DNA from: Candidatus Saccharibacteria bacterium oral taxon 488
Lineage (GTDB): Bacteria > Patescibacteriota > Saccharimonadia > Saccharimonadales > Saccharimonadaceae
Direction of reading: 5' to 3'
Length of the DNA: 32,000 nucleotides
Assembly (NCBI GenBank): GCA_010202845.1
Contig: CP047921.1
Span: 360,001-392,000 of the forward strand
Made by a program: the position numbers and the translations under genes. The notes under the pieces are model-generated. The model did not search any database. It saw nothing but the letters and a program-made list of their open reading frames with translations, and was not told where the DNA came from. This document shows positions 1 to 32,000 of this stretch, one piece after another (position 1 is the first letter of the stretch; each line of letters begins with the position of its first letter).

Positions 1-25
1 ATGACACGCCATTGTGCCATCTCAG

Positions 26-96
26 TGGATGTGACGGGACTTGAACCCGCAAGGCGCATCGGTTTTTAAGACCTTGCCTTCTTACCTAGCACACCC
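26..96 (-). ncRNA. Alternative reading: a self-contained 71-nt tRNA-like domain
   Basis: GGGTGTG (90-96) pairs 7/7 with CACATCC (27-33), including G3:U70. AAGGC/GCCTT closes a 20-nt loop next to the T arm. No D arm or anticodon arm can be drawn, so this is not a canonical tRNA. Confidence 0.35.
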
Positions 97-381
97 TGTG
101 ATTCTTTTCCGGATTACCGGTCGGCGAATCAAGCCGGGGGCGGACGGACGCCCTTTTGCTGACGCGGGGTCAGCGGGTTTCGGGGTCGCACAAACCCCGA
201 CCGTCACAATATAATAGCTAGTTCATCTTACCACACGCGTGGCAAGCCCACGAGTTTCCCCGTGGGACCGAGCTAATGTTATTTTTCTGGGAGCAGTGCT
301 TACACCGCACCCAGATTGGGTTCGTCCAGCCTGACGCACTAGACGAGCCTTCGTAGTTGCCGAACAAGGGTTTTCACCCCC
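26..381 (-). ncRNA. Candidate tmRNA (ssrA-like) structured RNA with a 3' tRNA-like domain
   Basis: On the minus strand there is a T arm GCGGG-TTCAAGT-CCCGT (34-50). It is followed by the acceptor 3' strand CACATCC (27-33) and discriminator A (26); CCA is not encoded. A distal 5' strand GGGGGTG (375-381) pairs 6/7 and includes G3:U70. A P2-like helix AAGGCTCGTC (342-351) pairs 9/10 with GATGCGCCTT (51-60), which abuts the T stem. Total length is 356 nt. An A-rich single-stranded stretch lies about 100 nt from the 5' end, and several GC hairpins follow. No canonical ...ALAA tag frame was found. Confidence 0.5.
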
Positions 382-401
382 TCCCCGCCGCGGTTGCGGC
401 G

Positions 402-495
402 ATAGAAAAGAGCTAATCCTCTTATCAGACCATGCCTTTGTGCGAAGCATAGTCAGGGCTTGGTATTATTCGCAATACCTCGCCAGTATTAGCTC
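402..495 (-). promoter_or_regulatory. Leader hairpin plus U-tract downstream of cassette copy 1 (attenuator or short RNA)
   Basis: GAGCTAAT (488-495 in reverse complement) pairs with ATTAGCTC (410-417 in reverse complement), enclosing about 70 nt that contain inner hairpins such as GGTATT/AATACC. TTTTCTAT follows immediately on the minus strand. Confidence 0.4.
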
Positions 496-515
496 CGTGA
501 ACAAAAGCAAGTATA

Positions 516-557
516 TATATATCAATAATAGCAAGCCATGTCAATAGTTTTTGTCAA
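516..557 (-). promoter_or_regulatory. Promoter cassette copy 1
   Basis: Minus strand reads TTGACA (552-557), 7 nt, TTGACA (539-544), 17-nt spacer ending in TGA, then TATATA (516-521). The cassette starts 7 nt after the helicase stop codon. Confidence 0.7.
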
Positions 558-563
558 GATTAC

Positions 564-3500
564 CTACGCTACCTCTGTTAATAAATCCTCCTCAAACTGC
601 AGCATCCCCTTATAATCCGCTGAATACCCAGAGATATCCGGTAGTTCCAGCATGGTGATTTTCCGCCAGACGACATTGATTAGCCGGGCAAATTCAGCCA
701 ATTCCTCCTTAGAGAACGTGTCCTCCAGGCTGAGGATGCCGCCAGTTTTCATGTCCGGCTCGACGAATTGCAGGCGGGCGCCGGTGAAGGTGAAATTGCC
801 ATAATCGCGTGATGACGTGACTAAGAGTTGATAAAACATCAGCTGCTGGCGGTATTTGTGGAGCTTGATTCTTTCGTAATCAGACGCGCCCTTCCAGGAG
901 TGCGATGGCTTGCCGGTCTTGTAATCGGTCACGAATATGGTTTTATTATTCTTATCAATATCAGCGACGTCCAGCTTGCCGGTCAGGCGCGCGCCGCTAA
1001 CGACGACGCCTTGATGAGCGAAATCGAGTTCCGCGAGCTCCGTGTCACGAAAATCAGACGATTTGGCGTCCAGAAACGCCGTCAGCGCCGCCGTGCCTTT
1101 GTCTAGATATAGCTCGAAATCGTCGGGCAGCAGGTGCTGGGTCTCGAGCGATGTGCGGAAATGTTGGAGGATGCGCTCGGCAGGCGGCAGGCGGTGGTCA
1201 GCGCCTAGCAGATTGTGCAGCTGCTGGAGACTGGCGTGAATGGCGGTGCCGTAGCTGGCGGCGGGATTTTTGGCGGACGGAAAGCGCAGCAGATTATTCA
1301 ACAAAAAGTTCTGCGGGCCGCCGCGCGAGACGTCGAGGAAGTTATTCAGATGCGTAATGGAAAGTTTGTAGGTTTCTAAGGTCGGCGCTAGTACATCCTT
1401 GAGCTCCGCGGTAATCGGCGCGCTCAGCCGCGTGCTCCAGTCGGTTTGCGCCATAGTGATTTGCGCCGCGGGCGTGTCGGCGGCGGGGATAATCGTCGGT
1501 GTGTGGGCGGTCAGGAAGCTGGCGATCATGGTGTCGCTACCGGCGTCGTTGGTCTGGGAATAGGTCATGGTCAGGGTGGTCTTGGCGCGGGTCATCGCTA
1601 CGAAAAATAGCCGCAGCCGCTCGTCGTAGCTGGCGCCGGCGGGCTGGAGCTGGAGGTTGGCGGGATAGCGAATCAGCCGCGAGCGCGAGCGGACTTTCTC
1701 GCCCCACGCGCTGTCGATTGCCCCAATGACGAAAACGTGCGGGAACTCCAGGCCTTTGGATTTGTGGGCGGTCATCAGGTTGATGGCGCCACCGAGGGTG
1801 CTGGCCTGGGGACGGATGTATGTCAGGCGGGTTTTGGTCGAGCGGTGCAGGTCGATGAACTCTAAAAAGTCCGCCAGCGTCGGTATTGCGTCGGTGACGC
1901 GGTCGCGTAATTTTTGGCGCAGTGTGCGCAGGCTCTCGAGCGTGGTTAGATAGGCGTCGGGGTTTTGGGCGAGGTTATCGGGCGAGAAGTAGTGGGCGGC
2001 GAGAGAGGCGGGCGAGGAGCTTTCCTCAAAGCTCCGTACAGCGATTGCAGCCCGAGCGTCCCTGGACGCCCGGCGCGTAAAGAGGAGCTTTGAGGAAAGT
2101 TCCTCGCCGGTTGATTGCAATCGCTGTACGGAGTCGATTGGAGTAATTCCGGCGTCTATCTCCAATCCCAACAACTTGTCCAACTGCTCCTCCAGCGGCA
2201 GATTTGGTACGTCCTTTGCCCGCTCCAGCAGCCACTCGCCAAACGGCCGAAAGGTGCTGTTCGCCAGCATACTCTCCAGCCACAGCTGCCGATTTTTATA
2301 GGCATGGAGGCTGAGCTGCCAGATATCCAGCGCCGAAAAGCCGAACGCCGGATGAGCGATGAACTCTGGCAGCAGGCTGTTAGCGACATCGAGATTATTC
2401 TGATGAATCGCCACGACGACCCGCGCCAGCTTGTCCAGCGCCTGAATGATATCTTGCTCTAAAATATCGTCGTGCCGCTCGTAATTGACAGCCAGATTCT
2501 GGCGGTACAGATATGGCAGCAGCTCGATCAGCTCCTTGTGATGGCGGGCGATGACGGTGATGTGCGCTGGGTCTTCGCCGCGTTTGATCAGTTCGGCAAT
2601 TTGCCGGGCCACCCCTGCCCGTTCCTCGCTTACCGAGGCAAATTCCTGGATTTCAACCCGCGCGCCGCTACCAGACGCGTGCGCGGTCAATTGCTTTGAC
2701 AAGCCGTCAATGGTGTTTTCTAAGCGATCCATCCCTTGGGTGATCACTCCGCGCGCCGCCGTCAAGATGTCAGCCGCCGAGCGGTAATTATCCGCCAGCA
2801 CGATGATTTTCGGATCGTGGTACTGCTGGCGGAAGCGCTGGATATTGCCAACATCGGCGCCTTGAAAACTGAAAATCGCCTGATCATCGTCGCCGACAGC
2901 CATGATGTTGGGATTGTCCTCATCGCCAGTCAGGTCAAATAACAGACGCAGCTGCGCCAGGTTGGTGTCCTGAAATTCGTCGACCATGATGAATTGATAT
3001 TGCTCCTGGAGGTTGGCGCGCAGTTCGGGGTGGGACTCGCAGGCTTGAATGACGGACAAAATCATGTCGTCGTAATCAAACAGCGAGCGCTCGGCCAGCA
3101 CGTCACCATATGCTTCGTAGACGTCAATGGCGGCGGATAGTTTCTCGCTGGCGGCAAAATCTTTCAGGATGAACTCGCCGGCGGCGTTCTTTTCGCACCA
3201 CTTGTTTTTCCAAGCGGTCAGCGGCTTGGTGGAGTTGGCGTCGATGGCCTCTTGGGCCGCGTGAGCGATGCTGAGCGCCAGAACTTGGGCGTACGGGGTG
3301 ATGGAGGACGGCAAATTGGCAGAGGTTTGGGCGGTGATCGCAGTGTTATTTGGCGCTGAGCTGGCGGTATCTCCAGAGGGTTCTGTGATGCCTCCCTCGC
3401 CGATTCTCTCGGCAATCTTCTCTGCCAGCGGCGCAAATAACTCAACGGTTTTTTTAGAAATCTTGGCCGCAAATACCTGCTGAATGTCGGAGGCAATGCC

Positions 3501-4037
3501 AGCGATGACACGCTGATTATCCGCCGTAATCGCCCGCAGTTCCGCCGGCGTGAGGCCGCTCTGCTTGAACTCAGAAATAACTCGGATTAGCTCGCTAGTG
3601 TAGACGAACTCGCCGTTGTTTTTAACGCTCAGCGGATTACGCCAATCAAGTCCCTCGAGAATTTCCGTCACAATTTGGTGCTGCGTCAGCTCATCCGCCG
3701 GCTGAGCGTCAGCGCCGTGAAAAAAATACTGCCGGTGCTGATTGATAATCTCCGTGCCGAAGCTGTGAAAGGTGTGAATGGCGATTTTATAAGCGTCCTC
3801 GCCGATGATCTGGCGCAGGCGCAGGCGCATGTTGGCGGCGCCGCTCTCGGTAAATGTCAGGCACAAAATACTGTCCGGCAGCGTGTCAGTCTGGCGCAAA
3901 ATCTGGGCGGTGCGCATGCTCAGCAGCTCGGTCTTGCCCGTACCCGGCCCGGCGATCACCAGGAGCGAGCCGTGAATATAGTCAACTGCCTGGCGCTGAT
4001 TGGCGTTCAGCTTGGCGTAGCGAGTTTGAAAATCCAT
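564..4037 (-). CDS. UvrD/PcrA-family helicase fused to a C-terminal PD-(D/E)xK (RecB-type) nuclease
   Basis: ORF of 1157 aa. Walker A motif is AGPGTGKT near the N terminus, and UvrD-type motifs are present (DEFQDT, VGDDDQAIFSFQGA). The C terminus carries GKLDVADID...VTDYKTGK...QQLMFYQLL, a D / D-x-K / QxxxY nuclease signature. Confidence 0.85.
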   Translation of the reverse strand: MDFQTRYAKLNANQRQAVDYIHGSLLVIAGPGTGKTELLSMRTAQILRQTDTLPDSILCLTFTESGAANMRLRLRQIIGEDAYKIAIHTFHSFGTEIINQHRQYFFHGADAQPADELTQHQIVTEILEGLDWRNPLSVKNNGEFVYTSELIRVISEFKQSGLTPAELRAITADNQRVIAGIASDIQQVFAAKISKKTVELFAPLAEKIAERIGEGGITEPSGDTASSAPNNTAITAQTSANLPSSITPYAQVLALSIAHAAQEAIDANSTKPLTAWKNKWCEKNAAGEFILKDFAASEKLSAAIDVYEAYGDVLAERSLFDYDDMILSVIQACESHPELRANLQEQYQFIMVDEFQDTNLAQLRLLFDLTGDEDNPNIMAVGDDDQAIFSFQGADVGNIQRFRQQYHDPKIIVLADNYRSAADILTAARGVITQGMDRLENTIDGLSKQLTAHASGSGARVEIQEFASVSEERAGVARQIAELIKRGEDPAHITVIARHHKELIELLPYLYRQNLAVNYERHDDILEQDIIQALDKLARVVVAIHQNNLDVANSLLPEFIAHPAFGFSALDIWQLSLHAYKNRQLWLESMLANSTFRPFGEWLLERAKDVPNLPLEEQLDKLLGLEIDAGITPIDSVQRLQSTGEELSSKLLFTRRASRDARAAIAVRSFEESSSPASLAAHYFSPDNLAQNPDAYLTTLESLRTLRQKLRDRVTDAIPTLADFLEFIDLHRSTKTRLTYIRPQASTLGGAINLMTAHKSKGLEFPHVFVIGAIDSAWGEKVRSRSRLIRYPANLQLQPAGASYDERLRLFFVAMTRAKTTLTMTYSQTNDAGSDTMIASFLTAHTPTIIPAADTPAAQITMAQTDWSTRLSAPITAELKDVLAPTLETYKLSITHLNNFLDVSRGGPQNFLLNNLLRFPSAKNPAASYGTAIHASLQQLHNLLGADHRLPPAERILQHFRTSLETQHLLPDDFELYLDKGTAALTAFLDAKSSDFRDTELAELDFAHQGVVVSGARLTGKLDVADIDKNNKTIFVTDYKTGKPSHSWKGASDYERIKLHKYRQQLMFYQLLVTSSRDYGNFTFTGARLQFVEPDMKTGGILSLEDTFSKEELAEFARLINVVWRKITMLELPDISGYSADYKGMLQFEEDLLTEVA

Positions 4038-4043
4038 GAGTCA

Positions 4044-4052
4044 ATTGTAGCA
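4044..4052 (-). promoter_or_regulatory. Extended -10 for a leaderless helicase mRNA
   Basis: TGCTACAAT on the minus strand lies 6 nt upstream of the ATG at 4037. There is no Shine-Dalgarno sequence. Confidence 0.6.
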
Positions 4053-4076
4053 CGCTGGCACAGGCGCTGGTAACAA

Positions 4077-4085
4077 TGGTAAAAT
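4077..4085 (+). promoter_or_regulatory. Extended -10 for a leaderless 158-aa ORF
   Basis: TGGTAAAAT lies 7 nt upstream of the ATG at 4093. It is divergent from the helicase promoter. Confidence 0.55.
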
Positions 4086-4092
4086 AGTAGGT

Positions 4093-4569
4093 ATGCACGA
4101 TGAACGGGCACTCGCGGCGCTGATTGATGATCAGTTTGGACTGACGGTCGAGATCCAGTCGGTTGTGCTGCCGATGAGCGATGTCAGCCGTACGGCGCAG
4201 GCGACGGTGGTGCTTGATAGGACGGGTGAATTGTTGGCTTACATCACAGCGCGGGCCATCATGACGCTGGGCGATGTCAAGCGGTTGGTACGGCGAATGG
4301 GCTTGCGGCCAGAGCGATTCGTACCGCCAAAGCACCAGCCGAATTACTTTGACGATGTGGCGACCGAGAAGTTTCAGGCGGTTTTTCCGGGGATGAATGT
4401 GACTTCGCCGGATGACTTGATATATTATCGGACGCTGGTGTCGTATAATCCAGCCCTGGTCGTCATATCAGAGGTCAAGCGCGGCGAAATATATCAATTT
4501 GACCCGGACGCTCGCGGCGGCTATCGTGTCGGCGCGCGATTACATTACAAAAGGAGCGAGGCAATATAA
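4093..4569 (+). CDS. Hypothetical protein (158 aa), translationally coupled to the P-type ATPase
   Basis: Intact ORF with a leaderless-type promoter. Its TAA stop overlaps the ATPase ATG (TAATG at 4567-4571). I recognise no motif. Confidence 0.6.
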   Translation: MHDERALAALIDDQFGLTVEIQSVVLPMSDVSRTAQATVVLDRTGELLAYITARAIMTLGDVKRLVRRMGLRPERFVPPKHQPNYFDDVATEKFQAVFPGMNVTSPDDLIYYRTLVSYNPALVVISEVKRGEIYQFDPDARGGYRVGARLHYKRSEAI

Positions 4570-7016
4570 TGCGAGATTATCTGGATATTATCAAGAGAAA
4601 TTTACTGTCGCCGATTGTGCTGGCGATTTTCTTGCTGGCCGGGGCGCTGATTTATGTGCGTGAGTACCGGGACGCTTGGTTTATCTCGGTGGTGATCGTG
4701 GTCAATTCGCTGATCGGCATCGTTCAGGAAATTCGTGCCAAGCGGGTGCTGCATCGGCTGGAGCTGATGAGCGCGCCTCGGGCGCGGGTGCTGCGTGATA
4801 GCCAGGCGGTGGAGGTGCCGTATGATTCGCTGGCGGTTGGCGATGAGATTATCCTACAGGCTGGCGATGAGCTGCCGGCGGACGCGGCAGTGACGGTGTC
4901 GAAGGGCTTGGAACTGAATGAAAGCATGCTAACTGGCGAGTCGGCGGCGGTTGAGAAAGCGGTTGGCGATACGGTGCTGGCGGCGACCACGGTACTGGCG
5001 GGCGAAGGTACGGCGCGGGTCACGGCGGTCGGCGACCAGACGAAGGCCGGCGCCATCAGCCAAGTCCTCAAGCGCTACAAACCGGAATTGACACCGCTGC
5101 AGGTGGCGATTTGGCGAGCAATCACCTTCTTGACATACGGCGCAATTGTGTTAGCGATATTGATTTTTACCGTGTATTATTTCTCGGGCGATGACGTGGT
5201 GATTATCCTCAAGACGATTACTTCGGCGGCGGTAACGGTGGTGCCAGAGGGGCTGCTGCTGGCTAGTTCCCTGCTGCTGGCGTTCGGCTCGCTGCGGCTG
5301 GCGCAGGCCAAGGTGCTGCCGCAGAAATTGGCTGCGATTGAGGCAATGGCGCTGCTGAATTTGCTAGCGGTGGACAAGACCGGCACGCTGACCAGCGACG
5401 AGGTGACGCTGGAGCGGGTGGTGGCGTTTGATGAGATGATGCCGGCAAATTCGATCACGGATACCTCAGAAAAATCCGCATCCCAAGCGACCGCAGACAG
5501 CCCAGCGTGTAGATTTTCGGAGATAAAACTATCTGAAGCTGCTTCGGACGTTGCCGAGCTAGCTGCCCTCGTTGCCCATGAAACCAGCGGCGGCAATATC
5601 ACCGGGCAAGCGATCCTCGCAGAAATCACGCCGCCCAAGCACGCGGAAATCATCAAGGTAATGGCTTTTTCTTCGGCGCGCAAGATGGCGGGCGTTCGGG
5701 CCAAGGTCGACGGCACGGTGCGGACACTGATGATGGGGGCGCCGGAGTTTGTAGCTAAATTAGCGCCGGTTGACGCTATGACGCAGCGCCAGCTGGACGA
5801 GTGGGCGGACAGCGGACTCAGGGTGCTGATGCTGGCGGAATTTGATGATGAAACGACGAAATTAAAGGATTTGCCAGATAGTTCTGGGCGGGCGATTGGC
5901 GCGGTGATTTTGCGTAATTCCCTGCGCGACGGCGTGATTGATACGGTCAAGTTCCTCCAGGAGCAAGGCGTGGTCATTCGCGTGATTTCCGGCGATAATC
6001 CGCGCACTGTTCGGCACATCGCGCGCCAGGTGGGTATCGCCAACCCAGATAAGGCCATCCTCGGCTCGGCGCTGGCGGGTCTCAGCGACAAGGCTTTTAA
6101 CAAGGCGGCTGATGAACACACAATTTTTGCCCGCGTGCTGCCAGAGCAAAAGGAGCGGCTGATCGCTCATTTCAAGCAGTCCGGCAAGTTCACCGGCATG
6201 GTCGGCGACGGCGTCAACGATGCGCTGGCGCTGAAAAAATCCGACCTCGGCGTGGCGATGTATGCGGGTGCTCCGGCGTCGCGGCGGGTGGCGGACATAA
6301 TTTTACTCAACAATTCGTTCACGTCCCTGCCGATCGGTATGAAGCTGGGTAATCGGATTATGCAAGCGATTGAAGTGATTGCTACCCTGTTCTTTCACAA
6401 GATTATTTACGGCGTGGTGTTGCTACTCAGTACCATGCTGGTCGGGCTGAATTATCCGTACGCGCCGCGACACATCACCTTTCTCAATATTTTCCTGGTG
6501 ACCATGCCGACGATTATGTGGACGCTGTTTCCGCCGCGTCCGCGCCATCGGGTCAATCCGGCGTATTTCTGGCGAGACACCCTGCAGGCGGTGGCGCCAA
6601 TCGCGCTACTAACGGGCCTGACGGTGGCCTTTACCTATTGGTCGGGTGTGACGCTGCATCCACATCAAGCGGCCGAGGCAGCGACGATGACGGTTCTGAC
6701 AGCCACGTTCTTTGGGATTTATCTGGTGTTTTTGGTCGGGCCGATGCTCGGCGTAGTCCTCGACAAGCGGGCGCACCTGGCGCGGACGCTGTATATGGCG
6801 GGGGTGCTGTTCGTGACCTTGGTGAGCTTTGGTATCGAGCCACTCAGGCAGTTCTTTGACTTTACTATGCCAAATATCACCCTGCTCTGGCCGGGCATCG
6901 CCGTAGTCGTTCCCGTCGCCCTGGCCCAGTGGTGGCTGGCTCGCCGTGCTGGTCGGAAGTTCGCTGATATGGTAGAGGCGGCCGACGAGCGGACGAAGAC
7001 GAACCGCCCAGAATGA
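4569..7016 (+). CDS. Cation-transporting P-type ATPase
   Basis: 815 aa with TGES (MLTGESAAVEK), the phosphorylation motif DKTGTLT, the hinge motif GDGVNDALALKKSDLGVAM, and multiple transmembrane segments at both ends. Confidence 0.9.
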   Translation: MRDYLDIIKRNLLSPIVLAIFLLAGALIYVREYRDAWFISVVIVVNSLIGIVQEIRAKRVLHRLELMSAPRARVLRDSQAVEVPYDSLAVGDEIILQAGDELPADAAVTVSKGLELNESMLTGESAAVEKAVGDTVLAATTVLAGEGTARVTAVGDQTKAGAISQVLKRYKPELTPLQVAIWRAITFLTYGAIVLAILIFTVYYFSGDDVVIILKTITSAAVTVVPEGLLLASSLLLAFGSLRLAQAKVLPQKLAAIEAMALLNLLAVDKTGTLTSDEVTLERVVAFDEMMPANSITDTSEKSASQATADSPACRFSEIKLSEAASDVAELAALVAHETSGGNITGQAILAEITPPKHAEIIKVMAFSSARKMAGVRAKVDGTVRTLMMGAPEFVAKLAPVDAMTQRQLDEWADSGLRVLMLAEFDDETTKLKDLPDSSGRAIGAVILRNSLRDGVIDTVKFLQEQGVVIRVISGDNPRTVRHIARQVGIANPDKAILGSALAGLSDKAFNKAADEHTIFARVLPEQKERLIAHFKQSGKFTGMVGDGVNDALALKKSDLGVAMYAGAPASRRVADIILLNNSFTSLPIGMKLGNRIMQAIEVIATLFFHKIIYGVVLLLSTMLVGLNYPYAPRHITFLNIFLVTMPTIMWTLFPPRPRHRVNPAYFWRDTLQAVAPIALLTGLTVAFTYWSGVTLHPHQAAEAATMTVLTATFFGIYLVFLVGPMLGVVLDKRAHLARTLYMAGVLFVTLVSFGIEPLRQFFDFTMPNITLLWPGIAVVVPVALAQWWLARRAGRKFADMVEAADERTKTNRPE

Positions 7017-7060
7017 GCGGGCGAATAGGTCTCTAATTAGTAACACAACTATCTCCAATG

Positions 7061-7170
7061 AAAATAGCCCACCGAATGAGCTCAAGCTGTATGCGGGTTT
7101 ATTCAACCCGAGAGATAGAAATCCTACCTCAATCAGATTGAGCGCATACGGCGGGCTATTTTCGGTGGGC
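7061..7170. terminator. Complex inverted-repeat structure in a convergent intergenic region
   Basis: AAAATAGCCCACCGAA (7061-7076) faces GGGCTATTTTCGGTGGGC (7153-7170). Together they enclose GTATGCG/CGCATAC (7089-95/7143-49) and two inner hairpins, GGTT/AACC and CTCAAT/ATTGAG. On the minus strand the outer stem is followed by CTATTTTC. Confidence 0.45.
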
Positions 7171-7190
7171 GTTTAGCCCATTGGTTTAGT

Positions 7191-7469
7191 TTAAGAGATC
7201 TTCCTCCTCCCATATTCAATTCTCCCAAAGAGAGACCACACGAGCAGGACCACGACGGCCACCTCCCCCGCTACGAGGAATGCCAGGGTCTCTTGGCCCC
7301 ATCGATACTTGCCCTCGACACCGATCACCCATCCCGTAACATGGGTGACGATGGTGGCCACGTACAGCAGCGCCCCGGCCCAGAATGGGCCGGCCTGCAT
7401 CACCACCGCGGCGACGACGGGAAGAATGATGACAAAAGAGATGAGAGCGATGATCTGCCAGCTGTTCAC
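7191..7469 (-). CDS. Small membrane protein (92 aa, about 3 transmembrane segments), hypothetical
   Basis: GTG start preceded by GGAAAGGA 7 nt upstream. Three hydrophobic stretches. Driven by cassette copy 2. Confidence 0.6.
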   Translation of the reverse strand: MNSWQIIALISFVIILPVVAAVVMQAGPFWAGALLYVATIVTHVTGWVIGVEGKYRWGQETLAFLVAGEVAVVVLLVWSLFGRIEYGRRKIS

Positions 7470-7485
7470 GGTAGATCCTTTCCGA

Positions 7486-7540
7486 GAAAAAGCTCAAAGC
7501 TAAAGGGCGACTTCCGCCCTTAAGACTATAGCCTTGAGCT
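7486..7540 (-). promoter_or_regulatory. Leader hairpin plus U-tract downstream of cassette copy 2
   Basis: Minus strand reads AGCTCAAGGCTA...AGGGCG-GAAGT-CGCCCT...TAGCTTTGAGCT, followed by TTTTTCT. It begins about 5 nt after the predicted transcription start and lies upstream of the RBS. Confidence 0.45.
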
Positions 7541-7545
7541 AGAAG

Positions 7546-7663
7546 CTGATATATATATCACTAATAGAATAAAATGTCAATGGGTTTTGTCAAAAATGTG
7601 ATATAATATCTTCTCTCACCCCTGTTATGATCATGGACAACTTTTTATAGAAAATAGTAACCG
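7546..7663 (-). repeat. Intergenic repeat copy A (about 118 nt) containing cassette 2
   Basis: Aligns by eye with 9042-9148. Shared blocks are GGTTACTAT, GATCrTAA, GGGGTGAnAGAA, ATATTAyAyCACATT, the tandem TTGAC boxes, TGATATATAT and CAGC. Confidence 0.75.
7552..7593 (-). promoter_or_regulatory. Promoter cassette copy 2
   Basis: TTGACA (7588-7593), 7 nt, TTGACA (7575-7580), 17-nt spacer ending in TGA, then TATATA (7552-7557). Confidence 0.7.
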
Positions 7664-7716
7664 GTGTTTTCTGTGAGTGGCCGCCCCGCTCTCCCCGCGC
7701 TATGCTGGGTCGCTAA

Positions 7717-8628
7717 TTATGATTCGCCTAGATCTTTCGCAGCGGAGATAGTCACCGTTATCGCTCTCAAAATCGTCCGCAAATTTGCAGCGGTGATGGC
7801 CTTCGTTAGCTCATGCTTTGTCAGCGGCGCGGCGGTTTTCTGGTAAAAATAAATTGGCGCGGGGTTGTAGAACGGGTCAGTTTTAAAGGCTTTGGCGAGG
7901 TTGTTCAGGCGGCTGGCATGCGGCGTAATGTCAAATGTTCGTAAATAGCTTTGTGCTGCTTTGCCCGCGCTTTGCCAATCGAAAGATTTTTTCACGGTGT
8001 AGGTTTGGCTGACCGAATTGCCGTCATGGTAGGCGGTGAATTCGCTATGGCTGGACGGATAGACTGGCGCTCTGTCAAAGCACACGCTGCGCACCAAGTC
8101 GAGTAGTATCGGGTACATGCAGAAAAGGGCGGCGGTTGCTTGCTCGCTGGCATCAGGGATTTCAATCGTCAGTGTAATATCTATAAAATCCTCCGGCTGG
8201 TAATCAATTTCTAGCGGTGGGTTTTTGGTTGATTTGATAGCTTTTTTAGGCTTGATGGAGCGGCGATCTGCGAAATCTTTTTGACAACGAGCCAGCTGTC
8301 TAAACAATTCCGCTTCATCCCAGATGACGACGCTTGCTTTCATCTCCGCCTCGATATGGGCGACGGATTCGCGAATCATGGATAGATCAAACGGCTTTAC
8401 GTCAGCGATGACTTTTTCAAATAGCGTAATTGATTCGCCAGTAAAGAACGCGACGTCAAAAAACACGCTTGATTCAGACGTCGTGCCGTGCAATTCGCCA
8501 ACAAAGGCGCGTTCGCCGTCGGACTTTTCTACCATCCGTAAGAACCGCCGAATAACCAAGTGCTCAAACAAATGACAGACATCATGGTCGACTGGCAGGT
8601 TGTAAGCGGAATATAGTTTGTGGATCAT
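7717..8628 (-). CDS. M16 (pitrilysin/insulinase)-like metallopeptidase-fold protein, single domain
   Basis: Inverted zinc motif HLFEH at residues 19-23, and a Glu-rich RESVAHIEAE segment about 70 residues later. The start is set at ATG 8628, which has TGCTACAAT 6 nt upstream, rather than the track start at 8673. Confidence 0.55.
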   Translation of the reverse strand: MIHKLYSAYNLPVDHDVCHLFEHLVIRRFLRMVEKSDGERAFVGELHGTTSESSVFFDVAFFTGESITLFEKVIADVKPFDLSMIRESVAHIEAEMKASVVIWDEAELFRQLARCQKDFADRRSIKPKKAIKSTKNPPLEIDYQPEDFIDITLTIEIPDASEQATAALFCMYPILLDLVRSVCFDRAPVYPSSHSEFTAYHDGNSVSQTYTVKKSFDWQSAGKAAQSYLRTFDITPHASRLNNLAKAFKTDPFYNPAPIYFYQKTAAPLTKHELTKAITAANLRTILRAITVTISAAKDLGES

Positions 8629-8634
8629 GGGTTT

Positions 8635-8643
8635 ATTGTAGCA
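8635..8643 (-). promoter_or_regulatory. Extended -10 for a leaderless M16-like gene
   Basis: TGCTACAAT lies 6 nt upstream of the ATG at 8628. Confidence 0.55.
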
Positions 8644-8697
8644 GATGAGTACCCCACCTCGGCAGTTTGGCACTACCGGGGCGGGTTTTTCTCGAAC

Positions 8698-8937
8698 TCA
8701 GAAGCTCTTGAACGGAGCCTTGCTGTTCGAGGTTCCCGAGTCGCTACGGTTGGTCAGCGACCTGGGAGCGTCGGCCTTCGGGGTCGACGACTTGGAGGTG
8801 AGCATGCTGCTGATAGTGGTCTTCGGCAACGTGCTGGGAGAACCACCGAAGCCGAACCGCTGGCTACCGCTCTGGCTCAGGCTGTCGTGATGGTTCTTGT
8901 TGCTGTTCAATCCCTTTTGGGGACGTCCAGTTGCCAT
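8698..8937 (-). CDS. Small hydrophilic Ser/Thr/Gly/Lys-rich protein (79 aa), hypothetical
   Basis: The ATG at 8937 is preceded by AAAGGAG 7 nt upstream. Driven by cassette copy 3 through a structured leader of about 105 nt. The longer track ORF (to 9075) would run through the promoter. Confidence 0.55.
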   Translation of the reverse strand: MATGRPQKGLNSNKNHHDSLSQSGSQRFGFGGSPSTLPKTTISSMLTSKSSTPKADAPRSLTNRSDSGTSNSKAPFKSF

Positions 8938-9041
8938 AGTAAACTCCTTTTGGAGTCGGGCGAGAATGGACCTTCTCGCAAACGGCACATTTGACACATG
9001 GCACGAGTCAAATGCGAACCCAGTGCGAAATTGCACGAAAG

Positions 9042-9148
9042 GCTGATATATATCAATACGAGAACAAAACGTCAAGGGTTTTTGTCAACAATGTGGTGTA
9101 ATATTTCTATCACCCCCATTACGATCGCGGCGTGTTATATAGTAACCG
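9042..9148 (-). repeat. Intergenic repeat copy B (about 107 nt) containing cassette 3
   Basis: Same block order as 7546-7663. Begins 14 nt after the nrnA-like stop codon. Confidence 0.75.
9047..9088 (-). promoter_or_regulatory. Promoter cassette copy 3
   Basis: TTGACA (9083-9088), 7 nt, TTGACG (9070-9075), 17-nt spacer ending in TGA, then TATATA (9047-9052). Confidence 0.7.
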
Positions 9149-9162
9149 TATAAGTTTTAGTC

Positions 9163-10143
9163 CTACTCTACTTCTCGCAAAGCTTTATCCGTCGCCGCCA
9201 CCAATTCCCGCACGACTTCGTCATAATCCTCATACACGCGGAATCCTGCCGCGTACGGATGGCCGCCGCCGCCGAAGTAGCCAGCCACGATGTTGGCGAT
9301 CGGTAGGTTACCGCGCAGGCGGGCGGTTAGTTTGCCGTCGGGGTAGGTTTTGATGACGCAGCTGAGCGCCACGCCCTCGACCAACCGCAGCTCGTCGCCG
9401 ATCAGCGCGCCGGGGTTGTAGGCGTCGCTGTAGGCTTGAATTTCCTCGAACGGTACGTGCACCAGCGCCAATTGTCCGTCCAGTAAATATTCGATTCGCT
9501 CAATTAACTTACCTTTGTATGCCAGAATTTCCGGCGACTTTTTCATAAATTCGCGCCGCCGTTCTTCGATTTCGGCATTGGATGCGCCCAGCTCGGTCAA
9601 TTCACCCGCCACGTGGAAGGTCGCCGCGGTGGTGTTTGGCGTGGTGAGGCCCAGGCTGTCAGACATGATGGCGATCAACAAATTCTCCGCCGCTTGCTGG
9701 TTGATAGCCCAGCCAGCGTGGGTGAATAATTGGTAGAGCAATTCCCCGGTCGCTACCACGGTTTCTGATAGCATGGTGTGTTCAAAACTCAGCGTCGGCT
9801 CGGCGGTGTGATGGTCGATAACTAGCACCGGATGCGTTTCCAAAAAATGCCGCACCCCCGGCGTCTCTAAGACCTTACTGAGCAAAATATCAGCGCTGGT
9901 ATCCACGATAATAGCCAGGTCGGCGCGGGCTGGAAAATCACCAACTACCCGGTCCCAGCCGCGGATGTAGCGTAGGTATTTGGGGATATCGACCGGACAA
10001 TACAGCGTCACGGTCTTGCCCAAATCACTCAGCACTTCCTCCAGTGCCAAGCTAGAACCCAGGCTGTCGCCATCGGGGTTTTCGGCCTGGATGATGACAA
10101 GGCTGTTGGCGGATTGGATGAGTTGCTGGGCGGTATTAAACAT
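9163..10143 (-). CDS. nrnA: DHH-family phosphoesterase (NrnA-like oligoribonuclease / pAp phosphatase)
   Basis: 326 aa with the motifs DGDSLGSSLAL, VIDHH and GGGGHPYAAG (DHH plus DHHA1). Confidence 0.85.
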   Translation of the reverse strand: MFNTAQQLIQSANSLVIIQAENPDGDSLGSSLALEEVLSDLGKTVTLYCPVDIPKYLRYIRGWDRVVGDFPARADLAIIVDTSADILLSKVLETPGVRHFLETHPVLVIDHHTAEPTLSFEHTMLSETVVATGELLYQLFTHAGWAINQQAAENLLIAIMSDSLGLTTPNTTAATFHVAGELTELGASNAEIEERRREFMKKSPEILAYKGKLIERIEYLLDGQLALVHVPFEEIQAYSDAYNPGALIGDELRLVEGVALSCVIKTYPDGKLTARLRGNLPIANIVAGYFGGGGHPYAAGFRVYEDYDEVVRELVAATDKALREVE

Positions 10144-10149
10144 AGTCTT

Positions 10150-10158
10150 ATTATAGCA
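10150..10158 (-). promoter_or_regulatory. Extended -10 for a leaderless nrnA-like gene
   Basis: TGCTATAAT lies 6 nt upstream of the ATG at 10143. Confidence 0.55.
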
Positions 10159-10185
10159 GATGGGATTTTTGGTGGGGTGGCGGGG

Positions 10186-12159
10186 CTATTCGTCACGCAT
10201 ATCTTTAATCGGGTTGCGGCGGGTGTTGCGGATGAGCGGTATCAGGCACGCCAGCACAGCAGCAGCGATGATACTGAGGGCGACCGCGCCGATGATCATC
10301 CAGTCAATCGTCCAGAAATGGAAGGTTGTCGCCAAATCTTTCGGCGTCATGGCGATGCGCAGCGTCGCGGTGATTTGACTAGCCAGCAAATTGTCGGCGA
10401 TATATACGACGATTAGTCCGGCGGCGATACTGAACAGCGCGGTGAGCAGCGCCACGATCATGGTGTAGACGAAATAAATTTGGCTAATATCAAGTCGCGT
10501 TGCTCCAAGCGCTCGAAAAACTGCGGATTCTTTGCGGCTGTCGGCGATGGTGCGGGAAATGATAATCAGCAAGATAAAGGCGGCGATGATCGTCACGCCG
10601 ATGAATGTCCACATGATGATTGGCTTGAGGCGCTCCATGGCGTCGTAATTGACGAGCGAGTTGCTGCCGGTGGGCGATGCGAATACTACATAGTGCGGCA
10701 GGCAGATTGACTTATTAGACCTTTGGGTTTTGGAAGCTTCAACAGGTTCGGGCTGGGCGAATAAATCGGTGCCTCCTGTGCCGCCAGAAGCTCCTTCGCC
10801 GCAAGAAGCGGCTGCCAGGTAGCTGCGAGCTTTATTGGGGTCGCTGAATTCATAGATAGCCAGCGTCTCTTCCCTGTTGGCATTACCTTGATCATTGTTG
10901 GCGGTTTGAATAGTTGATTCAAGAGCTGTTTGCGCCGCGGTGGTCATTGAGCCGCGCGGCATGATCCAGGTGTATGACAGGCGGGCGCTTAAAAATTGCT
11001 GTAAGAAGCTGCCGATGTCGCTTTGGGCGGCTTCAATACCGTCCGGCATCAGGCCGACGACGCGGAAAGTAAATTTAGCCTGGGCAGGTTCGGGCTGGGC
11101 TGAGCCGAAAGTCTGATCAAAATAGCGCTGGTTGGCCTCGGTACGCTTGGCTTCGGCTGAACGATTATCCTTAACGACGGCCGGCGCAGCACAGGAATCG
11201 GCGGACGGCATGGCGTATTCGCGGTCTGGCTTGACATAATCGGCGGATGGTTTCTTAGCTTGATCGGCGGCAGCTTGGATTTGCCGTTTGGCGGTTTGTA
11301 GTAATTCTTGCGAAGCTGGGTTGCGATAACAGGCGCTGAATGTCAGCTGCCCGGCTTTTTGGCGCAATTCTTTGAGTCGTGCTAGTTGCGTATCATTGCT
11401 GGCATTTTTATCTAGCGGCTTGAGGCCAAGCAGCACTTCGGCGTCCTGGTAACGGATGATCAGCGGGATCTCATTGGGTTTGGCGCTGGCGCCAGCCAGC
11501 AAATATCCGCCTAGCAACGATTGGTCGATGGCGGTTATACTGCCGAATTGCTGTTTAAATTCTTCCAGCGGTGTCGGCTGGTTGTTCTGCTGGCGCTTGT
11601 CGTCAAACGACTCAATTCCCCGCTCCATATAATTTAGCATGCCATTGGCGGCGATTGACTGAATACTAAACTGCCGCACGGCGCCGCGGGTGCGGGCAAA
11701 TTGCCACTGCGCGTCCGCTGTGAGGCGCGGTAATTTGGCGGTCTCCTGGCGAATAAGCCGCTGGACAATGACGCTCTGGTTGTTCGGGTACGGCGGGCTA
11801 TCAGGAAACGATTGCATGATCGGCGGTTCGGATTTGGGGTCGTATGGCAGGCCGAGGCGGGCAGCCAGCGCTTGCTTGTCCTTGATCATTTGCGTGCGTT
11901 CGGCTTCGGCGCGGGCAGTTAGATTTGAGGTAAATTCAATATTATTTGGCCGAATGGCGGTTTGCGCTACTAAATAGCGGCTATTCAGGCTGCCTCGATC
12001 GAATTCCTCAATGCTCCGCTGAGCGCCCATTAGCATAGTCAGCCCCGCCAGCAGCGCTGCGAAAAGCAGCCCGGACACGACCACGGTGATGGACAAGCGA
12101 ATACGCCGCACTCGGAGTTTGGTGCCAGCCAGCCGTAGCGAATCGGTGATTCTAAGCAT
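10186..12159 (-). CDS. ABC transporter permease, FtsX/MacB type, with a large extracytoplasmic domain
   Basis: 657 aa. One N-terminal transmembrane segment, then a hydrophilic domain of about 480 aa, then a C-terminal FtsX-like 3-TM bundle (FRALGATRLDISQIYF...). Overlaps the upstream ATPase gene by 8 nt. Confidence 0.8.
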   Translation of the reverse strand: MLRITDSLRLAGTKLRVRRIRLSITVVVSGLLFAALLAGLTMLMGAQRSIEEFDRGSLNSRYLVAQTAIRPNNIEFTSNLTARAEAERTQMIKDKQALAARLGLPYDPKSEPPIMQSFPDSPPYPNNQSVIVQRLIRQETAKLPRLTADAQWQFARTRGAVRQFSIQSIAANGMLNYMERGIESFDDKRQQNNQPTPLEEFKQQFGSITAIDQSLLGGYLLAGASAKPNEIPLIIRYQDAEVLLGLKPLDKNASNDTQLARLKELRQKAGQLTFSACYRNPASQELLQTAKRQIQAAADQAKKPSADYVKPDREYAMPSADSCAAPAVVKDNRSAEAKRTEANQRYFDQTFGSAQPEPAQAKFTFRVVGLMPDGIEAAQSDIGSFLQQFLSARLSYTWIMPRGSMTTAAQTALESTIQTANNDQGNANREETLAIYEFSDPNKARSYLAAASCGEGASGGTGGTDLFAQPEPVEASKTQRSNKSICLPHYVVFASPTGSNSLVNYDAMERLKPIIMWTFIGVTIIAAFILLIIISRTIADSRKESAVFRALGATRLDISQIYFVYTMIVALLTALFSIAAGLIVVYIADNLLASQITATLRIAMTPKDLATTFHFWTIDWMIIGAVALSIIAAAVLACLIPLIRNTRRNPIKDMRDE

Positions 12160-13033
12160 CGGCTATCCTTCCGTCTTTCAGGCGGATTTCACGATCGGCT
12201 GCTGCGGCGATGTCTGGATTATGCGTAACGATAACGACCGTGGTGCCGAGTTCACGGCGGATTTGGTGAAATAGGTCGATGATGCGGTCGGAATTGGCGC
12301 TGTCCAGATTGCCTGTCGGTTCATCGGCGAGTAAAATATTCGGGCGATTGAATAAAGCGCGGGCGATGGCAGCGCGCTGAATTTGACCGCCGGAAAGTTC
12401 GCGCGGTAAATGGTGCATTCGGTCTGCTAGTCCGACCAATTTGGCGAGTTCCTGGGCGCGGGCGCGGCGCTGCTTGGGCTTGATGCGGGCAAACATGGCG
12501 GGGATTTCCAGATTGGCGGACAGAGTTAGGAATGGCTGCAGATAAAATGATTGGAAGACAAAGCCGATTTCACGCGATCGGAACCGCGACAGTTGCCGGT
12601 CGGACAAGTGGCTGAGCGGCTGGTCGTTAATGAGGATTTGACCAGCGGACGGCTTGTCGAGCCCGCCGATGAGCTGCAGTAAAGTACTTTTGCCCGAGCC
12701 GCTAGCGCCAGTGATGGCCACGAATTCGCCAGCGAAAATATCAAGGCTAACGCCGTCGAGCGCTGGAATGGTTTGGTGGCCGACGCGGTAAGATTTGGCG
12801 AGGTCGGTTACGGCGATATGGCAACGGTTGGAGCGTTTTGGCGCGGCAGCGGGCGGTGTCATAACCTTAGCGGCTGGGCTAGATTTGGCGGCTGGAGGTA
12901 AGTCAACTAAACCAGCTGACACCGCTGGCTGGGCAAAGTTACGGATCGCGTCAATCGCTTCCTCGACATCATCAAACTTTGCTATAAATGCCGCGATATC
13001 CTCGTCGCGCACCTTCCCCACCTCTGGTTTCAT
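12152..13033 (-). CDS. ABC transporter ATP-binding protein (MacB/LolD-like) with an N-terminal extension of about 80 aa
   Basis: Walker A GASGSGKST, signature LSGGQIQR, Walker B ILLADEPT. The start is set at ATG 13033, which has TGCTACAAT 6 nt upstream. Confidence 0.9.
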   Translation of the reverse strand: MKPEVGKVRDEDIAAFIAKFDDVEEAIDAIRNFAQPAVSAGLVDLPPAAKSSPAAKVMTPPAAAPKRSNRCHIAVTDLAKSYRVGHQTIPALDGVSLDIFAGEFVAITGASGSGKSTLLQLIGGLDKPSAGQILINDQPLSHLSDRQLSRFRSREIGFVFQSFYLQPFLTLSANLEIPAMFARIKPKQRRARAQELAKLVGLADRMHHLPRELSGGQIQRAAIARALFNRPNILLADEPTGNLDSANSDRIIDLFHQIRRELGTTVVIVTHNPDIAAAADREIRLKDGRIADA

Positions 13034-13039
13034 GGTTGT

Positions 13040-13048
13040 ATTGTAGCA
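13040..13048 (-). promoter_or_regulatory. Extended -10 for a leaderless ABC ATPase gene
   Basis: TGCTACAAT lies 6 nt upstream of the ATG at 13033. Confidence 0.55.
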
Positions 13049-13070
13049 AAAGCAGGATGGCCTTAGCAAG

Positions 13071-13688
13071 CTATAATGTCCGCCGTCCCTCCAGCGCATG
13101 CGTCAGCGTGATTTGATCGGCGTATTCGAGGTCGACGCCGACGGGGATGCCGCGGGCAAGGCGCGAGATGGTGATGGTGAGGCCGGCCTCCTGGAGGTAG
13201 CGCTGCAAAAAGAGCGCGGTTGACTCGCCTTCGACCGACGCGTTGGTGGCGATGATTAATTCCTCGGCGTTATCATGCTTGATGCGCTCAATGAGCTCAG
13301 GGATGTGCAGCTGCTCCGGGCCGATGCCATCAATTGGCGAAATCGCGCCACCTAGTACGTGATAGGTGCCACTATACTGCCCCGTCCGCTCCAGCGCCAC
13401 GATGTCCAGCGGCTCTTCAACCACGCAAATCAAGCGGCGATTGCGCGACTCGTCTTGATATAGCGGCGACACCTCTTGATCATGATCAATCAAGGCGAAC
13501 GTGACCGGACAGGTTTTGACGCGTGTGTGCAGCCGGTTCAGTGCCCGCGCTAGCTGCTCAGCCCGTCTGGCGTCACGTCGGAGCACGGCATAGGCATAGC
13601 GTTCGGCGGTTCGCGGCCCGACACCGGGCAGCCCGCCAAACTCATCAATCAGCGTCGTCAGCGCCGCCGGCAAAATCGTCGGTTTCAT
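13071..13688 (-). CDS. recR: Recombination protein RecR
   Basis: 205 aa with the N-terminal HhH motif LPGVGPRTAERYA and a Toprim region (ICVVEEPLDIVALERTGQYSGTYHVLGG). The start overlaps the ybaB stop (TAATG). Confidence 0.9.
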   Translation of the reverse strand: MKPTILPAALTTLIDEFGGLPGVGPRTAERYAYAVLRRDARRAEQLARALNRLHTRVKTCPVTFALIDHDQEVSPLYQDESRNRRLICVVEEPLDIVALERTGQYSGTYHVLGGAISPIDGIGPEQLHIPELIERIKHDNAEELIIATNASVEGESTALFLQRYLQEAGLTITISRLARGIPVGVDLEYADQITLTHALEGRRTL

Positions 13689-13978
13689 TAGAACGGCAAG
13701 TTGCCCAGCCCGCCCATCAGCGGTTTCATCGTCTCGGCAGCAACTTCCTGCGCTTTGGCTAGACCGTCGCGAATTGCGATTTGGATCCAGTGCTCCAGCT
13801 GCTCGATATTATCGAGGTCAACCATCTTTGGATTAATCTTGATCGACTTAATTTTTAGCTCGCCGGTGATCTGAACGACCACCGCACCGTCGCCGGCCTC
13901 TACTTCAATGATTTCCTTGCCGAGTTGTTTCTGGGCCTTGCGCAGTTGCTGCAACATCTTGACTTGGTCAAACGCCAT
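13688..13978 (-). CDS. ybaB: YbaB/EbfC nucleoid-associated protein
   Basis: 96 aa with the typical YbaB pattern (MLQQLRKAQKQL...VEAGDGAVVVQITGELKIKSIKINP). RBS is AAGGAGGAA. A TATAAT at 14011-14016 lies upstream. Confidence 0.85.
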   Translation of the reverse strand: MAFDQVKMLQQLRKAQKQLGKEIIEVEAGDGAVVVQITGELKIKSIKINPKMVDLDNIEQLEHWIQIAIRDGLAKAQEVAAETMKPLMGGLGNLPF

Positions 13979-14018
13979 AATTATTGATTCCTCCTTGAAT
14001 TTACTTTTTCATTATACG

Positions 14019-15479
14019 CTATTTTTTCGCCAATTTGTAGAGGTAAAAGCGGTCAGCCCGCTCGGCGTGGCTATTGGTGACGATGCGCTCCAGTGTCCAG
14101 CCGTCAGTGTTGGGGTGAGCCATTTGTTCAGCGCGGGTGATGACGAGTGTAGCGCCCCCCGTGGTTGGTTGATTGACGGCGAGTTTGTGCTTGCTATAGC
14201 GAGCGACGGTTTCGTAGAGCGGCGCCTCGTGCGGGTTAGCGACGAGAACGACGTTTTGCCTGCCGGCGATGGCTTTTTGTAGCAGTGGCAAGTCGGTGCT
14301 AAATTCATGTACGGCGCCCGAGAAATGGCGATACCCATTGGTAAAGCGGTCGAGACCCGAGAGTACCATCACACCGATGAGCGCCATCAGCATCAATAAG
14401 CCAGTGATGCGGGCATAAGGATTGCGTGGGAACAGCGAATACCATTGATTGAGCAGCGCCTCGACGCCAACCGCCAGCAGGATAAATAGCGGCAAGATGA
14501 TAATGCTGGTCATCGATGGCTGCAGCACCAGTAGCGGCAAACTCAACAGCAGCCAGACGCCGATCATGTACGAACGCGCGGTGTGGTGGTGCTGGATGGT
14601 TTTGAACAGACCAAGCGTGATCAGAAATAGTGCCGAGAAGTCGAGTACCGGTGCGATCTGACCGCCAACAACGGTCGGCTTGACCCAGAAATAATGATAC
14701 AGCAGCAACCGCAAATTATCGACCAGCGCCCAGCTGAGGCTGTGAATACCGACCAGTGATTTGAGTAGATCGTGATGCGTCGCGGCGAGGAAAATTGCCG
14801 GCGCGCTAGTGAGCGCGAGAACGACGATCGCTGGCAGCCACTTGAAGCGATTGCGTTTGGCGAGTAGTGCGTAGCGTGTGTGCGGGTGGATCAGCGCTAC
14901 CAACAGCAGTGTCAGATGAATATACCAAAAATATGGTGTAAACAGGCTTAGGCCGACCGTCGCCGCCAGTAGCAGCCGCCACAGGGCCGAGCCCTTGGCG
15001 CGCTGAACGATCAGGCTGGCAAAGAGGAGGATGAGCGCAGCATAGGTGATGTAGAGAATGTGCGGCGTGAAGCTTTGAGCAAAGAAGATTAGCTGGCCAG
15101 TGACCGTCATGATGACCAGCGACAGAATGGTGACATTAGGTTTGAACCAGCGCCGCAGCAGGAAAAACACGGCGACGGCGGCGATGAACGACAGGATGAG
15201 CGACGGCAGCTTGATGGTATAGATGGTGACGCCAAATACACTGAACAACCCACGCTGCAAGAGGTGAAATGGCAAGTTAGTTTGAGCGAGCGATCCGAGG
15301 TGACTCGGCGAAATGGCATTGGTAGTATTAAGCGCCTCAATTTCCGCCTCGGTCACGCCGCCTGGAGCATACAAACTAGCGGCGGTGATGGCCGCACAAA
15401 ATAGCACAACCAGCGCCATATAGCCTAGCCAATAGCGCCAGCGATAGACAGCCGAGTCGGCGAGTTTGTGCTTTTTCAT
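14019..15479 (-). CDS. Polytopic membrane protein, GT-C-fold glycosyltransferase-like (GT39/ArnT-like)
   Basis: 486 aa, roughly 11-12 hydrophobic helices followed by a soluble C-terminal domain of about 90 aa. The family call rests on architecture only. Confidence 0.45.
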   Translation of the reverse strand: MKKHKLADSAVYRWRYWLGYMALVVLFCAAITAASLYAPGGVTEAEIEALNTTNAISPSHLGSLAQTNLPFHLLQRGLFSVFGVTIYTIKLPSLILSFIAAVAVFFLLRRWFKPNVTILSLVIMTVTGQLIFFAQSFTPHILYITYAALILLFASLIVQRAKGSALWRLLLAATVGLSLFTPYFWYIHLTLLLVALIHPHTRYALLAKRNRFKWLPAIVVLALTSAPAIFLAATHHDLLKSLVGIHSLSWALVDNLRLLLYHYFWVKPTVVGGQIAPVLDFSALFLITLGLFKTIQHHHTARSYMIGVWLLLSLPLLVLQPSMTSIIILPLFILLAVGVEALLNQWYSLFPRNPYARITGLLMLMALIGVMVLSGLDRFTNGYRHFSGAVHEFSTDLPLLQKAIAGRQNVVLVANPHEAPLYETVARYSKHKLAVNQPTTGGATLVITRAEQMAHPNTDGWTLERIVTNSHAERADRFYLYKLAKK

Positions 15480-15487
15480 TGGTATTG

Positions 15488-15496
15488 ATTATATCA
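15488..15496 (-). promoter_or_regulatory. Extended -10 upstream of the membrane GT-like gene
   Basis: TGATATAAT lies 8 nt upstream of the ATG at 15479, in the short gap just after the dnaB stop codon (15502). Confidence 0.5.
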
Positions 15497-15501
15497 CAAT
15501 T

Positions 15502-16860
15502 CTAGTCATGCTTGCGATCCAGGCTCATAAAACGCAGGCGCTCTGGGTGGAAGTAGAGTTGAATCTTGCCGACCGGGCCGTTACGGTGCTTGGCGATGAT
15601 GAGGTCGGTGATGTTTTGCACCTCTGGGTTATCCGGTTCGTAGTAGCCGGGGCGGTAAATAAAGCTGACGATGTCGGCGTCCTGCTCAATGGATCCAGAT
15701 TCGCGCAGGTCGGCCAGCTGCGGAATCGGCGGCGTGCGGGATTCAACCGAACGGCTCAACTGGCTCAGGGCGATCAGCGGCACGTTGAGTTCGCGAGCGA
15801 TTAGCTTCAGGCCACGGGAAATTTCCGACACTTCCTGAACGCGGTTGCCGTTGTGATTATTAGTGGCCTGCATCAGCTGCAGGTAGTCGACGATGATCAG
15901 GCCAATTTCGCCTTCGTGTGCTAGGCGGCGAGCCTTGGTACGCATCTCCAGAATGCTGAGGCCCGGCGTGTCATCAATGTAAATTGGCGCTTCTGCCATC
16001 TCGCCCATGGCTTCGGATAATTTCTCAAAATCATCGCCGCTCAGATTACCGGTACGAATATTCCAGCTATCAACGCCGGCCGCATCCGCCAGCATGCGGT
16101 CGGTCAGCTGTTCCTTACTCATCTCCAGGCTGAAGAACAGCACCGGCTTTTTCTCGATCGTCGCTACGTTGTACGCCAGGTTAGTCACCAGCGTGGTCTT
16201 ACCCATGGCCGGTCGCGCCGCCAGGATGATCAAATCCGACTTCTGCAGCCCCGCTGTCATGGTATCCAGATCGCGGTAGCCAGTCCGCATGCCACGCAGG
16301 CTGCCCTTGTTGCGGTGAAGCTCCTCGATGCGGTCAAAACTATCGGTCAAAATGCTTTCCAGGCTGACCAAATCTTGTTTCAATGACTGGTCGGAGACGC
16401 TGAATAATTCGGCCTCAGCTTTTTCTAACAATTCCTGGGTCGTCGTCGATTCATCGTAGCCAAGCTCGGTGATGCCGCTACTGGCCTTGATCAGGCGCCG
16501 CCGCACCGCTGTTTGCGCCACCATTTCGGCGTACGCTGCCGCGTGCGCTGCCGTCGGCACGTAGTTGGTGAGTTCCGTCAAATATGCCGAGCCGCCGATG
16601 AGTTCCAGCTCGTCCTTGCGCTTGAGTTCATCGGTCAAGGTCAAGAGGTCAACCGGCTTGTGCTTTTCAAATAGCCGCATCATACCAGCGAAAATCAGAC
16701 CGTGATTTTTATCGTAAAAGTCGTTAGGTTTGACAATTTCTGAGGCGTCCGCCAGGACTTCCTCGTCGATGAGAATTGCGCCGAGCAGGCTTTTTTCGGC
16801 GTCCAGGTTTTGGGGCGGCAGTTTGCCCGCCATAGTCTCGGTTTGGGTTTTTTCGCTCAT
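15502..16860 (-). CDS. dnaB: Replicative DNA helicase DnaB
   Basis: 452 aa. N-terminal PPQNLDAEKSLLGAIL, Walker A ARPAMGKTT, and IIVDYLQLM. No intein insertion. Confidence 0.95.
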   Translation of the reverse strand: MSEKTQTETMAGKLPPQNLDAEKSLLGAILIDEEVLADASEIVKPNDFYDKNHGLIFAGMMRLFEKHKPVDLLTLTDELKRKDELELIGGSAYLTELTNYVPTAAHAAAYAEMVAQTAVRRRLIKASSGITELGYDESTTTQELLEKAEAELFSVSDQSLKQDLVSLESILTDSFDRIEELHRNKGSLRGMRTGYRDLDTMTAGLQKSDLIILAARPAMGKTTLVTNLAYNVATIEKKPVLFFSLEMSKEQLTDRMLADAAGVDSWNIRTGNLSGDDFEKLSEAMGEMAEAPIYIDDTPGLSILEMRTKARRLAHEGEIGLIIVDYLQLMQATNNHNGNRVQEVSEISRGLKLIARELNVPLIALSQLSRSVESRTPPIPQLADLRESGSIEQDADIVSFIYRPGYYEPDNPEVQNITDLIIAKHRNGPVGKIQLYFHPERLRFMSLDRKHD

Positions 16861-18380
16861 GATAATTCCTCCAGGTTAACTTCTTCGCCGCCGCCCATTA
16901 GCTCGGCAATTTTCGCAAGCTCAGCGTCTTTTGGCGGGGCTTTTTGTCCGATTGTCACAATATCCAGTTCAGTGCCGGTGACTTGTTGCACAATTGTCGC
17001 AATAAGCGGGCGATTCTTCGCGTTATCCAGCTTCTTTTTATTAAAGGCATTGCCAACGTACAGAGTCAAGGTGTTGCCGTCTCGTTGCCAACTGCACTTT
17101 TGCAACAATGTCGCAATAGCGAACGACTGCTCTTTGGCCAGGGCGATGATTTTATCCCAGTCGATGTCTGCGGCGGTGGAGTCTGGTGGGCTGTCTGGTG
17201 CTGGTTGATTGCCTGCCGGGGTGGCGTCTGCTGCCGTTTTATCCGCAGAGTCGTTAGTTTGCTCCTGTTTCGGGAGGGTTTTTGGTGAATTTTCTGCTGG
17301 CTGAGCGGCTGGTGCTGGTGCTTCTGAAGTAGCTGCCGGTGACTCTGGCGCCTCTACTGGCGTTTTGGAAATGGTGAGCGGTGGTTTGGCTGTGGCTTTG
17401 GGGTTGGCGATCAACGGCGATGTATCAGCCGCCTGTTCCCCGTTGTCCATAAATATTGTCAACAATTTCAAATCTGGATGCGGATGGCGGTCGACCTCGA
17501 TCAGCTGCTTGACTAATGTAATTAACTCCGGCCGCTGATGCAATCGCGCGCGCAGCAATGATAGTAATTGACGGGACAGGACGACCGGATCGGTGCCGGC
17601 TTTTTCCAGCTCGCCAAGCAAGCTCAGTGCTCCAGAAACATCGCGCTGCCGATATAACTCCAGCAGGCTTTCCAGTGTCTCTGTGGCGCTCAGTCCTAGG
17701 TACTGGGCTACGTCGGCTGAACTCAATGGTTTGTTAGCGTCCGCCAATGCTGACAATTGATCAAGCATGCTGATGCCGTCGCGAAACCCGCCGCGCGAGC
17801 GCTCAGCGATCAGCCGAGCAGCGTCCGCCTCGATGGTAAAGCCCTCCTTCTCGGCGATAGTCATCAGCTGGCGCGCCATGATGTCCGTCGGAATGGGGCG
17901 GAAGAAAAATTGCTGGACGCGGCTGAGAATGGTGGCGGGCAGCTTGTCGGCGTCGGTGGTCGCCAGGATAAAAACTACGTGCGCTGGCGGCTCCTCCAAC
18001 GTCTTTAATAGTGCGTTGAACGCAGGTTTGGACAGCATGTGGACTTCGTCGATGATGTAGATTTTCTTTGGCGCGGAAACGGGCGCGACTTGCGCTTTTT
18101 CACGTAATGCCCGAATGTCGTCGACACCGTTGTTGCTGGCGGCATCAATTTCGATGATATCCAGATGTGAGGCTTCCTCGTCGTATGGCAACTGATTGAT
18201 CTCATGCGCCAAAATGCGCGCCACACTGGTTTTTCCCACGCCGCGCGGACCCGTCAGCAAATACGCATGGGCGATTTTCCCCTGCTCCAGCGCTCGGCGC
18301 AAAATGTTGGTCACGTGATCTTGCCCCAACACCTCGTCCAAGCTGCGACTGCGATATTTGCGGTACAGTGCTTGACTCAT
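16857..18380 (-). CDS. dnaX: DNA polymerase III subunit gamma/tau
   Basis: 507 aa. AAA+ motifs GPRGVGKTS and IIDEVHMLS, then a Pro/Ala-rich linker. An ATGA overlap joins it to dnaB. Confidence 0.95.
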   Translation of the reverse strand: MSQALYRKYRSRSLDEVLGQDHVTNILRRALEQGKIAHAYLLTGPRGVGKTSVARILAHEINQLPYDEEASHLDIIEIDAASNNGVDDIRALREKAQVAPVSAPKKIYIIDEVHMLSKPAFNALLKTLEEPPAHVVFILATTDADKLPATILSRVQQFFFRPIPTDIMARQLMTIAEKEGFTIEADAARLIAERSRGGFRDGISMLDQLSALADANKPLSSADVAQYLGLSATETLESLLELYRQRDVSGALSLLGELEKAGTDPVVLSRQLLSLLRARLHQRPELITLVKQLIEVDRHPHPDLKLLTIFMDNGEQAADTSPLIANPKATAKPPLTISKTPVEAPESPAATSEAPAPAAQPAENSPKTLPKQEQTNDSADKTAADATPAGNQPAPDSPPDSTAADIDWDKIIALAKEQSFAIATLLQKCSWQRDGNTLTLYVGNAFNKKKLDNAKNRPLIATIVQQVTGTELDIVTIGQKAPPKDAELAKIAELMGGGEEVNLEELS

Positions 18381-18388
18381 ACTTATGT

Positions 18389-18397
18389 ATTATAGCG
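18389..18397 (-). promoter_or_regulatory. -10 element for a near-leaderless dnaX
   Basis: CGCTATAAT lies 8 nt upstream of the ATG at 18380. Confidence 0.5.
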
Positions 18398-18473
18398 CAA
18401 AGTGCGGGATTAGTAAGCTGTTTGGCAGTTCAGGCTTTTATGATTTAGGTATAATCCTGCCCGCGGGCATGTA

Positions 18474-19346
18474 TTAAAACAGCGCCAGCTGCGTGTTGGG
18501 TATTTCGATGTTAATGGCGCCGTCAACTGCCTGCGCCTGGTAGCCGATGAACTTTTTCACGTTGTATACCAGTAGCTGCCCGTCATAGTCGGTGATGAGG
18601 ATCGGGCCGATGACGCTGACGACGACGCCAGCCATGGTTTTATGCCCCGTCATATCAATCACACTACTAAGGTCGCGGCCGTTCGTATGAAAATAATCTT
18701 CACATGTGATGAGTTCTCGGTTTGGAAAATCCAGCCCCAGTTTTTGCTGAATGCGCATCAGCGTGTCAGCTAGGGCCTGCTCCGCCGCCACAGCATCAAG
18801 CGTCCGCCTGATCAGCCCCAGTTTTTTGCTGGCGGCCACTGTTTCCATGATACCACTCAGACTGGCAACTTTTGCCTCATACTGCCGAGCAATCAAGGCC
18901 GAAGAAAACGTCTCCAGTTTCAACGCCAGCCGTGCCCCCTGTTCCAACAGTCGTCGAATACCGCGCTTTTCCTGCGAGATACCGACTTTGATAACTCCCG
19001 GCGCGAAATATGCCAGATAGACGAAGTGCGGCTGCTGATTGATTTTTTCTTGTTGTACCGACACCGAATCGGCATTATAAAATGCTGGATTAAAGCCAGT
19101 TCTGTTACGGCATTTCAAGCAGTTTCCATATTTGCCATCAACCGTGGCGCTGTCAGGACAAACCTGGCTGCAGTGATTGTCGAAATCCACCCAGCCCGTG
19201 CAGTATTTAGCAGAAAAATCAAACGCCAGTGACAACTCCTGCCCCACAATATCACTACGCTCAGTCTTGCCGTCAACCTGCCACTCCAGAAATGGCCGGT
19301 TTTCGGTATCAAAGCTGGCGTAGCTTAGCAAAAACTCCCCAGACAT
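18474..19346 (-). CDS. Cys-cluster protein (290 aa), hypothetical; possibly DUF2797-like
   Basis: Cysteine cluster C-x10-C-x3-C-x13-C-x2-C followed by GFNPAFYN. The family assignment is from memory only. TGATATAAT lies 6 nt upstream of the ATG. Confidence 0.6.
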   Translation of the reverse strand: MSGEFLLSYASFDTENRPFLEWQVDGKTERSDIVGQELSLAFDFSAKYCTGWVDFDNHCSQVCPDSATVDGKYGNCLKCRNRTGFNPAFYNADSVSVQQEKINQQPHFVYLAYFAPGVIKVGISQEKRGIRRLLEQGARLALKLETFSSALIARQYEAKVASLSGIMETVAASKKLGLIRRTLDAVAAEQALADTLMRIQQKLGLDFPNRELITCEDYFHTNGRDLSSVIDMTGHKTMAGVVVSVIGPILITDYDGQLLVYNVKKFIGYQAQAVDGAINIEIPNTQLALF

Positions 19347-19352
19347 AGCACC

Positions 19353-19361
19353 ATTATATCA
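19353..19361 (-). promoter_or_regulatory. Extended -10 for a leaderless Cys-cluster gene
   Basis: TGATATAAT lies 6 nt upstream of the ATG at 19346. Confidence 0.55.
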
Positions 19362-19409
19362 AAAGCCGCCCGGTAACCACCCGGGACGGCCTCAAATGTC
19401 AAAAACGGT

Positions 19410-19925
19410 CTATAGCGGCGCTTCGACAGCTGCCCAGGTGGCGTCCGGATTGTCATCAGGGATGATGATGGTGACTTGGTCGCCGACTTCGATGCGGAAG
19501 AAGGTGACGCTGGCGAGCAGGATGCGATATTCGCGGCCGTTGGCTTCGACGTAGTAAACGCCGTCGTGCTGGACGAGCGTGCCGATGACTTGTTTGCGCG
19601 AGACCGGGCCAATTTGCTTGTAGATAAAGCTGCCGTCCTCGGCGATGGTTAATTTCAAGATGTCGCCCTCGACGAGCTTGGACTTCGAGGCGTAGTTCGC
19701 CGGGATTGGATAATTCTTGCCATCAGGCCCCATCATCATTTGGCCATCAAACACGCCCTCGATTACCTTGCCGGCAACATCGTCCGATGAGGTTTTTGGC
19801 GTGACGACTTGCCCATCATCACCAACGATGCTGATCAGCAGCTCCTTGGCCGCCGCTAAGTTGGTTTCTGCTTCTTGGATGAGCGTCCTGAGGCGCTTCA
19901 CTTGCTTTTCCGGTAAATCAGACAT
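19410..19925 (-). CDS. Hypothetical protein (171 aa)
   Basis: Intact ORF with an N-terminal helical segment and two beta-rich segments that share a (V/E)xGDxhxhxI pattern. TGCTATATT at 19968-19976 would give a leader of about 40 nt. Confidence 0.6.
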   Translation of the reverse strand: MSDLPEKQVKRLRTLIQEAETNLAAAKELLISIVGDDGQVVTPKTSSDDVAGKVIEGVFDGQMMMGPDGKNYPIPANYASKSKLVEGDILKLTIAEDGSFIYKQIGPVSRKQVIGTLVQHDGVYYVEANGREYRILLASVTFFRIEVGDQVTIIIPDDNPDATWAAVEAPL

Positions 19926-20088
19926 ATGGCTCGCATTCCTTGTCTATTTTTGATAGTACGTGAGAGTAATATAGCACTAATTATGTGAGTGTGCAAGTAC
20001 CGCCGGCCTATTCGCATCGGCTAACGGCTCGTCTTTCCACAAGGATAACAGATAGTCGGGCAAAACTGTGGTAATTTTTACCCTTGCC

Positions 20089-20123
20089 AATAAAATACCG
20101 CCCGTGGTATAAGTCCCGGGCGG
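20089..20123 (-). terminator. Intrinsic terminator after rplL
   Basis: Minus strand reads CCGCCCG, a 12-nt loop, CGGGCGG, then TATTTTATT. Confidence 0.7.
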
Positions 20124-20162
20124 CATTTCTCTACGAAAACAATCGGTCGTTTCACGCAAAAA

Positions 20163-20540
20163 TTAGCTTAACTCAACGCTAGCGCCTGCATCCTCGAGCG
20201 TCTTCTTGGCAGCTTCAGCTTCGTCCTTTGACACCTTTTCCTTGACTGGTGCTGGTGCGCCGTCAACGATAGCCTTTGACTCGCCGAGGCCTAAGCCGGT
20301 GATTTCCTTCACAGCCTTGATGACAGCGACTTTTTGAGCACCCGCGTCCTTTAGGGTGACGGTGAACTCAGTTTTTTCATCTTCTGCGGCAGTATCGCCG
20401 CCAGCAGCTGGACCAGCCACCGCAACTGCGGCTGCAGCCGGCTCGATGCCGTATTCTTCTTTCAGGTGATTTTTCAATTCGTTAACTTCTAGAACTGTCA
20501 ACTTGGTCAGTTCTTCAGCCAATTTCTTAATATCAGCCAT
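20163..20540 (-). CDS. rplL: 50S ribosomal protein L7/L12
   Basis: 125 aa with an Ala/Gly-rich hinge and the C-terminal domain [27 protein letters not shown] is TAAGGAG. Confidence 0.97.
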
Positions 20541-20696
20541 GGTATTCTCCTTAGATTATTGATTATTTATCATCTCGAGTCATCCAATCTTCAACGCCTC
20601 CTCTTTTCGCGCCGTGCGCCTTGAATGGCGCTCGGGCTGCAACGCTATACCGGAGCTTATGAAGACCGAATAACTCGAGATGATTGATTGCTAAAC

Positions 20697-21221
20697 TTAA
20701 GCTGCAGCTTTGGCTTCGATGCCGTCCAGTAAGCCGTGCAAATTGCCGCCCAATGCGCCCACGGTATCGTGAACTGGTGAGAGTAGTTGTGCGACCACTT
20801 CGGCGATGAGCTGGTCTTTGCTTGGCAAGCCTGCCAGCGCTTTGATGTCAGCTTCGTTGATGCCGAGGCCTTCGCCTGAGAAACCACCGGCCAACTGTAG
20901 TGCTGGATGTGTCTTTGCAAACGTGTCCAAAACTTTGGCTGGCATGACCTCGTCTTCCGCGCTGATGGCGTAGACCAACTGGCCAACCAGGAGGTCAGTG
21001 TCGGTTTCTTTGTAGGTGTTGACGCCCTGCAATGCTACGCGTACCAAGCGGTTTTTGACAACCTTGATGACAACGTTTGCTTCGCGGGCAGCCTTGCGCA
21101 GCTCTTGCAATTCAGCCACGCTCAGACCCTGGTACCGCGCAAATGCCGTACCTTTGGCGTCTTTCAGAAGCTCGGTTAGTTCAGCAACCAAAGTTTGTTT
21201 TTTATCGCGTGAAATTGCCAT
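20697..21221 (-). CDS. rplJ: 50S ribosomal protein L10
   Basis: 174 aa showing the typical L10 pattern (MAISRDKKQTLVAELTELLKDAKG...). Confidence 0.95.
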   Translation of the reverse strand: MAISRDKKQTLVAELTELLKDAKGTAFARYQGLSVAELQELRKAAREANVVIKVVKNRLVRVALQGVNTYKETDTDLLVGQLVYAISAEDEVMPAKVLDTFAKTHPALQLAGGFSGEGLGINEADIKALAGLPSKDQLIAEVVAQLLSPVHDTVGALGGNLHGLLDGIEAKAAA

Positions 21222-21441
21222 AAAAATCCTTTCTTTGATTGGTTCTTGTGTGATTCGACCGATTTGTTAACGTGCGGTAATGGAGAATCTGGTTCTTGTT
21301 TACCCAAGTTTTAATCGAGCAAATAAAAACGTCTTTGATTCTCGCACTACCAAAGACGTGATTAAAACAGTTTTGTTTCATCCCTCGGCGGCATTTTTAC
21401 ATCTGTTTTTATACAAATCGCCGCTGTCTTTGGTAATGTTC
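21222..21441 (-). promoter_or_regulatory. rplJ leader of about 220 nt with alternative terminator and antiterminator pairings (L10-leader-like)
   Basis: Promoter TGCTACAAT at 21448-21456. The terminator is ACGTCTTTG/CAAAGACGT (21329-21359) followed by TTTTTATTT. An upstream ACCAAAGAC (21426-21434 in reverse complement) is complementary to the 5' arm of that terminator. Confidence 0.6.
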
Positions 21442-21493
21442 CTTAGAATTGTAGCAGAAATGACAACGGGATGCAAGACGATTATGGGTTAAT

Positions 21494-21799
21494 TTATGAA
21501 TTTTTATGTATACGATGGCGGGTTTGTGTATTTCTGCTGCGTCGAGATAGCTTCTTCCTTGCCTCTGGTGTCATGCCGCCCCAGATGCCATATTTTTCAT
21601 CGTTCTCAATCGCGTGATCAAGACAGTCATCCTTGACCTCGCATTTACGGCAAACTGCGAGAGCGTCTTTGGCGTATCGTTTATCTTTAGATTCTGGAAA
21701 GAACGTGTCTGGGTCACTTCCGAGACAGTTTGCCTCATTACGCCAGTTAGCGGTGGCAGCTTCGGACTGGTTCTTAGTATTTGGCAATAATTCACTCAT
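21494..21799 (-). CDS. WhiB-like (Wbl) [4Fe-4S] transcription factor
   Basis: 101 aa with C-x25-C-x2-C-x5-C, then the GIWGG turn and a basic C-terminal tail. TGATATAAT lies 6 nt upstream of the ATG. Confidence 0.85.
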   Translation of the reverse strand: MSELLPNTKNQSEAATANWRNEANCLGSDPDTFFPESKDKRYAKDALAVCRKCEVKDDCLDHAIENDEKYGIWGGMTPEARKKLSRRSRNTQTRHRIHKNS

Positions 21800-21805
21800 T
21801 GGGTT

Positions 21806-21814
21806 ATTATATCA
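21806..21814 (-). promoter_or_regulatory. Extended -10 for a leaderless whiB-like gene
   Basis: TGATATAAT lies 6 nt upstream of the ATG at 21799. Confidence 0.55.
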
Positions 21815-21831
21815 TACTACACGGTTATTGC

Positions 21832-21871
21832 AATATAAAACGCGCCTCAGGTGTGAAGCGCGTTTTATATT
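21832..21871. terminator. Palindromic (bidirectional) terminator after rplA
   Basis: A 14-bp stem, AATATAAAACGCGC / GCGCGTTTTATATT, with a 12-nt loop. The A/T runs form part of the stem. Confidence 0.7.
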
Positions 21872-21884
21872 AAACAGGCCAACT

Positions 21885-22904
21885 TTACAGTGAAGTTTCA
21901 ACCTTTACGCTCGGCCCCATGGCGGTGACGACAGCGATAGATTTGATATAAATGCCCTTGAGGCTGGATGGCTTTTGGGCGTTCAGGCTGGCGAGGAAAG
22001 CGCGGGTGTTTTCTGCCAGTTTGCCGGCGCCAAATGACACTTTACCGATCGCCAAGTGGACGATGGCCTGCTTGTCGACGCGGTACTCGACCTTGCCGGC
22101 CTTGGCTTCAGACACGGCTTTGGCGACGTCGGTAGCGACGGTGCCGGACTTTGGATTTGGCATCAAACCGCGCGGGCCGAGTAGCCGGGCGTACTTGCCA
22201 AGCTTTGGCATATATTGCGGCGTGGCGACCAAAATATCAAAGTTCAGCTCTTCCTTGTCCAGCTGCTTCAGGAATTCCTCGTCGCCGATGATGTCTGCGC
22301 CAGCTTTCTTAGCAGCGGCATGTTCGGTTTCCGGTGCGAAAACCGCCACGCGAACGTCTTTACCGGTGCCGTGCGGTAGTGCTACGGTCGAGCGGACGTT
22401 CTGGTCGGCTTGGCGCGGATCGACACCCAAGCGAACGTGGATTTCAACGCTGGCGTCGAACTTGACCGGGCTGGTCTCAGTCGCCAGTTTCAGTGCTTCG
22501 TCGAGGCTGTATAATTTACTTTTCTCAATCTTCTTCGCAGCTTCCTGATATTTCTTGCCGCGGCGCTCCAGGCGCGGGCGCGTAATTGGCTTCGGGCCTT
22601 TCTTAATATGTGCTTCGGTGTCGTCGGATTGCGGCGTGGTGTCGCCGGCTTCTTTGCGAGCTTCCTTTTCGGCCTTAGCTTCGGCTTCGTCGAGGGCTTT
22701 TTGGCTGCGTTTGCCGGCCTTGGCAACGACAGCCTCGCGCTCGGCGATGACGTCTTTGTCTTTAGTTTCGTGCGGCTTGCTGCTCTCAGGTGTGCCTGAT
22801 TCAGCTTCGGCAATTGCTGCCTCAATCTCGGCGATGGTATTCTTGTCGCTGACTGCTAATTGTAGTTCTGCTGCTTTTTCCAGCAGCTCGGCTTTCTTGG
22901 CCAT
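21885..22904 (-). CDS. rplA: 50S ribosomal protein L1 with an N-terminal extension of about 113 aa
   Basis: The canonical L1 core starts at [26 protein letters not shown]. The start is set at ATG 22904, which has the RBS GAAAGGA. The extension is Lys/Glu/Ala-rich. A -10 TATAAT lies at 22986-22991. Confidence 0.9.
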
Positions 22905-23022
22905 ACTAATCCTTTCTGTGGTACAAGCGGCGACTCGCCACCCCGGGCGAATCTGCCTCCCAGCATTGATTTGATTGATAGTGGAATTATACCTGAAATA
23001 ATGCAGTAAAGCAACTAGGGGT

Positions 23023-23871
23023 TTATGCTGCGAAAGTATCTGTGTCGCCGCTGTCATGGCGCATTAACTTCGAGAGGAAACGACGGTCTGGGATAACATG
23101 AATAGTGCTATCGCCATCGTCCAGCGAAAGGGCAACCCGCGGAGCTGGCTCATCATTGGCGTGGTCGGTAATTACACTAAAGCCGGTGGATCTCATGTCG
23201 TTAAATTTACTATACGGAAGTCTAACCCCCTCACTTGTAAATGTAGACCCTTCACCGGAAAACGACCCACTCTTACAGAAATCTTCGCCCAATTGCTGAG
23301 TCAATGTTTGAACACCCCAGGCGATTATCGCAGCACGGTCAGCGGGTGAGCCGGCATATTTGGCGGTATTTTCTATGTCGAGTATTGTCTCGTGTATCTC
23401 GGGATTTGTGGCTTGAGCCGAAAAATAATTTGCTAGCAAATCAGCTGGTAGATGAACATCAAATTGGAGAATATTGCCGATTGTCGCTTGGGAGAGTGGA
23501 AAATGATGCGTACCTCCACAGGAACGAATGGCCAATGCTGCCAGCGTTCGCGAGTGATCATTGACTGTAAATGTTTTAGCCTCTGGTAACAGGAGCTCTC
23601 CTTTTAGTTGGCGGACAGCTAGCTCATCGCTCTCAGTAACATTTGTGATAGTCACTGGCGAGCCGATGTAGTCGTCCGGAAAGTGTGGGGTGATGTGCCG
23701 CTTGATTATGTTTTCGGGATCCCTATCCGGCGAGAGGTGCTCTCCTCTCTTCGTTACTTCTGTTTTGGCAGCAAGTGCGTCATTAGCCTCATCAACTCCT
23801 CGCTGAAAGCTTGGACTGCTCAGGATAGACAGTCCATCGGCTATTGGTGAATGATGACGTCTTTCTCCCAT
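23023..23871 (-). CDS. Hypothetical protein (282 aa)
   Basis: Long intact ORF on the dominant strand. No motif recognised, and no clear Shine-Dalgarno or leaderless -10. The palindrome CTACACTTGTAG lies 6 nt upstream of the ATG. Confidence 0.5.
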   Translation of the reverse strand: MGERRHHSPIADGLSILSSPSFQRGVDEANDALAAKTEVTKRGEHLSPDRDPENIIKRHITPHFPDDYIGSPVTITNVTESDELAVRQLKGELLLPEAKTFTVNDHSRTLAALAIRSCGGTHHFPLSQATIGNILQFDVHLPADLLANYFSAQATNPEIHETILDIENTAKYAGSPADRAAIIAWGVQTLTQQLGEDFCKSGSFSGEGSTFTSEGVRLPYSKFNDMRSTGFSVITDHANDEPAPRVALSLDDGDSTIHVIPDRRFLSKLMRHDSGDTDTFAA

Positions 23872-24136
23872 AATTAACTACAAGTGTAGATGGGAACACG
23901 TTATTCTGCAAGTAGTTTGATATATTTGCAATGTAGCGGGCCGTTTTGATGAGATCGATGAGTCTGGAAATTATGTACTGCAGTTGGCCGAGAAGTGTCC
24001 CGGTCCAACGACAGCTCGATTTCGGGCAAAGACGGGTCGCTTAGTAGAGGTGACGGTGTGTGATAGCGCTGCACTGCCTTGGCAAAGTAGCGGAGAGGGA
24101 AACATAGAGCCTGTACGAGTGAGGCGAAGGTCGTAA

Positions 24137-25468
<1,332 letters not shown>

Positions 25469-25519
25469 TTCATAGGTTACGAGACAAGACGTCGGGCGCC
25501 TGGTTGGCTGTAGTGGAAA

Positions 25520-26080
25520 TTATTGCCGCAAGGCAACCAGCTGCCCGTCGTCAGTAAATGTGATGATCCGTGAAGGCATTACCCCCTTAATTTCCCCGCT
25601 GTCGACATAGACAGCCACCTGATCGCCAAAATACGCGATCGCCTCGTTGATTGTGGCGGCTGGTGGCTGCCCTGCGAGGTTGGCGCTTGGTGCGAGTAGT
25701 GGGCCAACCAGTCGAATCAGCTCGGATAATGCTGTCTCTGGCGGCACGACCCGAAAGGCTAAGGTTGCATCAGTACGCACCAGGTGCGGCATAAAGTCGG
25801 GGCTGACCCTGGCGGCAATAGTGGTCGGCCGTTCGCAGTACAGCTGGTCATAGATATGTCGCTGCTTGGTGGTGAGTTCGGGAATGTTGTTGGCGCTACT
25901 AAGCAGGATGATGCAGGATTTAGTATGATCACGCTGGCGTACGCGGTACAGCTCATCAACTGCCCTCGGGCTATCAGCTCGAGCGAGCAGGCCATAAATG
26001 GTGTCAGTCGGTGCCACGACGAGTTTGTCAGCTCGTAGCGCCTCGATAACGGTGGTATCAAGTAAACTTTTGGTAATCAC
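25520..26080 (-). CDS. tsaC: L-threonylcarbamoyladenylate synthase (TsaC/YrdC family)
   Basis: YrdC motifs PTDTIYGL and APSANLAGQPP. The start is set at GTG 26080, which has TGGTATAAT 6 nt upstream; the longer track ORF would run through the rplK terminator. Confidence 0.8.
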   Translation of the reverse strand: MITKSLLDTTVIEALRADKLVVAPTDTIYGLLARADSPRAVDELYRVRQRDHTKSCIILLSSANNIPELTTKQRHIYDQLYCERPTTIAARVSPDFMPHLVRTDATLAFRVVPPETALSELIRLVGPLLAPSANLAGQPPAATINEAIAYFGDQVAVYVDSGEIKGVMPSRIITFTDDGQLVALRQ

Positions 26081-26099
26081 CAAATGATTATACCACAAT

Positions 26100-26129
26100 A
26101 AAATTGCTCCCACGGCAGGGAGCAATTTT
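26100..26129 (-). terminator. Intrinsic terminator after rplK
   Basis: AAAATTGCTCCC, a 6-nt loop, GGGAGCAATTTT, then TTTTATT on the minus strand. Confidence 0.75.
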
Positions 26130-26146
26130 GGATGAACAGGTGTAAA

Positions 26147-26572
26147 TTAGGCTGCGACCTCTACGCCCATCGAGCGAGCGGAACCAGCAACGACTTTCAT
26201 CGCGCCTTCGATGTCGATGGCGTTTAGCTGATCCATTTTTGCTTCAGCAATTTCCTGAAGCTGAGCGCGAGTGATTGTGCCGACCTTCTCGGCGTGCGGC
26301 TTGCCTGAACCCTTTTGAATGCCGGCTTTTTCGCGGATCATGTCATCGACTGGCTGACCAAGCGACTTCCACGTAAAGGTGCGATCTTCAAACACCTGAA
26401 TGTGGACGATAACGTCCTTGCCCATCATATCTTTGGTAGCGTCGTTGAATGGATTGATGAAATCCATCATGTTCAGCCCCCACTGACCGAGGGTTGAACC
26501 GACTGGTGGTCCGGCGGTTGCTCGTCCGGCAGGGATGCGTAATTTTAGATTACCGATAACTTTCTTTGCCAT
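26147..26572 (-). CDS. rplK: 50S ribosomal protein L11
   Basis: 141 aa. Contains AGRATAGPPVGSTLGQWGLNMMDF and the typical L11 C-terminal domain. RBS is AAGAGGAAA. A -10 TATAAT lies at 26607-26612. Confidence 0.97.
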   Translation of the reverse strand: MAKKVIGNLKLRIPAGRATAGPPVGSTLGQWGLNMMDFINPFNDATKDMMGKDVIVHIQVFEDRTFTWKSLGQPVDDMIREKAGIQKGSGKPHAEKVGTITRAQLQEIAEAKMDQLNAIDIEGAMKVVAGSARSMGVEVAA

Positions 26573-26622
26573 AGTTTCCTCTTATTTTTCCGTGCGTAAC
26601 CACTGTATTATAACGAAAATTG

Positions 26623-26631
26623 TGCTAGAAT
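26623..26631 (+). promoter_or_regulatory. Extended -10 for a leaderless 189-aa membrane gene
   Basis: TGCTAGAAT lies 6 nt upstream of the ATG at 26638. It sits back-to-back with the rplK -10. Confidence 0.55.
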
Positions 26632-26637
26632 ACAAGC

Positions 26638-27207
26638 ATGAACGCTCGCAGCATCAAGCCAGTTCGTCGCCTTATCAATATGTTTGGGGCGCTCGCTTAC
26701 AGCCTGTTGATTTTCACGTATGCGGTTATCGTCGGTGCCGGGTTGTTGTGGCTGACGCGTAGTGGCCTACTCATGCAGCTCGGTGTATCGCCAGAGACAG
26801 TCCAGCCGGCGCCCGCCCCGCCCACTACGCCGAGCGATACGACGCCTCGTGCGGTACCGTTTCTCCTTCAGGTGGTGCAGCTGGTGTTGATGTCGGTAAT
26901 GACGGTGGCGGTTTTGGGTGTGGTGGTGATGCTACCGTATTGGCTGGGGCGCTGCGGCTCGTATCTGTTGAAGCGCAGCATTCGATTATGTCACAGCCAA
27001 GTGACGCTGGCGACCCTGTTGTTCGGCAAGATATTGGCGTGCGGCATCGGGACGGTGCCAGTGCTGATCATGGCGATGTATGATGCTAGGCAGTGGCCGA
27101 TCGCGGCGGTGCTACTCGGGATGATTACGGTGGCGCTAGTCCTCTTTGCTACGCAACACTACCTCGCCAAAAGTAGCGAGGTAATTGAAGCCAAAGATGT
27201 CTGGTAG
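26638..27207 (+). CDS. Hypothetical membrane protein (189 aa, 4-5 transmembrane segments)
   Basis: Intact ORF with hydrophobic segments and a Pro/Thr-rich loop. It is on the opposite strand to the nusG and rplK genes that flank it. Confidence 0.6.
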   Translation: MNARSIKPVRRLINMFGALAYSLLIFTYAVIVGAGLLWLTRSGLLMQLGVSPETVQPAPAPPTTPSDTTPRAVPFLLQVVQLVLMSVMTVAVLGVVVMLPYWLGRCGSYLLKRSIRLCHSQVTLATLLFGKILACGIGTVPVLIMAMYDARQWPIAAVLLGMITVALVLFATQHYLAKSSEVIEAKDVW

Positions 27208-27234
27208 CTCGACCGGTGTATCGCTGCGCGGCCA
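27206..27234. repeat. Duplicated fragment of the nusG 3' coding end
   Basis: AGCTCGACCGGTGTATCGCTGCGCGGCCA matches AGCTCGACCGGCGTATCGCGGCCA at 27284-27307, inside nusG. The differences are one mismatch and a 5-nt indel. Confidence 0.7.
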
Positions 27235-27255
27235 GATGATCAGGTGATCAGGCGG

Positions 27256-27801
27256 CTAGACTTTCTTGACCTGTAATGCGTCCAGCTCGACCGGCGTATC
27301 GCGGCCAAACATGCTGACCATGACCTTGATCTTGCCCTTGACGGCATCAATTTCTGCAATTGACCCATCAAAGCCCTTGAACGGCCCGTCAATGATGGAG
27401 ACCACTTCGCCGACCGAGAAATCAATCTGATGCTTTGGCTCTTCGACGCCCATACGCTTTTTGATCTTGGTAATTTCTTTGTCGGACACCGGTGTTGGCG
27501 TGGTGTCGGCACCAACGAAGCCAGTCACGCCCGGTGTGTTGCGGACAATGTACCACGTCTCGTCGGTCAGCTTCATCTCGACCAGCACATATCCCTGAAA
27601 GATCTTGGCATCGACAACCTTGCGTTTGCCGTTTTTGATCTGAATTTGCTTTTCTTTCGGCACCATGACGTCAAAGATTTTGTCGGCCATGTCGACGCCG
27701 TTGATGCGCTGGCGGATGGATTCAGCAACCTTTTCCTCGTAGCCCGAGTAGGTGTGAATGGCGTACCACGAGCGAGTTGAATCGTAGCGATTTGATGACA
27801 T
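27256..27801 (-). CDS. nusG: Transcription termination/antitermination factor NusG
   Basis: 181 aa. NGN domain (WYAIHTYSGYEEKV) and KOW domain (GEVVSIIDGPFKGFDGSIAEID). RBS is GGAAAGGGA. Confidence 0.95.
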   Translation of the reverse strand: MSSNRYDSTRSWYAIHTYSGYEEKVAESIRQRINGVDMADKIFDVMVPKEKQIQIKNGKRKVVDAKIFQGYVLVEMKLTDETWYIVRNTPGVTGFVGADTTPTPVSDKEITKIKKRMGVEEPKHQIDFSVGEVVSIIDGPFKGFDGSIAEIDAVKGKIKVMVSMFGRDTPVELDALQVKKV

Positions 27802-27813
27802 AAATTCCCTTTC

Positions 27814-28200
27814 CTATTTCAAAATTTGATTAAAGCCCCAGTTAAAGCCGGCGTCAAGCAGCAATATCAGCACCACGAATATCAACGTAAACACCAGCAC
27901 TGCCGCCGTCATGCTCCAGGTTGCTGAGCGAGTCGGCCAGCGCACCAGCTTGAGTTCCTGCCACGCGCCCTTGAAATAGCCAACGTCACCTGATTTTTTG
28001 GTGGATTTTTTGGCCGTGGTTTTTGGCTGTTTGGGTGACGTGCCGGTCGCTGTCACCGTTTTTTTGGTGGTCTTACTGGTGGTTTTTTTGGTGGTTGTGG
28101 TTGCTTTTGATGTATGTGGTGACGGCTGCTTCGTCTCGTCATCTTTCGCGGTGATGCGGCGAACCTTCGTCTCTGATCCTGCTGCGTTTTTTTGTGCCAT
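27814..28200 (-). CDS. secE: Preprotein translocase subunit SecE with a Lys/Thr-rich N-terminal extension
   Basis: The C terminus has KGAWQELKLVRWPTRSATWSMTAAVLVFTLIFVVLILLLD, a single transmembrane segment. The start is ATG 28200 with RBS GGGAGA. Located immediately upstream of nusG. Confidence 0.85.
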   Translation of the reverse strand: MAQKNAAGSETKVRRITAKDDETKQPSPHTSKATTTTKKTTSKTTKKTVTATGTSPKQPKTTAKKSTKKSGDVGYFKGAWQELKLVRWPTRSATWSMTAAVLVFTLIFVVLILLLDAGFNWGFNQILK

Positions 28201-28210
28201 AGTTTCTCCC

Positions 28211-28238
28211 AATTTAAAAGTCTGCTTCTTAGCAGACT
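28211..28238 (-). terminator. Hairpin plus U-tract between the histidine kinase gene and secE
   Basis: AGTCTGCT-AAGA-AGCAGACT, then TTTAAATT on the minus strand. It could terminate the kinase transcript or be a 5' element of secE. Confidence 0.45.
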
Positions 28239-28284
28239 GTCAAGTCTATTGTAGCGTGTTCGGGTCGTGATTGCAAGGGCGGTC

Positions 28285-29415
28285 TCACGCGGACGTGGGC
28301 GGATCAGCCAGCTCAAAGCTAAACGTCGAGCCATGATTGAGTCGGCTTTTAACAGAGATAGTGCAGCCGAGCTTGTGCGCCAATTTGCCCGCAACGTACA
28401 GTCCCAGTCCGGTGCCGCTGGTCTCGCGGGTGCGATAATCCTCGGCCCGGTAAAATCGCTGGAAAATCTTTTTTTGGTCAGTCTTGCCGATGCCTATCCC
28501 AGTATCAATTACCGCAAATTGTACGACGCCGTTACGCCGGTGCATCCGCAGCGTCACCCCGCCACGAGGCGTGTATTTGATAGCGTTGATGATGAAGTTT
28601 TGCAGTAGCTCAGTCAAGTACAGCCGCGAAACCTTGATCACGCCAATCTGCGCACTCACGTCGAGATCAAACCGCAACCCCTTATCGGCCGCTCGCGGCG
28701 CAAACTCACTGTGTAACGTGCTGGCCAGCTCCATCAGATTAATCGTCTCCGTCTCATCCGCCGCTCCACGTTCAGCGCGCGATAAGGTGCCAAGGTCATT
28801 GATCATTTTAGCGAGGAACATCACTTGATCGTGCGCCGCCACCAGCGCCTCATGCACCTTTTGGGTGTAGCCTTTTTCGGCGAGCAGTCGAGCATTGTCA
28901 AGCGCTCCCTCGGCAATGGCCACCGGTGTGCGCAGTTCGTGACTAACAACGCTGATGAACTCATCACGCTCCTCTTCGAGGCTTTTTATCTTGGTGACGT
29001 CACGCAGAATTAACACATAGCCGTCGGTACTCGAGCTGCCGCCCAAAATCGGCGCAAAGGTCGCCTCCAGTCGCAAATGATCGCCATCGCTGAGCGGCAT
29101 GATCAGGTCGTCACGGGTGCGGATTGAGGGTGACTTACTGAGCTCCTCAAACACGTCGATCGGTGTACCGCTAAGCGTCTGCAATTGAAATGTCTCGCTG
29201 ATGTGATGACCGTGCAGCGTGGCGTTGGTGTCCAGCAGGCCGATCATCGCCGCGTTATAAATCGTAATGATGCCGTGAGCATCAGTGCTTAGTACCGCGT
29301 CAGTCAAGCTGTTTACCAACGTCATCATCTGGCTATGCTCTGGCGCGGCTTTCGTCTCATCGCGTCCGCATTGCTGACTGCGCCCCGTGCGCCACCTGCC
29401 CATCCCTTGTCTCAT
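28285..29415 (-). CDS. Cytoplasmic PAS-domain sensor histidine kinase
   Basis: HisKA H-box FISVVSHELRTPV, and an HATPase_c region (DTGIGI, GTGLGL). No transmembrane segment. The start is set at ATG 29415, which has TGCTATACT 7 nt upstream. Confidence 0.9.
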   Translation of the reverse strand: MRQGMGRWRTGRSQQCGRDETKAAPEHSQMMTLVNSLTDAVLSTDAHGIITIYNAAMIGLLDTNATLHGHHISETFQLQTLSGTPIDVFEELSKSPSIRTRDDLIMPLSDGDHLRLEATFAPILGGSSSTDGYVLILRDVTKIKSLEEERDEFISVVSHELRTPVAIAEGALDNARLLAEKGYTQKVHEALVAAHDQVMFLAKMINDLGTLSRAERGAADETETINLMELASTLHSEFAPRAADKGLRFDLDVSAQIGVIKVSRLYLTELLQNFIINAIKYTPRGGVTLRMHRRNGVVQFAVIDTGIGIGKTDQKKIFQRFYRAEDYRTRETSGTGLGLYVAGKLAHKLGCTISVKSRLNHGSTFSFELADPPTSA

Positions 29416-29422
29416 ATGATTT

Positions 29423-29431
29423 AGTATAGCA
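29423..29431 (-). promoter_or_regulatory. Extended -10 for a leaderless histidine kinase gene
   Basis: TGCTATACT lies 7 nt upstream of the ATG at 29415. Confidence 0.55.
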
Positions 29432-29435
29432 CATG

Positions 29436-30134
29436 CTACACGTGCGGTGTATGGTTTTTCAGTGCCGCTCGGTGCGTTTTGTAGGCTGGGTCGATGGCTG
29501 CGACCTCTCGCCAAAAGGCGTCGGAGTGATTCATCTGGCGGGTGTGAGCCAGCTCGTGAATCAGCACATAATCAAGCAGCTCAAACGGCAGGTTCATCAG
29601 CGCGATGTTCAGGCTAATCGTGCCGCGCGACGAGCAGCTGCCCCAACGGCTCGAGGCGTGCGTCAGTTTGACGGTTTGATAGGAAAAGCCGTGTTCCTCG
29701 GCCAGGAATTTCAGTCGCCGTGGCAGGTAGCTTTTGGCTTCTTTACGTAGCGCCGTGATGACGACTTCACGAATGCGCTGCTGGATGGCTGGAGTAGTAA
29801 TGTCGGTGTCGGGCGGTAGCTTGACGAGGATGCGGGTGCCAGAGCGCTTGATAATGGGTTCGGTGAGCGCGGGCTGGGTCTCGATGATCAGGTGATGACT
29901 TTTACCAATTGATTGGTCGTGCGTGTAGTAGTGACCTTGTTGATGCTCGCCCAGGAGTTCGCGAATACGCGGCCGGGATGACTTGATAAGCATTTTTGCG
30001 GCGAGCAGCGGTGCGTACGTCGGTAAGCTAATCCGCAGCTGCCCGTTTGGCGCGACTTTCAGTGACACCTGACGCGCCAAGTGCGAGCGCCTCACCGTGA
30101 TTTCGCCAAACTCAGCATCAGTAATGGTTGGCAT
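29436..30134 (-). CDS. YgjP-like (DUF45 / M48-related) metal-dependent hydrolase
   Basis: 232 aa with the HExxH motif in LIHELAHTRQMNHSDAFW near the C terminus. RBS is AGGAGC. Confidence 0.75.
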   Translation of the reverse strand: MPTITDAEFGEITVRRSHLARQVSLKVAPNGQLRISLPTYAPLLAAKMLIKSSRPRIRELLGEHQQGHYYTHDQSIGKSHHLIIETQPALTEPIIKRSGTRILVKLPPDTDITTPAIQQRIREVVITALRKEAKSYLPRRLKFLAEEHGFSYQTVKLTHASSRWGSCSSRGTISLNIALMNLPFELLDYVLIHELAHTRQMNHSDAFWREVAAIDPAYKTHRAALKNHTPHV

Positions 30135-30143
30135 GTATAGCTC

Positions 30144-30737
30144 CTAGCTGATGCGAACACGGCTGAGTACTGGACGTTGCGGACGGCGTTTGGGAGTATC
30201 AGCCTGGGCAGCTTGCGGTTGGGTCGGAGCGGCTGTAGTATTCGGGCGCACGTCGGCTAGCCGCTTGAGCAAGGTGCGCGCTTGGGTGTTATAGGTGTGA
30301 CGACCACTGATGACGACGCATGGCTCGCTGGGGTGCGGCGATGAGAATTGTTTGATCTTGGCATCAAATGTTGCTTCGTCATTGTCGTTGGCCTTGAGCC
30401 AGCGCATCTTGGCAGTCGCCAGGTCAGTCTGTACCCAGACAAAGAGAATCTTATAGCCAGCCGCGCGGGCTGCCTTGGCAAGCTCAACCCGCCAGGCTCG
30501 CTTCTCCGTTGCTCCTTCAAATACGATGGTTTGATGGGTCTTCATCAATTCCTTGAGCAGAGTGCCGCTCGCATAATTAACGGCCGCCTCATCATCGGAT
30601 AATGCCGCTAAGATACCAGAGTCCAAATGCGGCGCATGAAACATCTCAGAAAACTCAGCCGCGAATTGCGACTTGCCCGCCCCCGGCACGCCCACCATGG
30701 CAATGATGTGAGGAGAAGAAAGTTGCAAAGGTTTCAT
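30144..30737 (-). CDS. P-loop NTPase / kinase-like protein (AAA_33 / zeta-toxin-like fold)
   Basis: Walker A GVPGAGKS at residues 17-24. The start is set at ATG 30737, which has TATACT 7 nt upstream. Confidence 0.7.
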   Translation of the reverse strand: MKPLQLSSPHIIAMVGVPGAGKSQFAAEFSEMFHAPHLDSGILAALSDDEAAVNYASGTLLKELMKTHQTIVFEGATEKRAWRVELAKAARAAGYKILFVWVQTDLATAKMRWLKANDNDEATFDAKIKQFSSPHPSEPCVVISGRHTYNTQARTLLKRLADVRPNTTAAPTQPQAAQADTPKRRPQRPVLSRVRIS

Positions 30738-30751
30738 ATATGTTAGTATAC

Positions 30752-30781
30752 ACAAAAAATCCCCCTTATCCAAGGGGGATT
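30752..30781 (-). terminator. Intrinsic terminator after the LPXTG protein gene
   Basis: AATCCCCCTT-GGAT-AAGGGGGATT, then TTTTTTG on the minus strand. Confidence 0.8.
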
Positions 30782-30832
30782 CTCGCCTGAAACCTCGCGC
30801 TTCAGAATAAGCTTCTCGGAGCGGTCAGTCTC

Positions 30833-32000
30833 TTACAGTTGGCGTCGGCTGGCGACGTATGCTAGGGCTGAGGTAACCAGTGCGCCGAGGCCCAGACCAC
30901 CGAGTACCATGTCGGTCATACCAGTTCGTGGTAGTGCGGTTGGTGTTGGTGGGGTCGGTGTGGTTGGCTTTGGATTACACTCTTCGCTGTCAATACCGAC
31001 GAACCGCTTAGTATCTTCAGCTTCTTTCTTGGTAACTTCGCGGATTGTCTTGGTAGTGACGTCACAGACCTTGATCTTTTCACACTTACTCAGATCAGTG
31101 GTGTATGGTGGCGTGTTCTCTTTGCCCTTTTCGACTTTCTCGATGACGCCAGTTTGGACGTTGCAGGCCTCGACTTTTTCTGGTACATCGACCGTTGCGT
31201 TGTCGCAGCCGTCTTTGTCGCCAGGGATCTCTGGAGTATCAACGCAGGCGGTGTTGACGACTTTACCGGTAACTTGTTCTTTGATGGTTGCCGTGATAGT
31301 AAAGGTCTTTGATGCACCCTGCTTGAGTTCAGCAATCGTTGTCTTCCAGGTGTTATTCTGGAGTGTGCCCTCAGATGCCCTTAGGAAGGTAACGCCCTGT
31401 GGAGCATCGTCGGTGACAACAGCGTTCTTTAGATCAACGTTGCCGGTGTTGGTGACGGTTACCTGGTATGGGAATTCGTTGCCAACTTGGACAGTCTTGT
31501 GCTTGACGCCATCAACCTTTTTCTCGATTTTAATGCCAGGGTTAGCCTTTGGCGTCTCTGGCTGGATGGTGAACTGCTTGACACAGTCGTTGCTGGTGCG
31601 ATCACCAAGGCTGGTCGTGACTGTGACGCGAGCGGTGTAAGTGCCCGCTTCCTTGATGGTGGCGCTGGTCTCGCTGGTCAGCGCTGAAGTAGTGTTGTTG
31701 CGTGAGAAGACTTCCTTGCCTGAAGCATCGGTGATGCTAAAGGTGTATGACTTGACAGTTGCGCCGTTCTCGACTGTTGCGTGAGCCTTCAGGGCGACCG
31801 TGTTAGTCTGGCGATTAATGACTGGCTGGTCAAGTGCTTTACAAGTAGCCACTGGCTGTGGTTTCGGTTTTGGTGGTACAACAACGTTGGTGGCGACAAC
31901 TGGGTTACCACATGGCGTCATGATGGCGAACTTAAAGCGACCCTGTTCATCAAGCCGAATGAAAGCTTGCTGTGCACTGCTCATGCGGCTGGCTGGAACG
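30833..32000 (-). CDS. LPXTG-anchored cell-surface protein (5' end lies outside the window)
   Basis: C-terminal sorting signal LPRTG, then a hydrophobic stretch, then RRQL. DUF11-like repeat (VTVTNTGNVDLKNAVVTDDAPQGVTF). The frame stays open to position 32000 and no signal peptide is visible. Confidence 0.85.
   Translation of the reverse strand, partial: VPASRMSSAQQAFIRLDEQGRFKFAIMTPCGNPVVATNVVVPPKPKPQPVATCKALDQPVINRQTNTVALKAHATVENGATVKSYTFSITDASGKEVFSRNNTTSALTSETSATIKEAGTYTARVTVTTSLGDRTSNDCVKQFTIQPETPKANPGIKIEKKVDGVKHKTVQVGNEFPYQVTVTNTGNVDLKNAVVTDDAPQGVTFLRASEGTLQNNTWKTTIAELKQGASKTFTITATIKEQVTGKVVNTACVDTPEIPGDKDGCDNATVDVPEKVEACNVQTGVIEKVEKGKENTPPYTTDLSKCEKIKVCDVTTKTIREVTKKEAEDTKRFVGIDSEECNPKPTTPTPPTPTALPRTGMTDMVLGGLGLGALVTSALAYVASRRQL

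Follow-up and report, generated by a model that had tools for sequence, protein, structure and literature searches.

Bacterial tmRNA (Rfam RF00023) unites messenger and tRNA-like parts in a single RNA, with a tRNA-like acceptor/T-arm domain and pseudoknots placed between the ORF and the T arm. The saccharibacterial locus described here shares this organization, and its tRNA-like domain carries G3:U70 and A73 in the window (the whole 32,000-nt stretch of DNA that was analysed). It differs from tmRNA in having an acceptor stem that is closed locally instead of around the message, a candidate P2 helix and an alanine identity that are not conserved, a mid-transcript position of the mimic, and an ORF that is equipped with a Shine-Dalgarno box and start codon of its own and encodes folded-looking proteins of 47–63 aa from many families. 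A non-decoding mimic inside a longer transcript, situated directly past a compact structure that has an A-rich tract and protects the 3' end, is also found in MALAT1–mascRNA, the MEN-beta 3' modules and mitochondrial tRNA punctuation. In contrast to MALAT1–mascRNA, the present locus is bacterial, its mimic lies downstream of a protein-coding ORF, its cleavage is only proposed, and an H-type pseudoknot stands where MALAT1 has a triple helix; the Rfam mascRNA model gave a weak match to one relative's module (21 bits, E=0.17).

The 3' ends of TYMV and TMV run from stop codon to pseudoknots to a tRNA-like structure, as here, but the viral acceptor is pseudoknotted, lies at the extreme 3' end and belongs to a structure that is aminoacylated, whereas the acceptor of this locus is a plain 7-bp helix within an internal module. 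Matches to the SBWMV pseudoknot families of Rfam were rejected as noise (E of 2.5–3.6). YrlA mimics and the RNase P-cleaved intercistronic sites of E. coli operons are bacterial non-tRNA transcripts that likewise expose to tRNA enzymes either a tRNA-like elbow or a minihelix of acceptor and T arm. Unlike YrlA, the locus has no Rsr/Ro context and no Rfam match, and it differs from both YrlA and the E. coli sites in offering a complete, covarying and exchangeable module linked to a microprotein gene. The locus is a new variant of tRNA-like elements. No description of it was found in the papers searched on tmRNA, SmpB or tRNA-like RNAs in Saccharibacteria, and according to a TM7x transcriptome preprint TM7x is currently without validated small RNAs (10.1101/2022.03.25.485537). 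Rfam returned no family at gathering score in the 26–509 locus, and contig look-ups by exact protein with three window proteins gave nothing useful.

The locus occupies the minus strand of positions 26–509 in a Nanosynbacter-like chromosome of Candidatus Saccharibacteria. It has addA on one side and, judging from homology to relatives, dus on the other, and relatives keep the gene order addA ... dus ... atp. The evidence supports well that the region is a single transcription unit consisting of a promoter, a structured 5' UTR, a 49-aa zinc-ribbon ORF, two pseudoknot domains, a self-contained tRNA mimic without a conserved anticodon, and downstream elements. Folding of the 501-nt region as a whole gave z=-7.4. 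The features are as follows, in the direction of transcription.

516..544, minus strand: sigma-70-type promoter as read from the sequence, with -35 TTGACA at 544-539, a 17-nt spacer and -10 TATATA at 521-516
368..509, minus strand: structured 5' UTR, predicted by RNAalifold on 13 relatives and covered by a BLAST block
484-457, minus strand: 5' UTR hairpin, covarying
454-428, minus strand: 5' UTR hairpin with a conserved UCGCACAAA loop
414-404, minus strand: pyrimidine tract AGCUCUUUUCU, whose predicted partner is the Shine-Dalgarno region
400-387, minus strand: small 5' UTR hairpin
384-374, minus strand: Shine-Dalgarno box GGAGGGGGUGA, which includes the distal acceptor strand (381-375) of the earlier note
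218..367, minus strand: small ORF of 49 aa, TTG start at 367-365 and TAG stop at 220-218; product M/LFGNYEGSSSASGWTNPIWVRCKHCSQKNNISSVPRGNSWACHACGKMN, a CxxC...CxxC zinc ribbon
138..205, minus strand: 3' UTR pseudoknot domain A (pair counts from 35 distinct sequences)
199-195 with 185-181, minus strand: domain A helix H1, 4/5 pairs covarying
174-169 with 163-158, minus strand: domain A helix H2
153-149 with 142-138, minus strand: domain A helix H3, 3/5 pairs covarying
205-201 with 147-143, minus strand: domain A pseudoknot, GACGG with the H3 loop CCGUC, 98.9% paired, 2/5 pairs covarying
99..136, minus strand: 3' UTR pseudoknot domain B (pair counts from 35 distinct sequences)
136-133 with 125-122, minus strand: domain B helix H4, 97.9% paired
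120-117 with 112-109, minus strand: domain B helix H5, 98.3% paired
108-105, minus strand: domain B A-rich tract
130-126 with 104-100, minus strand: domain B pseudoknot, H4 loop GAUUC with GAAUC, 96.6% paired
26..96, minus strand: tRNA-like module of 71 nt, with which the minimum-energy fold agrees
96-90 with 33-27, minus strand: acceptor stem with G3:U70, discriminator A26
89-81, minus strand: 9-nt linker containing GG
80-76 with 55-51, minus strand: arm with inner helix 73-71 with 63-61, capped by the 7-nt loop CUUAAAA
50-46 with 38-34, minus strand: T arm, loop UUCAAGU
1..23, minus strand: trailer hairpin truncated at the window edge (5' strand, loop and part of the 3' strand), GAGAUGGCAC-AAUGGC-GUGUCAUCUC, recognized from relatives including L053 and L068

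The promoter that had been noted previously was found again as TTGACA-17-TATATA at 544–516; a promoter scan missed this pair because its -10 element ends in A. Transcription would start near 509, and sequence conservation in relatives begins at about 508. The BLAST block from 508 to 365 is 80–89% identical in relatives. Of the 46 pairs in the RNAalifold model of the 5' UTR (13 relatives), 11 show compensatory changes, and one predicted helix would sequester the Shine-Dalgarno box. A P1 helix in the 5' UTR (496–488 with 417–409) is a doubtful candidate, since the changes in L021 and L071 are non-compensatory and RNAalifold favours another fold.

An ORF with a Shine-Dalgarno box was present at the same place in about 55 of the 63 related sequences scanned, starting with ATG, GTG or TTG behind a GGAGG-type box. 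At this position the relatives encode at least 12 unrelated microprotein families of 47–63 aa, none of which ends in Ala-Ala; L004 carries a homologue of the window's 49-aa protein. Substitution patterns are of the coding type in all these families, with an excess of differences at third positions; the counts at codon positions 1/2/3 are 73/83/298 (family a), 24/20/114 (family f) and 274/249/660 (family b). By these sequence criteria (ribosome-binding site, start codon and codon-level purifying selection), the ORF is protein-coding. Scans of ten microproteins against Pfam, NCBIfam and PHROGs revealed no significant family, and a search of a 5.8-billion-protein collection gave no homologue of the 49-aa product. 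The three reading frames listed in the earlier note as possible tags are all present. Their tag had been called unclear; the frame ending in CGKMN (367–218) is the ORF itself, with its Shine-Dalgarno box and TTG start. The frame ending in TRVVR, a 75-aa ORF at 223–450, was discarded: it lacks conservation and runs across the 5' UTR and, in a different frame, across the real ORF. The earlier note had missed that this locus is a protein-coding mRNA whose untranslated regions are structured.

Downstream of the stop codon, covariation supports both pseudoknot domains, with pair counts based on 35 distinct sequences. The sequence of pseudoknot B is invariant among these 35, and the divergent L002, L004 and L069 have UGAUC/GAUCA-type pairings in its place. 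Pseudoknot B ends 3 nt before the tRNA-like module in the window and 1–3 nt before G+1 overall. A minimum-energy helix between UGUGACGG (209–202) and CCGUCACA (38–31) is considered a folding artefact, as no module type other than the window's allows it.

The 71-nt module folds as had been proposed: the T arm GGGTTCAAGTCCC lies at 48–36, the 3' acceptor strand CACATCC with its discriminator A at 33–26, and the proximal strand GGGTGTG at 96–90 forms 7/7 pairs. Covariation at related loci supports this proximal strand as the 5' partner. Across 31 distinct homologues, 97.3% of cells in the acceptor stem and T arm are paired and 7/12 pairs show compensatory changes, values reached by 0/500 shuffles, and the 3' strand is tied by compensatory changes to a 5' strand 28–69 nt upstream of the T arm. 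U54, U55, C56 and A58 of the T loop do not vary, and its position 57 is a purine (G or A); the discriminator of the homologous modules is A or G. The module of the window has no D stem and no encoded CCA, CUG following instead, and the position corresponding to the anticodon arm is a closed hairpin. GG, which might contact the T loop in an L-shaped elbow, occurs within 17 nt past the acceptor strand in 46/47 distinct modules, which would fairly often be expected by chance. Judged by comparison of homologues, the module is an acceptor/T-arm mimic, in which a 7-bp acceptor on a 5-bp T stem with a UUCRA loop is under selection, and selection within it is confined to the predicted coaxial acceptor stem and T arm. 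The alanine identity read from the window stands for the window itself, where G3:U70 is present, but does not extend to the family: pair 3:70 is A-U in 18, G-U in 8 and G-C in 5 of the 31 distinct homologues. Alanine identity is a trait of the window's module type and not a conserved property.

About 60 related loci of Saccharibacteria (TM7, Nanosynbacter) have a module at this position, starting directly past pseudoknot B or, in loci without pseudoknot B, directly past domain A. Every examined locus extending far enough has a 7-bp acceptor stem and a canonical T arm; the acceptor of the chimeric module of L073 pairs at only 5/7 positions. The 47 distinct modules (51–92 nt) share a constant UUC-R-A T loop and have unrelated bodies of at least seven types, which can be unrelated even in close relatives; body type, G3:U70 and CCA are not conserved. 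One module type has a full D arm, and this type alone reaches the RF00005 threshold (43–46 bits), its anticodon arm being a long tetraloop-capped rod. A GNRA tetraloop replaces the anticodon loop in L196, and many modules, including that of the window, have no D arm. CCA is encoded by some module types and not by most, and is encoded by the genuine tRNA-Gln gene in L019. No conserved anticodon emerged when the modules were considered as canonical tRNAs: ARAGORN calls many of them tRNA and gives nearly every called variant a different anticodon. The arrangement is kept in relatives whose Dus protein is only 55–71% identical. One ORF family is paired with five different acceptor types, which together with the chimeric module of L073 points to cassette exchange; the ORF, the mimic body and the trailer appear to be exchangeable cassettes shuffled by recombination via the conserved RNA blocks.

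The earlier note had left the choice between a divergent ssrA and another kind of RNA that carries a tRNA mimic, and in outline the second agrees with what was found: the mimic is self-contained and its proximal strand is real. In the ssrA option the distal GGGGGUG (381–375) would pair with the 3' end to give a 356-nt molecule, P2 would abut the T arm, and an internal frame would encode the tag. The distal sequence is present with one G-A mismatch, but it is the ribosome-binding box of the ORF; it shows no covariation with the 3' strand and remains GGGGGUG or AGAGGUG in relatives regardless of that strand, and the acceptor covaries with the proximal strand. The 10-bp P2 helix can be drawn at 9/10 positions in the window, which would favour a tmRNA, but falls to 6–7/10, a background level, in four relatives examined with the same module type, in which it is no better than the best upstream match anywhere. 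The pseudoknots between ORF and T arm and the G3:U70 and A73 of the window would also suit a tmRNA, although only 8/31 distinct modules have G3:U70. RF00023 aligned to the acceptor and T-arm parts only (E=5.8e-7 in a 700-nt search), scoring 22.2 bits in the window against a gathering cut-off of 47, with 303 model positions deleted, and 25.9 bits in L053. ARAGORN called no tRNA or tmRNA in the window and no tmRNA in the relatives, and smpB was not found among the 18 window ORFs scanned. With a locally closed acceptor, a P2 that is not conserved and an ORF with its own ribosome-binding site and start, which in relatives belongs to unrelated 47–63-aa families, the ssrA option is not supported. 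A permuted or two-piece tmRNA was rejected, given a closed module with its acceptor strands in standard order.

Beyond the trailer hairpin, the relatives (L053, L068 and others) show a conserved element, about 75 nt long and predicted to form three helices, that is followed first by an intrinsic terminator and then by dus. Reading of the sequences gave no evident covariation between the downstream UCCCUCCC tract and the Shine-Dalgarno box. L044 has a separate leaderless promoter downstream of the terminator, and dus appears to have its own promoter beyond the terminator. A dus leader or autoregulatory operator was weakened as a candidate, as the RNA stops at its own terminator and the separate leaderless promoter of L044 follows it. 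Identity with RNase P, SRP or 6S RNA was rejected, there being no Rfam match even at E<=10 in the window and L053; RNase P was also dropped because the CAGAACCGCUU motif in the downstream element resembles the CR-IV motif of RNase P only loosely.

RNase P, RNase Z and the CCA-adding enzyme recognise tRNAs by their acceptor stem and T arm. We tentatively favour a role for the mimic as punctuation in the microprotein transcription unit, providing RNase P/Z-type processing and protection of the 3' end. RNase P would cleave at G96, and the microprotein mRNA would keep its 3' end tucked in pseudoknot B and the A-rich tract, protected from 3' exonucleases. Two further RNAs would be freed, the mimic and the 3' segment. 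Such an arrangement would be analogous to MALAT1–mascRNA and mitochondrial tRNA punctuation. Speaking against punctuation, a plain processing signal has no obvious need for at least seven body types.

The mimic may instead be a site or decoy for a tRNA-binding protein, such as Dus, another tRNA-modifying enzyme or a tRNA-targeting toxin, regulating expression or titrating the factor, a role that we regard as unlikely. An arms race of this kind could account for the rapid turnover of the module bodies. The ORF and the mimic body are both hypervariable, some modules have a canonical uridine-containing D arm, and the locus adjoins dus over a wide range of relatives, including one with an upstream gene other than addA. 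However, the dus linkage cannot be told apart from an overall conservation of gene order across these genomes, dus seems to be transcribed separately, many modules including the window's are without a D arm, and no toxin or defence gene was seen near the locus.

Retention of the mimic as a 3'-terminal tRNA-like structure in the style of tymoviruses and tobamoviruses, bearing CCA and perhaps an amino acid and aiding mRNA stability, translation or ribosome delivery, strikes us as improbable. Pseudoknot B, abutting G+1, could act as a structured leader that inhibits RNase P, which would favour a retained mimic, and the order of ORF, pseudoknots and tRNA mimic is that of the viral RNAs. Some module types encode CCA, and the window type has alanine identity elements; charging by AlaRS would be possible for this type, since a 7-nt anticodon-like loop, G3:U70 and A73 are kept. 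Yet the mimic is not terminal, being followed by the hairpin, the three-helix element and the terminator, its identity elements are not conserved, and most modules lack the CCA that the tRNA-Gln gene of L019 encodes. About equally doubtful is a "messenger plus transfer" chimera, in which the mimic would stay on the mRNA or act in trans to engage the translation or tRNA-surveillance machinery, and the ORF and body would be co-evolving conflict or stress cassettes specific to episymbiotic Saccharibacteria. Such a chimera might receive CCA, be charged by AlaRS where it is of a G3:U70 type, bind EF-Tu or the ribosome, or serve as a decoy for tRNA-targeting toxins.

It is very unlikely that the modules are functionless, whether as tRNA genes in decay or as scars left by recombination at a variable locus. 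The differing ARAGORN anticodons of almost every called variant, the unrelated bodies in close relatives and the chimeric module of L073 would fit decay, but the 7-bp acceptor stem and canonical T arm are maintained by compensatory changes at all sufficiently long loci, the module always begins right after pseudoknot B (or domain A if B is absent), and it is kept in relatives with a Dus only 55% identical. A divergent tmRNA, given the evidence set out above, is scarcely credible.

For annotation, the Saccharibacteria locus should not be labelled ssrA or tRNA, despite the tRNA calls by ARAGORN in many relatives, and it conceals a microprotein gene. It would be a clear bacterial example of a selected tRNA mimic without a conserved anticodon, carried in a protein-coding transcript behind two pseudoknots. 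If the favoured processing role is correct and RNase P does cleave, it would represent a bacterial counterpart of 3'-end formation of the MALAT1–mascRNA type. The organism is a naturally competent episymbiont with a reduced genome, in which the apparent swapping of ORF and mimic cassettes flanked by conserved RNA blocks offers a tractable system for studying structured untranslated regions as recombination anchors. Nanosynbacter is amenable to genetic manipulation (PMC10633639).

An integration-site (att) scar was also rejected as an explanation of the locus, because a downstream integrase is absent and the order addA ... dus ... atp is conserved. Two pattern scans of viral contigs yielded one true relative (L186), the other matches being due to chance, and a XerC-like gene lies upstream of the locus in L186 only.

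The T arm GGGUUCAAGUCCC was found at 48–36 on the minus strand, followed by the 3' acceptor strand CACAUCC with discriminator A at 33–26. The perfect complement of this strand, GGGUGUG (the proximal strand), lay at 96–90, a second G-rich heptamer, GGGGGUG (the distal strand), at 381–375, and the promoter TTGACA-17-TATATA at 544–516, all on the minus strand as the earlier note had read them. The 501-nt stretch was strongly structured on folding (−217 kcal/mol, z = −7.4), and the 71-nt segment, folded alone, gave an acceptor stem joined by a 9-nt linker to a closed arm, then the T arm. Gene detectors gave no support for a tRNA or tmRNA gene: ARAGORN returned 0 tRNA and 0 tmRNA on all 32 kb of the window, and the sole Rfam match at gathering thresholds was a distant L10 leader, with none at the studied locus. 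At a relaxed threshold the tmRNA model aligned to 96–23 and scored 22.2 bits, where its cut-off is 47, covering acceptor and T-arm positions only, with 303 model positions deleted.

The upstream ORF (564–4037, minus strand) encodes an AddA-type helicase-nuclease, and querying with AddA, one genome per species, gave 77 loci, all from Candidatus Saccharibacteria (TM7, Nanosynbacter or Minimicrobia), with AddA 59–92% identical. Most of these loci had a canonical T arm 400–580 nt past the addA stop, as did nearly all of those reaching far enough downstream. Across loci, the 7 nt 3' of the T stem paired at 7/7 positions (5/7 in locus L073, a chimera) with a heptamer 28–69 nt upstream of the T arm that began immediately 3' of a conserved motif ending in AAAAGAAUCA or, in the three loci without this motif, after the preceding hairpin. 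More than 12 kinds of acceptor stem were seen, including GGGUGUG/CACAUCC, GGACGCG/CGCGUCC, GGACAUG/CAUGUCC, GGGUAUG/CAUGCCC, GGACAUA/UGUGUCC and GGGCGUG/CACGCUC. Among 31 distinct concatenated acceptor and T-arm sequences, 97.3% of cells were paired and 7 of 12 pairs showed compensatory changes; 0 of 500 shuffles equalled the observed pairing or covariation, and shifting the partners by 1–3 columns left only 40–62% paired. The distal heptamer was independent of the 3' strand, being GGGGGUG, GGAGGUG or AGAGGUG across loci. P2, a 10-bp helix proposed to abut the T arm, forms 9/10 bp in the window, but only 6–7/10 in the four relatives of the same module type examined, not above the best match anywhere upstream. 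The proximal strand is therefore the acceptor partner, and the 356-nt tmRNA built on the distal strand and P2 is wrong. The locus fell short of tmRNA on five defining features tested, and does not have the make-up of a canonical tRNA; it does have that of a tRNA-like minihelix mimic.

The anatomy of the RNA, of which we are highly confident overall, is listed below; the layout downstream of the mimic was seen in relatives only, beyond the window edge.

509–368, minus strand: 5' UTR with one covarying hairpin
TTG at 367 to TAG at 220–218, minus strand: small ORF encoding MFGNYEGSSSASGWTNPIWVRCKHCSQKNNISSVPRGNSWACHACGKMN
205–138, minus strand: domain A, three hairpins, closed by GACGG, which pairs with the third hairpin's conserved loop
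136–99, minus strand: domain B, two hairpins and the pseudoknot GAUUC/GAAUC
96–26, minus strand: tRNA mimic
from 23–1 (its first 23 nt) onward, minus strand: trailer hairpin of 10–12 bp, in relatives
3' of the trailer hairpin: conserved element of ~75 nt with three predicted helices, in relatives
3' of the ~75-nt element: intrinsic terminator, then dus ~20 nt on, in relatives

The region ~365–206, unalignable by BLAST between relatives, is a small protein gene. Most loci (~55 of 63 distinct sequences) carry here an ORF of 47–63 aa, preceded by a GGAGG-type box and opening with ATG, GTG or TTG, and the ORFs fall into at least 12 unrelated families, including DnaJ-like CxxCxGxG fingers, several zinc ribbons and helical Lys/Ala/Glu-rich proteins. 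Differences at codon positions 1/2/3 within families numbered 73/83/298, 24/20/114 and 274/249/660, a third-position excess that in sequence terms is the signature of translation. What had been taken for an unclear degradation tag, the frame ending in CGKMN, is this ORF with its Shine-Dalgarno box and TTG start, and the distal "acceptor strand" is that box; AGCUCUUUUCU in the 5' UTR is predicted to form a helix with the region of the box. The window's small protein has a homologue in the related locus L004; a large protein collection yielded none, and Pfam, NCBIfam and PHROGs gave no significant family for the small ORF proteins. A 75-aa ATG ORF (223–450, minus strand; the frame ending in TRVVR) runs out of frame across the 5' UTR and the true small ORF, shows no conservation and is probably what gene callers would report here in error.

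Covariation also supports the pseudoknot domains. In 35 distinct sequences of domains A and B, pairing reaches 92.7% of cells, and 17 of the 34 pairs show compensatory changes, two of them in pseudoknot A. Pseudoknot B, which ends 3 nt before G96, is invariant in this set, and divergent loci have UGAUC/GAUCA-type pairings in its place. Domain A is missing in some loci and domain B in others; the mimic is kept in every locus that extends far enough.

The 47 distinct modules (51–92 nt) have just two parts in common, the acceptor stem and a T arm whose UUC-R-A loop is invariant. Their bodies are of at least seven unrelated types. Among them are mini forms like the window's, and forms in which a small D-like hairpin is accompanied by a long rod with a 3- or 4-nt loop at its tip. 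Another type, with a full D arm, reaches the Rfam tRNA threshold (43–46 bits), and a tetraloop ends its anticodon arm. The L196 module (Dus 55% identical) combines a canonical D arm with a GAAA tetraloop at the place of the anticodon loop. ARAGORN called some relatives' modules tRNA-Phe, -Arg, -Trp, -SeC, -Ser, -Val or -Glu, varying by variant. Only certain module types encode CCA; the genuine tRNA-Gln gene of relative L019 does encode it. On this comparative reading, what selection maintains in this tRNA mimic is its acceptor/T-arm half; neither decoding nor a fixed amino-acid identity is selected. The suggestion of a different RNA carrying a tRNA-Ala mimic thus holds for the self-contained mimic but not for alanine as a conserved identity, since just 8 of the 31 distinct modules have G3:U70. 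Tandem mimics occur in L053, L054, L055, L056, L057, L061, L064 and L077 (~9740–9845 and 10030–10125), where a D-arm type directly adjoins pseudoknot B and the second mimic, a mini module of the window's type, comes ~280 nt later. Upstream of dus, L195 has mimics on two separate RNAs (2680–2760 and 3220–3335).

Cassettes have been exchanged: ORF families, mimic types and trailer types are combined independently of one another, and one ORF family was found with five acceptor types. The L073 mimic (~9990–10060) joins a D-arm-type 5' half (GGACGCA...) to a 3' acceptor strand, CACGUCC, resembling the CACAUCC of mini types, and appears to have arisen by recent recombination within the T arm. Together these patterns indicate, at the level of sequence, recombination within conserved RNA blocks.

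The ~75-nt element (L053 10150–10300; L001–L077) reads GGGYUCGCGAG(A)UUCACUCGUGGCAG, a variable hairpin, then ACUCCGAGCAGAACCGCUUGAGCCC. It has no Rfam match, and its change from CUCG/CGAG to UUCG/CGAA to UUUG/CAAA between loci suggests a real helix. Past the terminator, L044 has a separate leaderless promoter that serves an XRE-like gene and dus (10440–10490; TTGACA-18-TAATAT, 6 nt before the XRE-like ATG), so the mimic-bearing RNA forms its own transcription unit. Most loci have TGTGATAAAAT, a leaderless-type promoter, 9 nt before the dus ATG and directly 3' of the terminator's U-rich tail. The arrangement extends to metagenomic relatives with Dus identity down to 55% and was absent from the more distant Dus loci examined. 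L186 (IMG/VR contig IMGVR_UViG_3300014026_000189, catalogued as viral) carries small ORF, pseudoknots, mimic and dus at 1900–3700, with a XerC-like tyrosine recombinase upstream in place of addA, and is probably a Saccharibacteria chromosome fragment or prophage edge.

RNase P, RNase Z and the CCA-adding enzyme all recognise tRNA by its acceptor/T-arm minihelix. Because only this minihelix is conserved, the most economical reading, tentative and somewhat short of an even chance, is that the mimic is a punctuation element. RNase P would cut at G96, and the microprotein mRNA would then end in pseudoknot B and its A-rich tract, shielded from exonucleases, in parallel to MALAT1-mascRNA. The chief difficulty is the position of pseudoknot B: only 1–3 nt from the cleavage site, it could block RNase P instead. 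Such a block would favour either a retained, virus-like tRNA end on the microprotein mRNA or a protein-binding decoy.

Rfam 15 gave no match to the composite, literature searches found no description of the locus, and a TM7x transcriptome preprint reports no validated small RNAs in TM7x (10.1101/2022.03.25.485537). The locus belongs among tRNA-like elements embedded in non-tRNA transcripts, with a small chance of something more unusual.

Elsewhere in the window, an ordinary ribosomal protein L10 leader (21315–21451, minus strand; RF00557, 56.9 bits) precedes the L10 gene (20697–21221) and an adjacent 125-aa ORF (20163–20540), presumably rplL. The ribosomal protein L1 ORF (21885–23057, minus strand; 390 aa) has its L1 domain in residues 194–382 only and overlaps the ORF 23023–23871; either its mechanical start is too far upstream or it has an N-terminal extension.

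Follow-up and report, generated by a model that had tools for sequence, protein, structure and literature searches.

A T at position -7 of the -10 hexamer is near-universal, and sigma-70 promoters require neither a conserved spacer sequence nor a conserved upstream block. Promoters of the E. coli rrnB P1 type combine a sigma-70 promoter with an extended -10 and a UP element, the consensus of which is AAAWWTWTTTTNNNAAA (PMC2412878). Here, we analyze a promoter-like cassette that occurs three times in a 32,000-nucleotide stretch of DNA (the window) from Candidatus Saccharibacteria bacterium oral taxon 488 (Table 1). On sequence grounds, the repeats are genuine: all three are copies of a predicted promoter module that is conserved across Saccharibacteria (TM7). 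The reading that we favor, at a probability of about 0.68, is that the module is a lineage-specific, strong sigma-70-type promoter with a UP-like element, which heads exchangeable units containing small ORFs.

Several observations bear on the cassette within the window. First, when the pattern was searched with a tolerance of 3 mismatches, three matches and no more were returned, all of them without a mismatch and on the minus strand, as originally predicted, and 100 dinucleotide-preserving shuffles of the window gave none. Second, the form common to the three copies, TTGACA-N7-TTGACR-N14-TGATATATA, agrees with the architecture that had been proposed, i.e., TTGACA, 7 nt, TTGAC(A/G), a 17-nt spacer ending in TGA and then TATATA, and the starts of the two -35-like boxes are 13 bp apart in 3/3 copies. 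The cores are identical at 34/42 (copies 1 and 2), 32/42 (copies 1 and 3) and 35/42 positions (copies 2 and 3), the last matching the earlier estimate of ~35. Third, copies 2 and 3 share ~65 nt beyond the core on the upstream side. The ~110-nt repeat claimed around them is present: 7546-7663 and 9042-9148 (118 and 107 nt) align with 88 identical positions and contain the shared blocks CGGTTACTA, GATCrTAA and GGGGTGAnAGAA-ATATTA. Even without the core, the upstream parts of the two copies align with a score of 52, whereas 1000 shuffles averaged 17.3 and never exceeded 42. Fourth, the cassette family ranks top among the direct-repeat families of the window, and a search of the window for TTGAC-N15-TGnTATA found no site besides the three cassettes. 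The other likely promoters on the minus strand (at 26087, 21806, 19353, 15488 and 10150) read TGnTATAAT and have no -35 box, as the claim of uniqueness had it. Copy 1 begins 7 nt past the stop codon of a UvrD/PD-(D/E)XK helicase gene (564-4037).

Table 1. Features of the three cassettes and their downstream units (positions in the window)
Feature	Position	Strand	Description
Cassette copy 1	516-557	-	Distal TTGACA 552-557; proximal TTGACA 539-544; spacer 522-538; TG 523-524; TATATA 516-521; predicted start ~509-511
Unit 1 leader	368-511	-	Three-way-junction RNA, then small hairpin
Unit 1 small ORF	218-367	-	49 aa; TTG start; CxxC-N17-CxxC
Unit 1 3' region	97-217	-	Conserved, hairpin-rich; present in loci L062, L009, L028, L044 and L052
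Unit 1 tRNA-like element	23-96	-	Acceptor stem GGGUGUG/CACAUCC with G3:U70
Cassette copy 2	7552-7593	-	Distal box 7588-7593; proximal box 7575-7580; TG 7559-7560; TATATA 7552-7557; predicted start 7545-7547
Upstream block of copy 2	7594-7663	-	Common with copy 3; …CGGTTACTA…GATCATAACAGGGGTGAGAGAAGATATTATATCACATTT
Unit 2 leader	7470-7547	-	Two-helix hairpin a few nt from predicted 5' end, then Shine-Dalgarno GGAAAGGA
Unit 2 small ORF	7191-7469	-	92 aa; GTG start; three TM-like segments
Unit 2 3' element	7056-7184	-	Long hairpin with internal three-way junction
Cassette copy 3	9047-9088	-	Distal box 9083-9088; proximal TTGACG 9070-9075; TG 9054-9055; TATATA 9047-9052; predicted start 9040-9044
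Upstream block of copy 3	9089-9148	-	Common with copy 2, by sequence alignment
Unit 3 leader	8938-9044	-	~105 nt; ends in Shine-Dalgarno AAAGGAG
Unit 3 small ORF	8698-8937	-	79 aa; hydrophilic; Ser/Thr/Gly-rich

A search of related genomes, proposed as a check with the original prediction, used an 18-base version of the cassette and gave matches in at least 120 genome stretches; among the matches listed, 74 of 120 stretches came from at least 55 Saccharibacteria assemblies at the species level. The Saccharibacteria matches are conserved far beyond what the search pattern demanded and have conserved flanks, ATATTAyAcCACATTT upstream and AGCTTTTG downstream. Their spacer sequences form several subfamilies, and the upstream block of copy 2 precedes cassettes in many other genomes irrespective of the class of the downstream unit. 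In a metagenome sample, which was anchored solely on TGATATATA…AGCTTTTG and blind to upstream sequence, all modules of the Saccharibacteria type have TTGAC(A/T/G), or TTGATG in one case, at exactly 17-bp spacing. The cassette occurs in many different genomic contexts, and its orientation relative to the downstream small ORF is kept: 97 of 98 non-redundant modules face a Shine-Dalgarno site and an ORF of at least 30 aa with a start 33-238 nt downstream (median 93), compared to 27/85 for the antisense-upstream control. Thus, the fixed, promoter-like orientation toward short downstream units that had been claimed was found, a randomly dispersed element was not and, because the module is common to several units, "dedicated expression module" is a fair description. 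These comparative data contradict the idea that the three copies are functionless leftovers of a local duplication. While copies 2 and 3 are separated by 1.5 kb and have ~110 nt in common, the recurrence of the cassette in at least 55 species-level assemblies, in many contexts and in one orientation to the downstream small ORF, makes this idea exceedingly improbable.

Like rrnB P1-type promoters, the cassette has a -35 TTGACA, a 17-bp spacer and TGn, and its A/T-rich region from -60 to -38 holds a T-tract and an A-tract that are separated by 3 nt and keep the same register. Taking the proximal box as -35, the sequence of the window cassettes is T(-51..-47)-GAC-AAAA(-43..-40), which fits the UP consensus in register (PMC2412878), while the distal half of the consensus is matched only partially, at 8-10 of 14 specified positions by hand count on the window cassettes. 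The distal TTGACA lies in this T-tract/NNN/A-tract frame, and modules without it keep the frame: in the 26 unbiased modules of this kind, T is found in 12-17 of 26 at -51..-47, A in 13-18 of 26 at -43..-40, and the A+T content of the UP-like region is 0.61 versus 0.51 locus-wide. The tandem -35, present in all three window copies, is a feature of a subfamily rather than of the module: it occurs in only 10 of 36 modules when sampling is blind to upstream sequence. Of the roles proposed for the shared upstream block, operator or UP element, the latter is supported by the UP-like layout of the upstream region; however, the TAACAGrGGTGA… sequence of copies 2 and 3 is conserved beyond what a UP element explains. 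The cassette also differs from rrnB P1-type promoters in having a -10 TATAWA with A at -7, in the second exact TTGACA inside the UP-like region of one subfamily, in having an upstream block, a spacer and a first transcribed sequence that are conserved across species, and in targeting small ORFs of unknown function rather than rRNA or tRNA.

The -10 element deserves particular attention. Among the matches listed, T at -7 was found in 0/73 Saccharibacteria cassettes (A in 70, G in 3), compared to 39/46 non-Saccharibacteria matches to the same pattern, and the housekeeping promoters of the window read TATAAT. Because this T is absent, a sigma-70 promoter scan did not call the cassettes at TATATA. 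The cassette has a perfect -35, a 17-bp spacer and TGn, but the earlier description as "near-consensus" fails at the key -7 position. An A at -7 is odd for a promoter selected for strength alone and makes another factor or a regulatory purpose conceivable. A dedicated factor, which could be an alternative sigma factor, an activator or a repressor, might read the TTGACA repeats, the palindromic TTTTGACAAAA or the TAACAGrGGTGA…ATATTAyAcCACATTT block and switch a regulon of small ORFs together. We consider this unlikely, although it has points in its favor: a -35 box and TATAWA set the cassette apart from the housekeeping promoters of the window, conservation of the spacer and upstream block extends across species and different downstream units, and the targets are all of one kind. 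However, no candidate factor was found, and the cassette is textbook sigma-70 in its -35, its spacer length and its TG. In addition, 26/36 unbiased modules have neither the distal box nor the upstream block, and the spacers are distributed over several subfamilies, which looks like shared ancestry and not like one operator.

Downstream of the modules lie, in order, a structured 5' leader, the Shine-Dalgarno site and the small ORF. The ORFs targeted are all of one kind: they have a median length of 88 aa, fall into 60 unrelated families and have no known function. Leaders and 3' elements are shared between genomes whereas the small ORFs are not, and the breakpoints of ORF replacement are at the Shine-Dalgarno site and the stop codon, ~80 nt downstream of the cassette; between the window and locus L113, the non-homologous stretch is 7172-7488. 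By eye, the 5' AGCUUUUG is able to pair with CGAAAGC or GAAAAGC in leaders of other classes. None of the window leaders and 3' elements matched an Rfam family. In unit 2, the leader is present in 18 loci, has 85% of cells paired compared to 27-58% with partners slid, and includes 6 pairs with double changes. Its ORF has a homolog in L074 only and matched no curated family, while its 3' element (-68 kcal/mol, z = -7.6), without an Rfam match, is found at ~16 loci 200-370 nt downstream of cassettes. In unit 3, the leader is 99% identical in L074, L112 and L113, and the ORF, which has no Pfam match, has 13 homolog clusters with 57-96% identity; 3' of it, with no T-run terminator between, lies a conserved gene for a 303-aa hypothetical protein (7717-8628) with 466 Saccharibacteria homologs. 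In unit 1, 18 of the 50 predicted pairs of the leader have compensatory changes (5 homologous loci), and the small hairpin overlaps the Shine-Dalgarno site and start codon (GGGGGUGAAAACCCUUG). The ORF slot is occupied by unrelated small ORFs in L052, L028, L009 and L062, and no DNA homolog of the window ORF was found in any fetched locus.

Unit 1 had been predicted to encode a tmRNA-like RNA. A 7-bp acceptor stem with G3:U70, a T-arm and a discriminator A characterize tRNA-Ala as well as the tRNA-like domain of tmRNA, and the element at the 3' end of unit 1 has such an acceptor stem, a canonical T-arm (GCGGG-UUCAAGU-CCCGU) and a discriminator A, with CCA not encoded. However, we reject unit 1 as a tmRNA gene: the Rfam tmRNA match is partial (22.2 bits versus a threshold of 47), ARAGORN made no call in the unit 1 region, and the unit consists of a leader, a 49-aa ORF and this 3' element. 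The element further differs from tmRNA and tRNA in having only ~60 nt between the acceptor strands, with neither a tag reading frame nor pseudoknots there, in a middle part that does not form a canonical D arm and anticodon arm, and in its place at the 3' end of a unit with a small ORF. Orthologs exist at other loci, one of which ARAGORN calls tRNA-Trp, and their middle part differs between loci, being Ala-like, Trp-like or neither. One other unit class is already catalogued as an RNA motif, since in other Saccharibacteria genomes (loci L029 and L012) the same cassette lies ~115-125 nt upstream of a RAGATH-10 RNA (Rfam RF03147) on the same strand. RAGATH-10 was not found in the window, and the searchable literature gave no description of its function.

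The swapping of ORFs inside conserved flanks, and the joining of one upstream gene context to another class of downstream unit depending on the species, would also fit a recombination or attachment site that bounds exchangeable units for integrases, with the promoter likeness being secondary. In locus L119 and the IMG/VR contigs L124, L129 and L133, sequences diverge right after TGATATATATA; these four junctions have four different upstream contexts, and all lead into the same element end, AAATCACnGAAA…TTACATGATA. By reading, L129 and L133 run into putative phage replication/recombination ORFs (SSB-like, ATPase-like and exonuclease-like), and L119 and L124 into an ORF resembling a tyrosine recombinase. 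The conserved multi-copy host sequence is thus apparently a junction point of putative prophages, reminiscent of tRNA genes as phage attachment sites, except that the target would be a promoter and that one junction per element was seen, leaving the crossover core undefined. Nevertheless, we regard attachment as the primary role as improbable: the replacement breakpoints are away from the cassette, a promoter, but not an attachment site, needs the exact -35/17 bp/TG geometry and the strict orientation to a Shine-Dalgarno site and ORF, no recombinase gene adjoins the window cassettes, and phage use can be secondary, as with tRNA genes.

Returning to the sigma-70-type promoter, we suggest that the housekeeping holoenzyme would bind with sigma region 4 at the -35 (the proximal TTGACA), region 3 at the TG of the extended -10 and region 2 at TATATA in the (TA)n run, while the alpha C-terminal domains would touch the T-tract and A-tract, with distal TTGACAAAA, in the A/T-rich, UP-element-like region embedding the second TTGACA. 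Transcription would begin at or beside AGC, with AGCUUUUG as the conserved first sequence. While the conservation of sequence, the orientation, the RNA structures and the turnover of ORFs are observed, we infer initiation by RNA polymerase at the cassette, high expression and a UP-element role of the distal box.

Each transcript would be self-contained, starting with a structured leader or 5' stem, continuing with one small ORF behind a strong Shine-Dalgarno site and ending in a stable 3' RNA structure, i.e., the long hairpin in unit 2 and the tRNA-like element in unit 1. Such units resemble integron gene cassettes in that a short ORF lies between conserved flanks and is followed by a long imperfect palindrome, that the ORF varies among close relatives and that the flanks recur at many loci. 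They differ in that every unit has its own promoter, that units are dispersed rather than arrayed and that no integrase adjoins them in the window; homologous recombination between the repeated flanks would suffice for the exchange. Altogether, the comparison of sequences argues that structured leader, small ORF and structured tail form a unit, the regulatory frame of which is kept among Saccharibacteria genomes while the ORF within it is swapped.

We read the cassette, a promoter-like repeat of the form TTGACA-N7-TTGACR, as a lineage-specific promoter of the sigma-70 type with an UP-like element, which would head units built to express one small protein each at a high and stable level (probability about 0.7). 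The window contains exactly three matches to TTGACA-N7-TTGACR-N14-TGATATATA at up to three mismatches; all three are on the minus strand and free of mismatches, and the pattern was found 0 times in 100 dinucleotide-preserving shuffles of the window. The architecture described in the original prediction, i.e., TTGAC(A/G) boxes with their starts 13 bp apart, then 17 nt of spacer with TGA at its end and TATATA, is seen in full. Its estimate of about 35 of 42 identical positions for copies 2 and 3 agrees with our alignment (35/42; the other two pairs of 42-nt cores give 34/42 and 32/42), and the larger repeat that it placed around these two copies aligns with 88 identical positions. Scored alone, the upstream part of this repeat reaches 52, compared to a shuffle mean of 17 and a shuffle maximum of 42. 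The claim that no other promoter in the window looks like this also stands: the other likely promoters are of the TGnTATAAT type without a -35 box, and a search of the window for TTGAC-N15-TGnTATA gave no site beyond the three copies.

Next to nothing has, to our knowledge, been learned about the transcription signals of Saccharibacteria, which are ultra-small episymbionts with reduced genomes. The search of related genomes suggested with the original prediction showed that the cassette is not private to the window. When a genome set with one member per prokaryotic species was scanned with an 18-base version, at least 120 stretches matched, at least 74 of them from at least 55 assemblies named Saccharibacteria, Nanosynbacter or Saccharimonas; because the genome and metagenome matches are an incomplete set, these and the following counts are lower bounds from an arbitrary sample, in which taxonomy follows the record titles. 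Among the matches listed, the Saccharibacteria consensus (…ATATTAyAcCACATTT-TTGACAAAAyCyA-TTGACATTTTrTTCTATTAG-TGATATATATAT-(c/t)AGCTTTTG…) is conserved far past the search pattern, and several subfamilies are visible in the spacer sequences. The 46 listed matches from other phyla, mostly Clostridia, read TGATATAAT and have flanks without conservation; their appearance is that of ordinary promoters or of chance matches. Over long stretches, the window is ∼92% identical to loci of Saccharibacteria oral taxon 488 strain 106.1.1 (CP128407) and of related MAGs.

The 450 nt downstream of the cassettes fall into recurrent classes, among them those of all three window copies. The order in each of these is cassette, conserved structured leader, strong Shine-Dalgarno sequence, small ORF and conserved 3' RNA element. 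Among the matches listed, 97 of 98 non-redundant Saccharibacteria-type modules, i.e., a cassette with its downstream unit, have a Shine-Dalgarno sequence with an ORF (≥30 aa) that begins 33 to 238 nt downstream, while an antisense-upstream control gave 27 of 85. Thus, the cassette does not behave as a dispersed repeat without consistent orientation, the outcome that had been named as speaking against the original prediction; that it is a functionless duplication is, in our estimate, extremely improbable. The module ORFs, which were picked heuristically with a few spurious picks in the RAGATH-10 class, have a median length of 88 aa (91 of 97 at ≤150 aa), form 60 BLASTP families and include 41 with a TM-like segment; among the matches listed, about 40% of them are putative membrane proteins. 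None of four window proteins and none of ten small proteins from other modules passed the curated cut-offs of Pfam and NCBIfam. The largest other unit class (at least 23 loci) has the cassette 115 to 125 nt upstream of a RAGATH-10 RNA (Rfam RF03147), followed by an ORF of 125 to 170 aa. RAGATH-10 is thus an already catalogued RNA motif within one unit class of other genomes; an Rfam search of the window found no match to it, and at permissive thresholds, Rfam returned only noise in both regions searched.

Features of the window and of fetched loci. L-numbers denote cassette-bearing loci fetched from other genomes, metagenomes and IMG/VR contigs; the last column gives the number of fetched loci, all of which were compared, that match at least 60% of the length of the part.
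Feature	Position	Strand	Description	Matching loci
Cassette copy 1	516-557	-	proximal box TTGACA	
Cassette copy 2	7552-7593	-	proximal box TTGACA	
Distal TTGACAAAA	copy 2		upstream, distal part of cassette	
Cassette copy 3	9047-9088	-	proximal box TTGACG	
Larger repeat, copy 2	7546-7663			
Larger repeat, copy 3	9042-9148			
Unit 1 leader	368-511	-	three-way junction; small hairpin at end over Shine-Dalgarno and start codon	2
Unit 1 ORF	218-367	-	49 aa, CxxC…CxxC, TTG start	0
Unit 1 3' region				4
Unit 1 hairpin-rich stretch	97-217	-	sequence conservation	
Unit 1 tRNA-like element	23-96	-	74 nt; acceptor GGGUGUG/CACAUCC with G3:U70, canonical T-arm, discriminator A	
Unit 2 leader			two-helix hairpin	18
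Unit 2 ORF			92 aa, three TM-like segments	1
Unit 2 3' element (hairpin)	about 7056-7184	-	long hairpin, inner three-way junction; -68 kcal/mol, z = -7.6	16
303-aa hypothetical protein gene	7717-8628	-	directly after 79-aa ORF, no obvious terminator between	
L10 leader	21315-21451	-	RF00557, 56.9 bits, upstream of rplJ-rplL-like ORFs	
RAGATH-10 RNA	L029 3427-3507	-	81 bits, above threshold	
RAGATH-10 RNA	L012 4565-4645	-	75 bits, above threshold	

Several lines of evidence show that the frame is conserved while the ORF within it turns over. First, the leader and 3' hairpin of unit 2 and the 3' region of unit 1 recur in more loci than the corresponding ORFs (table); among the fetched loci, the 3' element of unit 2 lies 200 to 370 nt downstream of cassettes in about 16. 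Second, in L113, a locus that is ∼92% identical to the window on both sides, the sole unaligned stretch (7172-7488) comprises the Shine-Dalgarno sequence, the ORF and ∼20 nt beyond it. Third, in related genomes, the ORF slot of unit 1 is occupied by different CxxC peptides or by small ORFs that are unrelated, and one upstream gene context is joined to differing unit classes in different species. We infer that the repeated flanks could provide homology for ORF exchange. The leader structures are backed by covariation in small sets of 5 and 27 sequences, with compensatory changes in 18 of 50 pairs across five loci for unit 1 and six pairs with double changes for unit 2. For the latter, RNAalifold gave a poor alternative fold, and pair counting was applied instead to the single-sequence fold: 85% of cells pair compared to 27 to 58% with slid partners. 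A role of this hairpin as an intrinsic attenuator is not supported, as the T-run after it is missing in several orthologous leaders (e.g., L001, L004 and L011). Unit 3 consists of a leader of ∼105 nt and a 79-aa hydrophilic protein with 13 homolog clusters among 5.8 billion proteins. The 303-aa protein encoded after it is widely conserved (466 homologs in Saccharibacteria), has no Pfam domain and gave nothing meaningful in sequence searches of PDB and NCBIfam; an H-L-F-E-H motif close to its N-terminus resembles the HxxEH zinc site of M16 peptidases. In the window as a whole, the ribosomal protein L10 leader is the only Rfam family above threshold.

Downstream of copy 1, a tmRNA-like RNA had been proposed; what we find there is a leader followed by a 49-aa ORF and, as a tail, a tRNA-like element. 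The tail has the features of the tRNA-like domain of tmRNA, i.e., a G3:U70 acceptor stem and a T-arm. However, tmRNA carries a tag frame and pseudoknots between its acceptor strands, whereas only ∼60 nt lie there in the window element. With the tmRNA model RF00023, the element reaches 22.2 bits, below the gathering score of 47; the model matches the two ends only and skips 303 of its positions. ARAGORN called neither a tmRNA nor a tRNA in the window, and Rfam gave no tRNA match. Among the orthologous elements, ARAGORN called only that in L052 (as tRNA-Trp) and no tRNA in those of L009, L062, L028 and L044. These orthologues keep the acceptor stem and T-arm while the middle varies; some are Ala-like, with G3:U70 and A73 in the window, L009 and L062, and others Trp-like, with a CCA anticodon loop and G73 in L028, L044 and L052.

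Sigma-70 promoters have a -35 box close to TTGACA, a spacer of 17 ± 1 bp, in extended -10 promoters a TG one base before the -10 box, and the -10 consensus TATAAT, in which A at -11 and T at -7 are most conserved, and the primary transcript begins 6 to 9 nt past the -10 box. Because the search pattern biases the set of cassettes that it returns, we also scanned metagenomes with an anchor solely on TGATATATA-N0-8-AGCTTTTG. Among the matches listed in this unbiased sample, the -35 box is TTGAC(A/T/G) in 36 of 37 modules and the spacer is 17 bp in all, as in the three window copies, each of which has the extended -10 TGA directly before TATATA. Past the hexamer, a (TA)n run varies in length, with AGCTT 2 to 9 nt (mostly 4 or 6) beyond, and the conserved AGCTTTTG begins 2 to 9 nt (mostly 4 to 6) after the hexamer; the conserved RNA structures begin there too, and this is where transcription would start. 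By eye, AGCUUUUG could form a 5'-terminal stem of the transcript in other leader classes, by pairing with CGAAAGC or GAAAAGC; together with the strong Shine-Dalgarno sequence and the stable 3' structure closing each unit, such a stem would serve small-protein expression.

The -10 box is the exception. TATATA has the A at -11 and, in 3 of 3 window copies, an A at -7. Among the matches listed, TGnTATA is followed by TA in 59, AA in 8, CA in 3, AG in 2 and TG in 1 of 73 non-redundant Saccharibacteria cassettes, so that -7 is A or G and T in 0 of 73, whereas T occupies -7 in 39 of 46 listed non-Saccharibacteria matches. TATAAT is the -10 of the housekeeping promoters of the window, and a sigma-70 promoter scan of the window did not accept TATATA of the cassettes as a -10. 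Hence, the label near-consensus does not hold at the position that matters most. The promoter may bind very well and open poorly, in which case it would be regulated, or it may be read by another factor. A dedicated sigma factor or regulator, for which this anomaly, the conserved spacer and the conserved upstream block speak, seems to us unlikely, though less so than the other alternatives considered here.

We read the distal TTGACA as the version of the UP-like element in one subfamily and not as a second -35 box. Stimulation by UP elements depends on the C-terminal domain of the alpha subunit, which would contact this region. The E. coli UP element has the consensus AAAWWTWTTTTNNNAAA, is A/T-rich from -60 to -38 and has subsites near -52 and -42 (PMC2412878). 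Numbered from the proximal box as -35, the window cassettes have TTTTT/TT at -51 to -47, then GAC, and AAAA at -43 to -40. In this register, the distal box accounts for some of the T-tract, all three free positions and the first part of the A-tract; the copies match 8 to 10 of the 14 specified positions, including TTTT/TT-NNN-AAA in register. Among the matches listed, the distal box is present in 78 of 83 pattern-ascertained cassettes, a frequency that the search pattern is prone to inflate, and in 10 of 36 in the unbiased sample, which has at least 36 non-redundant modules with the proximal box at exactly 17 bp. Homologous promoters show …CACATTTTTGCTTAAATTTCA-TTGACA… or are unrelated in their upstream sequence. 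In the 26 listed modules that lack the distal box, T is enriched at -51 to -47 (12 to 17 of 26) and A at -43 to -40 (13 to 18 of 26), a layout matching that of the E. coli element, and the A+T content of the region is 0.61 vs 0.51 locus-wide. A second, overlapping promoter with the distal box as its -35 was rejected because the sequences 17 bp downstream (TTGCTA, ATTCTA, GTTCTC and GTGGCT) are neither -10-like nor conserved. In L039, L060 and L061 (Eubacteriales and related MAGs), promoter-like sites share TTGACAAA(A/G)ACTATTGACA with copy 1 but have TGATATAAT or TGATATACT; TTGACA 13 bp upstream of -35 may be more general in strong promoters of Gram-positive-type genomes.

Of the operator or UP element that had been proposed upstream, the UP-like layout is borne out by the T- and A-tracts in register, while the conservation of the upstream block of copies 2 and 3 goes beyond what an UP element would account for. 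This block (TAACAGrGGTGA…ATATTAyAcCACATTT) recurs in many species before different unit classes, and the motif TAACAGAGGT(A/G) recurs about 25 to 40 nt upstream of cassettes in all contexts. On the opposite strand, the block of copy 2 reads AAATGTGATATAAT (window 7599-7607, plus strand), a perfect extended -10 of the form TRTGnTATAAT. It points away from the cassette and into the 303-aa gene, antisense at its 3' end, and may belong to a divergent promoter; other genomes have TGTGGTATTAT or TGTGGCATAAT at this place. Copy 1 begins 7 nt past the stop codon of a UvrD/PD-(D/E)XK helicase gene (window 564-600 region). In subfamily-2 loci of another genus (e.g., L001, L023 and L036), a homologous helicase frame appears by eye to cross the cassette and to end at the extended -10 TGA (…ILSEVGCSYLTKSIDILWLV*).

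In L119 (rc 2043), L124, L129 and L133, the cassette stands in four upstream contexts, and the sequence changes directly after TGATATATATA, all four loci turning into one shared element end, AAATCACnGAAA…TTACATGATA. By reading alone, the ORFs beyond the junction are phage-type in L129 and L133 (SSB-like, ATPase, RecT-like and exonuclease-like), and those in L119 and L124 resemble a tyrosine recombinase and tail proteins. From these four junctions, integrated phage-like elements appear to attach at the -10 region of the cassette; the other junction was not found within the fetched DNA. That the cassette is primarily a recombination or attachment site is improbable in our view. The units also differ from integron cassettes, in which IntI and attI adjoin an array of promoterless ORFs with attC, in having their own promoter and being dispersed; no integrase was found among the window ORFs of 1 to 12 kb.

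Each component is familiar in kind: a sigma-70 promoter, an UP element, stabilizing 5' and 3' structures and a tRNA-like element. In the searchable literature and Rfam, we found no description of the promoter module, its phylum-wide conservation or the pattern of a conserved frame with a variable ORF. We tentatively suggest, while thinking it rather less than an even bet, that Saccharibacteria carry dispersed, standardized expression slots of promoter, leader, Shine-Dalgarno sequence and 3' RNA element, within which unrelated small ORFs are exchanged and at whose promoter elements read as prophages end. If so, the slots would hold a co-expressed, fast-evolving arsenal of small proteins, perhaps directed against hosts or phages, and the TATAWA -10 and the conserved upstream block would place them under common control. 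An otherwise perfect promoter that consistently lacks T at -7 is odd in terms of promoter recognition, and in a way that can be tested. The one tool promoter for Saccharibacteria that we found in the literature is a tuf promoter, and a conserved, portable frame of promoter, leader and terminator would help genetics in these bacteria. Moreover, the frame marks, from sequence alone, small and mostly uncharacterized proteins that the cell seems built to express and that are candidates for interaction with hosts or phages.
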